NCBI GenBank assembly: GCA_963771465.1
Contig: CAVYTU010000005.1
Span: 32,001-96,000 of the forward strand
DNA length: 64,000 nt
Reading direction: 5' to 3'
Source of the DNA: an uncultured delta proteobacterium
Lineage (GTDB): Bacteria > Desulfobacterota > Binatia > UBA9968
The notes beneath the pieces were generated by a model, which was not told where the DNA came from, searched no databases, and saw nothing but the letters and a program-made list of their open reading frames with translations. Every line of letters starts with the position of its first letter. Position 1 is the first letter of the stretch. This document shows positions 1 through 64,000 of the stretch, piece after piece. Position numbers and translations under genes: made by a program.

Positions 1-1201
1 TTTCACGATCGGTGTGAAGCGGGGCAAGATTCGACGCGATATCACGGATAAGACTCACGCAGTCTTTGTCCAACATAGATTCGACCATAGCGGTCGCGCC
101 TTGAATTACCTCCTCAACTATTACCGGCTCGGCTAGAATCTCTACCTTGCCTGCTTCGATCTTCGCGAAATCGAGGAGACTGTCGATGAGGTTTAGCTGG
201 CGCATGGCGTTGTTGAGCAAATCTTGAAGATTTTCCGTTTGCAATGGTGAAAGCGTACCTTGGGTTTGGCGCAGAAGTAAGTGGGCGTAGCCGATGATCG
301 CGCTCAGCGGCGTGCGAAGTTCATGGTTTACGTTGGCGAGGAACCGCGATTTATGACGATTAGCGGTGTCGAGCTGCTTATAAAGCTGTCCCAGCTCATC
401 GTTCATCAGGTTGAGGTTGGCCGCTAGCGTCCCCAATTCGTCCCGGTTCAGAACCTCGACATGCTGCGAAAAATCGCCTGAAGTGATCTGCTTGAGCCGC
501 GAATTCATCTCTTTAACCGGCCCGATTAGCGACCTAGAAAACACGTAGCCGAGCAGGAGGGCCAAGCCGATGCTCCCGACGACAAACCCGATCACGACCC
601 ATCGTGAGGTTAAGTAGGCAGCGTGGCTCGTCTCGATGCTTGCCACGACGTCGGCTGCCGCTCTATTTACCAGTTGGTTCGTGAGGCGTTCCAGGCGGTC
701 TGCTAAAGGACCAGCCTGCGCGAGTTCAAGCTGCTGCGCTTCGTTAGCTTTTCCCGCGCGGATAAGCTCCACGACCCTAGTCACTACGTCGACAAACTGG
801 CCGTAGTTCTTTTCTACTTGACCGAGAAGCTCCGCCTCATCCCTGGCAACAAACTGAAGTCGATCAAGGTCGTAGCCGAACTGGTTAAGCTGGCGCAACG
901 TCGCCGTAAGCGTTTGTTCGTCCGGAAGCAAAAGAGCCGAAGCAATGTTGTAAAGCTGGGCCGTGGTGCCGTGCTGGAGTTGGCGATAGGCAGCGATTTT
1001 CCTCTCAAGCTTTGCCATCTCCTCTGCCCGGCGGTTTACTTCGCTTAACACCTTAAGGCCAACGACCCCGACCATGATGAGCAGTACGACGATGGCCAAG
1101 AAAGAGGCCAAGAGTTTGCTGTAAACCGTCGCCGGCACACGAGCGACGAGACGGGGCAGCCAACCTACTATTCTCCGGCCGTCTTTCTCAGCGTCCGTCA
1201 C
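1..1201 (-). CDS. Sensor histidine kinase (2 TM, periplasmic helical sensor, HAMP, HisKA); runs off left window edge
   Basis: Manual translation of - strand: TM LLASFLAIVVLLIMVGVVG, HAMP ...NRDELGTLAANLNLM, H-box FLANVNHELRTPLSAIIGY, KIEAGK. GTG start approximate. Absent from ORF track because it has no stop in the window. Confidence 0.9.
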   Translation of the reverse strand, partial: MTDAEKDGRRIVGWLPRLVARVPATVYSKLLASFLAIVVLLIMVGVVGLKVLSEVNRRAEEMAKLERKIAAYRQLQHGTTAQLYNIASALLLPDEQTLTATLRQLNQFGYDLDRLQFVARDEAELLGQVEKNYGQFVDVVTRVVELIRAGKANEAQQLELAQAGPLADRLERLTNQLVNRAAADVVASIETSHAAYLTSRWVVIGFVVGSIGLALLLGYVFSRSLIGPVKEMNSRLKQITSGDFSQHVEVLNRDELGTLAANLNLMNDELGQLYKQLDTANRHKSRFLANVNHELRTPLSAIIGYAHLLLRQTQGTLSPLQTENLQDLLNNAMRQLNLIDSLLDFAKIEAGKVEILAEPVIVEEVIQGATAMVESMLDKDCVSLIRDIASNLAPLHTDRE

Positions 1202-1243
1202 GTGAGGCTCTCGCGCCGAGCAAAGCTTAACCTCAGGTTTGGC

Positions 1244-1312
1244 ATTTTGGATGTTAGATTTTTCAATTTAGGTTGCCGGAAATTCAGGAACTGACACGCC
1301 AAATCCAAAATC
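1244..1312. repeat. Degenerate 7-bp periodic inverted repeat (TTTTGGA... / ...AATCCAAAAT)
   Basis: attttggatgttagattt ... aaatccaaaatc, between SCO stop and kinase start; resembles element at 63274-63384. Confidence 0.5.
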
Positions 1313-1893
1313 ATTTTACTTCGTGCAGCAAGCTCTGCAGGTCTCGCAACATCTCATCCGGATTGAACCGGACTCCCATGTACTGGACGCGCAGAATTCC
1401 CTTTTGGTCCACAAGCGAAGTCAAAAAAGTATGGTCCACATCGCCCCGGGGTCCCTTTTTGTAGTAGATCCCATAGTTCCGCGACACCTCCCGGATCTCG
1501 GCCGGCGAGCCGGTGAGAAATGCGCACCCGGCCGTGTTAGCTCGATATGCCTCAGCATAGCGCTTGAGGACCGCCGGGGTGTCACGCTCCGGATCCACAG
1601 TAATTGAAAGAAAAAATACCTGAGGACCGAGCATGGCCGAGTCGGTTCTGGATACCGGCCATCTCGGCCGTCAGCAGCGGACAAGTGTCCGTGCAGCTTG
1701 CAAAGATGAACATGATGGCAAGCACCTTGCCGCGCAGTTCCTTCAGAGTAAGCCGCTTACCATCTTCCGTGGTGAGCGTGAACTGGGGTGCCAGCTTGAT
1801 CTTTGACAGAGTTTCGCCAGCGGCAGTGCACATTGCCGCGCCAAAAAAGAAAACAATCACCAAGGTGGCAAGAATCTTGGTACATCGGTTCAT
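1311..1893 (-). CDS. SCO1/SenC family copper chaperone (frameshift ~1635)
   Basis: Signal/TM, CTDTCP (CxxxC), ITVDPERDT, VDHT; split between ORFs 1582-1998 and 1311-1634. Confidence 0.9.
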
Positions 1894-2071
1894 TGCCACA
1901 GCTGACACCTGAAACCTCATAACTAGCAAGTTCTCAGAGTCCTCCGACGGGCGCTGCTCAGAGCCTGCACTGAGTTTACCGAAGTGACGAACGGACAAGA
2001 ATTGATATCATTGCTGATTCTCCGTTCATGCCGAGGTTCTCGAAGCATTCCGAATTGTTTTCAGGAACCTG

Positions 2072-3100
2072 CTACACCTTCAGCTCTTTCTTCAGCTCCC
2101 TAATAAACCGCCAGTCCGTGCCCTGCGCAATGATCTTCTGCGGGCTCGACTTGATCATGCCAATCTCGTGCAATTGTAGCGAGTAGAACCGTATCGTGTC
2201 CGCTGGATCGTATTCTCGCCAATGCCCGTAGCACATCGCCATCTCATTCATAGTTTGAAGAGCGTACTTGAAGTTTGCCGTGTAGCCTTTGTCGACGAGA
2301 AACCGAGCGACTCGCTCCGGTTCGCGGGCGCAGATGTCGGCTGCTTTCATAAACGCGCGCAATGCCCGTTTGGTAGCGCCAGGGTACCGTTTAACAAAAC
2401 TTTTGTTTGCGGTAACCATGCAGCAGAAGTAGTGAGACCACGGGCGATCGACCATACTGTTGAGAATGACGTGACCAATCTTCTTTTCCCGTAGTTCTTG
2501 TGGCTCCGGCGGAAAACCAAGCAGAGCGTCGATCTTACCTGCAGCGAGAAGTCGTATTGCCTCAGCGCCAGGATGGACAACCCAATTGATGTCTTTAGTG
2601 GGGTTTAAACCGACGTAGGCTAGTATCGTGGAAAGAAAAATATGCTGGCTCGATCCCATCTCGATTACCGCCACGGTCTTGCCTTTGAGGTCGCGGACCG
2701 CGCGGACTCGATTGGTACCAAAGAGTTCAAAGCATCCCACGTGGGCCCCAGCCAACATTACGATTGGATCCCCAGCGTCTATTCGGATGATATTCGGGGC
2801 AGCGAAGTGGAAGCCAATATCGATCTCGCCAGCGGCCAGTGCCGTCTCAATGTCTCTGGTCCCCGGTATCTTGGGGTACTGCACATCAGTAAAGCCCTCA
2901 GCCCGCAAGATTTCTTCCGCGAGGTACTGCGGAGCCGAGCAAATGCCAGGCTTCTGGTATAGCCTCACCCTAGTGGTCTCCGGCGGTGGCTCAGCGGCCA
3001 GCGAGTCGCGGTGTAGCCCGAAGAGAGCCGCAGTTCCTGCAAGAGTCGCCCCTTTTAGAAACGCCCTCCGATTCCAGCCTTGAGATCGTTGACCACTCAT
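2072..3100 (-). CDS. NMT1/SsuA-like ABC substrate-binding protein, Tat signal
   Basis: NRRAFLKG twin-arginine signal; DLKGKTVAV motif. Confidence 0.9.
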   Translation of the reverse strand: MSGQRSQGWNRRAFLKGATLAGTAALFGLHRDSLAAEPPPETTRVRLYQKPGICSAPQYLAEEILRAEGFTDVQYPKIPGTRDIETALAAGEIDIGFHFAAPNIIRIDAGDPIVMLAGAHVGCFELFGTNRVRAVRDLKGKTVAVIEMGSSQHIFLSTILAYVGLNPTKDINWVVHPGAEAIRLLAAGKIDALLGFPPEPQELREKKIGHVILNSMVDRPWSHYFCCMVTANKSFVKRYPGATKRALRAFMKAADICAREPERVARFLVDKGYTANFKYALQTMNEMAMCYGHWREYDPADTIRFYSLQLHEIGMIKSSPQKIIAQGTDWRFIRELKKELKV

Positions 3101-3338
3101 AACAACCTCCCTCCAATCAGTCTCTCGTTGATCGGACCCGCCAAGCCCAGGTCGCGCACTGTGTCTAAGCTAGCTGTCAATCCGTTGTTCATCTCCAATC
3201 GAAAGCGAGTATAACCTTGACTGAACCGCAAAATAGATGCCGCCCTAACGTTTGCTAAGACTGATTGCAGAAAACGTGGATTAGCGAATAAATTTCTTAC
3301 GCCATGATCGATCTGATCCACGACTGTAGAAACAAGAG

Positions 3339-3377
3339 GGTGTCTTTTTACACACCCATGGTGTCGAAAAAAACACC
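3339..3377. promoter_or_regulatory. Tandem palindromes GGTGT-N8-ACACC x2, putative enhancer (bEBP) sites
   Basis: GGTGTctttttacACACC (3339-3356) and GGTGTcgaaaaaaACACC (3360-3377), ~77 bp upstream of the sigma54 motif. Confidence 0.7.
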
Positions 3378-3453
3378 GTCTTAATCGTCCAACGCGCACT
3401 TCTTTATCAGCTCTCTGCAATCAACTCAATCACTTAGCCTACCCGCATTACGC

Positions 3454-3469
3454 TGGCACTACGGTTGCT
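3454..3469 (+). promoter_or_regulatory. sigma54 -24/-12 promoter
   Basis: TGGCACTACGGTTGCT: GG-N10-GC; IHF-like ACTCAATCACTTA just upstream; conserved in the duplicate. Confidence 0.85.
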
Positions 3470-3484
3470 CATGGGCTCACCGCA

Positions 3485-4648
3485 ATGATGACTCAGAACG
3501 CACCGCAACCAGAGAAAACAGCTGACCTGCGCAGCGTACACACCTCGAATCTGCCCGAGCTATTTGACCAGCTTGGGAATCAGTCTGATCGTTTCCACTT
3601 ATCAAGCGGGCAAGGCTATCGTTGTGCGCAACGATAACGGCACGCTTAACACTCACTTCCGAACATTCGCTAAGCCGATGGGTATCGTCGCCGACAACAA
3701 TCGGTCTGACGATCGGCGGCGCCAACACCGTCTGGGAGTATCGCAACATGCCGGCGGTGGCGAAAAAACTGGAGCCGGCAGGAAAACACGACGCCTGCTA
3801 TCTGCCGCGCCGAATTCATGTCACCGGCGACATCGACATCCACGAGCTTGCGCTGGGACGGCAACAACGAGCTTTGGGTGGTCAATACGCGCTTTTGCTG
3901 TCTCTGCACGCTCGACGCCGATCATAGTTTCTATCCGCGCTGGCGCCCGCCGTTTGTCAGCGCGTTGGCCCCCGAAGACCGCTGCCATCTCAATGGCCTG
4001 GCCATGGTCGATGGCCGTCCTAAATACGTCACCGCGTTGGGCGAAACCGATACGCTTGCCGGTTGGCGCGCCAACAAAGCCAAGGGCGGCGTGCTTATAG
4101 ACGTAGAGAGAAATCAAGTCTTGCTCCGCGGACTGTCCATGCCGCACTCGCCGCGCTGGCACCAGGGCAAACTCTGGCTGCTCGAATCCGGCGAAGGAAG
4201 CTTGGCGCAGGTCGATCTTGAGCGGCGGACCTGGCGCACCGTCGCGCAGGTTCCCGGTTTCACGCGGGGCATCGACTTCGTCGGACCGTTGGCTTTCATC
4301 GGCCTGTCGCAGGTGCGCGAGAGCGCCGTCTTCAGCGGCATTCCGTTGGTCGAGCGCGTGAGCGAGCGCACCTGCGGCGTATGGGTGGTCAACATCGAAA
4401 CCGGTCAGACCGTCGGCTTCCTGCGATTCGAAGCCGGCGTGCAAGAGATCTTCGCCGTTCAGATACTGCGCGGTATGCGCTTCCCCGAATTGCTGGAATG
4501 GAACGATCAGCGCCTCGCCCAATCCTACGTGTTACCGGACGAAGCACTGGCCGACGTGGTCGTGGCCACCGAGGGCACAGAAGTCCCTAAACTCTCGAAA
4601 AATCGATTGGAATCTCGAAATCCGAAACAAATCCAAATAAACCAATAG
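3485..4648 (+). CDS. TIGR03032/DUF4915 family protein, copy 1 (several frameshifts)
   Basis: STYQAGK, TGDIDIHE, VNTRFCCLCTL, PEDRCHLNGLAM, GLSMPHSPRW, PGFTRG, GLSQVRE across ORFs 3564-4100, 3622-3927, 3818-4648. Confidence 0.9.
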
Positions 4649-4697
4649 AACAAATTTCAAAACTAGCTCATTGATCAAAGATGGGAAAGGACAAGCG

Positions 4698-6879
4698 ATG
4701 AAATACTTCGATCTCTATGCGTCGTATCCTGACTCATACCATCGCCGCCGCCTGGGACTCTCAGGTCAAAGAAGCGGACAAGACTTCGTGGCTTGCCGAG
4801 CACTTTAGCCACGCGTGAGAGCGAGCTGTTTGCGCGCTTCGCAGCGTGTTACGCGGAGCTGCGCGCCTTGCCCCGCAGCGCGCGGCGCACTCTCCAGCGA
4901 CGAATCGCGCGCTCCAGCGAGCTGGCCGCGATCTTGCCGGAATACTTACAGCAGGGTGGACGACGACTACAGCATAGGATGGCTTGGTCGTTGGCCGGCG
5001 CCGCTTTATTGCTGGCGCTGGGGCAAGGAGTGGCGACGGCGGCCACGATCACTGTCACGACAAACAATCCTAACATCATAGCCGATGGCCAGTGTTCGCT
5101 GATCGAAGCGATCGTCAACGCCAACAACGATGCAGCGACTCACACCGACTGCCCGGCGGGCAGCGGAGCGGACACGATCGTGCTGCCGGCAAATGCCAAC
5201 GTGATACTCAGTACGTTAGTAGACAATAGCGCCCTCGGCCCTACGGGTCTGCCGCTGATTACCAGTCAGATCATGATTGAAGGCAACGGCGCCACGATTG
5301 CTCGCCAAGGGAACGCACCCGCCTTCGGTCTCATGGCCGTGAGAGACCCGGGGATCTGACGCTTCAGAATGTGACTCTGAGCGGAGGATCTTCTTCCGGA
5401 GTTGGTGGTGGCGTATTGAACGGAGGATACTCGGCATCAAAGACAGCATCATCTCAATACCGCATTCTGGGGCGGGAACCCTCACAATTGAGAACAGTAC
5501 CATCTCTGGTAATACGGCCAATGCTGGCGGCGGCGTATTCATGTCCTACGGCACTGTCACGATCAAGAACAGCACCATCTCGAACAATGCCGCGATTGAC
5601 GGCGGTGGCGTTTATAAGACCTGGCTCCTACGGATTCGGTGGCGGCAGACTTACGATTAACAACAGCACTGTCTCAGGCAATGGCGCCACTAACAACGGT
5701 GGTGGAATAGCTTCGTATAGTGTCACGATCAATAACAGTACTATCTCAGGCAATACTGCTATTAACAGCGGTGGCGGTGTATATAACTCGCTGTATTGCT
5801 TTTATTGCAGCAACGGCGGTGTCCTCACCCTCAACGATAGCTTGATCGCTGGCAACCAGGCGACCGTTGGAGCCGAAATAGCAAATATTAACGGTAGTCT
5901 CGTCGACGCCAACAACTTCAACCTATTTGGGACTAATGGCAATGCGGGTGTCAGCGGCTTTACACCCGGGCCGACCGATATCGTGCCCGGCGTTTCGCTA
6001 GCGCAAATCCTGGGTCCCCTGCAAGACAACGGTGGTCCGACCCAGACCCACGCGCTGGTCGCCGGCAGTCCAGCGATCGATGCGGGCGATCCTAGCGGCT
6101 GCCGGGATAGCCTGGGTGCGATTCTCACAATCGACCAGCGGGGCTTTGCTCGTCAGTTTGACGGCGATCACAACGGCACGAGCCGATGCGATATCGGGGC
6201 CTATGAGCTTGGCAGCATACTCGTTGCGAGCAGCGAAACTTTCGTTCGTCAGCAGTATTTGGATTTTTTGGATCGCGACCCGGAATCCGCAGGCCTTTCC
6301 GGTTGGGTGAATGCCCTCGACGCCGGATTGCCGAGAGCGAGCTTGATTGAGAGATTTATGGATTCCGGAGAATTCTTTTTCAAGGGCAAATTCATTGCCC
6401 AAATTTACCTAGGACTTTTAACCCGGGATGCTGACTTTAGTGGCTTTCGTGGTTGGCTAGAAGTCTTGCTGACTGGAGTATCGCATGAACAAATCGTGGA
6501 GTGGTTTTTAGATTCCGCCGAATTCACCAATAGATTCGGCAGCAGTCTAACCAACAGCCAGTTTATCGAGCGGATGTACAATAACGTGTTGCTACGTTCA
6601 ACGGCCCCCGGGGAGCTTAATTTTTGGGTTGAGCAATTAACCACCGGACAGCTGACAAGGGCACAGGTGGCGCTGGGTATCTTAGACTCGGATGAATTTC
6701 AAAATCTTGGTGCGAGTCAGAATCGGGTGGATATCTCGCTGTTGTATTTTGACATGTTGCGTCGGGACCCTGACCCAGGGGGCTTTTCTGGTTGGGTTGG
6801 AGTATTGAACTCCGGAGTGCCGCTCATATCCGTGATTGATGGATTTTTGAACTCTACTGAATATCAGACCGGGTTCTAG
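4698..6879 (+). CDS. Secreted surface protein: extended leader + CSLREA-like N-term + beta-helix repeats + choice-of-anchor-Q-like region + 3x DUF4214 (frameshifted)
   Basis: CSLIEAIVNAN; NSTISGN repeats; LGPLQDNGGPTQTHALVAGSPAIDAG...DQRG...CDIGAYE; FVRQQYLDFLDRDP...GW...SxEF repeats. Confidence 0.85.
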
Positions 6880-7019
6880 TGCGCCGACTGCCTTTTTGGA
6901 GTATTCAATCTGCAGGGGATTTGTAAATTTGCGCCTAAGCAAGATCGTGGTCAGTAAAGCATTTCTGTCGGCACATAGAAGACCCTGGGGGCAAAGCGTA
7001 CGACCGGAGTTGCTCGATC

Positions 7020-7450
7020 TTAAAAGCGGTGAGCGACGCCGTCGAGAGATTGAACTTCAATGAAACGCATCTCGAAGATCAAGTGGCGGCGTTGCAGTTT
7101 TTGCAGGCGCTCCGATATGTGGACAAAAACCTAACCGGCAGTCATGGGTTTTTCACTCGGTGGAATCCAGACGATGCTTGCCGTTGAGTACGGTCCGGGA
7201 TATCGCGTAGCGGTGAACTGCTCGGGGGCTGCTGAGACATGGAGAAGGTCTTCGTTTTTGCGCGAACGCCTCCTCACAACTGCTACAAGCAAAGCAAAAA
7301 TGCTTGTGTTTTTCTGCAGGCGGAAAACGAGCATAACCTGACACCTAACGCGTCTTGAGCGAGGAAGTTCGCAAAGCCGATCAACCCGTTAAAGCGAAAG
7401 TGTATCCGCCTTCGGCACTGGCCCCCGCGACGGACACAGTTTCTGCACGC
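7020..7450 (+). pseudogene. Dienelactone hydrolase / alpha-beta hydrolase remnant
   Basis: HLEDQVAALQFL..., GFSLGG nucleophile elbow, ...KVYPP; no N-terminus, broken frames. Confidence 0.6.
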
Positions 7451-7678
7451 GCGGCAGTAAGACTTAGGGCGCCAACGTTCTTCGATTCATCGAAACATAT
7501 CTGCAATAGCCGCGCCTTTACCGGTTCACGGATCGGGCTGGATCAAACTCTCTTGCCTTTATACTCTGACAATTTCGTTGAGCCCGATTTTTTCTCATCA
7601 CACCAATAACTTAATCCGATTCATTTGCGTCGGCGTAAAGCTCACCTTGGCGATACCGTTTGTGTTCCAAAGAAACGC

Positions 7679-7718
7679 GGTGGCTTTTATAGACACCAGG
7701 GGTGGCGAATGAACCACC
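7679..7718. promoter_or_regulatory. Tandem palindromes, putative enhancer sites (copy 2)
   Basis: GGTGGcttttatagACACC (7679-7697) and GGTGGcgaatgaaCCACC (7701-7718). Confidence 0.7.
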
Positions 7719-7796
7719 GTCGTTAAAGGTCCAGCAAACATCTATACTTGTTCTGCTCTCATCAACTCAAATGACTTAGCTCGATCTCTTTTCCGC

Positions 7797-7812
7797 TGGC
7801 ATTGCGGTTGCT
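7797..7812 (+). promoter_or_regulatory. sigma54 -24/-12 promoter (copy 2)
   Basis: TGGCATTGCGGTTGCT: GG-N10-GC, same spacing to ATG as copy 1. Confidence 0.85.
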
Positions 7813-7827
7813 CATTGCATCGCAGTA

Positions 7828-8990
7828 ATGATCACCCAAACCGCACCGCAATCGGAAAACACGGCTGACCTGCGCAGCGTACACACCTCGAATCTGCCCG
7901 CGCTATTCGACCATCTGGGGATCAGCCTGATCGTTTCCACTTATCAGGCGGGCAAAGCCATCGTCGTACGCAACGACGACGGCACGCTCAACACTCACTT
8001 CCGCACCTTCGCCAAGCCCATGGGCATCGCCGTCGACGACACCCGCCTGACCATCGGCGGCGCCAACACCGTCTGGGAGTACCGCAACATCCCGGCCGTG
8101 GCCCGCAAACTGGAGCCGGCCGGAAAGCACGACGCCTGCTATCTGCCGCGCCGCATTCACGTCACCGGCGACATCGACATCCATGAGCTGGCCTGGGACG
8201 GCAACACGAGCTCTGGGTGGTCAACACCCGCTTCAGCTGTCTGTGCACACTCGACGCCGACCACAGCTTCTATCCGCGCTGGCGGCCGCCGTTCGTCACC
8301 GCCCTGGCGCCGGAAGACCGCTGTCATCTTGAATGGCCTGGCCATGGTCGACGGCCGCCCCAAGTACGTCACCGCGCTGGGCGACACCGACACGCCCGGC
8401 GGCTGGCGCGCCAACAAAGCCAACGGCGGCGTGCTGATGGACGTAGAGCCGCAATGCAATCCTGCTCCGCGGCCTCTCCATGCCGCACTCGCCGCGCTGG
8501 TACCAGGGCAAACTCTGGCTCTGGAATCCGGCGAAGGAAGCTGGCTCAGGTCGATCTCGGCGCGGCACCTGGCAGACCGTCGCCCAGCTCCGGTTTCACG
8601 CGGGGCATCGACTTCGTCGGACCGCTGGCCTTCATCGGCCTCTCCCAGGTGCGCGAGAGCGCCGTGTTCAGCGGCATTCCGTTGGTCGAGCGGCTGAAGG
8701 AGCGCACCTGTGGCGTCTGGGTGGTCAACATCGAGACCGGCTCAGACCGTCGGCTTCCTGCGCTTCGAGGCGGGGTGCAAGAGATCTTCGCCGTGCAGGT
8801 GCTGCCCGGCATGCGCTTCCCCGAATTGCTGGAATGGAACGATGAGCGGCTCGCCCATTCCTACGTGCTACCGGACGAAGCATTGGCCGACGTGGTCTTA
8901 CCCACCGAGCCAAACCAGTTGCCATCTGCTGCCTCGATAAAGCGACTAGCGGAAGCATCGAGTAACGGAAAACTCGAAACCATGTCCTGA
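7828..8990 (+). CDS. TIGR03032/DUF4915 family protein, copy 2 (heavily frameshifted; error or pseudogene)
   Basis: Same motifs as copy 1 spread over ORFs 7828-8697, 8217-8990, 8480-8845, 8710-8940. Confidence 0.85.
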
Positions 8991-9112
8991 GCGAAGCCGA
9001 AGGATCGAAAACCGAAATTCGAAACAAATCCAAATGATCGAAATAGCACAAAGTTCCAAACAAGCTCGGTTCGGATTTTGATTAACCTGAAACCCGAAAC
9101 CAGACACCTGAA
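8970..9112. repeat. A-rich periodic repeat (CGAAA.. units) with embedded REP-like CCTGAGCGAAGCCGAAGG
   Basis: tcgaaaaccgaaattcgaaacaaatccaaatgatcgaaa; similar to 4612-4665 in copy 1. Confidence 0.5.
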
Positions 9113-9130
9113 GCCGGCAAAGGAGATGCT

Positions 9131-11207
9131 ATGAACTACTTCGATCTATATTCGTCGTATCCCGATCACACCATCGCCGCTGCCTGGGACTCTCAGGTCA
9201 AAGAAGCAGACAAAAATCCATGGCTCAGCGAGGCACTAAAGCAATATGGCGATGAGCTGTTTGCGCGCTTTGCCGCATGTTACGCCGACCTGCGCGCCTT
9301 GCCTCGCGGCGCACGGCGCAGCCTTCAGCGACGAATTGCACGCTCCGGGAAATTGGCCGCGATCTTGCCCGAATACTTTCAGCAGGGTGGGCGACGATTA
9401 CAGCATAAGATGGCTTGGTCGCTTGCCGGTGCCGCTTTACTATTGGCACTCGGACGAGGAGTGGGAGCGGCGGCTACAATCACAGTTACGACGAGCAATC
9501 CGAACATCGCAGCCGATGGCCAGTGTTCGCTCATAGAGGCAATTGTTAACGCCAATAACGACGCCGCGACTCATGCCGACTGCCCGGCAGGCAGTGGAGC
9601 AGACACAGTTGTTCTACCGGCCAACGCCAACATGATGCTCAATACCGTGCACGGTTTTAGCGACACAGCTGCGCCTCCAGGTTTAGGTTCGGCTATTGGT
9701 CTTCCTGAGATTAGCAGTCGGATCACCATCGAAGGTAACGGCTCTACGATTGCGCGCCAAGCGGGCGCACCCGACTTCGGTCTCATAGCTGTGAAGGGTC
9801 TTTTCCCGGGCGGTACGCACGGGGATCTGACGCTTCAGAACGTGACACTAAGCGGAGGATCTCGGTTCGGGGGCGTGCAAAATAGAGGGGCGCTCACCAT
9901 TAAAAACAGCACCATCTCAGGCAATACCGGTGCGGGCGTATTTAACAATCCCGGCAGCTTGATCGTCGTCAATAGCACGATCTCAGGTAATACGAGGCGC
10001 GGGTTAGATAACTTTTACGGTAGGATCACAGTCCAAAATAGCACCATCTCAGGCAATACCGGCGGTGGTATATTTAACTACGGGTCGGGCGGCTTCTACG
10101 GCTCAGTCCTTACCCTCACGAATAGCGTGGTCACCGGCAACCAGGGGACCGCTCCGTCCGAAATTAAAAACGTGGGAAGTTACGTCTACGCTGACCACTT
10201 CAATTTGTTCGGGGCAAATGGCAACGCCGGTGTCAGCGGCTTTACACCGGGCGCTACCGATATCGTGCCTAGTGTTTCCGTAGCCCAGATCCTGGGTCCC
10301 TTACAAAACAACGAGGGTCCGACCCAGACTCACGCTCTAGTCGCCGGCAGCCCAGCCATCGATGCGGGCGACCCTGGCGGCTGCCGGGAAAATCCGCCTT
10401 TGACCGGGTGGGGCGGCATAATTCACGATCCTGCCGGCAATTCAGCGGCGCTGCTTTTAAGAGACCAGCGGGGTTTTGCCCGACCGGCTGACGGCAATCA
10501 CGACGGCACGGCCAGATGCGACATCGGTGCCTATGAAGCTAATGCCGTCATCGACAACAACGCGACTTTCGTGTTTCAGCAGTATATCGATTTTTTGGAT
10601 CGGGAGCCCGGAGCTGGGGGAGTTTCTGCCTGGGTGAGTGCGTTGGACAGCGGCTTGTCGAGGGCCGATCTTGATTGAAGCGTTCATGAATTCCGAAGAA
10701 TTCCGCTTTGAGGGAAAGTTCATTACCCAGACTTACTTAGGGATTTTGACTCGGGATGCTGATTACGCTGGATTTCGGGGTTGGTTGGGGGCCTTGCTCG
10801 TCGGGGTATCACGGGAGCAGATCGTGCAGGCGTTTTTGGACTCGGGTGAATTTCAATCCGGGTTTGGCAGCAATCTAACCAACGGGCAGTTTGTCGAGAG
10901 GATGTACAATAACATCTTGCTGCGGTCATCCGATCCCGGGGGATTTAATGCCTGGGTTGGGGCACTAAACAACGGGCAATTGACTAAGGCTCAGGTGGCG
11001 TTGGGTTTCTTGGATTCGGGAGAGTTTCAGGGGCTGTTTTTAAGTCAGAACCGAGTGGACATCTCGCTTTTGTATTTTGACATGTTGCAGCGGGACCCGG
11101 ATGCTGGAGGGTTTTCTGGTTGGGTTGGAGTATTGAGCTCAGGGGTGCCGCTCACATCCGTGATTGATGGATTTCTAAACTCCCCCGAATATCGAGCCGG
11201 GTTCTAG
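9131..11207 (+). CDS. Secreted surface protein paralog: extended leader + CSLREA-like + beta-helix + choice-of-anchor-Q-like + 3x DUF4214 (frameshift ~10670)
   Basis: ORFs 9131-10678 and 10638-11207; SD AAGGAG; same motifs as 4698-6879. Confidence 0.9.
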
Positions 11208-11344
11208 GGCGCCGACTGCCTTTTGGATGTATTCCACAATCTGCAGGGGATTTGTAAATTTGCGGCTAAGCAAGATCATGGTCAGAGGGAATAAAATGTA
11301 CCGGGAGCCTTTTCTTGATCCTACACTGGTCTTTTACGAAACCG

Positions 11345-11929
11345 TCAGCCAGTAATCTCGTATGGTATGTTCGTCGGTCCTTCGATTTGCCGGTAGAGGT
11401 TGCCTTCCATGCTGTAGCTGCCCTGTAAAACCTTTCCGGCGACGCGCTCGGAGCGTAGAATGACAGCCACCGACCGCGTCGGGCCGCCTTGTTCGGCGTG
11501 GATATCGAAGGGCGGGACGAGGTCGACTTTGCCGGCTTTGCCTTCGGTGACGCTTTCCAATTCCAATTTCGCGTAGCCTTCTTTCGAGTGGTCGTCGACG
11601 CGGCGAAATCGTTCCAGACTTTCACTGCCGTCGAGCACGCCGTAGGCGGTCCAAGCGTGGGCATGATCGTGTATGCTGCCCTTGCGTCCCGGCATACGCA
11701 CCACGCCGTTGATGGCGAAGCCACACTCCTCGTCTTCATGAAACAAAAGGTTCTTGCGGCCTTCCGTGGACGGCCACGATTGTGAAGCTTTGCGCATGGA
11801 TTCGTCTTTGACGAGTTCTTCCAAAAGCTTCTGGCCTTTCTTCATGCGCGCTTCGGTGTCGGGCAGTTCCTTCCATGCTGCGCGTAAATCCTGAATGAAT
11901 TTTTCAAATACTGGAATGTGCCTACTCAT
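11345..11929 (-). CDS. Cysteine-dioxygenase-like cupin
   Basis: IHDHAHAWTAYGVLDGSE...DIH metal-binding motif. Confidence 0.7.
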   Translation of the reverse strand: MSRHIPVFEKFIQDLRAAWKELPDTEARMKKGQKLLEELVKDESMRKASQSWPSTEGRKNLLFHEDEECGFAINGVVRMPGRKGSIHDHAHAWTAYGVLDGSESLERFRRVDDHSKEGYAKLELESVTEGKAGKVDLVPPFDIHAEQGGPTRSVAVILRSERVAGKVLQGSYSMEGNLYRQIEGPTNIPYEITG

Positions 11930-11970
11930 CGTCGTCGCTCCCTAATGTTTCGAATGATCGGAACACTGCA

Positions 11971-12414
11971 TCACGACTCTTGCCGTGCCCGAGCTTTTTT
12001 CTCTTCCGGCGCTTTGATTTTGTCCAGTTGCTTTAGCGCAAAGTCAACCTGGCCGACTTCTTTGTTGGTAGCGCTGAAACGCGGATTGCCCGCCGGTTCG
12101 GCGCGCGCGCCGAGCAGGATCATGTATTGGTTGCCGGTGTTGTCGAGTTGATAAAGCTGGCCGGCTGGGATGGTGACGAGCATCCCGGGGTCGAGCGCGC
12201 GCGACGGCGCGTCGGGAAAGTGAAACGTGCACTGGCCTTGGACGCAGTAGAACTGCTGATCGGCGGTGTGTTTGTGCATGGGTCCTTTGGTCCCCGGATA
12301 ATCTCCATGCACCCAGGTATGAAATTGATCCGAGGTGAACAGCACTTTTTTGCTGTGGCCGATGTCAAGCTCGGGCTCCTGCAAGATATTGATGAATTCC
12401 GCTTTGTTCGCCAT
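11971..12414 (-). CDS. Cupin domain protein
   Basis: PMHKH..DQQFYCVQG...LDPGMLVTIPAG. Confidence 0.75.
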   Translation of the reverse strand: MANKAEFINILQEPELDIGHSKKVLFTSDQFHTWVHGDYPGTKGPMHKHTADQQFYCVQGQCTFHFPDAPSRALDPGMLVTIPAGQLYQLDNTGNQYMILLGARAEPAGNPRFSATNKEVGQVDFALKQLDKIKAPEEKKARARQES

Positions 12415-12458
12415 GTCTATGCTCCTTTCTTGGATCGAGTAGAGTTATTTTTCACAAA

Positions 12459-13994
12459 TCATTGCGCCGCGGCGCGTGCTGCTTGCAGTGTCGCGCTATC
12501 GCCGTGAATGCCGACGATAGTGCTCACATCTAGGTTGAGTTTGTCCAGCGCGGCGACGAATTCCTTGACCGCCGGCGCAGCGCGAACCTGTCCGTTGCGC
12601 GGGCTGATGTGATCGGCTTCGATCAAAAGCTTTTCCGCCGGCAGGTAAATCACGACGAGGTCTGCGGCATGGGAAGTCGGCATGGGGTAGACTTCAATGC
12701 GCCGGCTGCTATCTGTCAAAATCCGCGGGCCGCCGGCGAAGGATTCGATGACGACGCCACCTTTGTGTTGTGCCAAACTGTCCGGCCTTCGGCTATGGGG
12801 CGCTTTGGCAACCAAAGCATAAAAATCTTTCGCGACAAACGGCGTGATAATGGTGGCGCCGGTGGCCATGAACGCGCGAATGCCGCCGGAGTGGTCGAGA
12901 TGATGATGGGTCGAGACCACGTAGCGGATCGGTTTGTTGGGAAATTTTTCTTTGATCGATTTGACTACCGGCGCGGTGCGCTCTTCATACAGCGGACCTT
13001 CGATGGCGACCAGATGATCGCTCATCTCGACGAGGATGGTTGCGTGGGAACTGCCGCCAATTTTGTGCACACCGTCGGCTAAGCGCAGCCACTCGATATT
13101 TGCCGGACGACCCATATCTTGGTAGCTCACGTTGCCCGCCACGCGCCGCATGATCCATTGGGACGCGATCGGCGTGGCGTCGGGTTTCTGGTTGCGGATG
13201 GATTCGGGGATGGCGAAGACTTCTGCGCCAACAGCAACATTGTTGCGTACCGAGTTGATCTGCTCCTCTTGCAATAGGCGGCCATTGAGTTCCAAGCGTA
13301 AGCTGAAAGGCATCATGACATTGTCGGTCTTGCGCCAGTCGGCAAAGCGCAGCAGATAACTGCTATCGCCCTCCAAGGGGTCGTCTTCGAGAATGTCGAC
13401 CTGAGCCGGTAATCGGGTCTTCGGGTCGAGATACAGTCGGAACTCGTCGCCAGCTTCGCTAAAGGCGACCACGTGATACAGAGTGCCGTTGAGTTCCGCA
13501 TCGGCGAGGCGACGCAGTGTTTTGTTGGCGACGGCAAGGCGAATGAGTTGCACGGGCGAGCGCTTCTCTTCACGCATACGGGTGGCCAAGCGGCCGGGGT
13601 GAAGGCGGCTTGGCTTGGCGTTTTTGGCGTCGCCTTCTAGGAGTAAGCCGACCGAACCATCGATTACCTCGACGAAACGGATATTCTCATTGCGCGACGA
13701 AGTGCGCGCGTCCCAATCGAGCCGCAAGCGCGGCTGATTGAGATCACGGGTCAACGTGTAACGAAAAGTGTTGATCTGGCGCTGCGGTCCCAACTGGGCA
13801 ATCGGCGCCGAATTGAACTGCTTGCCTTCGCTCTCGACAACTTGATTGTTAACGGCGCGCAATGCCGCCATGCCGCCCATTGCCTCGGCGGCTTGATCGA
13901 CCAACGCACTGGCGCTTTGCGCATTTGCCGAGCCGATATCAAAGGCCGCCAGCGTGAGGGCGAGCAGCCCACGATGGAAAACGGTGCGGTTCAT
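12459..13994 (-). CDS. Secreted MBL-fold metallo-hydrolase
   Basis: Signal peptide; THHHLDHSGG; GIHG. Confidence 0.85.
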   Translation of the reverse strand: MNRTVFHRGLLALTLAAFDIGSANAQSASALVDQAAEAMGGMAALRAVNNQVVESEGKQFNSAPIAQLGPQRQINTFRYTLTRDLNQPRLRLDWDARTSSRNENIRFVEVIDGSVGLLLEGDAKNAKPSRLHPGRLATRMREEKRSPVQLIRLAVANKTLRRLADAELNGTLYHVVAFSEAGDEFRLYLDPKTRLPAQVDILEDDPLEGDSSYLLRFADWRKTDNVMMPFSLRLELNGRLLQEEQINSVRNNVAVGAEVFAIPESIRNQKPDATPIASQWIMRRVAGNVSYQDMGRPANIEWLRLADGVHKIGGSSHATILVEMSDHLVAIEGPLYEERTAPVVKSIKEKFPNKPIRYVVSTHHHLDHSGGIRAFMATGATIITPFVAKDFYALVAKAPHSRRPDSLAQHKGGVVIESFAGGPRILTDSSRRIEVYPMPTSHAADLVVIYLPAEKLLIEADHISPRNGQVRAAPAVKEFVAALDKLNLDVSTIVGIHGDSATLQAARAAAQ

Positions 13995-14021
13995 GTTTTC
14001 CTCCCAGAACGGTTTTGAAGT

Positions 14022-14876
14022 TTAACGCAGATGCTCGAGTTTGCGCCGTGAAATTTCTTCCACCTTCAGTTCGGAAGCAAAATTGTAGAGCGATGTCTCC
14101 CACGATCCATACATCGGATTGGGCAGCATAAACCATTTGGTGCCCCAACTATTATGTTTCTTAGCTGCGAGCACGCGCGCGTGCGGCGCGGTTCGATATT
14201 CCGAGATGAAGTCGCCCAGATCATCGCCAAATAGCATGAGCACGCGAAAACTTTGGGCGATAAACTGGCGCCGGCTGCCTTTGTCGACACCCCAATCTGG
14301 CTGTTCGTTGGCGCTGAGCACGGTGTCGATGTTCGTTGGCAAGGCGATGCCAACGCCGGCGAGTTGGAGGCGCGTGACCGGTTCAGTGGCGTGATCACGA
14401 TTGGTCACGAAGAAGACTGAAACGCCGCGCGACTGCGCCAAGGAAATAAATTCCAAGGCGCCGGGAACCGCAGGCGGCTGGTTTTGATTTAACCAATTGC
14501 GCCACACGGGGCTGGCAAAGCGCGCGCCGTTTTTTACCAGGTGACTTTGAAAGCGGCCGGTGTCGAGGACGGTTTCATCGATGTCCATGATTACGGCCGG
14601 CGGCAGAGTTTGAGAATTCACTGATTGCGCGGGGAGGGCGCTCCACTGGCGGTCGGCGAGGGCGCGCTCCAAATGCACCGCCGCCGAAGCGTAAATCGTT
14701 TGGGCGAGGACGTGGTATTCCGCCGATGTGGTTTGCCATAGAATCGCATCGAGCCGATCGTCCGTTCCCCGGTTGAGGGCGCCTGGCGAATCAGCCAGCG
14801 GCGCGCTGCATCCTGCGCTCAGTAGCGCGAAACCGAGCGCCCACAGGGTGTTTTGAAATAAAATAGTTTTCTGCAA
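14022..14876 (-). CDS. Class C acid phosphatase / 5'-nucleotidase lipoprotein e(P4) family
   Basis: Lipobox LSAGC; DIDETVLD; GDDLGDF; LPNPMYGSWE. Confidence 0.9.
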   Translation of the reverse strand: MQKTILFQNTLWALGFALLSAGCSAPLADSPGALNRGTDDRLDAILWQTTSAEYHVLAQTIYASAAVHLERALADRQWSALPAQSVNSQTLPPAVIMDIDETVLDTGRFQSHLVKNGARFASPVWRNWLNQNQPPAVPGALEFISLAQSRGVSVFFVTNRDHATEPVTRLQLAGVGIALPTNIDTVLSANEQPDWGVDKGSRRQFIAQSFRVLMLFGDDLGDFISEYRTAPHARVLAAKKHNSWGTKWFMLPNPMYGSWETSLYNFASELKVEEISRRKLEHLR

Positions 14877-15011
14877 ATCGGTGTCCTTTGCTCGGCGATG
14901 CTACGCTTCCATAGGTTGCGATGCGCCGTTCGATCTGTGAAATAATTTTGTCGCAAATTATGGCAAATTATATGGATAGCTTTATCCTAAGAGCGTGTGT
15001 TTAGCACAATC

Positions 15012-15506
15012 TTAGGGTCTGGTACTAACGGGATTTTTGAACGATTGCTTCTCGCTGGTGGGAGAAAAAAATCTGCCGACGGCGCCGCTGTCGAGGGTCA
15101 AGACTTTGTAATCGCCGTTGCCGTCCGCTTTCATCGTCGCGCGATACTGGAATTGATCTTCGGAGTTTTGTCCGACGAGATAGATCCAGATCGCATTCTC
15201 ACCGGGCATGGGCTGATACTCCTTGGCAGTAACTCGCGCTGGATAGCCGCGCGGATGGAGCCGAGTGATGGTTTCTTCGAGCTTGTCTCGTGAGACGTGG
15301 CGCTTACCTCCGGCGTCGAGCAACTCGTAGCCCTTGGAAAAGTTTTTTTCGATCAAGACCGCCTGAACAAACTCAATGGCGCGTCGGCCGGCAAGATCCT
15401 CATCATGCTTGACTGACTCGGAGCAGCTCACTGCCAGCGCGCCGAGCGCAACTAAGAGCGCAGATGATCGAACGAGCGTATAAAGCTTCGCTCCGGCGTG
15501 TTTCAT
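15012..15506 (-). CDS. Hypothetical lipoprotein
   Basis: Lipobox LAVSC after hydrophobic stretch; start set at MKHAG. Confidence 0.65.
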   Translation of the reverse strand: MKHAGAKLYTLVRSSALLVALGALAVSCSESVKHDEDLAGRRAIEFVQAVLIEKNFSKGYELLDAGGKRHVSRDKLEETITRLHPRGYPARVTAKEYQPMPGENAIWIYLVGQNSEDQFQYRATMKADGNGDYKVLTLDSGAVGRFFSPTSEKQSFKNPVSTRP

Positions 15507-15665
15507 GCTCTTTGCTCCATTTTCTTCGCGACAATGGCGGGAACGATCGTTACCTGTGATGATCTCGCCACAGGCCTGGACAACTCTGTCGCAGCCAGCC
15601 TGCTCAAGCTTTACCACGGCGTAACCTGGATTTCATTAATCGAACACCTCACGCCATTTTTTTTG

Positions 15666-15681
15666 CGGCATGTCACTTGCT
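15666..15681 (+). promoter_or_regulatory. sigma54 -24/-12 promoter
   Basis: CGGCATGTCACTTGCT, GG-N10-GC, ~38 bp before GTG start with SD GGAGGT. Confidence 0.65.
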
Positions 15682-15718
15682 GGATTGCTTGCCGAGAAAA
15701 CTTGCTGGGAGGTGAGTC

Positions 15719-16579
15719 GTGCGCAAATCTGTCTTGGTTTTTCCACTCTGCGTCGTTTTGGCATCGGGTTGTGCTCTGTTTGACCGTCCTGAGGCGGAGG
15801 ATCAGAAAAAAGAACTCGCACCGGCGAACGGTGAAAGTGGCACAATGGTGCCCGTGACTGCCAGTGAAGTACCAACGGTAGAACTCGCGCCGCCGGCCGC
15901 ATCGCGCCGCTGGAGCCAAGATGATATTCGCCGCATGCAAACGCGCCTGCGCGAAGTCGGGCTTGATCCTGGACCGGCCGACGGCGTTGCCGGCGCTCGA
16001 ACCAAAACCGCCTTGCAAAAATTTCACTCCGGTTGCGGCCAAGTTCAGCCGTTGCTCGACAATTTAGAAAATGGCGCCGTGACAAAAACAGTCGCCACTC
16101 AAACTCCTAGCCGTCAAGAAACTGTGGCGATTCAGACCCAGCTGCGTCAAGCGGGATTTAATCCAGGGCGGGTCGATGGCGTGTTCGGCGCCAAAACGAA
16201 AGCGGTTTTGGTCGAACTTCAACTCGGTTGTCCGATGGCGAAGGATTTCGCTCAGTTCTTGGTGCGGCCGGCGGGGACTGCTCAATCGACAGTTGTGGCG
16301 CAAGTTGCCGAGCGCGCGAATCTTGTTAGTGCGCCGGTAAACAGTTCGGCGCGCGCTCGCGTCGATGCGGTCAAGCCATCGATCACGCCAGTGGCGGCCC
16401 ATTCTCAAGAGGAGATTCGAATCCTGCAACTGCGCTTGCGCGACGCCGGCTTCGATCCTGGCCCGTTCGACGGCGTAATGGGGCCGAAGACCCAGCTGGC
16501 GCTGCAACAGCTCCAAGCAAGCCAGCGTACGGGTAAAACCAAAACCGCTCTGACCGTGGGACTTAACGGCAAGTATTAG
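15719..16579 (+). CDS. Lipoprotein with three peptidoglycan-binding (PG_binding_1) domains
   Basis: LASGC lipobox; three Q..L...G.DPG..DG..G.KT..AL repeats. Confidence 0.85.
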   Translation: MRKSVLVFPLCVVLASGCALFDRPEAEDQKKELAPANGESGTMVPVTASEVPTVELAPPAASRRWSQDDIRRMQTRLREVGLDPGPADGVAGARTKTALQKFHSGCGQVQPLLDNLENGAVTKTVATQTPSRQETVAIQTQLRQAGFNPGRVDGVFGAKTKAVLVELQLGCPMAKDFAQFLVRPAGTAQSTVVAQVAERANLVSAPVNSSARARVDAVKPSITPVAAHSQEEIRILQLRLRDAGFDPGPFDGVMGPKTQLALQQLQASQRTGKTKTALTVGLNGKY

Positions 16580-16600
16580 ATCTCTCCCATACGCCAAAAT

Positions 16601-16644
16601 AAAAGGCGGGCTCGGTTTGCGTTGCAACCGAGCCCGCCTTTTTT
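16601..16644. terminator. Bidirectional rho-independent terminator
   Basis: aaaaGGCGGGCTCGGTTtgcgttgcAACCGAGCCCGCCtttttt between convergent genes. Confidence 0.85.
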
Positions 16645-16670
16645 GCGCCAACGAAAAATGTTTTGCTAGA

Positions 16671-17009
16671 CTAATATTCGAACTGGCGTGAGCGCTGGAT
16701 TTGTTGGTTGTTGCGATTGATGGTTTGTTGGTTTTGTTGGATCTGTTGCTGATTCGATTGCTGCTGCTCTTGCCCCTGCATGTAGTCGCCGACCAGCGCG
16801 CCGGCACCCAAACCCACCGCGCCGCCGATCGCCGCGCCCGTACCCGGCCGGCCCACCGCTGCGCCAATCAATCCACCGGCGGCGGCTCCACCCAACGCGC
16901 CGATACCTGCGCCCTTTTCCCGTGTGGTCATCGGTCCACCTGAGCAGCCCGCTAACAGAGTGCCCGCAAGACCTAACGCGAACAGGTTTGCCGAGATCAA
17001 TTTGGCCAT
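16671..17009 (-). CDS. Glycine-zipper lipoprotein with Gln/Asn-rich tail
   Basis: LLAGC lipobox; GAGIGALGGAAAGGLIGAA..GAAIGG; SD GGGAGG. Confidence 0.85.
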   Translation of the reverse strand: MAKLISANLFALGLAGTLLAGCSGGPMTTREKGAGIGALGGAAAGGLIGAAVGRPGTGAAIGGAVGLGAGALVGDYMQGQEQQQSNQQQIQQNQQTINRNNQQIQRSRQFEY

Positions 17010-17063
17010 TTGTAGCCTCCCTCGCTTATCGAACTGATGCAACTTTTCACTATGACTACGGCG

Positions 17064-17079
17064 AGCAATGGTTGTGCCA
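17064..17079 (-). promoter_or_regulatory. sigma54 -24/-12 promoter
   Basis: - strand TGGCACAACCATTGCT, 55 bp upstream of glycine-zipper ATG. Confidence 0.8.
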
Positions 17080-17203
17080 TTCACGACGACCTCAACGACT
17101 AACCAATTATACCCGAAACGGCTGCAAAAGGTTGTAAAGAATTTTTGTCTGCAAGCACATGACGGCCCAATTCTGCGATGTGAATCGACAAAGTTGTCGG
17201 TTG

Positions 17204-17524
17204 CTAGTGACCTCTGGCAATTTTCTCGACATCCGCGATGGACGGGCCGTCCAGGCGAAAGGCGCGATGGGCGCGCCATTCTAAAACTTCCATCTTGCGG
17301 ATGCCGCGGGCGTGATGCGGATCGCTGGCCGCGATCGACTTAGCCTCGTCGAGGTTCGCCGCCAACATGACATAAATGCCGTAGCTGCCGTCGGTGGTCG
17401 GCCCGGAAAAAAGCAGACACCCGGCTTGGTGTTGATCGTCGAGCCATTGGCGGTGTTCTTCATAGTTGCGTTGTTTGTCCTGTTCCTTTTCCGGCAGCGA
17501 GCGCGACATGACTAGATACCACAT
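17204..17524 (-). CDS. YciI family protein
   Basis: EHRQWL...FSGP...AASDP pattern. Confidence 0.75.
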   Translation of the reverse strand: MWYLVMSRSLPEKEQDKQRNYEEHRQWLDDQHQAGCLLFSGPTTDGSYGIYVMLAANLDEAKSIAASDPHHARGIRKMEVLEWRAHRAFRLDGPSIADVEKIARGH

Positions 17525-17644
17525 GGCGGTTTCTCCTTTTCTGCGTTTTGCTTTTCTGGCAGCAGCCTACCCGGCGCGGGCGGCGATTTCCACTTGCGTA
17601 TCCGTTTGGCCGAAGATAAAAGTCGGGGCAAAGGAGAAACAAAA

Positions 17645-18649
17645 ATGATTATCGATGTGCATGGCCATGTATCAGCGCCGACCGAACTTTGGTCGTACAA
17701 AGCCAACATACTTTCCGCGCGCGGCTCGCACGGCCGCGGTGGAGTGAACGTTTCCGACGATGAAATCCGCGCGGCGGCGAATCGCAAGGAAAACTGGGCC
17801 AAGGGTCATCTCGACTATCTCAAAGATCACGGCACCGATCTGCAATTGATCTCACCGCGGCCGTTTCAGCTCATGCAGTCGGAAAAGCCGGCCAAACTGG
17901 TGCACTGGTTTGCCGAGGAGTGCAACAACATCATCGCGCGCCAGATGAAACTATTTCCCGAGACTTTTCTCGGTGTCTGTGCTTTACCGCAGACGGCCGG
18001 CGATCCGATTCAAAACGCGCTGCCGGAGCTCGAACGCTGCGTGAAGTCGGGCTTTGTCGGTTGTCTCTTGAATCCCGATCCCTACGAAAACGGCGGTCAG
18101 GAAGCGCCGGCCTTGGGCGACCGCTACTGGTATCCACTTTACGAAAAACTTTGCGAACTGGACGTCCCGGCGCATATCCATGGCACCGGTTCTCGCTCGG
18201 AGCGCAGTCCTTATTCCGTCCACTTCATCAATGAAGAAACCATCGCGGTTTTTGGCTTGGTGAATTCCACGGTGTTGCAAGATTTCCCCAAGCTGAAAAT
18301 TATTGTCAGCCACGGCGGCGGCGCGATCCCGTATCAACTTGGCCGCTTCGAAGCGCCGTCCTTGCGGCGCGGCACCGGCGCGCGTTTTTCTGACGCACTG
18401 CGCAAGCTTTACTTCGACACGGTTCTCTATACCGAGGACGCACTGCGGTTGTTGATCAAGACCGTGGGCGTCGACCGTTGCTTGTTCGGCACCGAATGCC
18501 CCGGTACCGGCTCTTCCATCGATCCCGCCACTGGCCGGTCGATGGACAACGTCAAGCCGATGGTGGAGAACCTCGATGGCCTGAGCGCGGCGGATAAACA
18601 GAAAATCTTCTGCGACAATGCTAAAGCCGTGTTTAATCTCAAGGTCTGA
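17645..18649 (+). CDS. Amidohydrolase-2, 4-oxalomesaconate hydratase (LigJ)-like
   Basis: MIIDVHGH..AP; LNPDP; HGGGAIPY; FDTVLY. Confidence 0.75.
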   Translation: MIIDVHGHVSAPTELWSYKANILSARGSHGRGGVNVSDDEIRAAANRKENWAKGHLDYLKDHGTDLQLISPRPFQLMQSEKPAKLVHWFAEECNNIIARQMKLFPETFLGVCALPQTAGDPIQNALPELERCVKSGFVGCLLNPDPYENGGQEAPALGDRYWYPLYEKLCELDVPAHIHGTGSRSERSPYSVHFINEETIAVFGLVNSTVLQDFPKLKIIVSHGGGAIPYQLGRFEAPSLRRGTGARFSDALRKLYFDTVLYTEDALRLLIKTVGVDRCLFGTECPGTGSSIDPATGRSMDNVKPMVENLDGLSAADKQKIFCDNAKAVFNLKV

Positions 18650-18659
18650 AAGCTGGGGA

Positions 18660-18703
18660 GTTCAAGCGGTTCAAAACGTTCAAATCGTTCAAAGGGTTCG
18701 AAC
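18660..18703. repeat. 9-bp tandem repeat (GTTCAAnnn x5)
   Basis: gttcaagcg gttcaaaac gttcaaatc gttcaaagg gttcgaac. Confidence 0.8.
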
Positions 18704-18740
18704 AAAGTATCAAAGCTGAGCCGTTAAAGAGATTAAAGGT

Positions 18741-19988
18741 ATGCTTTCCCACGAAGAGAATGAGCTTTTGACACGCGTCGGGACCGGCACGCCGATGGGC
18801 GGGCTAATGCGTCGTTACTGGATTCCCGCGCTTTTGTCGGAAGAGATTGCCATGCCGGATTGTGCGCCGGTGCGGGTCAGACTGCTCGGCGAGGATTTGG
18901 TCGCGTTCCGCGATTCGCACGGGAACGTCGGTTTGATAGGCGAGCACTGCGCCCATCGCGGCACATCGCTTTTCTTCGGCCGTAACGAAGAGTGCGGCTT
19001 GCGCTGTATCTATCATGGTTGGAAGTATGACGTTGACGGCAATGTCGTGGAAACGCCGGCGGAGCCGCGCGGTAGCGAGTTCGGCAAGAAACTGCGTCAT
19101 ACCGCGTACCCGTGTCGAGAAGTTGCCGGCATGATCTTCACCTACATGGGACCGGCGGAAAAAATGCCGGTGCTGCCGCGCTACGAATGGTCCGATTTGA
19201 AGCCGGAGCAAATGTTCCCGGTCAAGTCTTTGCTCGAATGCAATTATCTCCAAGGAGTTGAGGGCGATTTTGATTCGTCGCATACCTCGTTCTTGCACAA
19301 CAATAATATTCAAAACTCCGAGCGCTTAAAGCGCGACGGCGCGCCGACTTTGGAGGCTGAGGACACCCGCTACGGCATGCGGGCGATTTCGATCCGCAAA
19401 TTCGGCGCGGAGCAGATTTACGTGCGCACGAGTCCTTACATCATGCCGTCGTTTAGTATCGTTCCCGGTCCGCCGACGGCGAAGTTCGAAGAAGACGACC
19501 TGCGCGGGTTTCGCTTTTGGGTGCCCATCGACGATCACAAGACCTGGCTCTACATTCTCAACATGCGGAAGAAGCCGCTCGATGGTGGCGAGCGCGAAGC
19601 CTTGCGCAGTTGGATCAATCCCGACTATTCACGCGTGCGCAATTCTCATAACGATTATCTCATCGACCGCCAACTGCAACGCACGCGGCTCTATTCGGGT
19701 ATTCAATCGGTCAATGCCGCCGAACAGGACGGCTGCGCGACGGAAACCATGGGGCCGATTTACGATCGCAGCAAGGAGCATCTCGGCTATAGCGATAAGA
19801 CGATCATCGCGCTGCGCAAAATGCTCTTAAACGCAGTGCGCGACTTGGCCGAAGGCAAAGATCCGCCGCATGTAATGCACGATCCGCGCGAAGCAGACTT
19901 TTCAAGCTTACGCTCGCTCAAAGGTGTTTTGCCGGCGGATGCGGATTGGCGCAAAGTGATGGAAGGGTTGGGGCCGAATGATGGCTGA
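18741..19988 (+). CDS. Rieske non-heme iron oxygenase (phthalate 4,5-dioxygenase-like)
   Basis: CAHRG...CIYHGW; EG.FDSSH.SFLH. Confidence 0.9.
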   Translation: MLSHEENELLTRVGTGTPMGGLMRRYWIPALLSEEIAMPDCAPVRVRLLGEDLVAFRDSHGNVGLIGEHCAHRGTSLFFGRNEECGLRCIYHGWKYDVDGNVVETPAEPRGSEFGKKLRHTAYPCREVAGMIFTYMGPAEKMPVLPRYEWSDLKPEQMFPVKSLLECNYLQGVEGDFDSSHTSFLHNNNIQNSERLKRDGAPTLEAEDTRYGMRAISIRKFGAEQIYVRTSPYIMPSFSIVPGPPTAKFEEDDLRGFRFWVPIDDHKTWLYILNMRKKPLDGGEREALRSWINPDYSRVRNSHNDYLIDRQLQRTRLYSGIQSVNAAEQDGCATETMGPIYDRSKEHLGYSDKTIIALRKMLLNAVRDLAEGKDPPHVMHDPREADFSSLRSLKGVLPADADWRKVMEGLGPNDG

Positions 19989-20004
19989 TATCAGGATCTC
20001 AATC

Positions 20005-20046
20005 CGGTCAAAACGTTCCAGCCGTTCAAATCGTTCAAAACGTTGG
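20005..20046. repeat. 9-bp tandem repeat (GTTCAA family)
   Basis: ggtcaaaac gttccagcc gttcaaatc gttcaaaac gttgg. Confidence 0.7.
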
Positions 20047-20073
20047 CAACGCAGCGCGCGGTTTTTTAGAGCC

Positions 20074-21087
20074 ATGGTGATTCTGGCGTGGATCATAATT
20101 CCTACGGTTTCGTTATCCGCTCAGCCACTGCAAAAAAGTGTCGCCATGATCGGCGCGCGCAGCGGCGCGTCTTGGCCGCTGTGGATCGCGAAAGACGCGC
20201 GGCTTTATGCCAAATACGGACTCGAAGTCGAGCTTGTCTATGCCGTCCATCCTGCGCCGATCGCCGCGGTGATCACCGGCCAAGCGGCGATGACGTCCTC
20301 GGGCAGCGATCCGGCATTGTTAGCTGCGGCCAAGGATCCGTCGCTGGTGGTGCTCGGCGGGTTCATGAACAAAGGTTCCTTCGCCATGATCGGCTCCAAG
20401 AGCGCCACCGATATGAAGCAACTCGCCGGCAAAAAGATCGGCGTCGGCCGCGTCGGCGATCCGCCATATCATATGGCGGTAGGGTTGCTAAAAAAATTCG
20501 GTTTCACGCCGCGCGACGTGCAGTGGGTATCCATCGGTGTCGACGCGGCCTCGCGCGCCGCGGCGCTGCAAAGCGGTTTGGTGGATGCCGCTCTGATCAC
20601 CGCGCCGGCGTACTTTCGCTTGCAGTCAGCGGGTTTGCCCGTGCTGGCGGTGTTGCTCGATCACGACGACATCTATGTTTCCACTTATTATCTATTTCGA
20701 CGGGATGCGCTGACTAAAGAGCGGGCGACGGCAATTGCATTCATCAAAGCCCATGCGGAAGCGATCAAGCGGTTCTACGATGACAAAGAGTTTGCCGCAA
20801 AAACTATGATCAAATACGGCGGTGCGCGCAGCGTCGACGACGCCAATCAAGTCTACGACTTATTCAAAAAGGCCCGCGTGCTGGAGCCGATTCCCTACGC
20901 GCTCAAAGGTTCCGTTGACGCGGTGGTGGAGCGGCAGGGTCAAGAACTCAAGGGCGCCGACTTCAGCAAGATGATCGACAACAGTCTGGTCGATCAGTTG
21001 GTCAAAGAAAAATATTTCGAAGCGCTGTTCGGCGCCGCGATCCGCGACGAGCAGCAGCGCCGGTTGGCGCAAGCGTTTGGCCGCTAA
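20074..21087 (+). CDS. NMT1/SsuA-like ABC substrate-binding protein
   Basis: PLWIAK..GL..KYGLEVEL; LAGKKIGV; start uncertain. Confidence 0.85.
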   Translation: MVILAWIIIPTVSLSAQPLQKSVAMIGARSGASWPLWIAKDARLYAKYGLEVELVYAVHPAPIAAVITGQAAMTSSGSDPALLAAAKDPSLVVLGGFMNKGSFAMIGSKSATDMKQLAGKKIGVGRVGDPPYHMAVGLLKKFGFTPRDVQWVSIGVDAASRAAALQSGLVDAALITAPAYFRLQSAGLPVLAVLLDHDDIYVSTYYLFRRDALTKERATAIAFIKAHAEAIKRFYDDKEFAAKTMIKYGGARSVDDANQVYDLFKKARVLEPIPYALKGSVDAVVERQGQELKGADFSKMIDNSLVDQLVKEKYFEALFGAAIRDEQQRRLAQAFGR

Positions 21088-21120
21088 CTCTTTCAGTCCT
21101 TCGCCTACGGTGAAACGGCG

Positions 21121-21327
21121 CTATCGATTGGGATTGTTTTGCGCGTAGGTGTAAGCGCAATACGCCGAGATGATGTGACATACCCAACCCAGCAGCCCGG
21201 CCGTGCCGATCCAAGCGCCCGGGGTGATAATGAACCAAAAGATCGCCCAGAGAAATTGGCCATTGTAAATCTGGCCGACCCCCGGGATGATCACGCTCAA
21301 AACTGCTGCTAAGCCTGGATTTCTCAT
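21121..21327 (-). CDS. Small membrane protein (NPGLAAVLS..IPG.GQIYNG type)
   Basis: Two hydrophobic helices, typical TM2/DUF5683-like motif. Confidence 0.7.
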   Translation of the reverse strand: MRNPGLAAVLSVIIPGVGQIYNGQFLWAIFWFIITPGAWIGTAGLLGWVCHIISAYCAYTYAQNNPNR

Positions 21328-21354
21328 TTTGCCGGTTCTCCGAATTATTCCTGA

Positions 21355-22350
21355 TCATTTTTTTTGCAACGACTTGAAGAAGCCTTGCTTGTCCAATTCT
21401 CGCAGCACTTCTTCGTTGACAAACTCTTGGGCTTTCTTGCCTTTGGCGTCGGCGCGGCTGTTCGCCAAGTCGTCGACCGCGACCTGCACGCCGGCCAATT
21501 CCGTGTAAGGCGGAAATGAAATTCTCGGCGCGTAGCTTTTGTAGGCGCTGTCGAGGGTCGCGTTGTCTTGAGTACGCATCCATTTCGACAAGCTCTTCTG
21601 TCCCGCGGCCGGATCGCTTTTGAAAATATGGATCGCTTCGCCGATCCCCTGCAGGAAGCCTCTCACGAGATTGCGTTTCGATCCTTGCAAACTTTTCGTC
21701 GTCATCAGGCTTACGGTGGGAAAGGAATCTTCCAGATCGCCGAGATCGAGTAGGATGTTCATGCCTGAAGCGCGCGCGCGATCGATAAATGCGCCGGTGA
21801 GCACAGTGGCGTCGATCAAACCGTTTTGCAGTGCGGCTAAGCGGTCGCGGCTGCCGCCGGCACGCAGCAGCGTGACGCTCTTGTCGTCGATGCCCCAGTG
21901 TTTGAGTGCCGTGGCGACGACGATTTGATTCAAGCCGACAGCCGAAAGCACGCCGATTTTCTTGCCGCGCAAATCCTGCGGCGTGCGAATATTAGGACGG
22001 GCGGCGATGCTGTAGGTGTGCTTGTTGAAATAGGTGCCGATGATGATGATATCGGCGCCTGAAAGATTCGCCGCGATGTGCGGCTGAGGCGCAACGACGT
22101 CGAACTGAATCTCTCCGCCGGTGAGCGCATGGGTCGATTCCGCGCCGCCGCGAAAAAGGATCGGCTCGACATTGAGTCCGTATTTTCTGAACAAGCCGAG
22201 ATCGACGCCCAGCCAAAGCGGCACTTGGTAACCCGAGATGCCGCTGTATCCAGCGCGAACGCGCTCTTGGGCGAAGCCGGCGTGTGTCGAAATGAGCCCA
22301 GCGGCGATTATTATAGCGATGGCAAAGCTTCGATAGAGACACATCGGCAT
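21355..22350 (-). CDS. NMT1/SsuA-like ABC substrate-binding protein
   Basis: Signal peptide; GLFRKYGL; DLRGKKIGV. Confidence 0.9.
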   Translation of the reverse strand: MPMCLYRSFAIAIIIAAGLISTHAGFAQERVRAGYSGISGYQVPLWLGVDLGLFRKYGLNVEPILFRGGAESTHALTGGEIQFDVVAPQPHIAANLSGADIIIIGTYFNKHTYSIAARPNIRTPQDLRGKKIGVLSAVGLNQIVVATALKHWGIDDKSVTLLRAGGSRDRLAALQNGLIDATVLTGAFIDRARASGMNILLDLGDLEDSFPTVSLMTTKSLQGSKRNLVRGFLQGIGEAIHIFKSDPAAGQKSLSKWMRTQDNATLDSAYKSYAPRISFPPYTELAGVQVAVDDLANSRADAKGKKAQEFVNEEVLRELDKQGFFKSLQKK

Positions 22351-22375
22351 CACCTCATGATTATGGTTCGTCAAC

Positions 22376-23876
22376 CTAACGGTTGTAGCGCGCTGGCAGC
22401 TCGGTTAAAAAAGGCGGCCGGCGTAGCCGCGCCGCGCAGGATGCATCAAGTTCTTGCGTCGAGCCGTGATCGATGAATTCAATGATCAAGTTTTGCGCAC
22501 AGTCCGAGCCATAGTTGTGCGGCGTATTGCGCAGGATAATCTGCCTACCGTTCGGCAGAAACTTTGATGCTGCTTCGGCCAATTCGATCGGCGTTGACGG
22601 ATCGATGTCGCCGGAGAGCATCAGCACGGGCAACGACGAGTTTATCGGCTCGAAGTAACTGTTTGGTAGTGAGGCTCGCGGCCATTCTTTGCATGCCTGT
22701 TGGTGTCGTCTTACTCGATATTCTCCCAAAATTGTTCCAGCGTTGTGAAGTGTGATCTCCGCCTCGGTGATATACGGCACGGATTCCGAACAAGTGATGG
22801 TGAAATAGACCCCGGTGGTAGCAGCGAAAGCAGTGTTGCCGCGTGATTGTGATTTGATTTTAGCGAAAACGCTCCAATCTCCTCGAGCGGCGGAGTTGAC
22901 CATCAACGGTATGAGCCTCATCGACTCGTGATTGTAGAGCATCAATCTTAGTTGCTCGGCAAACACGTTGCGCGAAAGACTGACCTGCTCAGTTACTTTG
23001 CTGCGTGGGTTGAAAAAGTCAAAAACCACCGGCCCGCCATCAAGTTTCGTGAGCACCGCAGCCAAGTCTTTCCGGAAATTGCCGTAAGCGGCGTTGCATC
23101 CGGGGTCGGCGTTACAGTCGCTTAGCAGACGTGTCATGGCGCGCTCCGTGCCCCGGGCGAATTGTAACGGCAGTTTTGCCGCCGGGGACGTTACGCCAGC
23201 GAGGGTTAGCGATCTGATTCGCTCGGGGTAGCGCCGGAGGTATTCGACCGCGGTCACTGTGCCGTAGGAGACGCCATAGAGATTTATTTTCTCATACTGC
23301 AACGCGGCGCGGATTTCATCGAGATCATCAACCACGAACGGTGTCGTGTAGTAGCGCAAATCTGCTTTCTCAGCCAACAGTTTTTGGCATGCGCGCACGT
23401 GCTCCGGTAGGAAAAGTTCGGCGAAGTAACTTTGCGCGTCGTTTCTTTGAGGGTTTAAATTGCATTGCAGGCTATGTGAGTCGCCGGTGCCGCGCTGGTC
23501 GACAAACACGAGATCGCGCTCGCGCCGCAGCCCCCGCATGAGCGCGTCCTCGCCGGCGCTCGCCATGCGCGCTTGTCCCTGTCCCGGACCGCCGGCAAGG
23601 AAAAAAATCGGGTCGGGACGTCGGCGAGCTTGAGGTGGCTGGCGCGACTAAGATATTGAGCGTAATCATCCGACCCGACATCGCCGCGCGGTTTTCATAG
23701 ACGCCATATTTGCCGCAGAGCAGATCGCTTTTGTGGTTGGGGAATTGGCAGGGGATTAGATTTATCCGGCGCGTCTGTTCAACCCGTGGCGCGGGTAGTG
23801 GAACTGTTACGCAGGATAGATTGAATAAAATAGCGAGGAGAAGAAGTTGTATCGAAATGATCGGCCGATGAAGCAT
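22376..23876 (-). CDS. Secreted alpha/beta hydrolase (TAP-like peptidase), frameshift ~23610
   Basis: FFLAGGPGQ across the frameshift, DQRGTG, GVSYG, SGDIDPSTP. Confidence 0.8.
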
Positions 23877-23904
23877 TCGCTTTTGGTGTCAGAATCGCGC
23901 TCGC

Positions 23905-24738
23905 CTACAGATGCCAGCGCAGCCACTGCGCCAGTGCTTTTCCCATGATCCATTCTTTGTCGCTGGCGGAAAGGAAATTCAGTGCTTCGGTGAACAGCGT
24001 GACGTTTTCGCCATAGGAGCAAGGCGACTGCGATAAATCGGTGCCCCAGAAAACTCTTTGCGGGCCGAAGCCGTCGACGACCCGGCGAATTTGCGGATGA
24101 AGCGTCGGATAAGGATAGGGTTCGTCGACGTAGCAGGGTAGGCAGGAGACTTTGACGCCGACGTTGTCTAGGCGCGCGAACTTGAGCAGCAGATCGACGC
24201 CCGGTGCGAGATCTTTGCCTTTCCACTGGACGTTGAGTCCCATGTGATCGACGATAACACGCAGGCCCGGATGGCGCTCGGCGATCTCGCCGATCTTGGC
24301 CACCGCGAAGGGCGCAAAGATCATCAGTGGAATGTCGTGCCGCTCGCAGCCGGCCCAGAACCAATCCGCCGTGCCGTCATCGAGCCACGAGTAAGTATTG
24401 CTGTGGCGAAAGCTGATACGAAAACCCAGCATGCCGGGCTGCTGGAGCCACGTCGCGAGTTTTTCTTTGCTCGCCGGATCGTTGAGCGGCACTTTGCCCA
24501 TGACGGCGAAGCGCTCGGGATATTTTTGCGCCGCTTCCAGCGCATAATCGTTACGATAGCCGTCCCAGGATGGCGGCACTAAGATGACGCGGTCCACGCC
24601 CGCGGTTTTCATTTCTTCCAACAAACTCTCGTAGGTCAGTGGCGTGGCTCGGTGTGGCTTGGAAGCGTCTTCTTTGACATGCCGCCGCTCCGGCGTGTCC
24701 GCTTTCCAGATGTGCACTTGGGCGTCGATGATGGTCAT
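23905..24738 (-). CDS. Amidohydrolase-2 family protein
   Basis: IDAQVHIW; VDHMG; FWGTD. Confidence 0.85.
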   Translation of the reverse strand: MTIIDAQVHIWKADTPERRHVKEDASKPHRATPLTYESLLEEMKTAGVDRVILVPPSWDGYRNDYALEAAQKYPERFAVMGKVPLNDPASKEKLATWLQQPGMLGFRISFRHSNTYSWLDDGTADWFWAGCERHDIPLMIFAPFAVAKIGEIAERHPGLRVIVDHMGLNVQWKGKDLAPGVDLLLKFARLDNVGVKVSCLPCYVDEPYPYPTLHPQIRRVVDGFGPQRVFWGTDLSQSPCSYGENVTLFTEALNFLSASDKEWIMGKALAQWLRWHL

Positions 24739-24900
24739 AGATGTTCGGCTCGGAGACTACACCGTTGCTAGCTTGAATTATTCGTGGTGAAACTGCGATC
24801 GAGGCGCAACCCTTCCGGATCGAAGGCAAAGCAGTTGTGCCTTGAAGATGCCAGCGGCGAATCAGTTATGAGTTCAGCGGCGAAAAGTTCAACCATTGTC

Positions 24901-24977
24901 CCGAGCGCCGAGCACGTAATGAAACGTTTGCGCTGGTGCCTTCGCTCCTCCAGGGTCGCACCTCGATCGATACAGTG
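24901..24977. repeat. Dispersed ~76-bp intergenic element, copy A
   Basis: Similar to 29112-29187; core tgccttcgYtcctccRgggtcgYacctcgatc. Confidence 0.7.
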
Positions 24978-25037
24978 TCATGAATTTGCCTCGATCTACG
25001 AAGAACCCGCGCTGGCTTGTCGGCAGGCGATGGTAAC

Positions 25038-26402
25038 TCACAAGCGGATAATGCCGCGTCCATCACGCAGTTCGACCTGAGTTCCCAAATCCTTGGATAG
25101 CCGGGCAATGCGGTCCAAGATCGGTTTACCTTCTTGGGCGTCCGCTAACATGGGGCGGCCCCGTTGGGAGCGTGGCCGGCCAAAACCCATTTCGATGGGA
25201 TGGATTTCGATCTCGCTCAACTTGCGATGGTCGAAACGGCAAAGCGCCAGCGCCGATTGCCAGAATTCACGCGTGGCCGGATGGCCTTTGTCGCCCGCGG
25301 TGCGGGCATCGAAAAAATCCGCTGGCGTGGCGTAGGGATCCAAGCCGAAGCGCTCGTAGTGATGCGCCGGAACTTGGCGCAGAGTTTCGTTCTGCATGAA
25401 AAAATTTCCCAGACTGTAAAAGACCGGCTTGCCGCGGTAGATTTCCACGCCCATAAACATATGCGGTCCGTGGATCGCCAGGAGATCGGCGCCGGCGTCG
25501 ACACAGGCATGGGCGAAATCGGCGACGAAGTCCGGTTGGGTCTCGATCTCGGTGATCCGTTCGGCGTGGAGCCAACTCCGACCGAGGGTGTCTTGATTGT
25601 GCAGGCTGACGATCACGAAGTCGGCTTGGCGGCGCGCTTCGCGGATCTGCCGCAAGTTTTCTTCGACGTCGCGTTGGTTGCACTTGGTGACGATATCGAA
25701 GGCTTCGCCCAAGCGGTAATGCTCGCCGCGAAAATCCAATTCCGTCTCGGCGAAGGTGCCAAGCTCCGCCGCGGACTGAAAGCCGCGTTGAATGTTGCGG
25801 CTGCGCTCGCCGTCGAAGCCGAGCGATTGCGCAATTCGCTGCAGCGCCGCAAACGATTCTTTATCGACCACGAACGTGGCGCGAAAACCGAGCGCATTCA
25901 CCCCTGGCTTGCCCTTGAAGTCGACTCTTTGGTGCGCGGCGCGGTTACTCGGCGCCGGCAGATGCGCGGTGGCGGCGACCAGCGCCACGCGCCCATTGGC
26001 GGTTTCCAAATAGGCCGGACTGCTGGCCTGCCTTAGATTCTCGCCGGTGCCGGCATGAACGATCTTCGCTTCGTCCAGATAACGGTTTTGCAGCAGCAAT
26101 CCTTCCTCGCCGAAGTTGAGCGAGTGACTGTTGGCGCAACTCACCATGGTGATGCCGAGCCATTTGAGATCTTCGAGCAGTTCGGGTTCCGTGACCATAT
26201 GGGTGCCGGTGCGCACTGCCGGTATGCCTTCGCCATAACGCAGCACGGAGGTTTCCAGATTGGCAAAACAGGCATCGGCGTTTCGCAGCAGCTCGCGTAG
26301 GCGTAGAAACTCGGGCTCGCGATAGACCTGCATGCCGCGCGAGAGCAGAATATCTCCGCCTAAGGCTATGCTGATTGATCCGCGTTCGGCATCGTAGGGC
26401 AT
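25038..26402 (-). CDS. CapA/PGA_cap family metallophosphoesterase-fold protein
   Basis: GGD, NLE, ANSHS.NFG, VSLH, HGPH, YSLGNF. Confidence 0.9.
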   Translation of the reverse strand: MPYDAERGSISIALGGDILLSRGMQVYREPEFLRLRELLRNADACFANLETSVLRYGEGIPAVRTGTHMVTEPELLEDLKWLGITMVSCANSHSLNFGEEGLLLQNRYLDEAKIVHAGTGENLRQASSPAYLETANGRVALVAATAHLPAPSNRAAHQRVDFKGKPGVNALGFRATFVVDKESFAALQRIAQSLGFDGERSRNIQRGFQSAAELGTFAETELDFRGEHYRLGEAFDIVTKCNQRDVEENLRQIREARRQADFVIVSLHNQDTLGRSWLHAERITEIETQPDFVADFAHACVDAGADLLAIHGPHMFMGVEIYRGKPVFYSLGNFFMQNETLRQVPAHHYERFGLDPYATPADFFDARTAGDKGHPATREFWQSALALCRFDHRKLSEIEIHPIEMGFGRPRSQRGRPMLADAQEGKPILDRIARLSKDLGTQVELRDGRGIIRL

Positions 26403-26421
26403 GGTGGCTCCGTTAAGATAA

Positions 26422-26453
26422 GTTCAAACCGTTCGAGTCGTTCAAATTGTCAA
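26422..26453. repeat. 9-bp tandem repeat (GTTCAA family)
   Basis: gttcaaacc gttcgagtc gttcaaatt. Confidence 0.6.
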
Positions 26454-26470
26454 ATACATAGCCCGCGCGG

Positions 26471-27946
26471 CTACAAGCCTCGGATTGACGCCGCCGCGCT
26501 TCTACCCGCGATCATGCCAAAGACCAAATTGCGCGTCTGACCGCTGCACGACGGATAGTTGTGGAAAAATAATCCCATGATGTCGCCGGATGCGAACAGT
26601 CCGCGGATCGGACGACCGGCGGTGTTGAGCACTTGGCCATGGCTGTTGATCTCGACGCCGCCGAAGGTGAACGTAATGCCACAGGTGACTGGATAGGCGC
26701 GATAGGGCGGCTTGTCGAGTTTTACCGCCCAGTTGGTTTTCTTGGGCTGAATGCCGACCGTGCCGCGGCCGTCGCGCTTGGTTGGGTCGAAGGGCGTATT
26801 TTCCTGCACGGCGTTATTGAATTCTTCGACGGTATGCTGAAGCACCGTCGGGTCGATGCCGAGCTTGGTGGCCAACTCGGCAATCGTGTCGGCTTCCGTC
26901 GGCTCGCCGTGAACGTAGCGATTTTGGATCAACAGCTTCAGTCCCTTCTGGTCGAAGATCTGATAGGCCACACCGCCGGGTTGGCCCAAGACCGTCCAGC
27001 CGGTCTTGGCGTAGGTATAAGAGTGTTCGGCTTCGCCTTCGTCGTAGAAGCGGGTGCCGAGGGTATTCACGGTGATGCCGAACATGTAGCTGTAACGATT
27101 GGCGTTGTTGCTGACTTCCACGTCGGGAAAATTCGCGTCGATGGGGCTTGCATGGGCGCCTTTCCAATGGCCGGCGGAGCGAGCGCCGAGCGCTATCGCC
27201 ATCTGCAAAACCTCGCCGGTATCATGCCGGCTGCCGCGCACTTTCATCAGGTCGGCGTTGGGGCCGAGATAGCGCGCGCGCATTTCAGCGCTGGCTTGAA
27301 AACCACCGGCGCAGAGAATCACCGACTTCGGTTTGATTTCATATTCGCCATCGGCGCCGCAGACGCCGACCGCTTCGATCTGTCGCTCGCTTCCCTTTAG
27401 CGCGGTCACTTTGGAGTCGTAACGGATTTCGATCCCCATGCCCAGCGCGACTTCGCGCCACTGGGTCAGCTGTCCCTTGCCGCCGCCGGTGCTCTGCAAA
27501 CCGCGGCCAGGCTCGAAGTAATAGCGTCCGTCAATGACGGCGTAACTTTGCGCGTCGAGATCGAATTTGATGCCGACCTCGCGCATCCAGTGGAGCGCCT
27601 TGTTCGAGTTGTCTGCCAAGGTGGCGGCCAGATCTTTGTTGATGCGGCCTTGGGTGACGCGATTGAGATCGTCAATGAAATGTTCCCTGGTATAGGGTTC
27701 CGGGTGTAAGGCTTTGAAAGTAGCGTCGTCGAGATCGGGCAAGAACTGGCGCATCTCGCTGGCGCCGGAATGGACGAAGCGAAAACCGGTGTGGGAAAAA
27801 CGCGCGTTACCGCCGAATTCATCCTCCGGCGCTTTCTCCAGCATTAATACCTTAGGCGCACCGGCTTGGCGCGCCGCCACTGCGGCTTCGAAAGCCGCCG
27901 TGCCGCCGCCGATTACCAGTACGTCGATGTCGGAAGGGTTGTTCAT
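26471..27946 (-). CDS. FAD-dependent oxidoreductase, tricarballylate dehydrogenase TcuA-like
   Basis: GGGTAA FAD motif, GGNARFS, GITFTFGG. Confidence 0.8.
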   Translation of the reverse strand: MNNPSDIDVLVIGGGTAAFEAAVAARQAGAPKVLMLEKAPEDEFGGNARFSHTGFRFVHSGASEMRQFLPDLDDATFKALHPEPYTREHFIDDLNRVTQGRINKDLAATLADNSNKALHWMREVGIKFDLDAQSYAVIDGRYYFEPGRGLQSTGGGKGQLTQWREVALGMGIEIRYDSKVTALKGSERQIEAVGVCGADGEYEIKPKSVILCAGGFQASAEMRARYLGPNADLMKVRGSRHDTGEVLQMAIALGARSAGHWKGAHASPIDANFPDVEVSNNANRYSYMFGITVNTLGTRFYDEGEAEHSYTYAKTGWTVLGQPGGVAYQIFDQKGLKLLIQNRYVHGEPTEADTIAELATKLGIDPTVLQHTVEEFNNAVQENTPFDPTKRDGRGTVGIQPKKTNWAVKLDKPPYRAYPVTCGITFTFGGVEINSHGQVLNTAGRPIRGLFASGDIMGLFFHNYPSCSGQTRNLVFGMIAGRSAAASIRGL

Positions 27947-27956
27947 CTGATTCTCC

Positions 27957-28964
27957 TTATTGGTAAAGTTTTTTGTAAAAGCCGCTCTGTTCTAATTGCT
28001 TGACGATGCGCGCGTCGATAAACGATTCGGCATCGGCGCTTTTCGCTTTAGGAATATCCGGAGCGATGAAATCAAGCAAGGTCTTGACGCCTTGCAGCGA
28101 TACGTACGGTGTCTGATCGAGATATTTACCCGCGTACAAGTCATAGGTCTTCTCAATGTAAACGCTTTGGCCGTGATCGAGCCTGAGTTTTTTGCGCAAC
28201 ACGTCGATGCTCTGGGCTTTGTTTTTCTTGATGAAGGCGATGCCCTCCGAATAGCCCCTGATAAATCTCGTCGCTTGATCTTCCGAATTTTTTAGATAGT
28301 CGCGGCTGGTCGATAGCGTGCTTTGCAGCGAGTAGAGTTTCATGTCGGCCAGGTCGGCCAAGGTGCGATTACCTTTTTCCTCGGCGATGAAATCCGAAGG
28401 CGAGGTCAATATCGCGGCATCGATCAAGTGTTTTTCCAAGCTCAGGATCATCGTCGGCGACGGACCGATTTGCAATATCACCACGTCCTCAGGCTTCATC
28501 GACCAGCGTTTGAGCAGCATGAGCAGCACAGAGTGAGTGTTGGAACCGAAGGCGGTGACGCCGACCCGTTTGCCTCGGAGGTCATCGGGGGTCTTGATTT
28601 CCGGCCGCGCCATCAAACGCTGGGTGCTCAAGTTCACGTTCGAAGCGACCATCGTTACGTCGATGCCGCGCAGCGCCGCGTTGATCACGCCGACGCCGCC
28701 GATGATCATGAACTGTACGTCTTTGGCGACCAAGGCGTTCATGCCGCGGGCCGCGCCACCGCCGATGAAAATCACTTGCGCATCGATGCCGTGTTTTTTG
28801 AATAGCCCCTTTTCCTCTGCGACCCAGACCGCCCAGTTAGTCGGACTGAGTGCGCTCAGTCCGACCCGAACGCGGTCCAAGCTTTGGGAATACGAGTCGT
28901 GGCTGAGCAAAACCAAAATCAGGCCGATTAAAAATGCAAGATGGTGGCTGTTTCTGAATCTCAT
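27957..28964 (-). CDS. NMT1/SsuA-like ABC substrate-binding protein
   Basis: WVAEEKGLFKKHG; DLRGKRVGV. Confidence 0.9.
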   Translation of the reverse strand: MRFRNSHHLAFLIGLILVLLSHDSYSQSLDRVRVGLSALSPTNWAVWVAEEKGLFKKHGIDAQVIFIGGGAARGMNALVAKDVQFMIIGGVGVINAALRGIDVTMVASNVNLSTQRLMARPEIKTPDDLRGKRVGVTAFGSNTHSVLLMLLKRWSMKPEDVVILQIGPSPTMILSLEKHLIDAAILTSPSDFIAEEKGNRTLADLADMKLYSLQSTLSTSRDYLKNSEDQATRFIRGYSEGIAFIKKNKAQSIDVLRKKLRLDHGQSVYIEKTYDLYAGKYLDQTPYVSLQGVKTLLDFIAPDIPKAKSADAESFIDARIVKQLEQSGFYKKLYQ

Positions 28965-29111
28965 TTATTGTTTTCTCCTAGCCCAGATTGTTCGCAATCA
29001 GATTACGATCGGGTGTGACTCTTGCGGAACGATGGCAAAGCATTCGTGTCTTGAGGATACCAGCGAGGCATGTTGCTTATGAGACCAGAATCGAAAGGGT
29101 CAAATAGGGTG

Positions 29112-29187
29112 CCAAGCGTCGAGCAAAAATGAGACATTCAGGCCGATGCCTTCGTTCCTCCGGGGTCGTACCTCGATCAACATTGTG
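29112..29187. repeat. Dispersed ~76-bp intergenic element, copy B
   Basis: Similar to 24901-24977. Confidence 0.7.
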
Positions 29188-29225
29188 CCAACAGGTTCAG
29201 TCGTAGCATGAATGATCCAGGCTGG

Positions 29226-30203
29226 CTACTTTCCGGCGTTAACTTGTCGGACAAAGCGATCGTCGAAAAATTGTGAAGGCTTGGCTGATTTCGCTTCGGG
29301 GATCGATTCAGCGAGGAAATCCAACATGCCTTGCAGTCCTGGTTCCGAAGTGACCAACTCCCGGCGAAAGCCGGCCTTCTTGTAGAATTCGTAACTGCGG
29401 TCGAGCACTTCTTGGTCGGTTTCCTTGGCGTATTTGGCGATGACTTTCACGGCGAACTGCTTGTCGGCGTAGAAACGATCGATGCCGGCGCGCACGGCGC
29501 GAAGCATCGGCACGAGCCGAGGGCCGAGCTCGTCGAGGCGGCTTTTTCGCACGACCAGGCCGACGTTTTGATAAGGCTCACCGATGAGACTGACTAGTGA
29601 GCGGAAACCGTCGCGTTCCATCTTGAAGCTGGCGGGCGGCGAGCCGACGCCGCCGGCGATCTGTCCGGCATAAAATGCCGCGACGATCTGCGGGCTGCTA
29701 CCGAGCGGGCGAAGCTGTACGTCTTTCGGCGTCAGTCCCAGTTTTTTGAGCGCGACTACCGTGCCGTAATAGACCGGTGTCGCCGGACGATCGGTGCCGA
29801 CGATTTTGCCTTTCAGTTGCTCGACATTTTTGATTTCCGGGCGCACGTAGAAATCCCAGATCATCGTATTCAGCAGTCCGGCGATGAATGTGACGTCGAT
29901 GCCGCGCAAGGACGCCGTCAACACTGGTGCAGCCGAGACCTGCACGACGTCGATCTCATTGGCGATCAACGCGGGGATTGCGCTGGTCGACTGCATGGTG
30001 AGAACTTCGATGTCCAAGCCTTCTCTGGCGAAACCGCCTATCTCTTTCGCCATCCACACCGATGCCATTGTCACCGTTGTGCTCAGGTAAGCGATGCGCA
30101 AAGGCCGGTTTGGGCGACTCTGCGCATGCACTTGCGGTGTCGCGGTGACGACCGGGACTAGCGAGAGAACTATTAGGAACAAGGCTTTCGGATATCCGAA
30201 CAT
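29226..30203 (-). CDS. NMT1/SsuA-like ABC substrate-binding protein
   Basis: Start MFGYPK after SD GAGGT; QLKGKIVG. Confidence 0.9.
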   Translation of the reverse strand: MFGYPKALFLIVLSLVPVVTATPQVHAQSRPNRPLRIAYLSTTVTMASVWMAKEIGGFAREGLDIEVLTMQSTSAIPALIANEIDVVQVSAAPVLTASLRGIDVTFIAGLLNTMIWDFYVRPEIKNVEQLKGKIVGTDRPATPVYYGTVVALKKLGLTPKDVQLRPLGSSPQIVAAFYAGQIAGGVGSPPASFKMERDGFRSLVSLIGEPYQNVGLVVRKSRLDELGPRLVPMLRAVRAGIDRFYADKQFAVKVIAKYAKETDQEVLDRSYEFYKKAGFRRELVTSEPGLQGMLDFLAESIPEAKSAKPSQFFDDRFVRQVNAGK

Positions 30204-30438
30204 TAAGTCACCTCGGACGACTAATCGCGAATCTAATGCACTCTGGTCAGGTTGGCCGGTAAGATAGGGCAGGTAGCTCCTGCCGGTCAAGCCTACTAGC
30301 GGTTGGCGGGTGGCCAATGTGCCTTGCAACGGGTGCAAATACGCTCAACGTCGCACAATTCGGTGCGCTGCCGATGGCCGGACGGTACAAATAGCTCCGA
30401 AATTTCCTGTTTGTTGCCACTTTCCGTGGTTTTATTCT

Positions 30439-30454
30439 GGGCACGGGCCTTGCT
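30439..30454 (+). promoter_or_regulatory. sigma54 -24/-12 promoter
   Basis: GGGCACGGGCCTTGCT, GG-N10-GC. Confidence 0.65.
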
Positions 30455-30566
30455 CAATTGGTGGCTGAGAGATAGACCGATGGAGCGGTCAAACAAGTCG
30501 ACCCGTTAACGATTTGAGGTCGTAACCGTCAATGAGTCAGGTGAGGACAAAATTAGGAGGTGTTTT

Positions 30567-30728
30567 ATGAGTGACACTTCAAGACCACTTATAGCTCTCG
30601 GTTTTACCATCCTGATGTTGATTGGTCTGTTGGTCTTCGATCCAAGGCCGGTACGCTTTGCTGCGCTCGCGGGCGATAGCGAATCGAAAGTTACTGAGCT
30701 CGGCCTGCGCTTTACTATGCAACGTTAG
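30567..30728 (+). CDS. 53-aa single-TM small protein (below ORF-track cutoff)
   Basis: SD AGGAGGT; MSDTSRPLIALGFTILMLIGLLVFDPRPVRFAALAGDSESKVTELGLRFTMQR*. Confidence 0.6.
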   Translation: MSDTSRPLIALGFTILMLIGLLVFDPRPVRFAALAGDSESKVTELGLRFTMQR

Positions 30729-30783
30729 TCTGGCTGTCCGATACTCGCCGCGTTCACCGATCACGGCGTTTCGTTCTCGTTAG

Positions 30784-31780
30784 TTAAAACCGGCCTTCTT
30801 TCTCTAGTTTTCTAAGCACGCTGTCGTCGATCAATTCTTCAGCTTTTAACCGGCGAATCTTTTCATTGGTTGTGCCGAGCAGGCGGATCACGTTGCGAAT
30901 GCCGTCGACGCTTGGATAAATTTTCTTGTCATAGATTGTCGGCAAGCTTTGATAGCCTTCCTCGGCGTCTTCGAGCCGCGGCAGACGCATGCCTTTAGCA
31001 ACGGCGCGGATCACTTCAGATTTGTTGGCGGGATTCCTGATAAAAGTCACCGCGTCGAGTAATCCTTTGAAAACACTTTCGGCGGTCGCCGGTGACGACT
31101 TCATGAAGCTGCGCCGTGAGATCAGCCCCGAGCCTTGGTAGGCGATCGGCAGCTTTTCTACGTCGGCGAGCACCGTGTAGCCTTTGTTTTGTAGATTCTT
31201 TCCATGCGCATAACCGACCAGGACGGCGTCCACTGTGCCGGCCATGAAACCTTGCACCATGACGGTTTGATCGCCGAGTGAACGAAACTGTATTTTGTCA
31301 CGCTCCGGCGACAGGCCCCAGTGATCGAGCGTGAGCATGGAAAAAATCCAGCCGCCGCCGCTCAGGCTATTGACGCCGACGCTTTTGCCTCTCAAGTCAG
31401 CCGGAGTTTTGATCTTCGGATGAGCCATGAACATGCCAGTGAGCCGGTTAATGAAGCCGGCGACGAAAACTAGCTCTGCGCCTTCGGCGATGGCGCCGAG
31501 ATTGGCGCCGGACACCGAGCCCCAGTGAAACTGCGATTCACCCGAGCTGAGCGCGGCCATGCCGATGGGCCCGCTGCGCGTCTGGACGAAGTGTACGTCG
31601 ACACCGTATTTGCGGAAGTAGCCTTGCTCCTGCGCGACATAGATCGCCGCTTCACGCTCGCTCACCGAGCCGGTGGTGAGCAGGACTTTGGTGAGCGGCG
31701 CGGCCGCGTCGAGCGGATTCAAACGGAGCCGCAAGAATCGAGGGACACAATTAGCAATCCAAATGAACGAACCATCATCG
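30784..31780 (-). CDS. NMT1/SsuA-like ABC substrate-binding protein (5' end frameshifted, start approximate)
   Basis: YVAQEQGYFRKYG; DLRGKSVGV. Confidence 0.85.
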
Positions 31781-31814
31781 CAATAAATCTCCGTTCAACT
31801 CGCAGGATTTCATT

Positions 31815-32810
31815 TCACTTGATCAACTTGGTCGCGCGGGCGAGCAACTCCGGCGGAATCGTTAGGCCGATCTGCTTGGCTGTTTTCAGATTGACGACAA
31901 ACTCGAACTTCATCGGCTGCTCAACTGGTAGATCGGCAGGCTTCGCGCCCTTGAGAATTCTGTCGATGTAGTATGCGACGCGCCGGTAGCTGTCCGCTTG
32001 GTCCGCCGCGTAGTACATGAGCCCACCAGCATTTACATATTCACTTCTGAGGTACATCGACGGCAACCGGCTCTTTAACGCCAAGGCCCACAATCCGTTT
32101 TTGGTTAGCACGTCATTAGCGGGCTCGCGAGCACGTAGAGTCCATCCGGGCGCTGCTTGTTCAGCGCAGCGAATACCTTCTCGAAACCGTCCGCATCTCG
32201 TAGCTCCCAAGGCTGAATAGTCAACCGCAGCGCACGCGCCGCGGCTGGGAGAACCTCTTTCAGCTCGAGTGCACTGCCCAGAGTAGCCGGATCGTAGAGA
32301 ACCGCGACACGGGCAAGTTTCGGAACGGCTTCTTTGAGCAGCTCCAGCCGCTTCCCGCCTAGGTCTCTGGTAAGGTTTGTAATGCCGGTGACGTTGCCGC
32401 CAGGACGGGCAAGGCTTTCAATTAGGCCCGTCTTGACAGGATCGACCCCAGCGCCCACCATAACGATAGGAATCGTCTTGGTCGCGTTCTTGGCCGCCTG
32501 GACCAGATCTGGCCCCGCCTGCTGCCACGATGATATCGACCTTGAGACGCACCAGCTCGGCCGCAAGCTCAGGAAACCGATCCCGCTTCCCCTCCGCATA
32601 TCGGTACTCGATGGCGATGTTCTGTCCTTCTATGTAGCCACGCTCGCGCAGAGCCAGCCGAATTCCCTTGGAACGGGTGGACTCACTAGCTGGATCGACA
32701 TTTGATACATACCCTATCAGAGGGACTTTCTTCGGCTGCTGCGCCCGGGCTGGAAAGGGAAGAGCCAAGAGTATCGAGCAGAAAGCTCGCCGAGTGATTC
32801 TGGTTTTCAT
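31815..32810 (-). CDS. ABC_sub_bind (Trp/Tyr-type) substrate-binding protein, frameshifted
   Basis: GYIEGQNIAIEYR, SLARPGGNVTG, GAKPADLPVEQP..F..NLKTAK. Confidence 0.85.
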
Positions 32811-32833
32811 TGGGTTGCTCACGTTACAGACGA

Positions 32834-32916
32834 ATGGAGTGTTGGAGTAATGGAGTATTGGCATGTGTCCGGACCAATCACTCCATCACTCCAATACTCC
32901 ACTATTCCATCACTCC
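32834..32916. repeat. 8-bp periodic inverted repeat (TGGAGT.. / ..ACTCCA)
   Basis: atggagtgttggagtaatggagtattgg ... ccaatcactccatcactccaatactccactattccatcactcc. Confidence 0.85.
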
Positions 32917-32922
32917 GCCTTC

Positions 32923-33484
32923 TCACGGCGTATTTTGCACCACCGGACGATTCAGCAACCGGTTCATCCAAGCTTTGACAATGGGTATGTCATCGCCAAT
33001 CGTCGCTTGATAGCGTTCGAGCCGGCAGAAGAACGGGATGTAGGTGATGTCGGCCAACGAGTAGTCGCCGGCGATAAAATCTTTGTTGCGCATCTCTTGA
33101 TTCAAAGTCGCCAGATGTTGCTTCATCTGTTCTTTGGACTTTTCGACTTGGTAGTCGTGCGCGACATTACCCGCGGCCGGCTTGTAAGCGCGTGTTGGCG
33201 AAGTCGATCCAGATGCGCGCCCGCGCCCGTTGGTAGGGATCTTTCGGCATCAGCGGTATCGCGGGAAATTTTTCCTCCAAGTATTCATCGATGATCGCCG
33301 ACTCGTAGATCACTGCATCGCCATCTTCCAACACGGGGACTTTGCCGTAGGGATTGCGCTCGAGCAGCTCTTTCGATTTGTTCTTCAAGTCGCACTCGAT
33401 GAGATCGTATGAGATGTTCTTTTCGGCCAGGACAATCCTTGTCCTGTGGGCGTAGGGTCAAGGCTGATAGGAAAACAATTTCAT
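32923..33484 (-). CDS. Glutathione S-transferase, probable selenoprotein (UGA at codon 9); frameshift ~33180
   Basis: SD GGAGGT; MKLFSYQP-UGA-PYAHRTRIVLAEK...NPYGKVPVL...YESAII; C-domain FIAGDYSLADI. Confidence 0.85.
33428..33446 (-). promoter_or_regulatory. Putative bacterial SECIS hairpin
   Basis: CAGGACAA-GGA-TTGTCCTG begins 11 nt after the UGA at 33460-33458. Confidence 0.75.
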
Positions 33485-33732
33485 GATTCACCTCCGTGGT
33501 TAAAGTTTAGTCGACGAGCCATTGGCAACGAATATAGGGGAGGCAGTAGACAATAGGCAACCGAAAAGGCATGGGGCGAGAGGCATGTAGTCATGGCCGC
33601 CGCTTTCAGCAAATTTCTTGGTGCGCGTAAAATAGGGCAGACAAACTGCGGCGTCAAGGAGAAATCTCCCCGCTATCGTTGTCTCGTTACGCATGTTTGT
33701 GGTTTAGAAATGAACCAGAGGAGTAACCAACA

Positions 33733-34773
33733 ATGCTGTTACCATTTCGTGAACACTTAGACTTCGGACCGACGCCGTATGATTTGCTGCAACAGAAAGA
33801 AGGAATTCCGATCGTCAAAGGCAATGTCGTTAAGGACGTGACGACTTTGGAGCTGGGCCATTGGCAGCGCATGGGCGTTCCCGGTTGTTATATAAACTTA
33901 TCCAACCAGCAGCGGACCGATGCTTACGTGTGCGAGATTCCGCCGAGCGGCCAGAGCTTGCCGCAGCGCCACCTCTTCGAAGAAATTGTTTATGTCGCCA
34001 AGGGACACGGTGCGACCTCGGTATCGCAGGAGGGCACAGCGAAGGTGACGTTCGAGTGGGGACCGGGGGCGATCTTCGCGATCCCGCTCAATTCGACCTA
34101 CGTGCACTTCAACGGCTCGGGCAACGAGGTGATCCGTTTGTTTGTCGGCACGACTTGTCCGGCCATGATCAATATTTTTCACAATGAGGATTTTATCTTT
34201 CGCAATCCGTTCAACTTTCGCGATCGCTTTCACGAGGGCGATGAGTTCCTTCGTTACAACAAGCATGTGACGGATCGCTACTGGGAGACCAATCTGGTTC
34301 CCGACGTCAACCAATTCCCGCTCGACGATTTTCCGATGAAGGGGAAGAACGTCAAGCATATGCGCTATACATTGGCGGATACGACCTACGGTTGTCACGT
34401 GTCGGAATTCCCCGCGGGCTGCCGCAGCACGTTTCACCGTCACGGGCCCGGCGCTGTCATCATCATCACGCAGGGCGAAGGTTACGTGGTGTTGTGGAAG
34501 GACGGCGAGGAGCGCCAGCGCCATGAATTTCAAGTCGGCACGGTGTATTCGCCCGACGATCTCATGTGGCACGGCCATTTCAATACTGGTACGGGGACGA
34601 TGCGCCACTTCGCCATGCGCGGCGACAGCCCGAAATACAGCCACGACCGCTTTCGCAATCCGGCCTGGACGATGATTCCAATGAGCGACGAGGACCCGGC
34701 GATCCAGCGAGAATACGTCGAGATTCTCCAGCGCAAAGGGGTGAAAGCGGCGCTGCAGGTGGTGGAAGACTGA
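33733..34773 (+). CDS. Bicupin protein (gentisate-dioxygenase-like fold)
   Basis: QRHLFEEIVYV..G.G; FHRHGPGA; WHGHFN. Confidence 0.8.
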   Translation: MLLPFREHLDFGPTPYDLLQQKEGIPIVKGNVVKDVTTLELGHWQRMGVPGCYINLSNQQRTDAYVCEIPPSGQSLPQRHLFEEIVYVAKGHGATSVSQEGTAKVTFEWGPGAIFAIPLNSTYVHFNGSGNEVIRLFVGTTCPAMINIFHNEDFIFRNPFNFRDRFHEGDEFLRYNKHVTDRYWETNLVPDVNQFPLDDFPMKGKNVKHMRYTLADTTYGCHVSEFPAGCRSTFHRHGPGAVIIITQGEGYVVLWKDGEERQRHEFQVGTVYSPDDLMWHGHFNTGTGTMRHFAMRGDSPKYSHDRFRNPAWTMIPMSDEDPAIQREYVEILQRKGVKAALQVVED

Positions 34774-34777
34774 AGAG

Positions 34778-35238
34778 AATTAAAAATGCAAAATTAAACA
34801 TTAAAAAAGGGGAGGCGACCATGGAATTAAATAAGGCGCCGGCCATTACGGTGAGATGCTTCGATTTTGCCGTCAACGTCGTTGCTTCTGTCAAAAACTC
34901 GACACGAAGCCGGGAGTAAGCCGGATTTTGAGTCGGCAGCTTCTACGATCTGGCACCTCAGTGGGAGCGAATGTCGAAGAAGCACAAGCCGCGCAAAGCA
35001 CCGCGGACTTTGTCAGCAAATGTTCGATCTCACTCAGAGAAGCCCGCGAATCAAATTATTGGCTGCGATTGTTGGAAGCCTCGGGCGAAAATGCAAGTGA
35101 TGACCTCAAGCTCTTGGCGCGTGAAGCGGATGAACTATCACGTATCATCGGTACGATCATTGTCAAAACTAAGAACCGGCGAAAAGATCAGTAAACTTGC
35201 TTCCCCTTTTTTAACTTTTAATTTTGAATTTTTAATTA
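34778..35238. mobile_element. Putative cassette: four-helix-bundle gene enclosed by ~41-bp inverted repeats of 7-bp units
   Basis: Left arm 34778-34818 matches the reverse complement of right arm 35197-35237 at 36/41 by eye. Confidence 0.6.
34821..35194 (+). CDS. Four helix bundle protein (TIGR02436/23S-IVP-like), frameshift ~34885
   Basis: R.FDFA..V; QLLRSGTSVGANVEEAQAAQS.ADF.SK.SISLREARES.YWL.LL. Confidence 0.9.
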
Positions 35239-36381
35239 TCTCAGCGGCAGCTCCTCCGCCTTCAGTCCGAACCAGTTCTTGGCATTCTCACCCAGGACGT
35301 GTCTCAGCTTGTCTTCCGTCATACCGGGGATTTTTCTTACTTCTTTAACCGAGTCGGGGAATTCGGAATCCCAGTGGCGGTAGTCGGAGGCGTACATGAC
35401 TTGGTTGATGCCGATGGTGTCGAGCACGTAGGGCAAGATCGCTTCTTCCGGCTCGCAGGTGAAGGCAACTTGCGAGCTCTTGATGATTTCGGACGGTTTG
35501 CGTTTGAGCAGCGGCCACTGTGGGCGGAGCTTGTGAAAATGCTCGTCCAATCTTTCCGACCAGAATGGCAGCCAGCCGCAGGCGCCTTCCATGAAGCCAA
35601 CTTTGAGTTTGGGAAAGCGGTCGAACACGCCTTCGCCGATCATGTGCATGAGTGCGATCATTAATTCAAAAGGGAACGCGGTCATGTGCACGTAGCTGTA
35701 TTTCTCCATGCGCTCGCTGCCGGCGCCCATAACGCCCCAGACACCGTACTGGCCGTCATGTTCGGTTTGTGGATGGACCGACAACGGTATGCTCAGGTCC
35801 TGCGCGGCGGCGTAAACCGGATCGAACATGCGGTGGCCCAAATTGATGCCATAAACATTGGTCGGTAGCATGGCGGTGACGATGGAGGCGCGCTGCTTGG
35901 CGAGAAATTCCAACTCCTTCACCGCCGCCGGCGGGTCTTGCACCGGGATTAGACCAACACCTTTCAAACGTTTCGGATCAGGGGCGAGATATTCTTCGAC
36001 TAACCAGCGGTTGACGGCGTGGCATAGGACCGCGGCGAGCGGCTTGTCGGCCATGCCGTTAACCATCAACGCGATCGAGGTGCCGAAAATGATCGCGACA
36101 TCGATGCCTTCCTCATCCATGTCAGGCAAGCGCTTGAGTGGGTCGGTCATGCCCGGCCGGCTGCGTTCGATGTGCTCGGCGAAAACTTCGCCGCGATCGG
36201 CGCCGCCGCCCCAACGGCGTCGGCCGGCGAGGCGGCCTTCGATCATCAAGTGGGAATAACCGGAACTGTCGGTGACGCGGTTGGGCGCGAGATGGGCCAT
36301 TTCCTTCGGCATCCACTTCGCCAATTGATTATCCGGTTCGTAGCAATGTCCGTCGGCATCGATCACGAAGTTGGACGTCAT
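35236..36381 (-). CDS. Amidohydrolase-2 family protein
   Basis: IDADGHCYEP; RLPDMDEEGID; MYASDY.HWD. Confidence 0.9.
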   Translation of the reverse strand: MTSNFVIDADGHCYEPDNQLAKWMPKEMAHLAPNRVTDSSGYSHLMIEGRLAGRRRWGGGADRGEVFAEHIERSRPGMTDPLKRLPDMDEEGIDVAIIFGTSIALMVNGMADKPLAAVLCHAVNRWLVEEYLAPDPKRLKGVGLIPVQDPPAAVKELEFLAKQRASIVTAMLPTNVYGINLGHRMFDPVYAAAQDLSIPLSVHPQTEHDGQYGVWGVMGAGSERMEKYSYVHMTAFPFELMIALMHMIGEGVFDRFPKLKVGFMEGACGWLPFWSERLDEHFHKLRPQWPLLKRKPSEIIKSSQVAFTCEPEEAILPYVLDTIGINQVMYASDYRHWDSEFPDSVKEVRKIPGMTEDKLRHVLGENAKNWFGLKAEELPLR

Positions 36382-36537
36382 AAATTCTCCTTTTTTGGCC
36401 GGGCGAGATTTTGTTTTCTTCCTAGTTGGGTTCTGCAACAATTGCAACTGAAACGATTGCGCGGGCGGCTAGTTTCTGGTTAGCAAGGATGGAGTAAGTG
36501 GATTCACCGCGGCGGGAGCATTGGCGGAGAGGAAATT

Positions 36538-36966
36538 ATGAAACGAACGATTGTTGCGCTGGTTATGTTGCTATTGGTCGCCGAGGGCGCTCAAGCGGCG
36601 TGGCTTTTGTGGAGGCATAGCCTGGTGACCCGACGAGTCGAGGGAACACCGCGCGGGCTTTTACCCGAGGGTAACGTTGACAAATGGGAATTGCTCAATG
36701 CGGTCGATCTGCGCAAAGAATGCGTCACGGCGCTCAGAGCTGACCATAAAAAGAGCATCGACAATTTAACGGCGGTCTATCCCAACGAGCCGGTATCACA
36801 ATCGATCATCGCCGATGGAGTCAGTGCGTCGGTATCCGCCGGCGCGGAGAAAAGCGGCGGCGGGCCATCGGCGCGCACGACGCAGCTTTATTATGAATAC
36901 ACTTTTTGGTGCCTGCCGGCGGGAGTCGATCCAAAACTCATCAAGCCCGTCCCCGAGAGAAAATAG
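36538..36966 (+). CDS. Secreted hypothetical protein
   Basis: Sec signal ...AQA|AWLLW; C-terminal CLPAGVDP. Confidence 0.7.
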   Translation: MKRTIVALVMLLLVAEGAQAAWLLWRHSLVTRRVEGTPRGLLPEGNVDKWELLNAVDLRKECVTALRADHKKSIDNLTAVYPNEPVSQSIIADGVSASVSAGAEKSGGGPSARTTQLYYEYTFWCLPAGVDPKLIKPVPERK

Positions 36967-37055
36967 CCGGGCGCAAATTCCTTGGAGAAGACTGGAACCG
37001 TTCGGTCATACCTTTCTACTACAGTTATCGCGCCGCGCCGAAAGCGTAGCTGAAG

Positions 37056-38092
37056 CTATTGACTGGCCGGCGCCAGCGCATAACCGGTACCGGCTTTGGG
37101 CAGGCCGAACTGACAGCGGGCAAGCAGGAAGCGGTCGAACTCCTGATCGGTGGAAAATTTAAATCGCACCGCGTCGCTTTGATGCCATAATTCGCGCGAC
37201 GGCACTTGGCATTGATTGCACCGGATGCCATTTTCGCAGTTGGCGGCCGGCGCGGCCAAAGTGGTGATGGTTGCCGTGGTGCCGATGCGCGGATCGGCGC
37301 CGCGCGCGTTGGCACGCACGACGACGCCTTTGCCGCCGTATTCGATCACCGGGAAATTGCGCGCGCGTCGATCCGGGTTCAAATCCACCGGCGCTTCGGT
37401 TAGCACGCCGCTGAGTATTTCATGAGTCTGGGCGTTGAATTCGACTTCTTCGCCGGTCGGCAAGGTGACGAGATTTTTACCGTTGAAGTCGACGATCGCC
37501 GGCAGATAGTTGCGCGGGAAGAAATGCAGCAAAGTAAGCATCAACTCGCTCAGACGAAACTGCCGGTCACGGGACGCCACCCAATCGGTGACGAGTAGGT
37601 GAATGTCCTGGCGCGCCCGCTCGTCGAAACGAAACTGATAATCGCGCGTGTAAAATTGGTTCTTGGCGGCGTCGCGGCGCGGCGTCAAGACGGGATTGCC
37701 GCCGTGGTTGGAAAACTCAAAACCGACGATGGTGCCGTCGCGGGTGCGCCGGTATTGCCATCTCGATTTCTGCGCCGCAGCGCCGGTTCTCGTGCTGACC
37801 GTGGTGTTGTATTGGAGCTTGGGAGAGGCCAGTTCTTTTTGCGGCGCGGCGATGATCGACTCGGGCAGCAGTCTGGGAATCGATGGCAGGACGATTTCGG
37901 GAACGATTTCGGGTATCGCTTCGGGAATCTTGGCGATCTCGACTGGAGTCGTCGTTTCGGGGGTTTGACTAGTTTGTGGTGCATCCGTGCTGGGTGACGA
38001 CGGCAGTGGAGTTTGTTGGCAAGCCATAACGGCCATCGCCGCACCAAGGCGGTTAGCGCAGCACCGAATCGATATCGTCGAAGGCCGTTCAT
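37056..38092 (-). CDS. Hypothetical lipoprotein (5' frameshift likely)
   Basis: 326-aa ORF beginning AVMAC plus Pro/Thr-rich linker; upstream MNGLRRYRFGAALTAL in adjacent frame. Confidence 0.6.
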
Positions 38093-38130
38093 CATTTCAC
38101 TCGCTCACGTCGCCATAGTGTGCCCGTTCT

Positions 38131-38862
38131 TCAACGGCTGCGCAACGCGAGTGGGGCGAGTTGGCTGGCGAGATTGCCGGCGGTGATGACCGTGCGCGGC
38201 GATACCGGGACAGCGGCTGCTTCCAACACCTCGGCGACCCACGTGTTGCAGGTCCGCAAGAGGCTAAATTTCGGCGTTGCCGGATAAAACCGACTGTGGG
38301 GATAAAGGCCCGGTGCCGCCGGCGCGCGGTTGGCGCCTTGGGCTCGAAGAAAAGTTTTTGACAGCGATTCCACCAATCGATTGAATGCGCCGAGGGATAA
38401 TCTGAGTTCGATAATCTCTGCGCCGCGGTAGGCTTGCTCCAGTGTGCCGCTGAAGCCAACCAAGTGAATCACGCTGCCGCTGGACCACAGGGCTGCTTTG
38501 ATGGCGGCAAAGAATCCTGAGTGGGGATCGGGAAAGTAATCCTGGTCGCCCCAACTAAATTCGATGAATTCCGCGCCGGGGAAGTCAGCCGATTCCGGGA
38601 GCTCAGCCGGAGCGATATCATTTTTACTGAGCACAATGGCCGCGTGCCACGAGTCGTGTACGATGAAGAGTGATTTGCACGACGGTTTTTCGGCTTCACA
38701 GGACCAATCCGCCCAAACCTCCGTTGAAAACAGCAGCAGCCACAGCGTGAGAATCCCCATGACGGAGAACGCTGCAATCGGTCGATCGCGCCAAGCCACG
38801 CTTCCAGATAGCCCGCGAGCCGCCGTGAAAGCAATCTCCTCGGCGGTTTCGTCCGGGCTCAT
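38131..38862 (-). CDS. DUF2459 domain protein
   Basis: WHAAI, FSWGD..YF, RFYPA...F....TCNTWVA; start uncertain. Confidence 0.75.
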   Translation of the reverse strand: MSPDETAEEIAFTAARGLSGSVAWRDRPIAAFSVMGILTLWLLLFSTEVWADWSCEAEKPSCKSLFIVHDSWHAAIVLSKNDIAPAELPESADFPGAEFIEFSWGDQDYFPDPHSGFFAAIKAALWSSGSVIHLVGFSGTLEQAYRGAEIIELRLSLGAFNRLVESLSKTFLRAQGANRAPAAPGLYPHSRFYPATPKFSLLRTCNTWVAEVLEAAAVPVSPRTVITAGNLASQLAPLALRSR

Positions 38863-38989
38863 TGCGAGCGTTACACACTTGGCCTTGATTCCGATGATTC
38901 ATTGGATGGCGGGCAAAAGACCGAAGTGCTGCGCCTTAACCATGGACCGGTTTTGCCGAGGGCGAGCCGTCCGAAGAAATGGCCTCGCT

Positions 38990-39195
38990 GCAAGGTCGTC
39001 TTTGAGATCGCGCACGCATTTCTTGTAGAACGCCGACGACATAATTTCGATCGCTTCGAAGCCGGCTTGGTCGAGCCGCTCGGCGATCGGCAACATCACG
39101 CCCGTGCGCATGTTGGAAGCCCACAGGCTGAGCTGGCCGTCGCGCAGCGTCGTGTCGACGAAAAAGATTTTGCCGCCGTGATTGGCTTCCTTCAT
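38990..39195 (-). pseudogene. Truncated pyruvate carboxylase B / oxaloacetate decarboxylase alpha-type carboxyltransferase (N-terminal ~67 codons)
   Basis: FVDTTLRDGQLSLWA.NM...LDQAGFEAIE...LKDD, then similarity stops abruptly. Confidence 0.75.
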
Positions 39196-39209
39196 GGTTT
39201 CAAGAAAGC

Positions 39210-39282
39210 GATGGGCGTGATGGAATTCTGGAGTGTTGGAGTCATGGGTTGCCGAAACTCCAATTCTCTATCACGCCAATTC
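39210..39282. repeat. 8-bp periodic inverted repeat (TGGAGT family)
   Basis: ggcgtgatggaattctggagtgttggagtcatgg ... actccaattctctatcacgcc. Confidence 0.7.
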
Positions 39283-39284
39283 TT

Positions 39285-39614
39285 TTAGTCGAGGTTGACG
39301 TAGAGCCTGATCCAGTTTGTCGGCGTGGCTGTGTGGCCCTGACCGGTGGTGTCTTCGGCGAGAAAAACGTCGCCGGGATAAAAAGTTTTGCTGCTGCCGT
39401 CGCCCACACCGATGGTGACGCTGCCGGTGAGCGTTACCACCCACCGGCGCCTTGGCGCGCGGTGAAAGTTGACGATATGCGGCGCGAAGTCGTCGCGAAA
39501 TAAATGGCTTGTCGCAGGCTTGGTCTCGTTTAAAAATGGCGCCGCTTTGGCCCCATCCAATTCCTCGAAATGCGATTGGCCGTCAGCACCGGCATAGAGT
39601 CGATAGAACTGCAT
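39285..39614 (-). CDS. Small cupin-like protein (paralog of 61957-62286)
   Basis: GADGQSHFE, HRAPRRRW, PGDVFLAEDTTGQGH. Confidence 0.85.
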   Translation of the reverse strand: MQFYRLYAGADGQSHFEELDGAKAAPFLNETKPATSHLFRDDFAPHIVNFHRAPRRRWVVTLTGSVTIGVGDGSSKTFYPGDVFLAEDTTGQGHTATPTNWIRLYVNLD

Positions 39615-39721
39615 CGTTGTCCCTCCAGCAAAATTGCTGCTGAATCTGTAACATCAAAGCGCGCCGCCGTGCCAGCGGTGAAGAGAATTCGATGGGAAAA
39701 GTTAAGTGGAGGGATAGTGTA

Positions 39722-39754
39722 CGGGAAGAGGCGGCAGGTCGCCGCATCTTCCCG
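39722..39754. terminator. GC-rich hairpin downstream of small ORF (terminator- or REP-like)
   Basis: CGGGAAGAgGCGGC aggtc GCCGCaTCTTCCCG; no clear U-tract. Confidence 0.45.
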
Positions 39755-39769
39755 GCAGTCTTTAGCCTG

Positions 39770-39874
39770 TTAAGAAAGGAAAGTGGACTGAAATACGCCC
39801 CAAAGGGTGTAAGCCACCGTCAGCCCCATGGTGCCCCAGATGATGAGTTTTAACCAAATCGGAAAGTCTTCCAT
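39770..39874 (-). CDS. 34-aa single-TM peptide
   Basis: SD GAGGAG; MEDFPIWLKLIIWGTMGLTVAYTLWGVFQSTFLS*. Confidence 0.65.
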   Translation of the reverse strand: MEDFPIWLKLIIWGTMGLTVAYTLWGVFQSTFLS

Positions 39875-39998
39875 GTTGATCTCCTCGGAAAGCGCTGCGC
39901 GCACTCCTGTTCTGTATGACTTGAGATGAGCGGTAACGTCTCGCGCAGCCATAGGAGCGAGACGAACCTCAGCTAAGGTCGGCGGCGGGATAGGAAAA

Positions 39999-40310
39999 TT
40001 AGATGCGCCAAACGGCGTGCCACTCAAAGATCGGCACGCTGTGGCGATGGGAATGTTGCGGTTGGTACAGACTCGTGACGAATGCTAACTCTACGAGTCG
40101 CTCAAGCGCTGGTGCCGCTGCCGCGATCGCGCTCAGGAAAAGAACGCTGTGATCGGTGTCATCGCATTCCGCGTATTCGGTCAGCCTGCTCGGTTGAGCG
40201 GCGACAACCATTGACCGGATGCCGTGTTGATTGGCGCTGAGCAGCGCGCTTTGGTTAACGGCAGCGAAAGCGAAAAGTAAAGCTATGACGACGCGACCCA
40301 TAATTGACAA
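39999..40310 (-). CDS. Hypothetical protein with N-terminal TM and His-rich C-terminus
   Basis: Hydrophobic N-terminus; ends HSHRHSVPIFEWHAVWRI. Confidence 0.45.
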   Translation of the reverse strand: MSIMGRVVIALLFAFAAVNQSALLSANQHGIRSMVVAAQPSRLTEYAECDDTDHSVLFLSAIAAAAPALERLVELAFVTSLYQPQHSHRHSVPIFEWHAVWRI

Positions 40311-40379
40311 CGGACCGCTCGACTATAGCAGTCGTACAAAATGCCGCAACGGCATGGAACCTAGCGCGGCCACCGCCGC

Positions 40380-41864
40380 TCACAGCGGCGTGACGCTCGC
40401 CGGCGGCTTGCGGTGACGGGTCGTCTGCTCGTAGGCATAGGCGAACTTGATCATATTGCCGTCGTCATAGGGCCTGCCGAGAAAAGTGATGCCCGCCGGC
40501 AAATTGTCGCGGGTAAAACCGGCCGGCACGGCCACCGATGGCACGTAAATCAAAAAGGTATTGATATGGGGCGCGCCTTTTTGATCGACGTAGGGCGGAT
40601 TGACCCCATCCTTGATCAAGGTCGGTTGGTGTTCGACGGATTTATGGACGATGGCGTCGAGTCTAAGATCGGCCATGACCTTGAGCAGGTTGGTCATCAG
40701 TTCTTCTTTGGCTTTCAAATATTCATAGTGTGCTTCGGCCGTAGCGTTGCGCGCCCAGCGCTCACGCGAGCCTTTGACGACTCTCTGAAAGTCGGCAGAC
40801 AGCATCGCTTCGGCGCGGGATCGATACGGCTGTTGCTTGCTCCGCCCGAGAAAGTTTCGGAAGCCTTCTTCATCGTCGGTGAAGCTGCCGGCTCGTTTGG
40901 CGAGTAACGCTTTCAAGTTTGGGATGACCACCGGATCGACGACCGCCGCACCGGCTTTCGTTAGCTCGGCAACGGCTTTGTCGAAGACTTCAGTAATCTT
41001 GTTGAAGTCCGCCGAGCCCGGTTCGGCGTCGTAGCCCATGGACTCGCGCAAAATACCGATGCGCGCGCCTTTCAGTCCGTCGGCGTCGAGAAATCTTGTG
41101 AAGGTATCCGGAACCCGACCGACGCCCCGCGCCGTCACGGGATCGTCGGCATCGTAGCCGACCATGATGTCCAACAGCTTTGCCAAATCTGTGACCGTAC
41201 GGGCCATCGGGCCAAGCGAGCCGTTGACTGATGGCCAGCCGGCGTAGACGCCGCTGCGGCTGACGAAGCCGGCTGTTGGCCGCATGCCTGAGACGCCGTT
41301 CCACGTCGACGGCCGGCGGATCGAGGCGAAGCCTTCTTGACCGACGGCGACCGTGCAGAAATTCGCCGACACGCTGGCGCCCGAGCCGCCCGATGAACCG
41401 CCGGCGGTGCGTTCGAGGTCGTAGGGATTTTTCGTCGAACCGAACAGCGATCCATGAGTGTCGCCGCCGCCGAGCTCGCCGAGTGTCGCTTTGGCGAGAA
41501 TGATGGCGCCGGCTTTTTTCAATTTATCGACGACGAAGGCATCGCGATCGGGATAATAATCTTTGAACAAGAGTGAGCCGAGCGTGGTCGGCATCGGCGT
41601 GGCGTCGCCTTGATCTTTCATGATGATCGGGATGCCGTGCAGCGGACCGACAAAGCCTGATGCTTTGAACGCCGCGTCGAGGCGCCCGGCTTCTTCGAGG
41701 GCGCCGGGATTGAGCGAGATGATCGCATTGATCGCCGGCCCTTTTTTGTCGTAGGCCTCGATGCGGTCGAGATACATCTGCACCAGTTGGCGGCAAGTAA
41801 GCTCGCCGGATTTGAAAGCCGCGTGGACTTGTTCGATGGTGGTTTCTAGAATATTGAATGCCAT
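40380..41864 (-). CDS. Amidase signature family enzyme
   Basis: GPLHGIP..MKD; GGSSGGSG; SIRRP. Confidence 0.9.
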   Translation of the reverse strand: MAFNILETTIEQVHAAFKSGELTCRQLVQMYLDRIEAYDKKGPAINAIISLNPGALEEAGRLDAAFKASGFVGPLHGIPIIMKDQGDATPMPTTLGSLLFKDYYPDRDAFVVDKLKKAGAIILAKATLGELGGGDTHGSLFGSTKNPYDLERTAGGSSGGSGASVSANFCTVAVGQEGFASIRRPSTWNGVSGMRPTAGFVSRSGVYAGWPSVNGSLGPMARTVTDLAKLLDIMVGYDADDPVTARGVGRVPDTFTRFLDADGLKGARIGILRESMGYDAEPGSADFNKITEVFDKAVAELTKAGAAVVDPVVIPNLKALLAKRAGSFTDDEEGFRNFLGRSKQQPYRSRAEAMLSADFQRVVKGSRERWARNATAEAHYEYLKAKEELMTNLLKVMADLRLDAIVHKSVEHQPTLIKDGVNPPYVDQKGAPHINTFLIYVPSVAVPAGFTRDNLPAGITFLGRPYDDGNMIKFAYAYEQTTRHRKPPASVTPL

Positions 41865-41984
41865 TGTCGGAACTCCTGTTTTGATTCTGTTTAACTACTT
41901 CAGCGGTTGGCCAATGTCCAGTTGAGCGCAGCGCCCCAGCGCTCTGTGGGTTGGCCAGGAGAGCATGATTAGCGGCTGGAGTAG

Positions 41985-42659
41985 TTGCGAACCAGCGAGT
42001 GGAGAAGGTTGCCTCCAATCACGATAAGACGCCTTACGGTGAATCGTCAATCCGAGCGAGTTGTGTGGAACGCGATTGGCGAGCTTTGTTGCCGCACCGG
42101 CGATAATGGCGCGCCGATCGCGCCCCAGCGTTGGCGGCTTTTTGCTAGAATATGGATCGAGCCCTACGAAAAACAGCTGCCCGATTGGACCTATGTCGCC
42201 GAGGCGGACGGCGAAGTAATCGGTTATCTCACCGGCTGCCCTGATAGCCAAAAATTTGCCCGGCAAAACTTTTGGCGTTGCACGCTGCCGTTGCTCGTTG
42301 AGATTTTTATGGGCCGCTTTCGCGGCCAGGCCGACGCGCGCGCCTTCGCCCGGCGCGCGCTTGGCCTGACGCCTAGCGTCGAGCGCTGTTTTCCCAGTCA
42401 CGTGCGCCAGCGGATTCGCTCCGCTTACCCGGCCCATCTGCACATTAACGTGGACGCGCAATGGCGTGGCAGCGGCATTGGGCGGCGATTATGCCAGGCG
42501 TTCTTTGCCGATGTGCGGGCACAGGGCATTGCCGGGATCCATCTTTATTGCGGCGCCGATCCCCTGAAGTTTTATCTCCGGCTCGGCTTTGACGAGCTTT
42601 CGTTTATGCGCTTGGGTGGCGTGGCGGTACATTTGTTGGGGCTCAAGATTCAAACGTAA
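41985..42659 (+). CDS. GNAT N-acetyltransferase
   Basis: YPAHLHINV...RGSGIGRRL; start approximate. Confidence 0.8.
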   Translation: MRTSEWRRLPPITIRRLTVNRQSERVVWNAIGELCCRTGDNGAPIAPQRWRLFARIWIEPYEKQLPDWTYVAEADGEVIGYLTGCPDSQKFARQNFWRCTLPLLVEIFMGRFRGQADARAFARRALGLTPSVERCFPSHVRQRIRSAYPAHLHINVDAQWRGSGIGRRLCQAFFADVRAQGIAGIHLYCGADPLKFYLRLGFDELSFMRLGGVAVHLLGLKIQT

Positions 42660-42671
42660 GCTGGCTTAACC

Positions 42672-42700
42672 TTGACGATGGTGCCGGCCTTCAATAGAGT
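42672..42700 (+). promoter_or_regulatory. sigma70-like promoter
   Basis: TTGACG-N17-TAGAGT, ~40 bp before the cyclase start. Confidence 0.45.
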
Positions 42701-42738
42701 TCGCACGCAGTAACGCAGCTGGAAGTTGAGACGTAGAC

Positions 42739-44645
42739 GTGGCTGATGTCCGCAATAAAAAATTTCGCATCTCGCTGAAAATCAAGCTCAGTTTACTCAT
42801 CACCTTGCTGATCGTCCTTTCGGTTGGGCTGGTCGGTGATTATCTTTTGGACGAAGCGACCAAGAGTTTGCGCTACGAGATGACCAAACGCGGCTTAACC
42901 ATCGCCAATAATTTGGCGGCGAGCGCAAGAAACGCCCTGGTGACCCACGATGACCTCACGCTCAGTCTCTTGGTCAGGGACGCCCTCAAAGACGAAGACG
43001 TCGCCTACGTCGTGTTTGCCGACGATGATGGCAAAGTGGTCGCCCATGGCGATCTCAATTTTGTCGGCCGCAAGCTCGATCGGCCCAAAGAGTTAAAGCC
43101 GCTGGCGAACCAGCTGTTGGTGCAAAACTACGACGACGCCAAGGGCGGTGAGGTCTCGATTTCGCCGTACCGCTGGAGTTTAGCAAAGTCCGGCTCGGCG
43201 CGCTTTATCTCGGCTTCAGCGACCGTGGTATTCGCAGCACTGTCGATCGCTCGCGCAATCAAACCATCTGGATCACCGGCCTGATGATTCTCGGCGGCAT
43301 CACCGGCGCCGTGGGCTTGTCGATTGTTCTAACCAAGCCACTGCTGAAACTCGCGCAAGGGACCAAAAGCATTGCGGCGGGAAATTTTGACGTGACCCTG
43401 CCGATCGCGGCGCGCGACGAGATCGGCGATCTCACCGATTCGTTCAATGAAATGGCCAAGAGCCTGCGCGAAAAGGAAAAGATCAAGCACGCTTTCAGCA
43501 GTTACGTGGCGCGCCAGGTGGTCGAGGAAATTCTTAAAAACCCCGACAGTATCGTGGTCAGCGGCGAACGCCGGGACGTGACGGTGATTTTTTGCGACAT
43601 GCGCGGCTTTACCACGCTCGCGGAGCGGCTACCGCCGGAAGAGGTCGTCAGCGCGCTCAATGAATTTTATAACTTGATGATCGACGCTACCGTCAAGCAT
43701 GACGGCTATATCAACAAGTTTCTCGGCGATGCGGTGATGGCGATCTTCGGCGCGCCGACGCACTATGCCGATCATTGCCTGCGCGCGGTGAGAACCGCCG
43801 TGTCGATGCAGGTACGCGTCGCTGAGCTGAGCACGCGCCGGGTCATGGCCGGCAATTACAACGGGACGCCAAGTTTGACGCCGGGCCAGACCATCGTCAT
43901 ACCGAAACAGCAATGGAATCCTTCCGGCATCACGTCGAACGGCTACCAACTGGTGCCGATCCTCGTCTATCACGATGTCGCGCCCCAGGCCAAAGGGCGG
44001 ATGATCATTGGCGCCAAGGGTTTCGAGGCGCAGATGCGTTATCTCAAGGCGCAGGGCTACCGGGTGATCAATCTGAGAGAGTTCGTCGAGTTTGTCTCGC
44101 TGCAGCGCCAACTGCCAAAAAAGAGCGTGTTAATCACGTTCGACGATGGCTATCGCTCGTTTTCACGCTACGCTTACCCGGTTTTGAAAGAGCTTGGCTT
44201 TTCCGCGACGCTATTTATTTACACCGATTATATCGGCGCGGGTGGCAATGCATTTACTTGGCCGGAGCTAAAGAAGCTTTCGGATGAAGGGTTTCCCGTC
44301 CAAGCGCACTCGAAGAGCCATGGCGATATGGTGCGAGCGGGTGGCGAGCCCGCAGGGGAATATGAAAAGCGGCTTGAAGCGGAACTCGTGCAGCCCAAAG
44401 CGTTGTTCCAAAAATATCTCGGCTACGCGCCCGACATTATTGCCTATCCCTACGGCCGACAGGACGACGCCGTCGCGCGGCGGACTAAGGATCGAGGTTA
44501 TAGCGCGGCGTTCACGGTGCGGCGGCAGGGCAGCCAATCCTTCGTCGATCCGCACCGAATCCACCGGATCCAAATCTATCCCGAAATGAGCATGGATGAG
44601 TTCGTCAAGAGCCTCAGTCTATTTAGTCAGGAGGCGATTAAATGA
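42739..44645 (+). CDS. HAMP + truncated class III adenylate/guanylate cyclase fused in frame (~43850) to partial LysM + polysaccharide deacetylase; frameshifts ~43150-43260
   Basis: RDEIGDL..SFNEMA; FCDMRGFT, KFLGDAVMAIFGAP; then NYNG...LTPGQTIVIP, PILVYH, TFDDG, AHSKSH, AYPYG. Confidence 0.8.
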
Positions 44646-45772
44646 CGCTTCGTGATTGCTGTCATATTCTCCTCCTGGCGTGCTGCCTCACGCTCGCAAG
44701 CTGCACCGCAGTACAACAGGATGGACCGGGACGATCATCGGCTTTGGAAGCGTTGATCGCGCCGCAGCGCGACAAAGCGGCGGCGCTGGCGGCGCAGGGC
44801 GATTTACGGGGAGCCAGCGAAGCTTGGAAGGTTGTATTGACCATCGATCCCAGGGACGCAGTCGCATTGGCGGAAAGCAAAAGTCTCGCTGAGCGCATAC
44901 AGCAGGCGATCGCCGAGCGCATGGCGCGTGGACGGGAAGCGCTCAAACGCAACGTCCATCTCGAAGCGCGCGGCCACTTTCTCGCCGTGCTGGCCATGAA
45001 CCCCGGCCACAAAGAAGCCTTCGACGCGTTGCAAACCCAAGTGCGCGAAGTGCGGCAATTGAATCATACCGTGCGCGCGGGCGAGTCGCTGGCGTCCATC
45101 GCGCAATTTTATTACGGCGACCGGGTGCGCTCTGAAGTCATTTGGGAAACCAACCAGTTGCCCGTCAATCCGAAACTTTCACCCGGCATGGTGCTGAAGA
45201 TTCCCGAGATACCAGGCTTACCATTCGGGCGGCAAGATACGCCGCAGCCTGGCAAAGCGGCGCCGTCGGTCGCGCCGATCCCAGGCGCTAAGCCGGAGGC
45301 GAGCGAAGGCGAATTGTACGCGAATCCGGCGCTGGCCGATGCCAAGGAAGCTTCTGAACGAGGCGATTATGTATTGGCGTTAGCGACCATCGATCGTTTT
45401 CTCGGGCAAAATCCGCGCAGCGGCGATGCCGCGGAGTTAAAACGATCGGTCTTGTTTCAGCAGGGAAAGAGCTTGTTTGACCAGAATAAGTTTGTCGATG
45501 CCATGAACGCGCTCAATCAATTGTTGAAGCTGAGCCCGAAAGATAGTGGCGCGACGGCCCTGCTGACCAACGTGCGCGGCCGCTTGGTGCAGGAACACTA
45601 CAATCAAGGCATCCGGCTTTTTCGTGAAGAGAAACTTCAGCCGGCGATCGGTGAATGGCGCAGTGTTTTGCGATACGATCCCAGCCACGAAGCCGCCAAG
45701 CGCAACATCGATCAAGCCGAACGGCTGCTCAGGGGTTTGCAAGAGCGTCAGCAAAAGCAGAGCGTTAAATAA
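44642..45772 (+). CDS. TPR + LysM lipoprotein
   Basis: LASC lipobox; HTVRAGESLASIAQFYYG; TPR-like helices. Confidence 0.85.
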   Translation: MTLRDCCHILLLACCLTLASCTAVQQDGPGRSSALEALIAPQRDKAAALAAQGDLRGASEAWKVVLTIDPRDAVALAESKSLAERIQQAIAERMARGREALKRNVHLEARGHFLAVLAMNPGHKEAFDALQTQVREVRQLNHTVRAGESLASIAQFYYGDRVRSEVIWETNQLPVNPKLSPGMVLKIPEIPGLPFGRQDTPQPGKAAPSVAPIPGAKPEASEGELYANPALADAKEASERGDYVLALATIDRFLGQNPRSGDAAELKRSVLFQQGKSLFDQNKFVDAMNALNQLLKLSPKDSGATALLTNVRGRLVQEHYNQGIRLFREEKLQPAIGEWRSVLRYDPSHEAAKRNIDQAERLLRGLQERQQKQSVK

Positions 45773-45784
45773 TCTTGCTTCGTC

Positions 45785-46666
45785 TCACGGTTTATCGTCT
45801 TCCAGGGTCAAAAAATCGCGCTCGATTTTTTGCCAGCCGTCTAAATCAACGACGCGATCGCGTTCTTTGAACGTGGTCAGCGCCGCATCGATCGACTCGG
45901 TAGTGCCGTCCCGTTTGAGCGTGCTGAGCGCGCTGCGCATGGCGTAAATTCCCGCCCGTTGAGTTTCCGAAGGATAGATGGCGATGCGATAGCCGATTTT
46001 TTCCAAGCGTTCGACCGGCAGCATGGGCGTTTTGCCGCCTTTGAACACGTTGACCAGCAGCGGGATATTGGGAATTTGCCGGGGAATCTCCGCCAACTCT
46101 TCTTCCGACTGCGGCGCTTCGATAAAGATCGCATCGACGCCGAGTTTGGCGAAGGCTTGGCCGCGTTTGATCGCGTCGTCAAAGCCATGGACGCCGCGGG
46201 CGTCGGTGCGGGCGATGATGCCGAAATCGGCATCGCTGCGATTGGCCAGCGCGGCTTTGAGTTTCTGCAGCATCTCGTCGAGCGGAATAACTTCTTTGCC
46301 GTCCAAGTGGCCGCAGCGTTTGGGCGTGATCTGATCTTCGATGTGAATTGCGGCGACGCCGGCGCGCTCGAAGGCGCGCACGGTGCGGACGAGATTAACC
46401 GCGTTGCCGTAGCCGGTATCGGCGTCAGCGATGATCGGAATAGAGATCACGGAAGCCACTTGGGCGGCGCGTTCGATGTTTTCCGACATCGTCACCAGGC
46501 CGATGTCGGGTATGCCCATGCTGCGGGCGACGGCGCCGCCGCTTAAATACGCGGCTTCGAAGCCGGCTTCTTGAACGAGCCGGGCGGACAGACCGTCGAA
46601 GCAGCCGGGAGCGACGAGTAATTTGTTGCGCTTGAGTAGTTGCTTGAGGGTTTGGCGTGGACTCAT
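45785..46666 (-). CDS. prpB: 2-methylisocitrate lyase (ICL/PEP mutase family)
   Basis: DADTGYG, PKRCGH, ARTDA; adjacent to prpD/prpC. Confidence 0.75.
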   Translation of the reverse strand: MSPRQTLKQLLKRNKLLVAPGCFDGLSARLVQEAGFEAAYLSGGAVARSMGIPDIGLVTMSENIERAAQVASVISIPIIADADTGYGNAVNLVRTVRAFERAGVAAIHIEDQITPKRCGHLDGKEVIPLDEMLQKLKAALANRSDADFGIIARTDARGVHGFDDAIKRGQAFAKLGVDAIFIEAPQSEEELAEIPRQIPNIPLLVNVFKGGKTPMLPVERLEKIGYRIAIYPSETQRAGIYAMRSALSTLKRDGTTESIDAALTTFKERDRVVDLDGWQKIERDFLTLEDDKP

Positions 46667-46737
46667 GTTTTACCTCAGCTTAGTTAAAGGGATGGTTGTC
46701 TTTCATTTCCGCCGTACAGGACGGTGGCGACCGGCGC

Positions 46738-48173
46738 CTACATTTTCAACGCAAACATGTCCGTAAACCGATCGACCGGTGTAGCGTCGAGCGCCGTCGA
46801 ATCATTGCATAAGCGCATAATCGCCTCGCACTGCTGTGGGGCGAAGCGCGAGGCTAAGTTCGCTGCGAACTTCTGCACCAACAGCGGCATGCCTTCGGCG
46901 CGGCGGCGGCGGTGGCCGATGGGATATTCGACGGCGACATTATCCGTCGACGTGCCGTCTTTGAAGAAAACTTGCACCGCGTTGGCGATGGAGCGTTTGT
47001 CGGCGTCGAGATATTCCTTCGTATAGCGTGGCTCTTCGACGCAGGTCATTTTGGCGCGCAGCGCATCAATGCGCGGATCATTGGCGACATCGTTTTCATA
47101 GTGATCGGCGGTTAATTCGCCGAAGATCAAACCAATGGCGGTCATGTATTGAATGCAATGGTCGCGGTCGGCGGGATTATGCAGCGGCCCGGATTTGTCG
47201 ATGATACGGATCGCCGATTCCTGCGTGCTGATGATGACTTTGTCGATCTCTTCTAGCCGATGTTTGACCCGTTCGTGCAACTGAATCGCGCACTCGACGG
47301 CGGTTTGCGCATGAAACTCCGCGGGGAAGGAGATTTTGAACAGCACGTTCTCCATTACATACGAACCTAAAAGCCGCCCCATGGTGAATGGCTTGCCGTG
47401 AAACAGCACGTCGTAGTAACCCCAAGTTTTGGCGGTCAGCGCGGATGGATAACCCATCTCGCCTTGCATCGCCATCAGCGCCAATCGCACGCCGCGGCTG
47501 GTGGCGTCGCCGGCAGCCCAGGATTTTCTCGGCCCGGTGTTGGGCGCATGGCGATAGACGCGCAGTGCGCCGCCGTCGGTCCAAGCGTTGGACAGTGCGC
47601 TGATGATTTGCTCCATGCTCCCGCTAAGCATGGCGGTGGCCATTGCGCTGGTCGCGACGCGGACGAGTAACACGTGATCCAAGCCGACCCGATTGTAACT
47701 GTTTTCCAGCGCCAGAATGCCTTGGATCTCGTGCGCCTTGATCATCGCTCGGAGCACGTCGCGTATCGTGAATGCTTTCTGTTTGTTGCGCGTGAGATAG
47801 TCGGCGAGGGCCAGAATGCCGCCGAGATTGTCCGACGGATGGCCCCATTCGGCGGCGAGCCAGGCGTCGTTGAAGTCCAACCAGCGAATCATCGCGCCAA
47901 TGTTGAACGCCGCGTGCACCGGGTCGAGCTGCCAGTCGGTCCCCGGCACGCGCGCGCCATTCGCTAGCACCGCGCCGGGAACGACGGGGCCGAGATGCTT
48001 GGCGCATTCCGGATAGCGCAGAGCGAGCAAGCCGCAGCCCAGCGTGTCGAGCAAATCGTAACGCGCGGTGTCGAGCGCTTCTTGCTGGTCGGCACGTAGT
48101 TGGCCGCGTAGTCGGCGAGATCGACTAATATCTTGTCCGGTTTGGGACGAATGTTTGAGACTTCTCCGCTCAT
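46738..48173 (-). CDS. prpD: 2-methylcitrate dehydratase (frameshift ~48080)
   Basis: [18 protein letters not shown]; [17 protein letters not shown]; [10 protein letters not shown]. Confidence 0.95.
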
Positions 48174-48187
48174 GATGCCACTCAAAG

Positions 48188-48254
48188 CGTTCAAGGGTTC
48201 AAGAGTTCAATCAGGGCAAGAGACATTGAATTTTTGAACCCGTGAACTTTGCAC
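48188..48254. repeat. GTTCAA periodic inverted repeat
   Basis: gttcaagg gttcaaga gttcaa ... ttgaattt ttgaaccc gtgaactt. Confidence 0.7.
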
Positions 48255-48260
48255 GAAGGT

Positions 48261-49379
48261 TTATCTTTTGTCGACCGGCACGAACGGCCGCGGCTCGGGC
48301 CCGATGTAATCGGCGTTGGGCCGAATCAAACGATTATCAGCGCGCTGTTCGATAATATGCGCCGCCCAGCCGGTGATGCGCGAAACGACGAACAGCGGCG
48401 TGAACATCGCCGTCGGAATGCCGCAGAAGTGATACGCCGTAGCGCTGTAGAAATCCAAGTTGGGGAACATTTTTTTCTCGCGCATCATTACCTGCTCCAT
48501 GCGCTCGGAGATCGCATAGAGCTTGGTATCGCCTTTGGCCTCGGCGAGTTTTTTCGACCAGCCTTTGATGACATTGGAGCGCGGGTCGGAAATCTTATAC
48601 ACGCGATGGCCGAAGCCCATGATGAGCTTTTTCGCCGCCATCATTTCCAGCAACCCCTTCTCCGCCGCATCGGGTGTGTCGAATTGCTCGATCAATTCCA
48701 TCGCCGCTTCATTGGCGCCGCCGTGCAGCGGTCCGCGCAGCGCGCCGATGCCGCCGGTGATCGCCGAGTAGAAGTCGGCCAACGTCGCGGTGATCGTGCG
48801 CGTGGTAAACGTCGAGGCGTTGAATTCATGTTCGGCGTAGAGAATCAGCGAGGCATCGATGGCGCGGCGCTGCAAGTCGTCGGGCTTCTTGCCGTGCAGC
48901 AAGTGCAAGAAGTGGCCGGCGGTGTCGTCATCGTCGGTTTCGGTATTGATGCGTTTGCCGCTGGTGACGAAATGGTGCCAATAGAGCAACATGGCGCTGA
49001 AGCAGGCGGTCAGCCGATTGGCAACGCCGATCTGGGTGCGGCCGGGGCCCTCGGGTTCCAAGGTGCCCAACATCGAGCAGCCCGTGCGCAGCACGTCCAT
49101 CGGATGGGTGCTGCTGGGAATTTCCTCAAGAACCGATTTTAACGTCGGATGGAGGCCGCGCAGGTTGCGCAATCTCGTCTTGTAATCGTCAAGCTCGTCC
49201 GCTTTCGGCAAACGGCCGTAGATCAGCAAATAGGCGACATCCTCAAAGGTCGAATGCGCCGCTAGATCCTCGATCGAGTAGCCGCGGTAGGTGAGACCGA
49301 CGCCTTGTTTGCCGACTGTCGAGATCGCCGTATTGCCGGCGATAATGCCTTCGAGGCCGCCGGTTTTTTTCTCTGCCAT
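48261..49379 (-). CDS. prpC: 2-methylcitrate synthase
   Basis: [32 protein letters not shown]. Confidence 0.9.
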
Positions 49380-49521
49380 GGAAATATCCTCCACACCGAC
49401 AATGCAACGCGGCTCGTCGTATTTCAAGCAGCGAAAAGCCTTTCGCGAACCTCCAGCACTTGACAGTTCGGCGTTCGATTCGATAGCGCTGGGGTAAATC
49501 TTTTTTACCAGGGAGTGATTC

Positions 49522-50523
49522 ATGGCGTTACCGCAAACTTTCAAAGCGATGGTGGTTTCAGAAACTATCGAGAAAAAATTCGTTCGCGAAGTTACTCAAA
49601 AGGCGTTGAGCGAGCTGCCCGGCGGCGAGCTGATCGTCGAGGTGAAGTATTCCTCACTCAATTACAAAGACGCGTTGTCGGCCTCGGGCAACAAAGGCGT
49701 GACGCGCAAGTATCCGCACACACCGGGCATCGATGCTGCCGGCGTGGTCGTGGATTCGACGACCAAAGCATTTGGCGCCGGCGAGGAAGTCATCGTCATG
49801 GGCTTCGATCTCGGCATGAACACCTCCGGCGGCTTTGGCGAATACATCAGCGTGCCGTCCGGTTGGGCGGTGAAGCTGCCGCAAGGTTTGTCACTGCGCG
49901 ACAGCATGGGTTATGGCACCGCCGGCTTGACCGCGGCGCTATGCTTGTTGCGACTGATGGCCGGTGGATTGAACAAAGATTCCGGCGAGGTGTTGGTGAC
50001 CGGCGCGACTGGCGGCGTCGGCAGTATCGCCGTGGCGATTCTCGCCAAGCTCGGCTTCAATGTCGTGGCCGCCACGGGCAAGGCGAACGAAACTGAGTAT
50101 CTCACCCAGCTTGGCGCCAAGGCGGTCATCTCGCGCGAAGAGGCCAACGATACCTCGGGCCGGCCGATGCAAAAAGGGCGTTGGGCCGGGGTCGTCGACA
50201 CGGTGGGCGGAAACATTCTCGCCACGGCGCTCAAGAGCGCGAAATACGGCGGCTTGGTAGCGGCCTGCGGCAACGCTATGTCCGCCGATCTAAGCGTCAG
50301 CGTATTTCCATTTATTCTCCGCGGCGTGAGTTTGCTCGGCGTCGATTCCGTCGAGATTCCCATGCGCGCGCGCCAGATGGCGTGGAACAAACTCGCCGGC
50401 GAATGGAGTGTCGATCTGGCGCGCATCGTTAGCGAAGTTTCACTCGATGCCCTGAGCCCGGAGATCGACAAGATTTTAAAAGGCGGTGTGCGCGGCCGAA
50501 TCGTAGTCGACTTGGGCAAGTAG
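49522..50523 (+). CDS. acuI: YhdH/AcuI acryloyl-CoA reductase family MDR oxidoreductase
   Basis: [40 protein letters not shown]. Confidence 0.85.
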
Positions 50524-50534
50524 AAAGGGAAAGA

Positions 50535-50608
50535 TTCATCACGAAGGACACGAAGAGCATGAAGTTCGGAAATTAATCATCCGAACCCTTCGTGATCTTC
50601 GTGGTGAA
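50535..50608. repeat. 9-bp periodic inverted repeat (CACGAAG family)
   Basis: ttcatcacgaaggacacgaagagcatgaag ... cttcgtgatcttcgtggtgaa. Confidence 0.75.
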
Positions 50609-50643
50609 AAGTTCTTTTTCGCACTGAATCGAAAGGCAATCTC

Positions 50644-53037
50644 TTGGCAGAAACAATCAGTCATGAATCCGCTCTCGGTCATCTTCGCGTCATCGAGCTT
50701 GGCGATATTCCGGCGTCCTACGCGACGCGGCAGCTCGCCGATCTCGGCGCCGATGTGATCAAAGTCGAACCGCCGGGCGGCGATCCCAATCGGCTGCTGC
50801 CGCCCTTCGCCGGCAACATCGAGCATCCCGAGCGCAGCCTGACGTTCATCAACGCGAATACCAACAAGCGTAGCATCGTCCTTGACCTCGAGCGTGAGTC
50901 GGATCGGGAAACTTTTTCGAAATTACTTGCGTCAACCAATCTGTTTTTCGAGGCGACGCCGCTTGGCTATTTGGAAAAGTTCGGTTTCAACGACGAAAGC
51001 CTAAGCAAAGACTTTCCCGGATTGGCCATCGTTTCGATCACGCCCTTCGGCCGCACAGGTCCCTATCGTCACTATAAAGGCAGCGACGCCATCGCCAACG
51101 CCGCCGGCGGATTTCTTTACGGCCAGGGGGATAACAACAAAGGCCACTGTACGGCGCCGAGCCATCTCGCTTATCAGATGGCCGCCACCATGGCGGCATG
51201 GTTGGGCCTCGCCGCGCTGCGTCATGCGCGCGTCACCGGCGCCGGACAGCGCATCGACATCTCGCTGCAGGAAGCCTTGACGTTCGCCAACAGCAGCAGC
51301 ATCGCGCGCTATTCGCGCGAGAACCGTTTGGAGCGGCGCCCCGGTGCCAAAGCATCCGGCGGCGCCGGGACGAATATTTATCGCTGTAAAGATGGCCGCT
51401 ACGTGCACTTCACCACCAACATGCCGCATATGTGGAAAGAGTTTGCGCAAAACTGGATGACCGACAAAAAGCTCGCCGGACCGGAGTGGGAAAACCCGCG
51501 CTACCGCGACGCGCATGCGGCGGAAGTGGCGCAAGGGTTCGCCGAGTTTATCGGCCAGTTCAACGCGGATGATTTCGCCAACCAGGCGCAAGCGCGCCAC
51601 CTCGCCGCCGCGCCGCTCAACACCATCGGCCAGTTCGTCGACTGCGAGCAAATCCGCGCGCGCGGGTGGATGCAGGAGATCGACCATCCGGTGATCGGCA
51701 AGTACAAAGCGCCCGGCGCGCCCATGCGCTTGTCATTGACTCCCATGCGCGTGCGCCGGCCGGCGCCATTGCTCGATCAGCAGCGAAACGAGATTTTGCT
51801 TGAGCTTGAGAAACAGCTAGCCAATAGCGCGAAAGTAAACGGTGAAAATGCTCGCGCTCCAATGCTTGCGGGTCTGCGCATGGCCGATTTGACGCAGCAA
51901 TTCGCCGGACCGCTGGGAACCGAATTACTCGCTTACTATGGCATGGAAGTGGTGAAGATCGAGACTGGCACGATTGCGAGCAAAGAGCGCGAGGCGGCGG
52001 TGCATGCGTGCATGAACCGGGCGAAGCTCGGTTGCACGGTCAATCTGCGCAATGCCGAAGGTAAAGAATTATTTAAGCAGTTGGTGGCTAAGTCCGATGT
52101 CGTGGTCGACAATTTCAGCTCCGGTGTGCTTGAACGATTAGGCTTCAGCTTCGATGTTTTGCAGCAGATCAATCCTGGCATCGTTCAAGCCGTGATGCCG
52201 GGTTGGGGTCTGACCGGGCCGCTAAAAAGGTGGGTCGCCTGGGGTTGGCAGCTGCTCGCTTACACCGGCATCATGCGCTTGTGGGGTTATCCCGACTCGC
52301 CCATGGAAACGCGCTGCAAGATCGCGTGGCCCGACCGTGTGGGGTCGGTGACGATGGCGCTTGGCGTCCTCGCCTCGTTGGAATATCAAGCGCGTACCGG
52401 CAAAGGACAATTCATCGAGGCCGGCATGCTCGAAGCGCAGGGCGCGATGATGGGGCCGGCGATTCTCGATTATACGGTCAACGGCAATGACTGGGATGCC
52501 ATGGGTTACGGCGAAATTCTCGGCCAAGTTTATGCGCCCTATGGTGTGTATCCGTGCAGTGGCGACGACAGTTGGATCATCATCGCCTGTGCGAGCGATG
52601 AAGAATGGCAGAGCATGGTCGGCAGGATCGGCAGATCGTCTTGGGCCGCCGACGCTAAATTCGCCACCAAAGCGGGCCGCGCGGAAAATCGTACGGAGCT
52701 TGATCAAAACCTTTCTCAGTGGACGCGCAAGTGCACGGCGAAGCAAGCCTTTCGGTTGCTGCAAGAGTCCGGCGTCGCCGCCGGAATTCCATCTTCCGGT
52801 GAAGACCTCTTTCACGACATCCACCTGCGCGCTCGCAGCCACATCGTCGAGACCGAGGCCCAACCTTGGGGCAAGATCACCCATCACGGCTTGCCGGGAA
52901 TTCCTTCTCTGTCCGTGGCCAATGCTGCTAGGGCTGCGCCGTGGATTGGCGTGAACAACGATCAGGTGTTTGGCGAGATACTCGGTTTGAGCACCGAGAC
53001 GATTGAGGAACTGAAAGCGCGCGAAGCGATCAAGTAG
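50644..53037 (+). CDS. Family III CoA-transferase, two fused CaiB/BaiF domains
   Basis: LADLGADVIKVEPPGG, NKRSI.LDL; second domain G.EVVKIE, WPDRV. Confidence 0.9.
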   Translation: MAETISHESALGHLRVIELGDIPASYATRQLADLGADVIKVEPPGGDPNRLLPPFAGNIEHPERSLTFINANTNKRSIVLDLERESDRETFSKLLASTNLFFEATPLGYLEKFGFNDESLSKDFPGLAIVSITPFGRTGPYRHYKGSDAIANAAGGFLYGQGDNNKGHCTAPSHLAYQMAATMAAWLGLAALRHARVTGAGQRIDISLQEALTFANSSSIARYSRENRLERRPGAKASGGAGTNIYRCKDGRYVHFTTNMPHMWKEFAQNWMTDKKLAGPEWENPRYRDAHAAEVAQGFAEFIGQFNADDFANQAQARHLAAAPLNTIGQFVDCEQIRARGWMQEIDHPVIGKYKAPGAPMRLSLTPMRVRRPAPLLDQQRNEILLELEKQLANSAKVNGENARAPMLAGLRMADLTQQFAGPLGTELLAYYGMEVVKIETGTIASKEREAAVHACMNRAKLGCTVNLRNAEGKELFKQLVAKSDVVVDNFSSGVLERLGFSFDVLQQINPGIVQAVMPGWGLTGPLKRWVAWGWQLLAYTGIMRLWGYPDSPMETRCKIAWPDRVGSVTMALGVLASLEYQARTGKGQFIEAGMLEAQGAMMGPAILDYTVNGNDWDAMGYGEILGQVYAPYGVYPCSGDDSWIIIACASDEEWQSMVGRIGRSSWAADAKFATKAGRAENRTELDQNLSQWTRKCTAKQAFRLLQESGVAAGIPSSGEDLFHDIHLRARSHIVETEAQPWGKITHHGLPGIPSLSVANAARAAPWIGVNNDQVFGEILGLSTETIEELKAREAIK

Positions 53038-53046
53038 TGTCACTTA

Positions 53047-53864
53047 TGAGTAGCAAAGGATCAGACCGATCCGACGGACACCGGCGGCTGAGGCCGAGCG
53101 GTGGTTACCGTGAGTTACGCAGCTTTCAGGTGGCCACGGTGATTTATGATGCGACAGCGTCGTTCTGTGACCGGTTTGTCGACAAGCGTTCGCGCACTCA
53201 CGATCAAATGGTTCAGGCCGCGCGCAGTGGGCGACAGAATATTGCTGAGGGTAGCAGAGCTGCAGCGACGTCTAGCGAGACCGAGCTGCGTCTAGTGAAC
53301 GTTGCGCGCGCTAGCCTCGATGAGTTGCTGCTGGACTATGAGGATTTTCTACGACAACGAGGAAAGCGTCAGTGGAGTAAAGACGACCGAGAAGCTCGCG
53401 AGGTGCGCGCTGTGGGATCCAAAAGAGATCGAACGGATCAGTCTGATCGGACCGATCCGACGGATCATTGGAAGGCTTACTGCCGCTGGCTCGATGCCGC
53501 AGATGCCGCGCTCGTTGCGAATACAGTGCTCTGTCTGATCCACCAGGCGAACTATCTGCTCGATCAGCAGATCGCTGGGCTGGAGCGCGGGTTTGTTAAG
53601 GACGGCGGCTACACGGAGAAACTTGCTGCCGCACGATTGGCCGAGCGGCAGCGACAGAAAAAAGATCGGACCGATCCGTCGGATCAGACTGATCAGTCGG
53701 GACTCTTAGTTAGCGCGCCAACCTGCGCGACTTGCGGCAAGACGATGGTCGTGCGCACCGCCCGCAAAGGGGAACTCGCCGGTTCGCAGTTTTGGGTTGT
53801 TCAGGTTATCCCGAGTGCAAAGCTACGCGACTGTTTGAAGAATCAACCTGAGGCAGCCTGTTAA
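53047..53864 (+). CDS. Four helix bundle protein with suffix domain and topoisomerase-type C4 zinc ribbon (frameshift ~53795)
   Basis: GGYREL.SFQ, RTHDQMVQAARSGRQNIAEGS, ARASLDELLLDYEDFLRQ, GGYTE.L; CATCG..M..R...FW(G)CSGYPEC. Confidence 0.9.
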
Positions 53865-53867
53865 AAA

Positions 53868-54752
53868 TCATGACACTTTCTTGGCCTTGGGTCCGAACGG
53901 TTCGGGTTGAAACGGCCCGTCGCGTTCTTGCAAGAATGCCGCGAGTCCGCCTTTTTTCTTGGCGTCATCGAGTCGTTTGTTGAACTCCTCGCGCTTGGTC
54001 AAGCGCGCCATCGCGGCCAGCTCTGAATTCATCGTCCAGGCTTTGCGCAGGCCCATCATTTCTAATCCCATGGTCGAGATCTGCAGGTTGATCTTCACCG
54101 TTTCCGGCGAAATATGCGCGATGCGATCGACGAATTGAAAACAGGTTTCAATCAACTGATCTTTGGGCACCACTTGATTGACCAGGCCGATGCGCAACGC
54201 TTCCTGGGCGTCGACATGATCGCCGGTGAGGGAGTAGCGTAAAGCATTTTTAAAACCGGCAAGAGCGACCCAAATGAAATCGGTGTTGGCGCCGTGGCGC
54301 ACTTGCGGCTGGCCGAACACGGCGTCGTCCGCGGCGATGGTTACATGGCAGGTGAGCGCGAGCCAAGAGGCCGCGCCGAAACACCAGCCGCTGACCGCGC
54401 CGATGATCGGCTTGGGAAATTGCCAGCGGTAAAGCTGGCGGCCCAAGATATCCTTGCGGTCGGCGTCGCGAAACTTGTTGTACGTTGCGTTGAGCGATGT
54501 GCCAGCTGGGACACCATAGGGCCACGCAGTGTCGGGATCGGAGTCGCCGATATCCTCACCCGCGGAAAACGCGCCGCCGGCGCCGGTAATGACAACGGCG
54601 CGAATCTCAGGATCTCCTTCAGCTTCGGCGAACGCGCCATCGAGCTCGTTCATCATGTCTTGATTCATCGCGTTCAACGCATTGGGCCGGTTGAGCGTGA
54701 TTAGCACCCCGCTGCGTTGTTTCTCATAAATTAAAGTCTTGTACTGTGCCAT
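53868..54752 (-). CDS. Enoyl-CoA hydratase/isomerase (crotonase) paralog 3
   Basis: ITLNRP..LNA, FSAGED, QPQVRHG. Confidence 0.9.
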   Translation of the reverse strand: MAQYKTLIYEKQRSGVLITLNRPNALNAMNQDMMNELDGAFAEAEGDPEIRAVVITGAGGAFSAGEDIGDSDPDTAWPYGVPAGTSLNATYNKFRDADRKDILGRQLYRWQFPKPIIGAVSGWCFGAASWLALTCHVTIAADDAVFGQPQVRHGANTDFIWVALAGFKNALRYSLTGDHVDAQEALRIGLVNQVVPKDQLIETCFQFVDRIAHISPETVKINLQISTMGLEMMGLRKAWTMNSELAAMARLTKREEFNKRLDDAKKKGGLAAFLQERDGPFQPEPFGPKAKKVS

Positions 54753-54778
54753 GTTTTCTTCTCCCAGTGTTGCTACGG

Positions 54779-54814
54779 CTTGAACGATTTGAACGTCTTG
54801 AACATTTTGAACGG
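54779..54814. repeat. 9-bp tandem repeat (TTGAAC x4)
   Basis: ttgaacgat ttgaacgtc ttgaacatt ttgaacgg. Confidence 0.75.
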
Positions 54815-54822
54815 GCGATTTC

Positions 54823-55701
54823 TCAATCGCGCTTCTTTGACCGCGGCCCGAACGGTTCCGGTTGGAACGGTCCGTCGCGCATTTGTAAATATTCGCGAAT
54901 GCCTTTGTTGGCGCGGGCGTCGTCCAGGGGCTTGCGTAACTCTTCGCGCAGCATGACATGGGCTGGCGCCGACAACTGATTGTCCAACGTCAAGGCATCG
55001 CGCAGCCCCATCATGTCGAGGCCCAGGGTGGCGACCTGCAAATTGATTTTCACCGTTTCCGGCGGCACGTGGGCGATGCGCTCGACGATGCTGAAGCATT
55101 CGTCGATCAGTTGGTCGGCCGGCACGACTTTGACGACCAGGCCGATGCGCAACGCTTCTTGAGCGTCGATATGATCGCCGGTGAGACCGTAGCGCAGGGC
55201 GTTTTTGTAACCGCCCAACAACGTCCACATAAAGCTCGTGTTCGAGCCGTGGCGCACTTCCGGTTGAGCGAATACCGCGTTTTCCGAAGCGATCGTTATG
55301 TGCGTGAAGAGCGACAGCCACGAGCCCGCGCCCATGGCCCAGCCGTTGATCGCGCCGATGATCGGTTTGCCGAACTCCCACATGCGGCGAAAGTTGCGCG
55401 GATCGGCGCGCCAAGAATCGACCACGCTGGCAGCGGTTTCACCGGTGACGATGCCGTAGGGCCAGTGTAAATCTCGACGCCTCCCGGACGCGTTGCCTTG
55501 GTCCATTCCAGCGGAGAACGCCCGGCCGGCGCCGGTGAGCACGACGGCCCGCACTTCGCGATCCTGCTCGACGTCGTCGAGAGCCTGATGGATTTCCTTG
55601 ATCATGCTGCGGCTGATGGCGTTCATCGCCTCCGGGCGATTGAGCGTGATCAGCGCGCCGCCGCGTTGTTTCTCGTAGAGGATTTCTTTGTAGTCGGGCA
55701 T
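54823..55701 (-). CDS. Enoyl-CoA hydratase/isomerase paralog 2
   Basis: FSAGMD, QPEVRHG. Confidence 0.9.
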   Translation of the reverse strand: MPDYKEILYEKQRGGALITLNRPEAMNAISRSMIKEIHQALDDVEQDREVRAVVLTGAGRAFSAGMDQGNASGRRRDLHWPYGIVTGETAASVVDSWRADPRNFRRMWEFGKPIIGAINGWAMGAGSWLSLFTHITIASENAVFAQPEVRHGSNTSFMWTLLGGYKNALRYGLTGDHIDAQEALRIGLVVKVVPADQLIDECFSIVERIAHVPPETVKINLQVATLGLDMMGLRDALTLDNQLSAPAHVMLREELRKPLDDARANKGIREYLQMRDGPFQPEPFGPRSKKRD

Positions 55702-55720
55702 AAAACTCCTTCAGGGAATA

Positions 55721-55797
55721 ATTGGAGTACTGGAGTGATGGAGTTCTGGAGTATTGGGGTCCGGAACGCATCACTCCATCACTCCAACACTCCAATT
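55721..55797. repeat. 8-bp periodic inverted repeat (TGGAGT family)
   Basis: attggagtactggagtgatggagttctggagtattgg ... catcactccatcactccaacactccaat. Confidence 0.85.
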
Positions 55798-57975
55798 GAT
55801 TTCTGCTTCATCGCAATCTCCACCACAGCGTCGACGGCGACGACGCCTTGGCCTTTGCGGCAAGACGATCAGCGGATTGATATCGACGCCGAGCAGTTGA
55901 TCGCCGAGGCTGACGGCGAGGTTCGAGATGCCGACGATCGCATCGCACAGTGCATCGACATCGCCGGCCGGTTTGCCGCGCACGCCGCCGAGAATTTGAA
56001 AACCGCGCAGACGCATCAACATGTCTTGAGCCTGTTGGCGCGACAGCGGCGGGATGCCGACGGCAATATCTTTGAGCACTTCAACTAGAATGCCGCCCAA
56101 ACCACAAAGCACCACTGGGCCGAATAACGGATCGCGCTTGATACCGAGGATCATTTCGACGCCGTCGCCGGCCATGCGCTGGACGACAATGCCGTCGATC
56201 TTAGCGTTCGGCACGCGGCTTTTGACTTCGCTTTGAATGCGCGCGAACGCTGCTCGCACTTCGCTGCCATTGGAAAGGTTCAACGCGACGCCGCCGACAT
56301 CGCTCTTGTGCGTGATCTGTGCCGACTCGACTTTGAGGACGACCGGGTAGCCCATCTTGTCAGCGGCAAGCGCCGCATCATCGGCGTTGCTCGTGAGAAC
56401 CGTGGGCGCGACTGGGATGGCGAACTCTTTGAAGAGCGCAAACGCGGCTTCGGCGCCGAGCATTCCTGACGGCAGTTTGGCATGAGCTGTCGGCCTGGGA
56501 ATTTCGCCACCTCCGGTCAGCCGCGATTTCTGAAAGTCGTAGTAGTCGGCCAAATTTCTTATCGTCGCCGTGGCGCACTCGGCGCCTTCCATGATCGGCA
56601 CGCCGGCATTGCGCAACGGCTGAAGAATTTCCGGATCGACGGGACCGCCGACGACTGAACTGAAAGTTGCGATCGGTTTCTTACTCGCTGCCGCGGCTGT
56701 TTCGATCGCCAACGTGAAACGGTTGCCGCTTTTTAATTCCTTCGGCCTCGGGTCGTTGGCTTCGAGATTGATCGTGACGATGTCGATGTTGGCGTCGTCG
56801 ACCAACCCTTGAAGCAGGCGAGGAAAAATTTTCTCGTCGTCGTACATGGCGCCGGTGCCGTCCAGGGGATTGTTCATGTTGCCGAAGTCGGCGACCGCTG
56901 CTTGCAAGCTCGCTTTAGTTGATTCAGTCAGTTCGGGAACTTCGACGCCGACGTTGGCCGCAGCGTCGGAGACCAACGTGCACTCGCCGCCGGAACCGGA
57001 GAGCACACCGATGCGCCGTCCGCCGTGATATTTCTTGATGAAACCGTCGCAGGAAAAAACGCTGATGCTGTCGATCAATTCATTGATGCTGCGCACCGAG
57101 ACGATGCCGCCTTGGCGAAATGCCGCATCGACCACTTCCGCCGCGCCGGCCAGCGAGCCCGAGTGGGTGGCCGCAGCGCGCTTGGATACCTCGGAGCGGC
57201 CGCCTTTGAGAATGATCAACGGTTTATTATGTTCGGCGGCTTTGCGCGCCACTGCGAGCAAGCGTTCCGGCTGTTTGAAGCCTTCGACGAACACCGCGAT
57301 GACCCGCGTATTGGTGTCTTCGACGAAGTAGTTGATGTATTCTTCGATGGTCGCGCCGGATTGGTTGCCGCAGGAAATAATATGGCTCAGGCCGACGTGG
57401 CGGTTGAGCATGAGCGCGTTGGCGATGGTCGTGCTGAGTCCGCCGCTCTGCGAGATCAACGCCACCGAGCCGGCGAGAAATCCCGGCGGGATCGTCGAGG
57501 CGAAGAGCGGCGTTTTGCCATGAACATTCAACACGCCGTAACAGTTCGGTCCGCAGATGAGAAAGCCGCGTTCTTTGGACAATGCTTCGAGACGCGCTTG
57601 GCGAATTTTGCCTTCGCCGCCAATTTCTCCGAAGCCGGCGGCAAATACGACGCCAGCGCGCACGCCGGCGTTGGCGGCGGACTCCAACAGGTCGGCCACA
57701 TGGCGATTGGGCACCGCCGAGACCACGCAGTCGACCGGTTCGGGAATGGACGCGATGTCTGGATAGCACGGGAAGCCCATCACTTCGCTGTATTTCGGAT
57801 TGACCGCGACGATGCGCCCTTCGAAGCCGAAGTTTTTGAGATTGCGAATGACTCGGTTGCCGCGCGGCTCACGCGCCAGGTTAGCATCTGCTCCACGCTG
57901 CGATGCTCCGACGATGGCGACGGATTGCGGCGCGATGAGCGGCGTGAGATCGCGCCAGGAAGCTACGTCATTCAT
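55771..57975 (-). CDS. ADP-forming acyl-CoA synthetase (acetate-CoA ligase family); 3' frameshift
   Basis: SVAIVGAS, GPNCYG, SQSGG, THSGSLAG, HKSDVGGV, DPLFGP, DINP. Confidence 0.9.
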   Translation of the reverse strand: MNDVASWRDLTPLIAPQSVAIVGASQRGADANLAREPRGNRVIRNLKNFGFEGRIVAVNPKYSEVMGFPCYPDIASIPEPVDCVVSAVPNRHVADLLESAANAGVRAGVVFAAGFGEIGGEGKIRQARLEALSKERGFLICGPNCYGVLNVHGKTPLFASTIPPGFLAGSVALISQSGGLSTTIANALMLNRHVGLSHIISCGNQSGATIEEYINYFVEDTNTRVIAVFVEGFKQPERLLAVARKAAEHNKPLIILKGGRSEVSKRAAATHSGSLAGAAEVVDAAFRQGGIVSVRSINELIDSISVFSCDGFIKKYHGGRRIGVLSGSGGECTLVSDAAANVGVEVPELTESTKASLQAAVADFGNMNNPLDGTGAMYDDEKIFPRLLQGLVDDANIDIVTINLEANDPRPKELKSGNRFTLAIETAAAASKKPIATFSSVVGGPVDPEILQPLRNAGVPIMEGAECATATIRNLADYYDFQKSRLTGGGEIPRPTAHAKLPSGMLGAEAAFALFKEFAIPVAPTVLTSNADDAALAADKMGYPVVLKVESAQITHKSDVGGVALNLSNGSEVRAAFARIQSEVKSRVPNAKIDGIVVQRMAGDGVEMILGIKRDPLFGPVVLCGLGGILVEVLKDIAVGIPPLSRQQAQDMLMRLRGFQILGGVRGKPAGDVDALCDAIVGISNLAVSLGDQLLGVDINPLIVLPQRPRRRRRRRCGGDCDEAEINWSVGVME

Positions 57976-57989
57976 AATTTCCTACTGTT

Positions 57990-58013
57990 GCCTCAAGCCT
58001 CGTGCCTCACGCC
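57990..58013. repeat. 7-bp tandem repeat GCCTCnn overlapping stop codon
   Basis: gcctcaa gcctcgt gcctcac gcc. Confidence 0.55.
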
Positions 58014-58885
58014 TTCTTCTTGGCCCTCGGTCCAAACGGTTCGGGCTGAAACGGGCCGTCACGTTTTTGCAGGTAAGCTTTCGTGCCTTCGGTGGCGCGC
58101 ACTTCGTCGAGTGGGCGGCGGAATTCTTCGCGCAGCATCATGTGCGCCGGGATCGATAGCGTTTCGTCCATGTGGAGTGCGTCGCGCAGTCCCATCATTT
58201 GCAGCCCCATGGTCGAGATGGCGAGATTGATTTTCACCGTCTCCGGCGGCACGCGAGCGATGCGCTCGACGATCTGAAAACATTCTTCCAGCAACTGATC
58301 GACGGGGACGACTTTGTTCACCAGGCCGATGCGATGGGCTTCCTTGGCGTCGATGTGATCGCCGACCAGGCCGTAGCGCAGCGCGTTTTTAAATCCAGCG
58401 AGCAGCGTCCACATGAAAGTCGTGTTCGAGCCATGGCGCACTTCCGGCTGGGCGAACACCGCGTCTTCGGCGGCGATGGTGATGTGGCTGTAGAGCGCCA
58501 GCCAGCAGCCGCCGCCCATGGCCCAGCCACGCACGGCGGCGATCACCGGCTTGGTCATTTCAAAGATGCGGATCAGCTTCACATCATCCATGGACCAATA
58601 GTTCATCAGGTCCGCCGCGCTCATGCCGGTCTGGATGCCATAGGGCCACTGAATGTCGCGGCGCCGGCCGGTGGTAGTCGCCTGATCGAAGCCGGAGCTA
58701 AATGCGCGCCCGGCGCCGGTGATGATGATGGCGCGTATCTCGGGATCGGCTTCAGCGTCGTCCAACGCGTTATGAATTTCCTTCAGCATCGGCCGGGTTA
58801 TGGCGTTGAGCGCTTCGGGCCGATTGAGCGTGATCAGTACGCCGCCGCGTTGCTTCTGGTAGATGATTTCTTTGTAGTCGGCCAT
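58007..58885 (-). CDS. Enoyl-CoA hydratase/isomerase paralog 1
   Basis: FSSGFD, QPEVRHG. Confidence 0.9.
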   Translation of the reverse strand: MADYKEIIYQKQRGGVLITLNRPEALNAITRPMLKEIHNALDDAEADPEIRAIIITGAGRAFSSGFDQATTTGRRRDIQWPYGIQTGMSAADLMNYWSMDDVKLIRIFEMTKPVIAAVRGWAMGGGCWLALYSHITIAAEDAVFAQPEVRHGSNTTFMWTLLAGFKNALRYGLVGDHIDAKEAHRIGLVNKVVPVDQLLEECFQIVERIARVPPETVKINLAISTMGLQMMGLRDALHMDETLSIPAHMMLREEFRRPLDEVRATEGTKAYLQKRDGPFQPEPFGPRAKKKA

Positions 58886-58902
58886 GGGAATTCCTCGGTC
58901 GG

Positions 58903-58957
58903 GATTGGAGTAAGGGAGTGATGGAGTATTGGCTGGTAAAGAGGCCCATCACTCCAG
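58903..58957. repeat. 8-bp periodic inverted repeat (TGGAGT family)
   Basis: attggagtaagggagtgatggagtattgg ... ccatcactccag. Confidence 0.7.
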
Positions 58958-58964
58958 TCTTCGT

Positions 58965-59987
58965 TCATCGATACTCGCCTTCGTACAGGCTTTTGATAAA
59001 ACCGCTCGCTTCGATTTCTCTGATGACGCTTTCGTCAACGAAAAGTCTGGCGTCGGCGCCGCGCGCCTTGGGCTCTGTTGCGGCGATGAATTCGAGCGAG
59101 GTTTCCACCGCCTTGGGCGTGGCGTAGAGCGTGGGGTTGTAATATTTTGCCGCTAGAAGATTGTACGATAATTCAAGATACTTCAAATCTTTTTCCTGGG
59201 CCGACTGGATGCGCAGTTTCTTTTGCAGCACTTCGAGACTTTCCTTTTTATGTTTTTTGAAATAAGCGACGCCTTCGATCAGACCTTTACCGAAGCGGAT
59301 CGCCTGGGCCCGGTTGGCTTTCAAATAGCTGCGGGTGGTATCGACGGAGTTCTGCAAATAATAAATGTCCATCTCGGCGGGATCGGCGAGGGTGCGAAAG
59401 CCTCTCTCCTCGGCGACGAAGAACGACGGCATGGTCAGCACAGCCGCGTCACAGCCGCCTTTTTCCAAGCTGGCAAACATCGCCGGTGAAGCTTCAAGTT
59501 GGATGAGCTGAAAGTCTTCCGGGCGCATGCCCCACTTTTTGACGAATAGCTGGAAGGCCCAATGACCGGCGGAGCCGAAACGCGTGATCGCCACTCGCTT
59601 GCCTTTAAGCTCCGCCGGGGTTCGTATATCCGGCCGCGAGATCAAACGCTGCAAGCCGCGGTTCATCGGCGAGAATGCGAGCACGGTGTCGGCGCCGCGT
59701 AGTGCTGCACGGATCACCGCATCGCCGCCGCCGACGGAAAACTGGATCTCGCCGGCGAGCAGCGCGCTCACCACCCGCGACGCGCCGCCACCGATGAAGA
59801 TCATTTCGACGTTGGCGCCGTGTTTTCTAAACAGTCCTTTTTCTTCGGCGACCCAGATGCTGCCCGAAGTCGCGCTTATCGAGCTCAAGCCGACGCGTAT
59901 TCGCTCCTGCGCGCCGATCGGCTGAAAGGTCCCGAAGAACGATGATGGCCAGCAACAAACATTGAAAAGTCTGTAACGCATCGGCAA
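58965..59987 (-). CDS. NMT1/SsuA-like ABC substrate-binding protein
   Basis: WVAEEKGLFRKHG; close paralog of 27957-28964. Confidence 0.9.
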   Translation of the reverse strand: MPMRYRLFNVCCWPSSFFGTFQPIGAQERIRVGLSSISATSGSIWVAEEKGLFRKHGANVEMIFIGGGASRVVSALLAGEIQFSVGGGDAVIRAALRGADTVLAFSPMNRGLQRLISRPDIRTPAELKGKRVAITRFGSAGHWAFQLFVKKWGMRPEDFQLIQLEASPAMFASLEKGGCDAAVLTMPSFFVAEERGFRTLADPAEMDIYYLQNSVDTTRSYLKANRAQAIRFGKGLIEGVAYFKKHKKESLEVLQKKLRIQSAQEKDLKYLELSYNLLAAKYYNPTLYATPKAVETSLEFIAATEPKARGADARLFVDESVIREIEASGFIKSLYEGEYR

Positions 59988-60197
59988 TCTCCATTACAGA
60001 ATATCTTTTAACTAGTAGATGGCGTGGTTGGGCGTCAAGGGAATTGTATGAAAATTCTCGATTTCTAGGCGTTGCTTCCCGTATTGGCCGCTCTTGGCAT
60101 AACGCTCGAACGGCGCCTGAGTGAACAAATCGATGGTCGCTTCTTGCCAACGAAGTTCGCGTCAACTATGCAAAGTGTAGTGAATCGGGAGAAACCC

Positions 60198-61004
60198 GTG
60201 CCGAAGCTTAAAGTAAACGACGTCGAAATCTACTACGAAGAACACGGTCAAGGCCGGCCGATGGTTTTTTTGAGCGAGACCGCCTGCGACGGCGAAGTGT
60301 GGAAGATTAATCAAGTCGGCGAATTTTCCCGAGACCATCGCGTGATCACCTTCGACTACCGCGGCACCGGGCAGTCGAGTAAACCGTCGGTCGATTACAC
60401 CACAAAAATATTCTGCGACGATCTGGTTGGCTTGATGGATCATCTCACAGCCGAAGACGCCGTCGTGGTCGGTCACTCCATGGGTGGGCGAGTCGCGCAG
60501 TTGCTGGCGCTCGATCATCCGAAGAAGGTTCATAAGCTGGTGCTGGCTTCCACCGGCGCACATTATCCGCTGACCAAGGGATTGCCGCTCAAGATCATGA
60601 AGGAGATGATCGAGTGGGGCTACGAGAAATACGAACGGGAGCACACGATCTTGGTCGGTTGGACGGATGAATATATCAAGCAGCATCCGGAGAAGATCGA
60701 CGCTTACTTGAAAGTCAGGATGCACGATCTTTGCCCCGTAGAGTTTTACCTGCGCCACTTGATTGCGCGCCAGAGCCATGACACGAGCCAGCGGTTGAAG
60801 GACATCAAGCAGCCGACTCTGATTCTCGTCGGCGACGGCGACCAAAACATGACCAGCGAGATCAATCATCAGATGTCGTCGGAAATATTGGCGAAGGGGA
60901 TTGCCCACTCCAAGCTGGTCCTGTTGCCGAACGAGCGGCATAGCTACTTCTTCAGTAATCCCGACCTGGCGCACAAGACGATTCGGGAATTTATCACGGA
61001 TTAG
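60198..61004 (+). CDS. Alpha/beta hydrolase
   Basis: DYRGTG.S, GHSMGG; GTG start after GGAGA. Confidence 0.9.
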   Translation: MPKLKVNDVEIYYEEHGQGRPMVFLSETACDGEVWKINQVGEFSRDHRVITFDYRGTGQSSKPSVDYTTKIFCDDLVGLMDHLTAEDAVVVGHSMGGRVAQLLALDHPKKVHKLVLASTGAHYPLTKGLPLKIMKEMIEWGYEKYEREHTILVGWTDEYIKQHPEKIDAYLKVRMHDLCPVEFYLRHLIARQSHDTSQRLKDIKQPTLILVGDGDQNMTSEINHQMSSEILAKGIAHSKLVLLPNERHSYFFSNPDLAHKTIREFITD

Positions 61005-61037
61005 GCAATTCGTGCTTTGGGCGAAAATAATTCGAAC

Positions 61038-61067
61038 GTAGGAGCGACTCCGGGTGATTGCCCGTAC
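61038..61067. repeat. GTAG-type REP-like palindrome
   Basis: GTAGgagcgac...gattgcccgtac. Confidence 0.5.
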
Positions 61068-61100
61068 GGATACTGTGAATATTCGCGAGGAAATATTTTT

Positions 61101-61907
61101 ATGCCGACAGTACGCAGCAACGACGCAGAGATTTACTACGAAGTGCATGGCCGCGGTCAGCCGTTTTTGTTTTTCAGCGAGACGGCGTGCAGCGGCGAAG
61201 TTTGGAAGCTCCATCAGCTGGCGGAGTTTTCCAAGGATCATGCCGTTATTATTCACGACTACCGCGGCACGGGCAGATCGAGCAAGCCGTCAATCGAATA
61301 CACGACGCGGATGTTTTGCGACGATGCCGTGGCGTTGCTCGATCACCTGCACGTCAAGGATGCCATCGTGCTCGGCCATTCGATGGGCGGGCGAGTAGCG
61401 CAATTGCTAGCGTTGGAATATCCGGAGCGGGTCAAGAAGTTGATTCTCGCGTCCACCGGCGCGTCGTTTCCCGGCGGCGCGGGATTGCCTTTGCAGATGT
61501 GCAAAGAAATGATCGAGTGGGGTTACGAGAAATACCTGCGCGTACATACGATCCAAGTGGGTTTCACCGATGAGTTCGTCAAGAGCGAGCCGGAACGCTT
61601 GGAAGCGTTCTTCAAAGCTCGCTTGGCCAATCTCGGCCCGGTGGAATTTTATTTGCGCCATGTGCTGTCGCGTCAGGGACATGACACCAGCGGCAGGCTC
61701 AAAGACATTCGCATGCCGACGCTGGTATTGGTCGGCGAGCACGAAGGCGATCCCAAGGTCGTCATGACGCACCGCATGTCATCGGCCATTCTAGCGAGAG
61801 GGATTCCCAATGCGAAATTTGTCATGCTGCCCAAACAGAAGCACAACTATTTCATTAGCGATCCGGTCACGTTTCACAAAGTGATCCGTGAGTTTCTATC
61901 CTCGTAG
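61101..61907 (+). CDS. Alpha/beta hydrolase (tandem paralog)
   Basis: DYRGTGRS, GHSMGG. Confidence 0.9.
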   Translation: MPTVRSNDAEIYYEVHGRGQPFLFFSETACSGEVWKLHQLAEFSKDHAVIIHDYRGTGRSSKPSIEYTTRMFCDDAVALLDHLHVKDAIVLGHSMGGRVAQLLALEYPERVKKLILASTGASFPGGAGLPLQMCKEMIEWGYEKYLRVHTIQVGFTDEFVKSEPERLEAFFKARLANLGPVEFYLRHVLSRQGHDTSGRLKDIRMPTLVLVGEHEGDPKVVMTHRMSSAILARGIPNAKFVMLPKQKHNYFISDPVTFHKVIREFLSS

Positions 61908-61927
61908 GGGCGACCGGCCGGTCGCCC
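61904..61927. repeat. GTAG-type REP palindrome using the gene's stop codon
   Basis: GTAG GGGCGACC ggcc GGTCGCCC. Confidence 0.65.
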
Positions 61928-61956
61928 GACCGTGCACAACGGTGCGATAGACCGGA

Positions 61957-62286
61957 TTACAGATGAATAAACGCCCGCACCCAATTCTTCGGCAGCGCGG
62001 TGTGGCCTTGGCCGGTTTCATCCTCGGCTAAGAAGACATCGCCGGGGCTGAAGGTCTTCACCGTGCCGTCGCCGATGCCGATATCGACCGTGCCGGAGAG
62101 TGTAATACACCATTGGCGGCGCGGCGCGTTGTGCCAGCCGTGCAGATCGTCGCGATTCAGGTCGTTCTTAAAAACCAGAGCTTTGGGCGTGATCGTGGTG
62201 AGAAAAAACTTTGAACCTTCTTGCTGGTCTAATTCCTCGAAGTGCGACTTGCCGTCGGCGCCGGTATACATTCTGCAGAACTGCAT
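61957..62286 (-). CDS. Small cupin-like protein
   Basis: GADGKSHFE, WHNAPRRQW, PGDVFLAED.TGQGH. Confidence 0.85.
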   Translation of the reverse strand: MQFCRMYTGADGKSHFEELDQQEGSKFFLTTITPKALVFKNDLNRDDLHGWHNAPRRQWCITLSGTVDIGIGDGTVKTFSPGDVFLAEDETGQGHTALPKNWVRAFIHL

Positions 62287-62444
62287 GATACCTCCTAGAG
62301 TGTGAAATTGGTTTAGGGCTTAACAGCAATCCAAATATCTTTGCAAGGCGAGCAGTTTTTCTCTGCCATCGATTGACAGTTCCGACGCATCTGGAGTAGG
62401 AAATCTTGTTACGAATCGATGCAAAATTTAGAGGAGGAAAGAAA

Positions 62445-63263
62445 ATGGCAAATTATCAGACGTTATTAGTGGACAACAAAGAGGGCGTGACGACGATCAC
62501 ACTCAATCGGCCGGAGAAGCGCAACGCCATGAGCCCGCAGCTGCACCGCGACATGTACGATTGTCTCACGGATCTGCGCTACGACAAGGACACGCGGGTG
62601 ATCATCATCACCGGCGCCGGCGAAAGCTTTTGCGCCGGACAGGACTTGAAGCAATATTTTATCGAAATGGATTCGCAGCCCGAACGCGTGCGTGACGAAG
62701 TGCGCGAAAAATCGCGCCAGTGGAGAAACGAAATTCTGCGCAAGATGCCGCAACCGGTGATCGCCAAGATCAACGGCTGGGTGTTTGGCGGCGGCTTTAC
62801 GGTTGTCACCGGCTGCGATATCGCGATCGCGGCCGAAGACGTGCAATTCGGCTTATCGGAAGTCAACTTCGGCCATTTCCCTGGCGGCGAAGTGACGATT
62901 GTCTTGACCGAACACTTGCAGCCCAAGCACGGGCTCTATTACGCGCTCACGGGCAAGACGATGAACGCCAAGGAAGCGGAACGGATCGGTCTCATTACCA
63001 AGGCGGTGCCGCGCGCGGACTTGGACAAAGAGGTGATGGACATCGCCAATAATCTGAAAGAGAAAGCGCCGTCCGCGCTCAATGCCGTCAAAGAAGCTTG
63101 GTATTACACCTTCTATTCCAATCCCGACGTTGCCTACGAAATTTCCGGCTTGATTTCCGACAAAGCCAAGCAGGCGATCGGCGGCCGGCCGGGGTTGCAA
63201 CAGTTCGCGCGCAAGGAATATCGGCCGGGGTTAGGGTCGTATAAGGTTGAAGAAAAGAAGTAA
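62445..63263 (+). CDS. p-hydroxycinnamoyl-CoA hydratase/lyase-like crotonase
   Basis: NRPEKRNAMSP, DLKQYF, NGW.FGGGF, FGLSEVN, C-terminal RPGL.SYK as in HCHL/Ech enzymes. Confidence 0.75.
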   Translation: MANYQTLLVDNKEGVTTITLNRPEKRNAMSPQLHRDMYDCLTDLRYDKDTRVIIITGAGESFCAGQDLKQYFIEMDSQPERVRDEVREKSRQWRNEILRKMPQPVIAKINGWVFGGGFTVVTGCDIAIAAEDVQFGLSEVNFGHFPGGEVTIVLTEHLQPKHGLYYALTGKTMNAKEAERIGLITKAVPRADLDKEVMDIANNLKEKAPSALNAVKEAWYYTFYSNPDVAYEISGLISDKAKQAIGGRPGLQQFARKEYRPGLGSYKVEEKK

Positions 63264-63273
63264 GTTCGCCAAA

Positions 63274-63384
63274 ATTTTGGATTTCCAATATTGGATTTTG
63301 GATTGACGGATTAGGAGATGCCGGTGCAAGTGTAACAACCTGTGCCGGCATTTTTCCGATAATCCAAAATCTAAAATCCAAAAT
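63274..63384. repeat. 7-bp periodic inverted repeat (TTGGATT / AATCCAA) around an inner hairpin
   Basis: attttggatttccaatattggattttggatt ... atgccgg..ccggcat ... aatccaaaatctaaaatccaaaat. Confidence 0.85.
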
Positions 63385-63394
63385 GGGGGAAGTG

Positions 63395-64000
63395 ATGGAT
63401 TTCAATTTACCTGACGAACTGCAGATGCTCAAAGATACGGTGCGCAAGTTTGTCGATAAGGAGCTGATCCCGATCGAGATGCATACGATCGAGAACATGG
63501 AGCTGAAGCCCGACATCCGCGAAAAGCTAGAGAAGAAAACCAGAGAGATGGGGTTGTGGATGTTCGACGTGCCGGAAGAGTACGGCGGCGGCGGGTTGGG
63601 CAGCTTGGCGCAGGTGCTGGTGTGGGAAGAGCTATCGCGCACCGTGGCGTTGCCGTCACGCGGCCAGGGAATCTTCGGACCCGAGGTGCGGCCGATTCTT
63701 TACGCGCTCAATCCGGAACAAAAAAAGCGTTTCATGGATCCGGTACTGGCCGGTGAGAAAAAACTTTGCTTCATGCAGACCGAGCCCGATGCGGGTTCCG
63801 ATCCGGCCTCGATGAAAACTCGCGCCGTCAGGCAAGGCGATCACTACGTGATCAACGGCACCAAGCGATTCATCACCGGCGCCGGTGATGCCGACATCGG
63901 CCAGCTCATGGCCGTCACCGATCCGACCAAAGGCGCGCATGGCGGCATCTCTTGTTTCATGGTCGACATGAAAACCCCCGGCCTCACGCTGGTCACGCGC
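63395..64000 (+). CDS. Acyl-CoA dehydrogenase (runs off right edge)
   Basis: Manual translation: MDFNLPDELQMLKDTVRKFV, VPEEYGGGG, FMQTEPDAGSD, INGTKRFITGA. Confidence 0.9.
   Translation, partial: MDFNLPDELQMLKDTVRKFVDKELIPIEMHTIENMELKPDIREKLEKKTREMGLWMFDVPEEYGGGGLGSLAQVLVWEELSRTVALPSRGQGIFGPEVRPILYALNPEQKKRFMDPVLAGEKKLCFMQTEPDAGSDPASMKTRAVRQGDHYVINGTKRFITGAGDADIGQLMAVTDPTKGAHGGISCFMVDMKTPGLTLVTR

Follow-up and report, generated by a model that had tools for sequence, protein, structure and literature searches.

A locus on the minus strand of the genome of an uncultured delta proteobacterium (Desulfobacterota; Binatia; UBA9968) raises the question of whether a TGA at the ninth codon of a glutathione S-transferase (GST) gene is read as selenocysteine (Sec), and whether the gene, which as assembled is also split by a frameshift between its two domains, is intact in the living organism. 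The stretch analysed, hereafter the window, comprises 64,000 nucleotides of contig CAVYTU010000005.1 (assembly GCA_963771465.1, positions 32,001 to 96,000). All coordinates below are those of the window, and G000 stands for the genome that holds it (6.9 Mb, 19 contigs).

To our knowledge, no Sec-GST has been characterised. As a kind, these proteins have been known since 2005 and are rarely annotated, and the present case leaves the knowledge of recoding unchanged. The corresponding publication, in its accessible text, counts 'Glutathione S-transferase' as one of the new selenoprotein families found in the Sargasso Sea and gives 4 sequences for it, its Cys homologues being widespread (PMC1088965). 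A 2026 review, in the part of it that is accessible, includes a 'GST-like protein, PF13409, 1 Sec' among prokaryotic selenoproteins, with '-' in the motif column, and states that the functions of nearly all computationally identified selenoproteins are largely uncharacterised (PMC13188914). Sec-GSTs are thus an established class as far as these two texts go, as an earlier note on this DNA had held. Taken as a whole, we hold it to be fairly likely that the locus encodes a 186-residue Sec-GST whose UGA is recoded through a downstream hairpin, that the gene is intact in the cell and that its one surplus base is an assembly error.

Organisation of the gene

A Shine-Dalgarno-like GGAGGT (33490–33495) can be read directly on the minus strand, 5 nt ahead of an ATG start codon (33482–33484), and L031 and L032, the closest orthologues, share the same ACGGAGGTGA. 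After the ATG the frame runs AAA TTG TTT TCC TAT CAG CCT TGA CCC TAC GCC CAC AGG, and its translation is MKLFSYQP, the TGA, and then PYAHRTRIVLAEK onward. The in-frame TGA at codon 9 (33458–33460) would be read as Sec within the motif U-P-Y-A-H-R, judging from the conservation of the codon and from Cys homologues. The translation was assigned by Pfam to a GST N-domain, with matches of the read-through product to GST_N_3 (E 6.8e-21) and GST_N_2 (PF13409; E 6.7e-20). This N-terminal frame extends over 105 codons (33167–33484) and ends at a TAA (33169–33167).

The GST C-domain, recognised by Pfam GST_C (E 1e-11), lies on the same strand at 32923–33182, in a frame shifted by +1 with respect to the N-domain, and terminates at an ordinary TGA (32925–32923). 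Since the gene itself ends in TGA, this codon is not reassigned genome-wide, and recoding must depend on the local context. The N-domain frame halts at the TAA because of a frameshift: ortholog alignment, soil contigs and tblastn all point to one surplus base within AAGCCGGCCGCGGG (33171–33183), when compared with all relatives examined. Ribosome-binding site, start codon and TGA in the frame of the N-domain were found exactly where the earlier note had put them, and its Sec-GST reading stands; the one-base insertion that separates the N- and C-domains had been overlooked.

Conservation of the UGA codon and pairing with cysteine

All of the 20 loci first retrieved from relatives carried a 186-codon GST in an unbroken frame; TGA stood at the aligned codon, in the motif [QGRHT][PTGA]-U-PYAHRTR, and the start codon lay 8 or 10 codons ahead of it. 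In an enlarged set, the TGA motif was present in 55 of 57 loci, the two exceptions being a contig-end fragment and a match of 41% identity. When metagenome contigs were searched with a Cys homologue as query, TGA was found in 79 of 80 loci and TGT in the remaining one (L135). A six-frame search of 40 relatives' genomes yielded at least one TGA form in 37 of them (G005, an unpublished genome, included), with one TGA per homologue; two paralogues per genome were usual across three families of the order. Altogether, 148 further TGA loci were compiled from relatives' genomes and soil metagenomes, and in every one the TGA occupied the identical codon, these counts coming from related sequences and not from independent events. 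Coding sequence was open on both sides of the TGA, and upstream codons, start and ribosome-binding site were kept. In the soil contigs covering the stretch, which stem from four runs and from other strains, the TGA had no alternative letters. In G000 itself there is a second, intact Sec-GST paralogue at C17:841564-841866, with TGA and a frame that stays open for 216 aa.

The earlier note had located the UGA at the position of the catalytic Cys of Cys-type GSTs and had proposed aligning homologues for a pairing of UGA with Cys, which was indeed seen. The database protein P0066 (62% identical, 186 aa, from a cluster of 149 members) has Cys at the UGA position within CPYAHRTRIVLAEK, giving C-P-Y, and L135 has its TGT at the same codon. 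Paralogues from the same genome were considered as Cys partners and discarded: the nearest ones lacking the TGA (L023–L025, 39–51% identical) carry Ser. The conservation and the Cys pairing leave the prediction that the UGA at codon 9 is a selenocysteine codon well supported.

An alternative would be for the TGA to act as an ordinary stop, through a nonsense mutation or because translation begins at a downstream start, and for the hairpin described below to be a by-product of the peptide HRTRIVL. Gene callers do read the TGA in this way, and most database entries begin past it. A nonsense mutation, however, would not be expected to persist at one and the same codon in 148 loci spanning 43–99% protein identity. 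Moreover, the 8 codons ahead of the TGA stay open and come with both a ribosome-binding site and a start codon, and a product shortened to the downstream part would be devoid of the first strand and of the catalytic residue. The remaining evidence on this alternative concerns the hairpin.

A conserved hairpin downstream of the UGA

The hairpin CAGGACAA-GGA-TTGTCCTG (33428–33446, minus strand) is separated from the TGA by a spacer of 11 nt (33457–33447) and consists of a 5' arm (33446–33439), a loop (33438–33436) and a 3' arm (33435–33428) that form a perfect 8-bp stem; the structure with its G-rich loop is present as the earlier note had described it. Its folding energy is at chance level, with −11.2 kcal/mol for a 66-nt stretch (z = −0.03), a fold as good being reached by 93 of 200 shuffles, and no Rfam family matched the hairpin region. 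Since the energy is uninformative, the significance of the hairpin was taken from its conservation. For this, 54 nt around the TGA were compared for the 148 loci, leaving out L044, which comes from an unpublished genome; the set contained 107 distinct sequences.

None of the four core pairs (GGAC/GUCC) varied in the 107 sequences, nor did the A-U pair at the top (pair 8), and 95.1% of the cells were paired, compared with 26–51% when the partner was slid by 1–3 columns. Compensatory changes were thin, amounting to 3 cells in 2 pairs, a pair count that was reached by 3 of 500 shuffles. A-U was changed to G-C in L046/L082, and in L085, the most distant TGA member (43% identical), G-C has replaced C-G in one pair and A-U in another, so that its hairpin GAGGACGA-GGA-TCGTCCTC contains two compensatory pairs. 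Pairs 1, 2 and 7 were unpaired in 17, 12 and 13 of the 107 sequences, respectively. As these three pairs vary, what is strictly kept comes down to a short stem topped by AAGG[AC]UU.

Codon choice in this region was examined in the same 107 sequences. The Arg at +7 is encoded by AGG in all of them, a codon that accounts for 3.5% of the Arg codons in the long ORFs of the genome, and the Arg at +5 by AGG in 95 and CGG in 12. Thr at +6 is ACA in 92 of the sequences (genome usage 8.6%) and Val at +9 is GTC in every one (genome usage 40%), while four synonymous codons occur at each of the positions Pro +1, Ala +3 and Ala +11. L135, the sole Cys (TGT) homologue compared at the DNA level, spells HRTRIVL as CAC AGA ACA CGA ATC GTC CTG, with which 3 of the 8 pairs are broken and the GG of the loop is lost. 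Since L135 keeps the peptide without keeping the hairpin, the nucleotides appear to be dictated by the UGA and not by the peptide. In addition, the pattern GGAC[ATG]AGG[AC]T[TC]GTCC occurs at just 2 sites in the 6.9 Mb of G000, each of them 13 nt past the TGA of a GST paralogue. The hairpin that follows the TGA of selD has a similar top, CAA-GUU-UUG as against CAA-GGA-UUG in the GST.

These data also bear on the ordinary-stop alternative. The chance-level energy of the hairpin speaks for it, but the Cys form spells the same peptide otherwise and the codons that are fixed here are seldom used in this genome. Together with the persistence of the codon, this makes termination at codon 9 highly improbable, and we return to recoding as the preferred reading.

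Bacterial SECIS elements, as in E. coli fdhF and in the bSECISearch model, likewise are hairpins within the coding sequence just 3' of the UGA, with G's opening the apical loop. A distance of 19 nt separates the apical loop of the GST hairpin from the UGA, which is within the 16–37 nt that Zhang and Gladyshev reportedly set in their 2005 bSECISearch model. In comparison with the fdhF type, the GST hairpin has a very short stem with a 4-bp invariant core, is near-invariant instead of covarying and has no Rfam model. With its chance-level energy and thin covariation, it can be classed as a putative SECIS stem-loop. In the mechanism that we propose, the hairpin (core GGAC/GUCC, loop region AAGGAUU) would act as a bacterial SECIS and recruit SelB and Sec-tRNA(Sec) to the ribosome, and the UGA of codon 9 would be recoded co-translationally; the UGA at the end of the gene, which has no such hairpin, would lead to termination.

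Selenocysteine machinery in the genome

The earlier note had proposed to look for sel genes in the genome, and the full set was found in G000. All four genes scored above their family cut-offs: selA (537 bits), selB (359 bits), selD (376 bits), which itself has TGA at the known Sec/Cys site in the motif AAG-U-AAKLGP, and the tRNA-Sec gene selC (76.7 bits), which ARAGORN called as tRNA-SeC with anticodon TCA. Among the same 40 relatives' genomes, selA was present in 37.

As assembled, a +1 insertion interrupts selB: the gene is broken at residue 28 by a surplus base in CGGTTTAAAGG, on contig C14 at about 198,790–198,810, while in 5 of 5 genomes of the same genus it is in one frame. If real, this frameshift would leave the cell unable to insert Sec at all. 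It could then be imagined that the strain is losing Sec decoding and that the frameshifts in selB and in the Sec-GST are both real and linked, and both +1 insertions are indeed unique to G000. However, selA and the tRNA-Sec are intact, as are selD, TGA included, and the second Sec-GST, and genes without a link to selenium show breaks of the same kind. We therefore regard such a loss as very unlikely, and a complete machinery remains the reading with which the Sec-GST is considered below.

Origin of the frameshift between the domains

The copy in the window has no uninterrupted frame, owing to the +1 insertion at about 33171–33183. The surplus base is missing from the four aligned orthologues. 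In a tblastn search with the orthologue of the sister genome G024, residues 1–96 matched in frame −3 with 94% identity and residues 94–177 in frame −1 with 87% identity. Apart from the insertion the gene has no lesion, and its C-terminal part, 84 aa that match G024 at 87% identity, is free of further stops.

The site was also inspected in Logan contigs of four runs from four studies, three of soil DNA and one a metatranscriptome. Each of the six contigs that cross the site (three from X1 and one each from X3, X5 and X13) is short of one letter, placed at 33177, 33181 or 33183, and they make up the full depth in each run. They come from related strains with 90–99% likeness, none being at least 99% alike across the site; among public sequencing runs, the best one contained 0.38 of the sampled words.

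The adjacent gene for an ABC_sub_bind homologue is affected as well: it is split over three frames (profile positions 12–69, 73–190 and 203–292), and its syntenic orthologue in G024 is one ORF of 329 aa. G000 was also compared with 219 kb of G024, taking ORFs preselected as intact in G024. Frame switches were counted by tblastn with grouping by locus, as otherwise an intact paralogue outscores a broken orthologue. Ten frame switches were obtained in 116 orthologous ORFs (about 36.6 thousand aligned residues), of which nine were +1, equivalent to about one break per 11 kb. They fall in seven flagged ORFs, two of which are poor rows (an antisense out-of-frame ORF over ABC_sub_bind, and a row scored at a paralogous ABC_sub_bind on C15), and the five sites inspected by alignment were single-base insertions in G000. 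Indel counts by blastn between the two genomes were dropped, as the identity of 84% led to many spurious 1-nt gaps. The reciprocal test flagged five cases, all of them where G000 itself had shifted or at paralogues. The low identity of their segments (60–66%) is as expected when similar DNA is translated out of frame, and these cases are probably echoes of the G000 shifts or paralogues, with no clean estimate for G024.

Three explanations can be set against these results. The first is that the Sec-GST is real in the lineage, and that the copy in the window is a recent pseudogene, in which case the strain would be left with an N-domain fragment of at most 105 residues and would rely on the second paralogue. 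The frameshift is present in the assembly and is not contradicted at the read level, the intact paralogue on C17 would make the loss tolerable, and the doubly broken ABC_sub_bind gene next to it could mark a decaying region. On the other side, the gene has a single lesion, and the surplus base is missing in all six contigs from the four runs. Natural gene decay is expected to proceed with a deletion bias, and the excess of +1 changes, nine out of ten, is unlike such decay. The frequency of +1 breaks is a further point, and they extend to selB, which is needed by the TGA-containing selD and by the Sec-GSTs. A pseudogene is in our opinion unlikely, although it deserves to be kept in mind.

Secondly, a programmed ribosomal frameshift could join the domains, both halves being otherwise intact. 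Nevertheless, a single frame runs through all 20 relatives' loci (186 codons) and all six contigs, and a conserved slippery context is absent since the site itself is not conserved; the probability of this explanation is close to nil.

The third explanation is an assembly error. With +1 breaks at about one per 11 kb, selB included, residual insertion errors in the assembly fit better than decay, and the surplus base at about 33171–33183 is quite probably such an error and not the mark of a true pseudogene. The gene would then be intact in the living organism. Apparent pseudogenes in this assembly, selB among them, are accordingly not to be trusted at face value, given its frequent +1 insertions.

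Protein family and probable chemistry

Over its full length, the predicted protein has its nearest solved structures in a plant Tau GST (7dwf, E 9e-31), an SspA-like protein (6v91, E 1.6e-29) and human Omega GST (1eem, E 2.3e-27). Omega GSTO1 (1eem) and the SspA-like proteins (6v91, 4qq7) share the same fold (E 2e-27 to 2e-29) and carry C-P-F/Y where helix 1 begins, in a thioredoxin-like N-domain. In the alignment with 6v91, Sec9 falls on the Cys of C-P-F, which places the U-P-Y of the window protein on a Cys-type motif, as does the C-P-Y of P0066. By offset (query 2 = chain 25), Sec9 would map to residue 32 of 1eem, which we take to be the catalytic Cys of GSTO1. Compared with GSTO1, the window protein would have selenium in place of sulfur and has a much shorter N-terminus. 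The Tau-class GSTs of plants (7dwf, 4chs, 2vo4) are the best-scoring solved relatives and have the same two-domain architecture; they differ in having Ser at the position aligned with Sec9 (WPSPFSHR in 7dwf), and their chemistry is conjugation, not thiol-transfer.

Cys-type GSTs perform glutathione-dependent thiol-transfer or reductase chemistry. The locus would encode a two-domain GST-like enzyme of the Omega/Tau/SspA-like branch with Sec at the Cys position of CPY/CPF, and by analogy this enzyme would most likely carry out glutathione-dependent thiol-transfer or reduction via a selenenyl-sulfide (Se-SG) intermediate. Deglutathionylation and dehydroascorbate- or arsenical-type reduction are candidate reactions. 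The glutathione synthetase gene gshB is present in G000 (394 bits), and its presence is what the genome offers in support of a glutathione-dependent activity.

Relation to known selenoproteins and database entries

The GST-like selenoproteins of 2005, as presented in the accessible text, share with the gene of the window the family COG0625/PF13409, a single UGA-encoded Sec and their prediction by computation (PMC1088965); GST N- and C-domains were also found here, with a single TGA per gene in the relatives. Judging by that description alone, the 2005 examples are marine, and the clade studied here occurs in soil, in metagenome-assembled genomes titled Candidatus Binatia or Deltaproteobacteria. 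The literature searched contained nothing linking Binatia with selenoproteins; the supplements of PMC1088965 and PMC13188914 may list such sequences, and the latter mentions neither Binatia nor Desulfobacterota nor soil in its accessible text. With some hesitation, we suggest that the Sec-GSTs of soil Binatia could form a clade apart from the marine ones, with a pair of paralogues maintained throughout an order of soil bacteria that are abundant and uncultured, and a mini-SECIS that is read by its sequence. The near-invariance of this mini-SECIS, GGACAAGGAUUGUCC, would on this suggestion mean that the SelB of the lineage recognises sequence rather than shape. Should the clade prove distinct, it would provide a natural system in which to study the benefit of selenium to a GST, as well as a marker for soil communities that depend on selenium.

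The earlier note had called the gene invisible to ORF callers, and database proteins bear this out: 117 of the 120 best ones cover 69–92% of the full length. Among 10 database sequences compared, 8 begin past the TGA, P0013 reads the TGA as W, and P0066 is the full-length Cys form. Nearly all entries are therefore N-terminally cut 'GST' proteins without the catalytic residue, and both the selenium dependence and the active site are hidden in soil annotations. The natural Sec/Cys pairs offered by P0066 and L135, together with the complete Sec system, make for a convenient study system.

Abundance in soil and surroundings of the gene

In the metagenome loci retrieved, the Sec form of the soil GSTs outnumbered the Cys form by 79 to 1, and it was found in 37 of 40 genomes. 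The gene order amidohydrolase, cupin, Sec-GST, ABC_sub_bind is common to the window and G024 and points to no specific pathway.

Just past the stop codon of the Sec-GST gene, on the same strand, fold prediction and repeat count revealed a long imperfect palindrome of TGGAGTRWTGGAGT units (32822–32916), which folds at −54.4 kcal/mol. Rfam returned for it microRNA hairpin matches only, all of them sub-threshold. The TGGAGTRWTGGAGT unit has 52 copies genome-wide; the palindrome is a dispersed repeat, lies outside the recoding signal and possibly serves as a terminator. The depth of the soil contigs spikes at 32874–32921 in all four runs.

The selB gene and frame switches in the assembly

The genome that holds the window (G000) carries its selB gene outside the window, on contig C14 at about 198,726-200,613, where the coding sequence is split over two frames. 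The frame changes at residue 28, and the cause is one extra base in CGGTTTAAAGG. In all five same-genus genomes, selB is found in a single frame. The break is either an assembly error or the mark of a broken selenocysteine elongation factor. When G000 was compared with 219 kb of the sister genome G024, about 10 frame switches were counted in 116 orthologous ORFs, 9 of 10 of them in the +1 direction, and at the sites inspected the cause was a single-base insertion. Apparent pseudogenes in the G000 assembly therefore call for caution.

Inside the window, the gene for an ABC_sub_bind (PF04392) substrate-binding protein, which lies at 31815-32864 on the minus strand, downstream of the selenocysteine-type glutathione S-transferase (GST) gene, is read as three overlapping ORFs in three frames. 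These ORFs (32418-32864, 32105-32599 and 31815-32210) match profile positions 12-69, 73-190 and 203-292, respectively, and coding in three frames implies two frameshifts. The syntenic orthologue in G024 is one ORF of 329 aa.

Other TGA-bearing genes and relatives without the TGA-form GST

Two more genes with an in-frame TGA were observed on contig C14, both outside the window. The first is selD (200711-201637), with the motif AAG-U-AAKLGP and an 8-bp hairpin 25 nt after the TGA, whose top, CAA-GUU-UUG, is similar to that of the GST hairpin. The second, at 13177-14205, is GTPase-like, matches the selB model over positions 46-342 with 85.7 bits, and has one in-frame TGA; it may be a further gene for a selenoprotein, or one more lesion of the assembly.

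Among the matches listed, the TGA-form GST was not found in the relatives G004, G036 and G001, the last of which has a genome completeness of only 65%. Despite this, selA is present in G004 and G036, and G004 also has selB.

Neighbouring features in the window

A 23S_rRNA_IVP family gene of 112 aa (PF05635, 1.5e-16) is located on the plus strand at 34856-35194, with the cupin gene on one side and the amidohydrolase gene on the other. The corresponding syntenic region of G024 has a gap of only about 160 nt between cupin and amidohydrolase, and no 23S_rRNA_IVP ORF is among the ORFs listed for it.

Between the GST gene and the next gene, a long imperfect palindrome composed of TGGAGTRWTGGAGT units extends over 32822-32916, with a fold of -54.4 kcal/mol. 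Further units occur in the window near 39229 and 55731-55781, and 52 occurrences of the unit were counted genome-wide. The palindrome resembles a dispersed repeat of the REP or MITE type, and depth spikes over it in each of the four soil runs.

Follow-up and report, generated by a model that had tools for sequence, protein, structure and literature searches.

In REP/REPIN systems with RAYT genes, a gene is flanked by inverted short repeats that also occur as scattered gene-less hairpins, and the repeat families are lineage-specific. Diversity-generating retroelements encode Avd, a small, basic four-helix-bundle protein, and the PF05635/TIGR02436 family is said to share its fold. This family, which was first met inside intervening sequences of rRNA, is very large and has no established function, and its genes have been read as partners of their neighbours, for example in cas loci, where Zhang and Ye described 18 wedged 23S_rRNA_IVP genes (PMC3936711). 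Among the open reading frames of rRNA inserts, a preprint on CPR rRNA insertions also names this family. In Coxiella burnetii the 23S rRNA intervening sequence (IVS) is 428 nt long and has a 28-bp stem, with tandem GACAGAT heptamers before its open reading frame; RNase III cuts it midway along the stem in vitro, and the paper treats the heptamers as a local feature of this IVS (PMC4990558). ORF-bearing IVS of Leptospira are cited in the same paper. Heptamer arrays have been reported by Rehm et al. as GGGAATC in Xanthomonas and GGGGA(C/T)T in Nostoc, and 70-75 convergent heptamer pairs of Xanthomonas can form stem-loops (PMC4692102), while MacGregor described TAACTGA direct repeats in Beggiatoaceae (PMC4679880). 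A term search of the texts of the latter two papers found neither "intervening sequence" nor "four-helix" in either and no "S23" in PMC4679880. We found no description of heptamer-armed cassettes of this gene family outside rRNA in a literature search that was thin on subscription journals and covered articles without their supplements.

The locus described here lies in a stretch of 64,000 nucleotides, referred to below as the window, and consists of a gene of this family enclosed by inverted arrays of 7-nt units between convergent cupin and amidohydrolase genes (Table 1). A reading of the locus made from its sequence only had noted arms of four AATTAAA-type heptamers that match at 36 of 41 positions. 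This was borne out, with an inverted repeat of 43 nt per arm, 38 of 43 positions complementary (88%) and 382 nt between the arms, the longest among 33 inverted pairs found in the 64-kb window. The four units of the left arm are followed by AAAGGGGAGG. As that reading had it, the left arm begins close after the cupin stop (1-5 nt downstream) and contains the Shine-Dalgarno sequence of the gene (GGGGAGG, 34809-34815), and the right arm overlaps the stop of the convergent amidohydrolase gene (TAA, 35236-38, - strand). The element occupies the entire spacer from stop codon to stop codon. Just one of the two G-U pairs claimed for the + transcript was counted in ungapped register, G34814 with U35201; the other four mismatches are G-A, G-A, C-U and A-C. 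No target-site duplication is visible in the bases outside the arms (CTGA on the left, CAGC on the right). The 24 ORFs scanned (window 23908-46666) gave no match to a transposase family, in line with the sequence-only reading, or to a reverse transcriptase family; no Rfam family matched in window 30000-40000, and no sigma-70-like promoter was found in 34500-35500. Orthologs of the bicupin gene in same-genus genomes are 78-88% identical in DNA. Using one scoring scheme, the inverted-repeat score of the locus is 30.5, whereas 230 window positions of the same geometry reach 9.0 at the median and 13.0 at most.

Table 1. Features of the locus and cargo-less hairpins in the window (window positions)
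Feature	Positions	Strand	Remarks
Cargo-less hairpin	32836-32916		8-nt TGGAGT-type units
Bicupin gene (346 aa), left flank	33733..34773	+	Cupin_2 and Cupin_1 matches; stop TGA 34771-34773
Left arm	34774..34816		7-nt units 34778-34805; pairs with right arm in both RNA folds
Four-helix-bundle gene, N-terminal fragment (helix 1)	34821..34919	+	ATG 34821; stop met after frameshift
1-nt deletion (frameshift) site	34884..34888	+	Placed by ortholog alignment; DNA contigs agree with the window
Four-helix-bundle gene remainder, -1 frame (helices 2-4)	34886..35194	+	Stop 35192-35194; TIGR02436 match
Right arm	35199..35241		Carries amidohydrolase stop and last codon
Amidohydro_2 gene (403 aa), right flank	35236..36447	-	Amidohydro_2 match
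Cargo-less hairpin	48189-48247		8-nt GTTCAAG-type units
Cargo-less hairpin	55720-55797		8-nt TGGAGT-type units
Cargo-less hairpin	63274-63387		7-nt TTTGGAT-type units

In profile searches the enclosed gene matches TIGR02436 with 78.1 bits (cut-off 24) and PF05635 with 61 bits (cut-off 33.8). PF05635 is its sole Pfam match, hence it is not a REP-associated tyrosine transposase. The long ORF 34856-35194 covers only positions 23-108 of the 109 positions of the TIGR02436 profile; positions 1-22 are encoded in another frame, and a complete four-helix reading frame is absent. An intact ortholog of 126 aa (TIGR02436, 92.9 bits) is found in the sister species G020. Residues 9-21 of the frame from 34821 align to residues 10-22 of this ortholog, and residues 11-109 of the other frame align to its residues 24-122 (62 of 99 identical). 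Because the two frames match consecutive parts of the intact protein, we place a 1-nt deletion near 34884-34888. An A5 run near 34893 was considered as the frameshift site and rejected, the ortholog alignments putting the deletion at the former position. The deletion is also present in contigs of two DNA runs from different studies, X1 record 2 (34054-35017), which has no gaps over this range, and X2 record 28 (34591-35179), which is without one further base at 35081. One of these runs could be the sample behind the window assembly, but even so an error private to one assembly does not account for the frameshift. The gene at this locus is a pseudogene, broken by a 1-nt deletion that the sequence-only reading overlooked. 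Of the conserved family motif GxxRxxxSxxxNxxE (PMC3936711), RSGTSVGANVEE keeps the spacing of R, S, N and E, with Q in place of the leading G. Among solved structures, 2RLD comes closest to the ortholog (E = 4.8e-21), with a weak match to Xcc0516/2GSC. The four-helix-bundle proteins are basic, with pI values of 9.3-9.7.

A check on the flanks of TIGR02436-family genes for periodic inverted repeats, suggested by the sequence-only reading, found them clearly enriched. For each locus, 260 nt surrounding the start of the gene were compared with 260 nt surrounding its end, and the best local inverted match gave the score; the 99th percentile of 276 controls, displaced by 700 or 1000 nt inside these loci, was 14.1. 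Flanking inverted repeats exceeded this value in 58 of 80 relatives and in 3 of the 276 controls. The arm period, taken as the best autocorrelation lag among those from 4 to 12, was 7 in all 58 loci. Arms have a median length of 30 nt, corresponding to about four to five units, and loops a median length of 398 nt. Many of the 22 relatives below the threshold still have short heptamer arms. The 80 loci sample one protein subfamily (53-65% identical), because a six-sequence protein alignment was too diverse and a three-sequence alignment was used to retrieve them; their hosts belong to Cyanobacteriota, Verrucomicrobiota, Acidobacteriota, Nitrospirota, Thermodesulfobacteriota and no fewer than nine other named phyla. 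In a replicate on further loci of the genus, 19 of 21 passed the threshold and all 19 had a lag of 7. The present locus and its orthologs, three loci of one unpublished genome, one already-counted locus of the window's own genome and four matches without a returned locus were left out of this replicate.

Six TIGR02436 matches were found in the window's own genome (G000), and four of them pass the threshold of 14.1: the present locus (30.5), L005 (31.0), L003 (20.0) and L002 (15.5). L001 falls just below with 14.0, although either end of its gene has an array and the two are inverted (GTTCAA/TTGAAC). The sixth match has its arrays inside the reading frame, and contig C7 holds a seventh, truncated copy, likewise within heptamer arms. 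Unit sequences vary from copy to copy among these loci. The heptamer-armed layout is a property of the gene family and not just of the present locus.

The sixth match (window 53037-53864, +) is a gene of 275 aa that combines a partial TIGR02436 match (residues 28-98) with a TIGR04258 four-helix-bundle suffix domain (67.9 bits). It carries three in-frame arrays of 9-nt GATC-type units, at the N-terminus, in the middle and at the C-terminus, whose translations are DRTDQSD-like repeats; the third array runs in the opposite direction to the first two. In the truncated copy (C7:32511-33268) the heptamer arms enclose only the first ~45 residues of the four-helix-bundle gene. An ArsR-like gene comes next and is bracketed by two copies of a 21-nt palindromic repeat.

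The arms of the 58 loci were sorted into three unit classes, AAAAGKN (23 loci), AAAATNN (14) and GAATNNN (21), which were defined after the arms had been seen. On the protein tree, which is short (116 columns, quick method) and in which relatives share labels, arm class needs 7 changes, compared with a shuffled mean of 26.9, and was as low in 0 of 200 shuffles. When only the 51 rows whose phylum is named are kept, the number of changes is 6 for arm class (shuffled mean 23.3, minimum 18) and 16 for phylum (shuffled mean 33.2). Loci of the GAATNNN class, from at least 8 phyla, form one side of a branch (SH-aLRT 83). These comparisons show the gene together with its arms behaving as a single heritable unit, with arm type tracking the protein tree over the host phylum. 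The result for arm classes is one of clustering, not of co-evolution, and would fit joint transfer of the gene and its arms.

Periodic hairpins are also abundant without this gene. A TRF-based census of the own genome, counting pairs of same-unit arrays within 1.5 kb, replaced an earlier census with a harsh mismatch penalty that gave 10 arrays only. At period 7 it lists 43 inverted and 8 direct pairs, at period 8 it lists 8 and 2, at period 9 it lists 9 and 7, and at period 6 it lists 27 and 27. Loop lengths at period 7 are bimodal, 38 of the 43 inverted pairs having loops of at most 99 nt and 5 having loops of 400-629 nt. A four-helix-bundle gene or remnant lies in four of the five long loops; the fifth consists of two separate arrays around an ordinary gene. 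The genome has about 50 cargo-less short-loop hairpins with 7-9-nt units. According to simple ORF calls, the neighbours of 51 short-loop hairpins are co-oriented in 43 cases, convergent in 4 and divergent in 2, and the other 2 hairpins are located inside ORFs; gaps to the flanking ORFs have medians of 6 and 10 nt. The hairpins are therefore mostly inside transcription units. Arm length, at ~25-30 nt, appears steadier than unit number across 7-, 8- and 9-nt units, given a detection floor of 20 nt. Each unit type of the gene-bearing elements of the genome is also found as cargo-less hairpins, and three abundant hairpin families have no gene-bearing copy there.

A second kind of cargo was found in the same type of arms. 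The only GxxExxY gene of the genome (TIGR04256, 150 bits; C11:237047-237493, L007) is enclosed by 29-nt arms that are 93% complementary and built of 9-nt CACGAAG-type units. Such units also form about twenty short-loop hairpins, and identical 30-mers at five places on five contigs suggest that these hairpins have multiplied recently. Within the window, the ABC_sub_bind gene at 32105-32864 (-) is apparently split over two frames (ORFs 32105-32599 and 32418-32864), and its upstream ORF starts inside the first hairpin of Table 1; the hairpin arm is thus translated at the N-terminus.

The sequence-only reading took the cargo-less periodic hairpins for relatives of the cassette; they are real. At unrelated loci some of them are 94-100% identical to the right arm over 31-34 nt, a closer match than that between the gene and its ortholog (~73%). 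Among 31 genomes of the genus, 6 contain a 29-nt core of the right arm with at most 3 mismatches, at 16 places in all (3 in the own genome, 6 in G009, 2 each in G024, G044 and G045 and 1 in G008), and the reversed pattern used as a control matched once each in G008 and G044. Among the recurrences viewed, one is a solo arm in the own genome; the others form hairpins with short loops at unrelated junctions, and one of these shows identity over 32 nt. G020 and G003, which hold the orthologous cassette, are without this arm variant. Their own arms differ yet pair mutually, and arms thus appear to shift with the hairpin family of the lineage, faster than the gene. A search for the G020-type arm family in five genomes returned a diffuse AT-rich set.

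The solo right arm (C17:47977-48008, L115) is identical at 31 of 32 positions and lies between two genes with no matching left arm; its flanks are also present in metagenome contigs. Another hairpin of the right-arm family, cargo-less and at about positions 1501-1534 of locus L105 in G008, ends precisely at the ATG of a downstream gene with no intervening Shine-Dalgarno sequence; the product of this gene presumably begins like PurD. Contig joints connecting 34806/34807 to 35208, with 11-16 other letters between, were considered as empty alleles and rejected, the joint sides being only 24-25 letters long; they are probably cargo-less hairpins of the same arm family elsewhere. In X15, one loose end marks a contig with a left flank other than the cupin gene.

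Comparison of the amidohydrolase junction among sister species suggests how the cassette came to its present state. The amidohydrolase-gene tree groups the own genome with G024 and G009 (support 100/99), G020 with G003 and G017 with G012; it was built without an outgroup, and gain and loss are not separable with certainty on it. G020 and G003 carry the orthologous cassette beside the amidohydrolase gene (~73% DNA and 62% protein identity), with an ABC substrate-binding gene and not the cupin gene as left neighbour. The same left neighbour is present in G017 and G012, together with a cargo-less hairpin of GAGGAT-type heptamers. In G024, which has the highest amidohydrolase-gene identity to the window (89%), the neighbour is the cupin gene, and the ~160 nt at the junction contain hairpins of 9-nt units but no gene. 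G009 also has the cupin neighbour, with a frameshifted gene of the same subfamily in opposite orientation and AAAAGG-type arms; the left arm of this cassette plus ~12 nt is duplicated in tandem (L010, locus 2720-3280). Other neighbours and no cassette are found in G015 and G006. At the amidohydrolase junctions the element spans stop codon to stop codon in every case. In the simplest history, a common ancestor had the cassette, which was later replaced in G024, was inverted or replaced in G009 and decayed here.

No sign of recent transposition of the present copy was seen, which is common to at least two sister species beside the same amidohydrolase gene. Being shared with sister species at ~73% identity and a pseudogene, it is old, partly syntenic and not freshly spread. 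The spread between gene junctions proposed by the sequence-only reading is supported insofar as sister species differ in holding a cassette at orthologous junctions, and does not describe the present copy. A search for empty-site alleles, which it had recommended, gave cassette-less junctions and no clean empty site defining the element ends in the sister species compared, where the whole spacer differs. That reading had set against itself a stably syntenic gene around which flanking repeats are not enriched; the enrichment is strong, and synteny is partial, with differing sister junctions.

Two further junctions, of sensor-kinase-like/regulator-like genes, hold a TTTGGAT-armed cassette in sister species, the first junction in G015 and the second in G011, G046 and G022. 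The own genome has just ~80 nt and no cassette at both, and one of these ~80-nt stretches apparently includes a right-arm remnant of one and a half units. About a dozen cargo-less TTTGGAT-type hairpins were found in the own genome and no gene in such arms; the same hairpin family carries a four-helix-bundle gene in at least 7 sister species.

At the RNA level, a 488-nt stretch folds with its arms paired in both the minimum-energy and the centroid structure (-158.8 kcal/mol, z = -3.97), and 1 of 100 shuffles folds as well. This model predicts that the cassette would loop out of a transcript. An RNA-library contig (34665-34853) bridges the 3' end of the cupin gene, the left arm and the gene start without difference, a weak hint of read-through transcription, with DNA carry-over possible. 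The RNA runs consist of contigs, which are blind to RNA ends and strand, and two RNA libraries have no contig over 34903-35207. Across the arms of the 58 loci, mismatches comprise 61 G-U, 47 A-C and 214 others. Since this is no excess of sense-strand G-U over A-C (p = 0.21), selection for sense-RNA pairing specifically is unsupported, and a DNA-level or strand-neutral constraint on the arms fits equally well. Arm identity is 0.89 in register, the register being chosen as the best, and 0.77 when shifted by one unit. Part of the arm complementarity is a by-product of both arms being arrays of one unit.

We lean, with some confidence, towards the locus being an old, decaying copy of a widespread IVS-like hairpin cassette, here between two protein-coding genes. 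The cassette consists of one PF05635/TIGR02436 gene between inverted arrays of about four 7-nt units and has no sigma-70-like promoter of its own. On transcription by read-through from a neighbour, its arms are predicted to pair to a stem of ~40 bp closing the 382-nt loop. By analogy with the Coxiella IVS, RNase III may cut this stem; the cut would free the cassette RNA from the mRNAs of the neighbours and render tight gene junctions tolerant of insertions, and the cargo would be left with a message capped by the stem. The cassette may already have been beside the amidohydrolase gene in the ancestor shared with two sister species. The present copy would since have lost its frame and kept intact arms that match a cargo-less hairpin family dispersed in the lineage, and cargo-less hairpins could be what remains, or multiplies, once the gene is absent. 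Against the cassette reading stand the lack of a sense-strand G-U excess, the share of complementarity that arrays of one unit give by themselves, and the three abundant hairpin families that have no gene-bearing copy in the genome. In addition, the identity of the right arm to unrelated hairpins would fit arms that evolve with the hairpin family and not with the gene.

This last point is also part of the case for an unlikely alternative, in which the hairpins came first. Periodic hairpins would then be an independent dispersed repeat or a REP-like operon-spacer element, and four-helix-bundle and GxxExxY genes would home into their loops. The numbers agree with this order of events, as cargo-less hairpins far outnumber cassettes (38 of the 43 period-7 inverted pairs have short loops) and sit in small gaps between co-oriented genes (43 of 51). 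Two unrelated cargo families share one kind of arms, some unit families have no cargo copy in their own genome, and the right arm resembles unrelated hairpins more closely than the gene resembles its ortholog. However, that arm class tracks the protein tree across phyla is unexpected if genes enter any host hairpin. Few members of the gene family are armless, since many of those below the threshold (22 of 80 and 2 of 21) have short heptamer arms, and no near-identical gene pair in different arm types was seen. Complementarity by mere chance between two AT-rich, low-complexity spacers has practically no probability left: the AT-rich and internally repetitive nature of the arms does raise chance matches, but the controls refute this explanation, with a score of 30.5 against a maximum of 13.0 at 230 window positions and with the layout recurring in 58 of 80 relatives despite quite different unit sequences.

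Quite unlikely, in our estimate, is a system resembling REPIN-RAYT, in which the four-helix-bundle protein would bind its own arm arrays and drive or maintain the copying of the hairpins, with the gene-bearing copy as master. The unit type of each gene-bearing element does occur without cargo in the same genome, the TTTGGAT family is cargo-less here and gene-bearing in at least 7 sister species, and the proteins are basic (pI 9.3-9.7). The number of units, about four to five per arm, may also be compared with 2RLD, deposited with five chains, and with Xcc0516, titled as five four-helix bundles. Yet we know of no catalytic motif in the TIGR02436/PF05635 family, the gene is broken here with its arm family conserved, abundant hairpin families persist without a cognate gene in their genome, and arm length is steadier than unit number, a weak point in view of the 20-nt detection floor. 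Descent from a diversity-generating retroelement, the gene being a leftover Avd-type accessory gene, is very improbable. It draws on the fold that the family is said to share with Avd, whereas none of the 24 ORFs scanned around the locus (window 23908-46666) matches a reverse transcriptase, and heptamer arms and the pattern over 80 loci are foreign to such retroelements.

Beyond the IVS-like cassette favoured for this locus, a wider proposal is possible, which we put forward tentatively and with considerable doubt. Hairpins with arms of 7-9-nt units, with or without a tiny gene, could form one large undescribed class of selfish elements, of which the 23S IVS would be the rRNA-resident members and heptamer over-representation largely the footprint. 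An Avd-like PF05635 oligomer would recognise its own arms and promote their copying or retention, and GxxExxY nucleases would do likewise in a second lineage.

If the PF05635/TIGR02436 gene always travels in heptamer-array arms, its neighbours say nothing on its function, the rRNA IVS would be a special case of a general cassette in ordinary operons, and the over-representation of heptamers in bacteria (PMC4692102) would gain a candidate source. The arms point to a candidate ligand for the protein, namely its own arms. Such arrays may also prove useful in annotation, by flagging spacers that change from one sister species to the next between genes that keep their place.

Among known systems, MITEs are similar in their short terminal inverted repeats and in having many gene-less and few gene-bearing copies, but here there is no transposase, no visible target-site duplication, and arm sequences are wholly different between family members. 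With Avd the likeness is that of a small, basic four-helix-bundle protein, the nearest structure to the ortholog being 2RLD; unlike Avd retroelements, the present gene has no reverse transcriptase and no template/variable repeats near it. Published heptamer repeats are likewise intergenic arrays of 7-nt units, and the convergent pairs of Xanthomonas match the cargo-less form, although their unit sequences differ from those of the present arms. As in REPIN-RAYT systems, copies of the present arm repeat are also scattered as hairpins without a gene (16 places, 6 of 31 genomes); in contrast, a four-helix bundle or a GxxExxY nuclease takes the place of the tyrosine transposase as cargo, and the arms are tandem arrays of 7-9-nt units and not a single palindromic REP. 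The present cassette differs from the 23S IVS in lying between cupin and amidohydrolase genes and not in an rRNA helix, with no Rfam match in the 30-40 kb region of the window, and in having arms that belong to a dispersed cargo-less hairpin family. The IVS-like architecture suggested by the sequence-only reading agrees with the published descriptions of such elements, chiefly that of Coxiella, in its PF05635 (S23p) cargo, its terminal-repeat stem of ~28-40 bp, tandem heptamers just upstream of the ORF, a total length of ~430-470 nt with a loop of ~400 nt, and the tendency of the ORF to decay while the RNA element persists.
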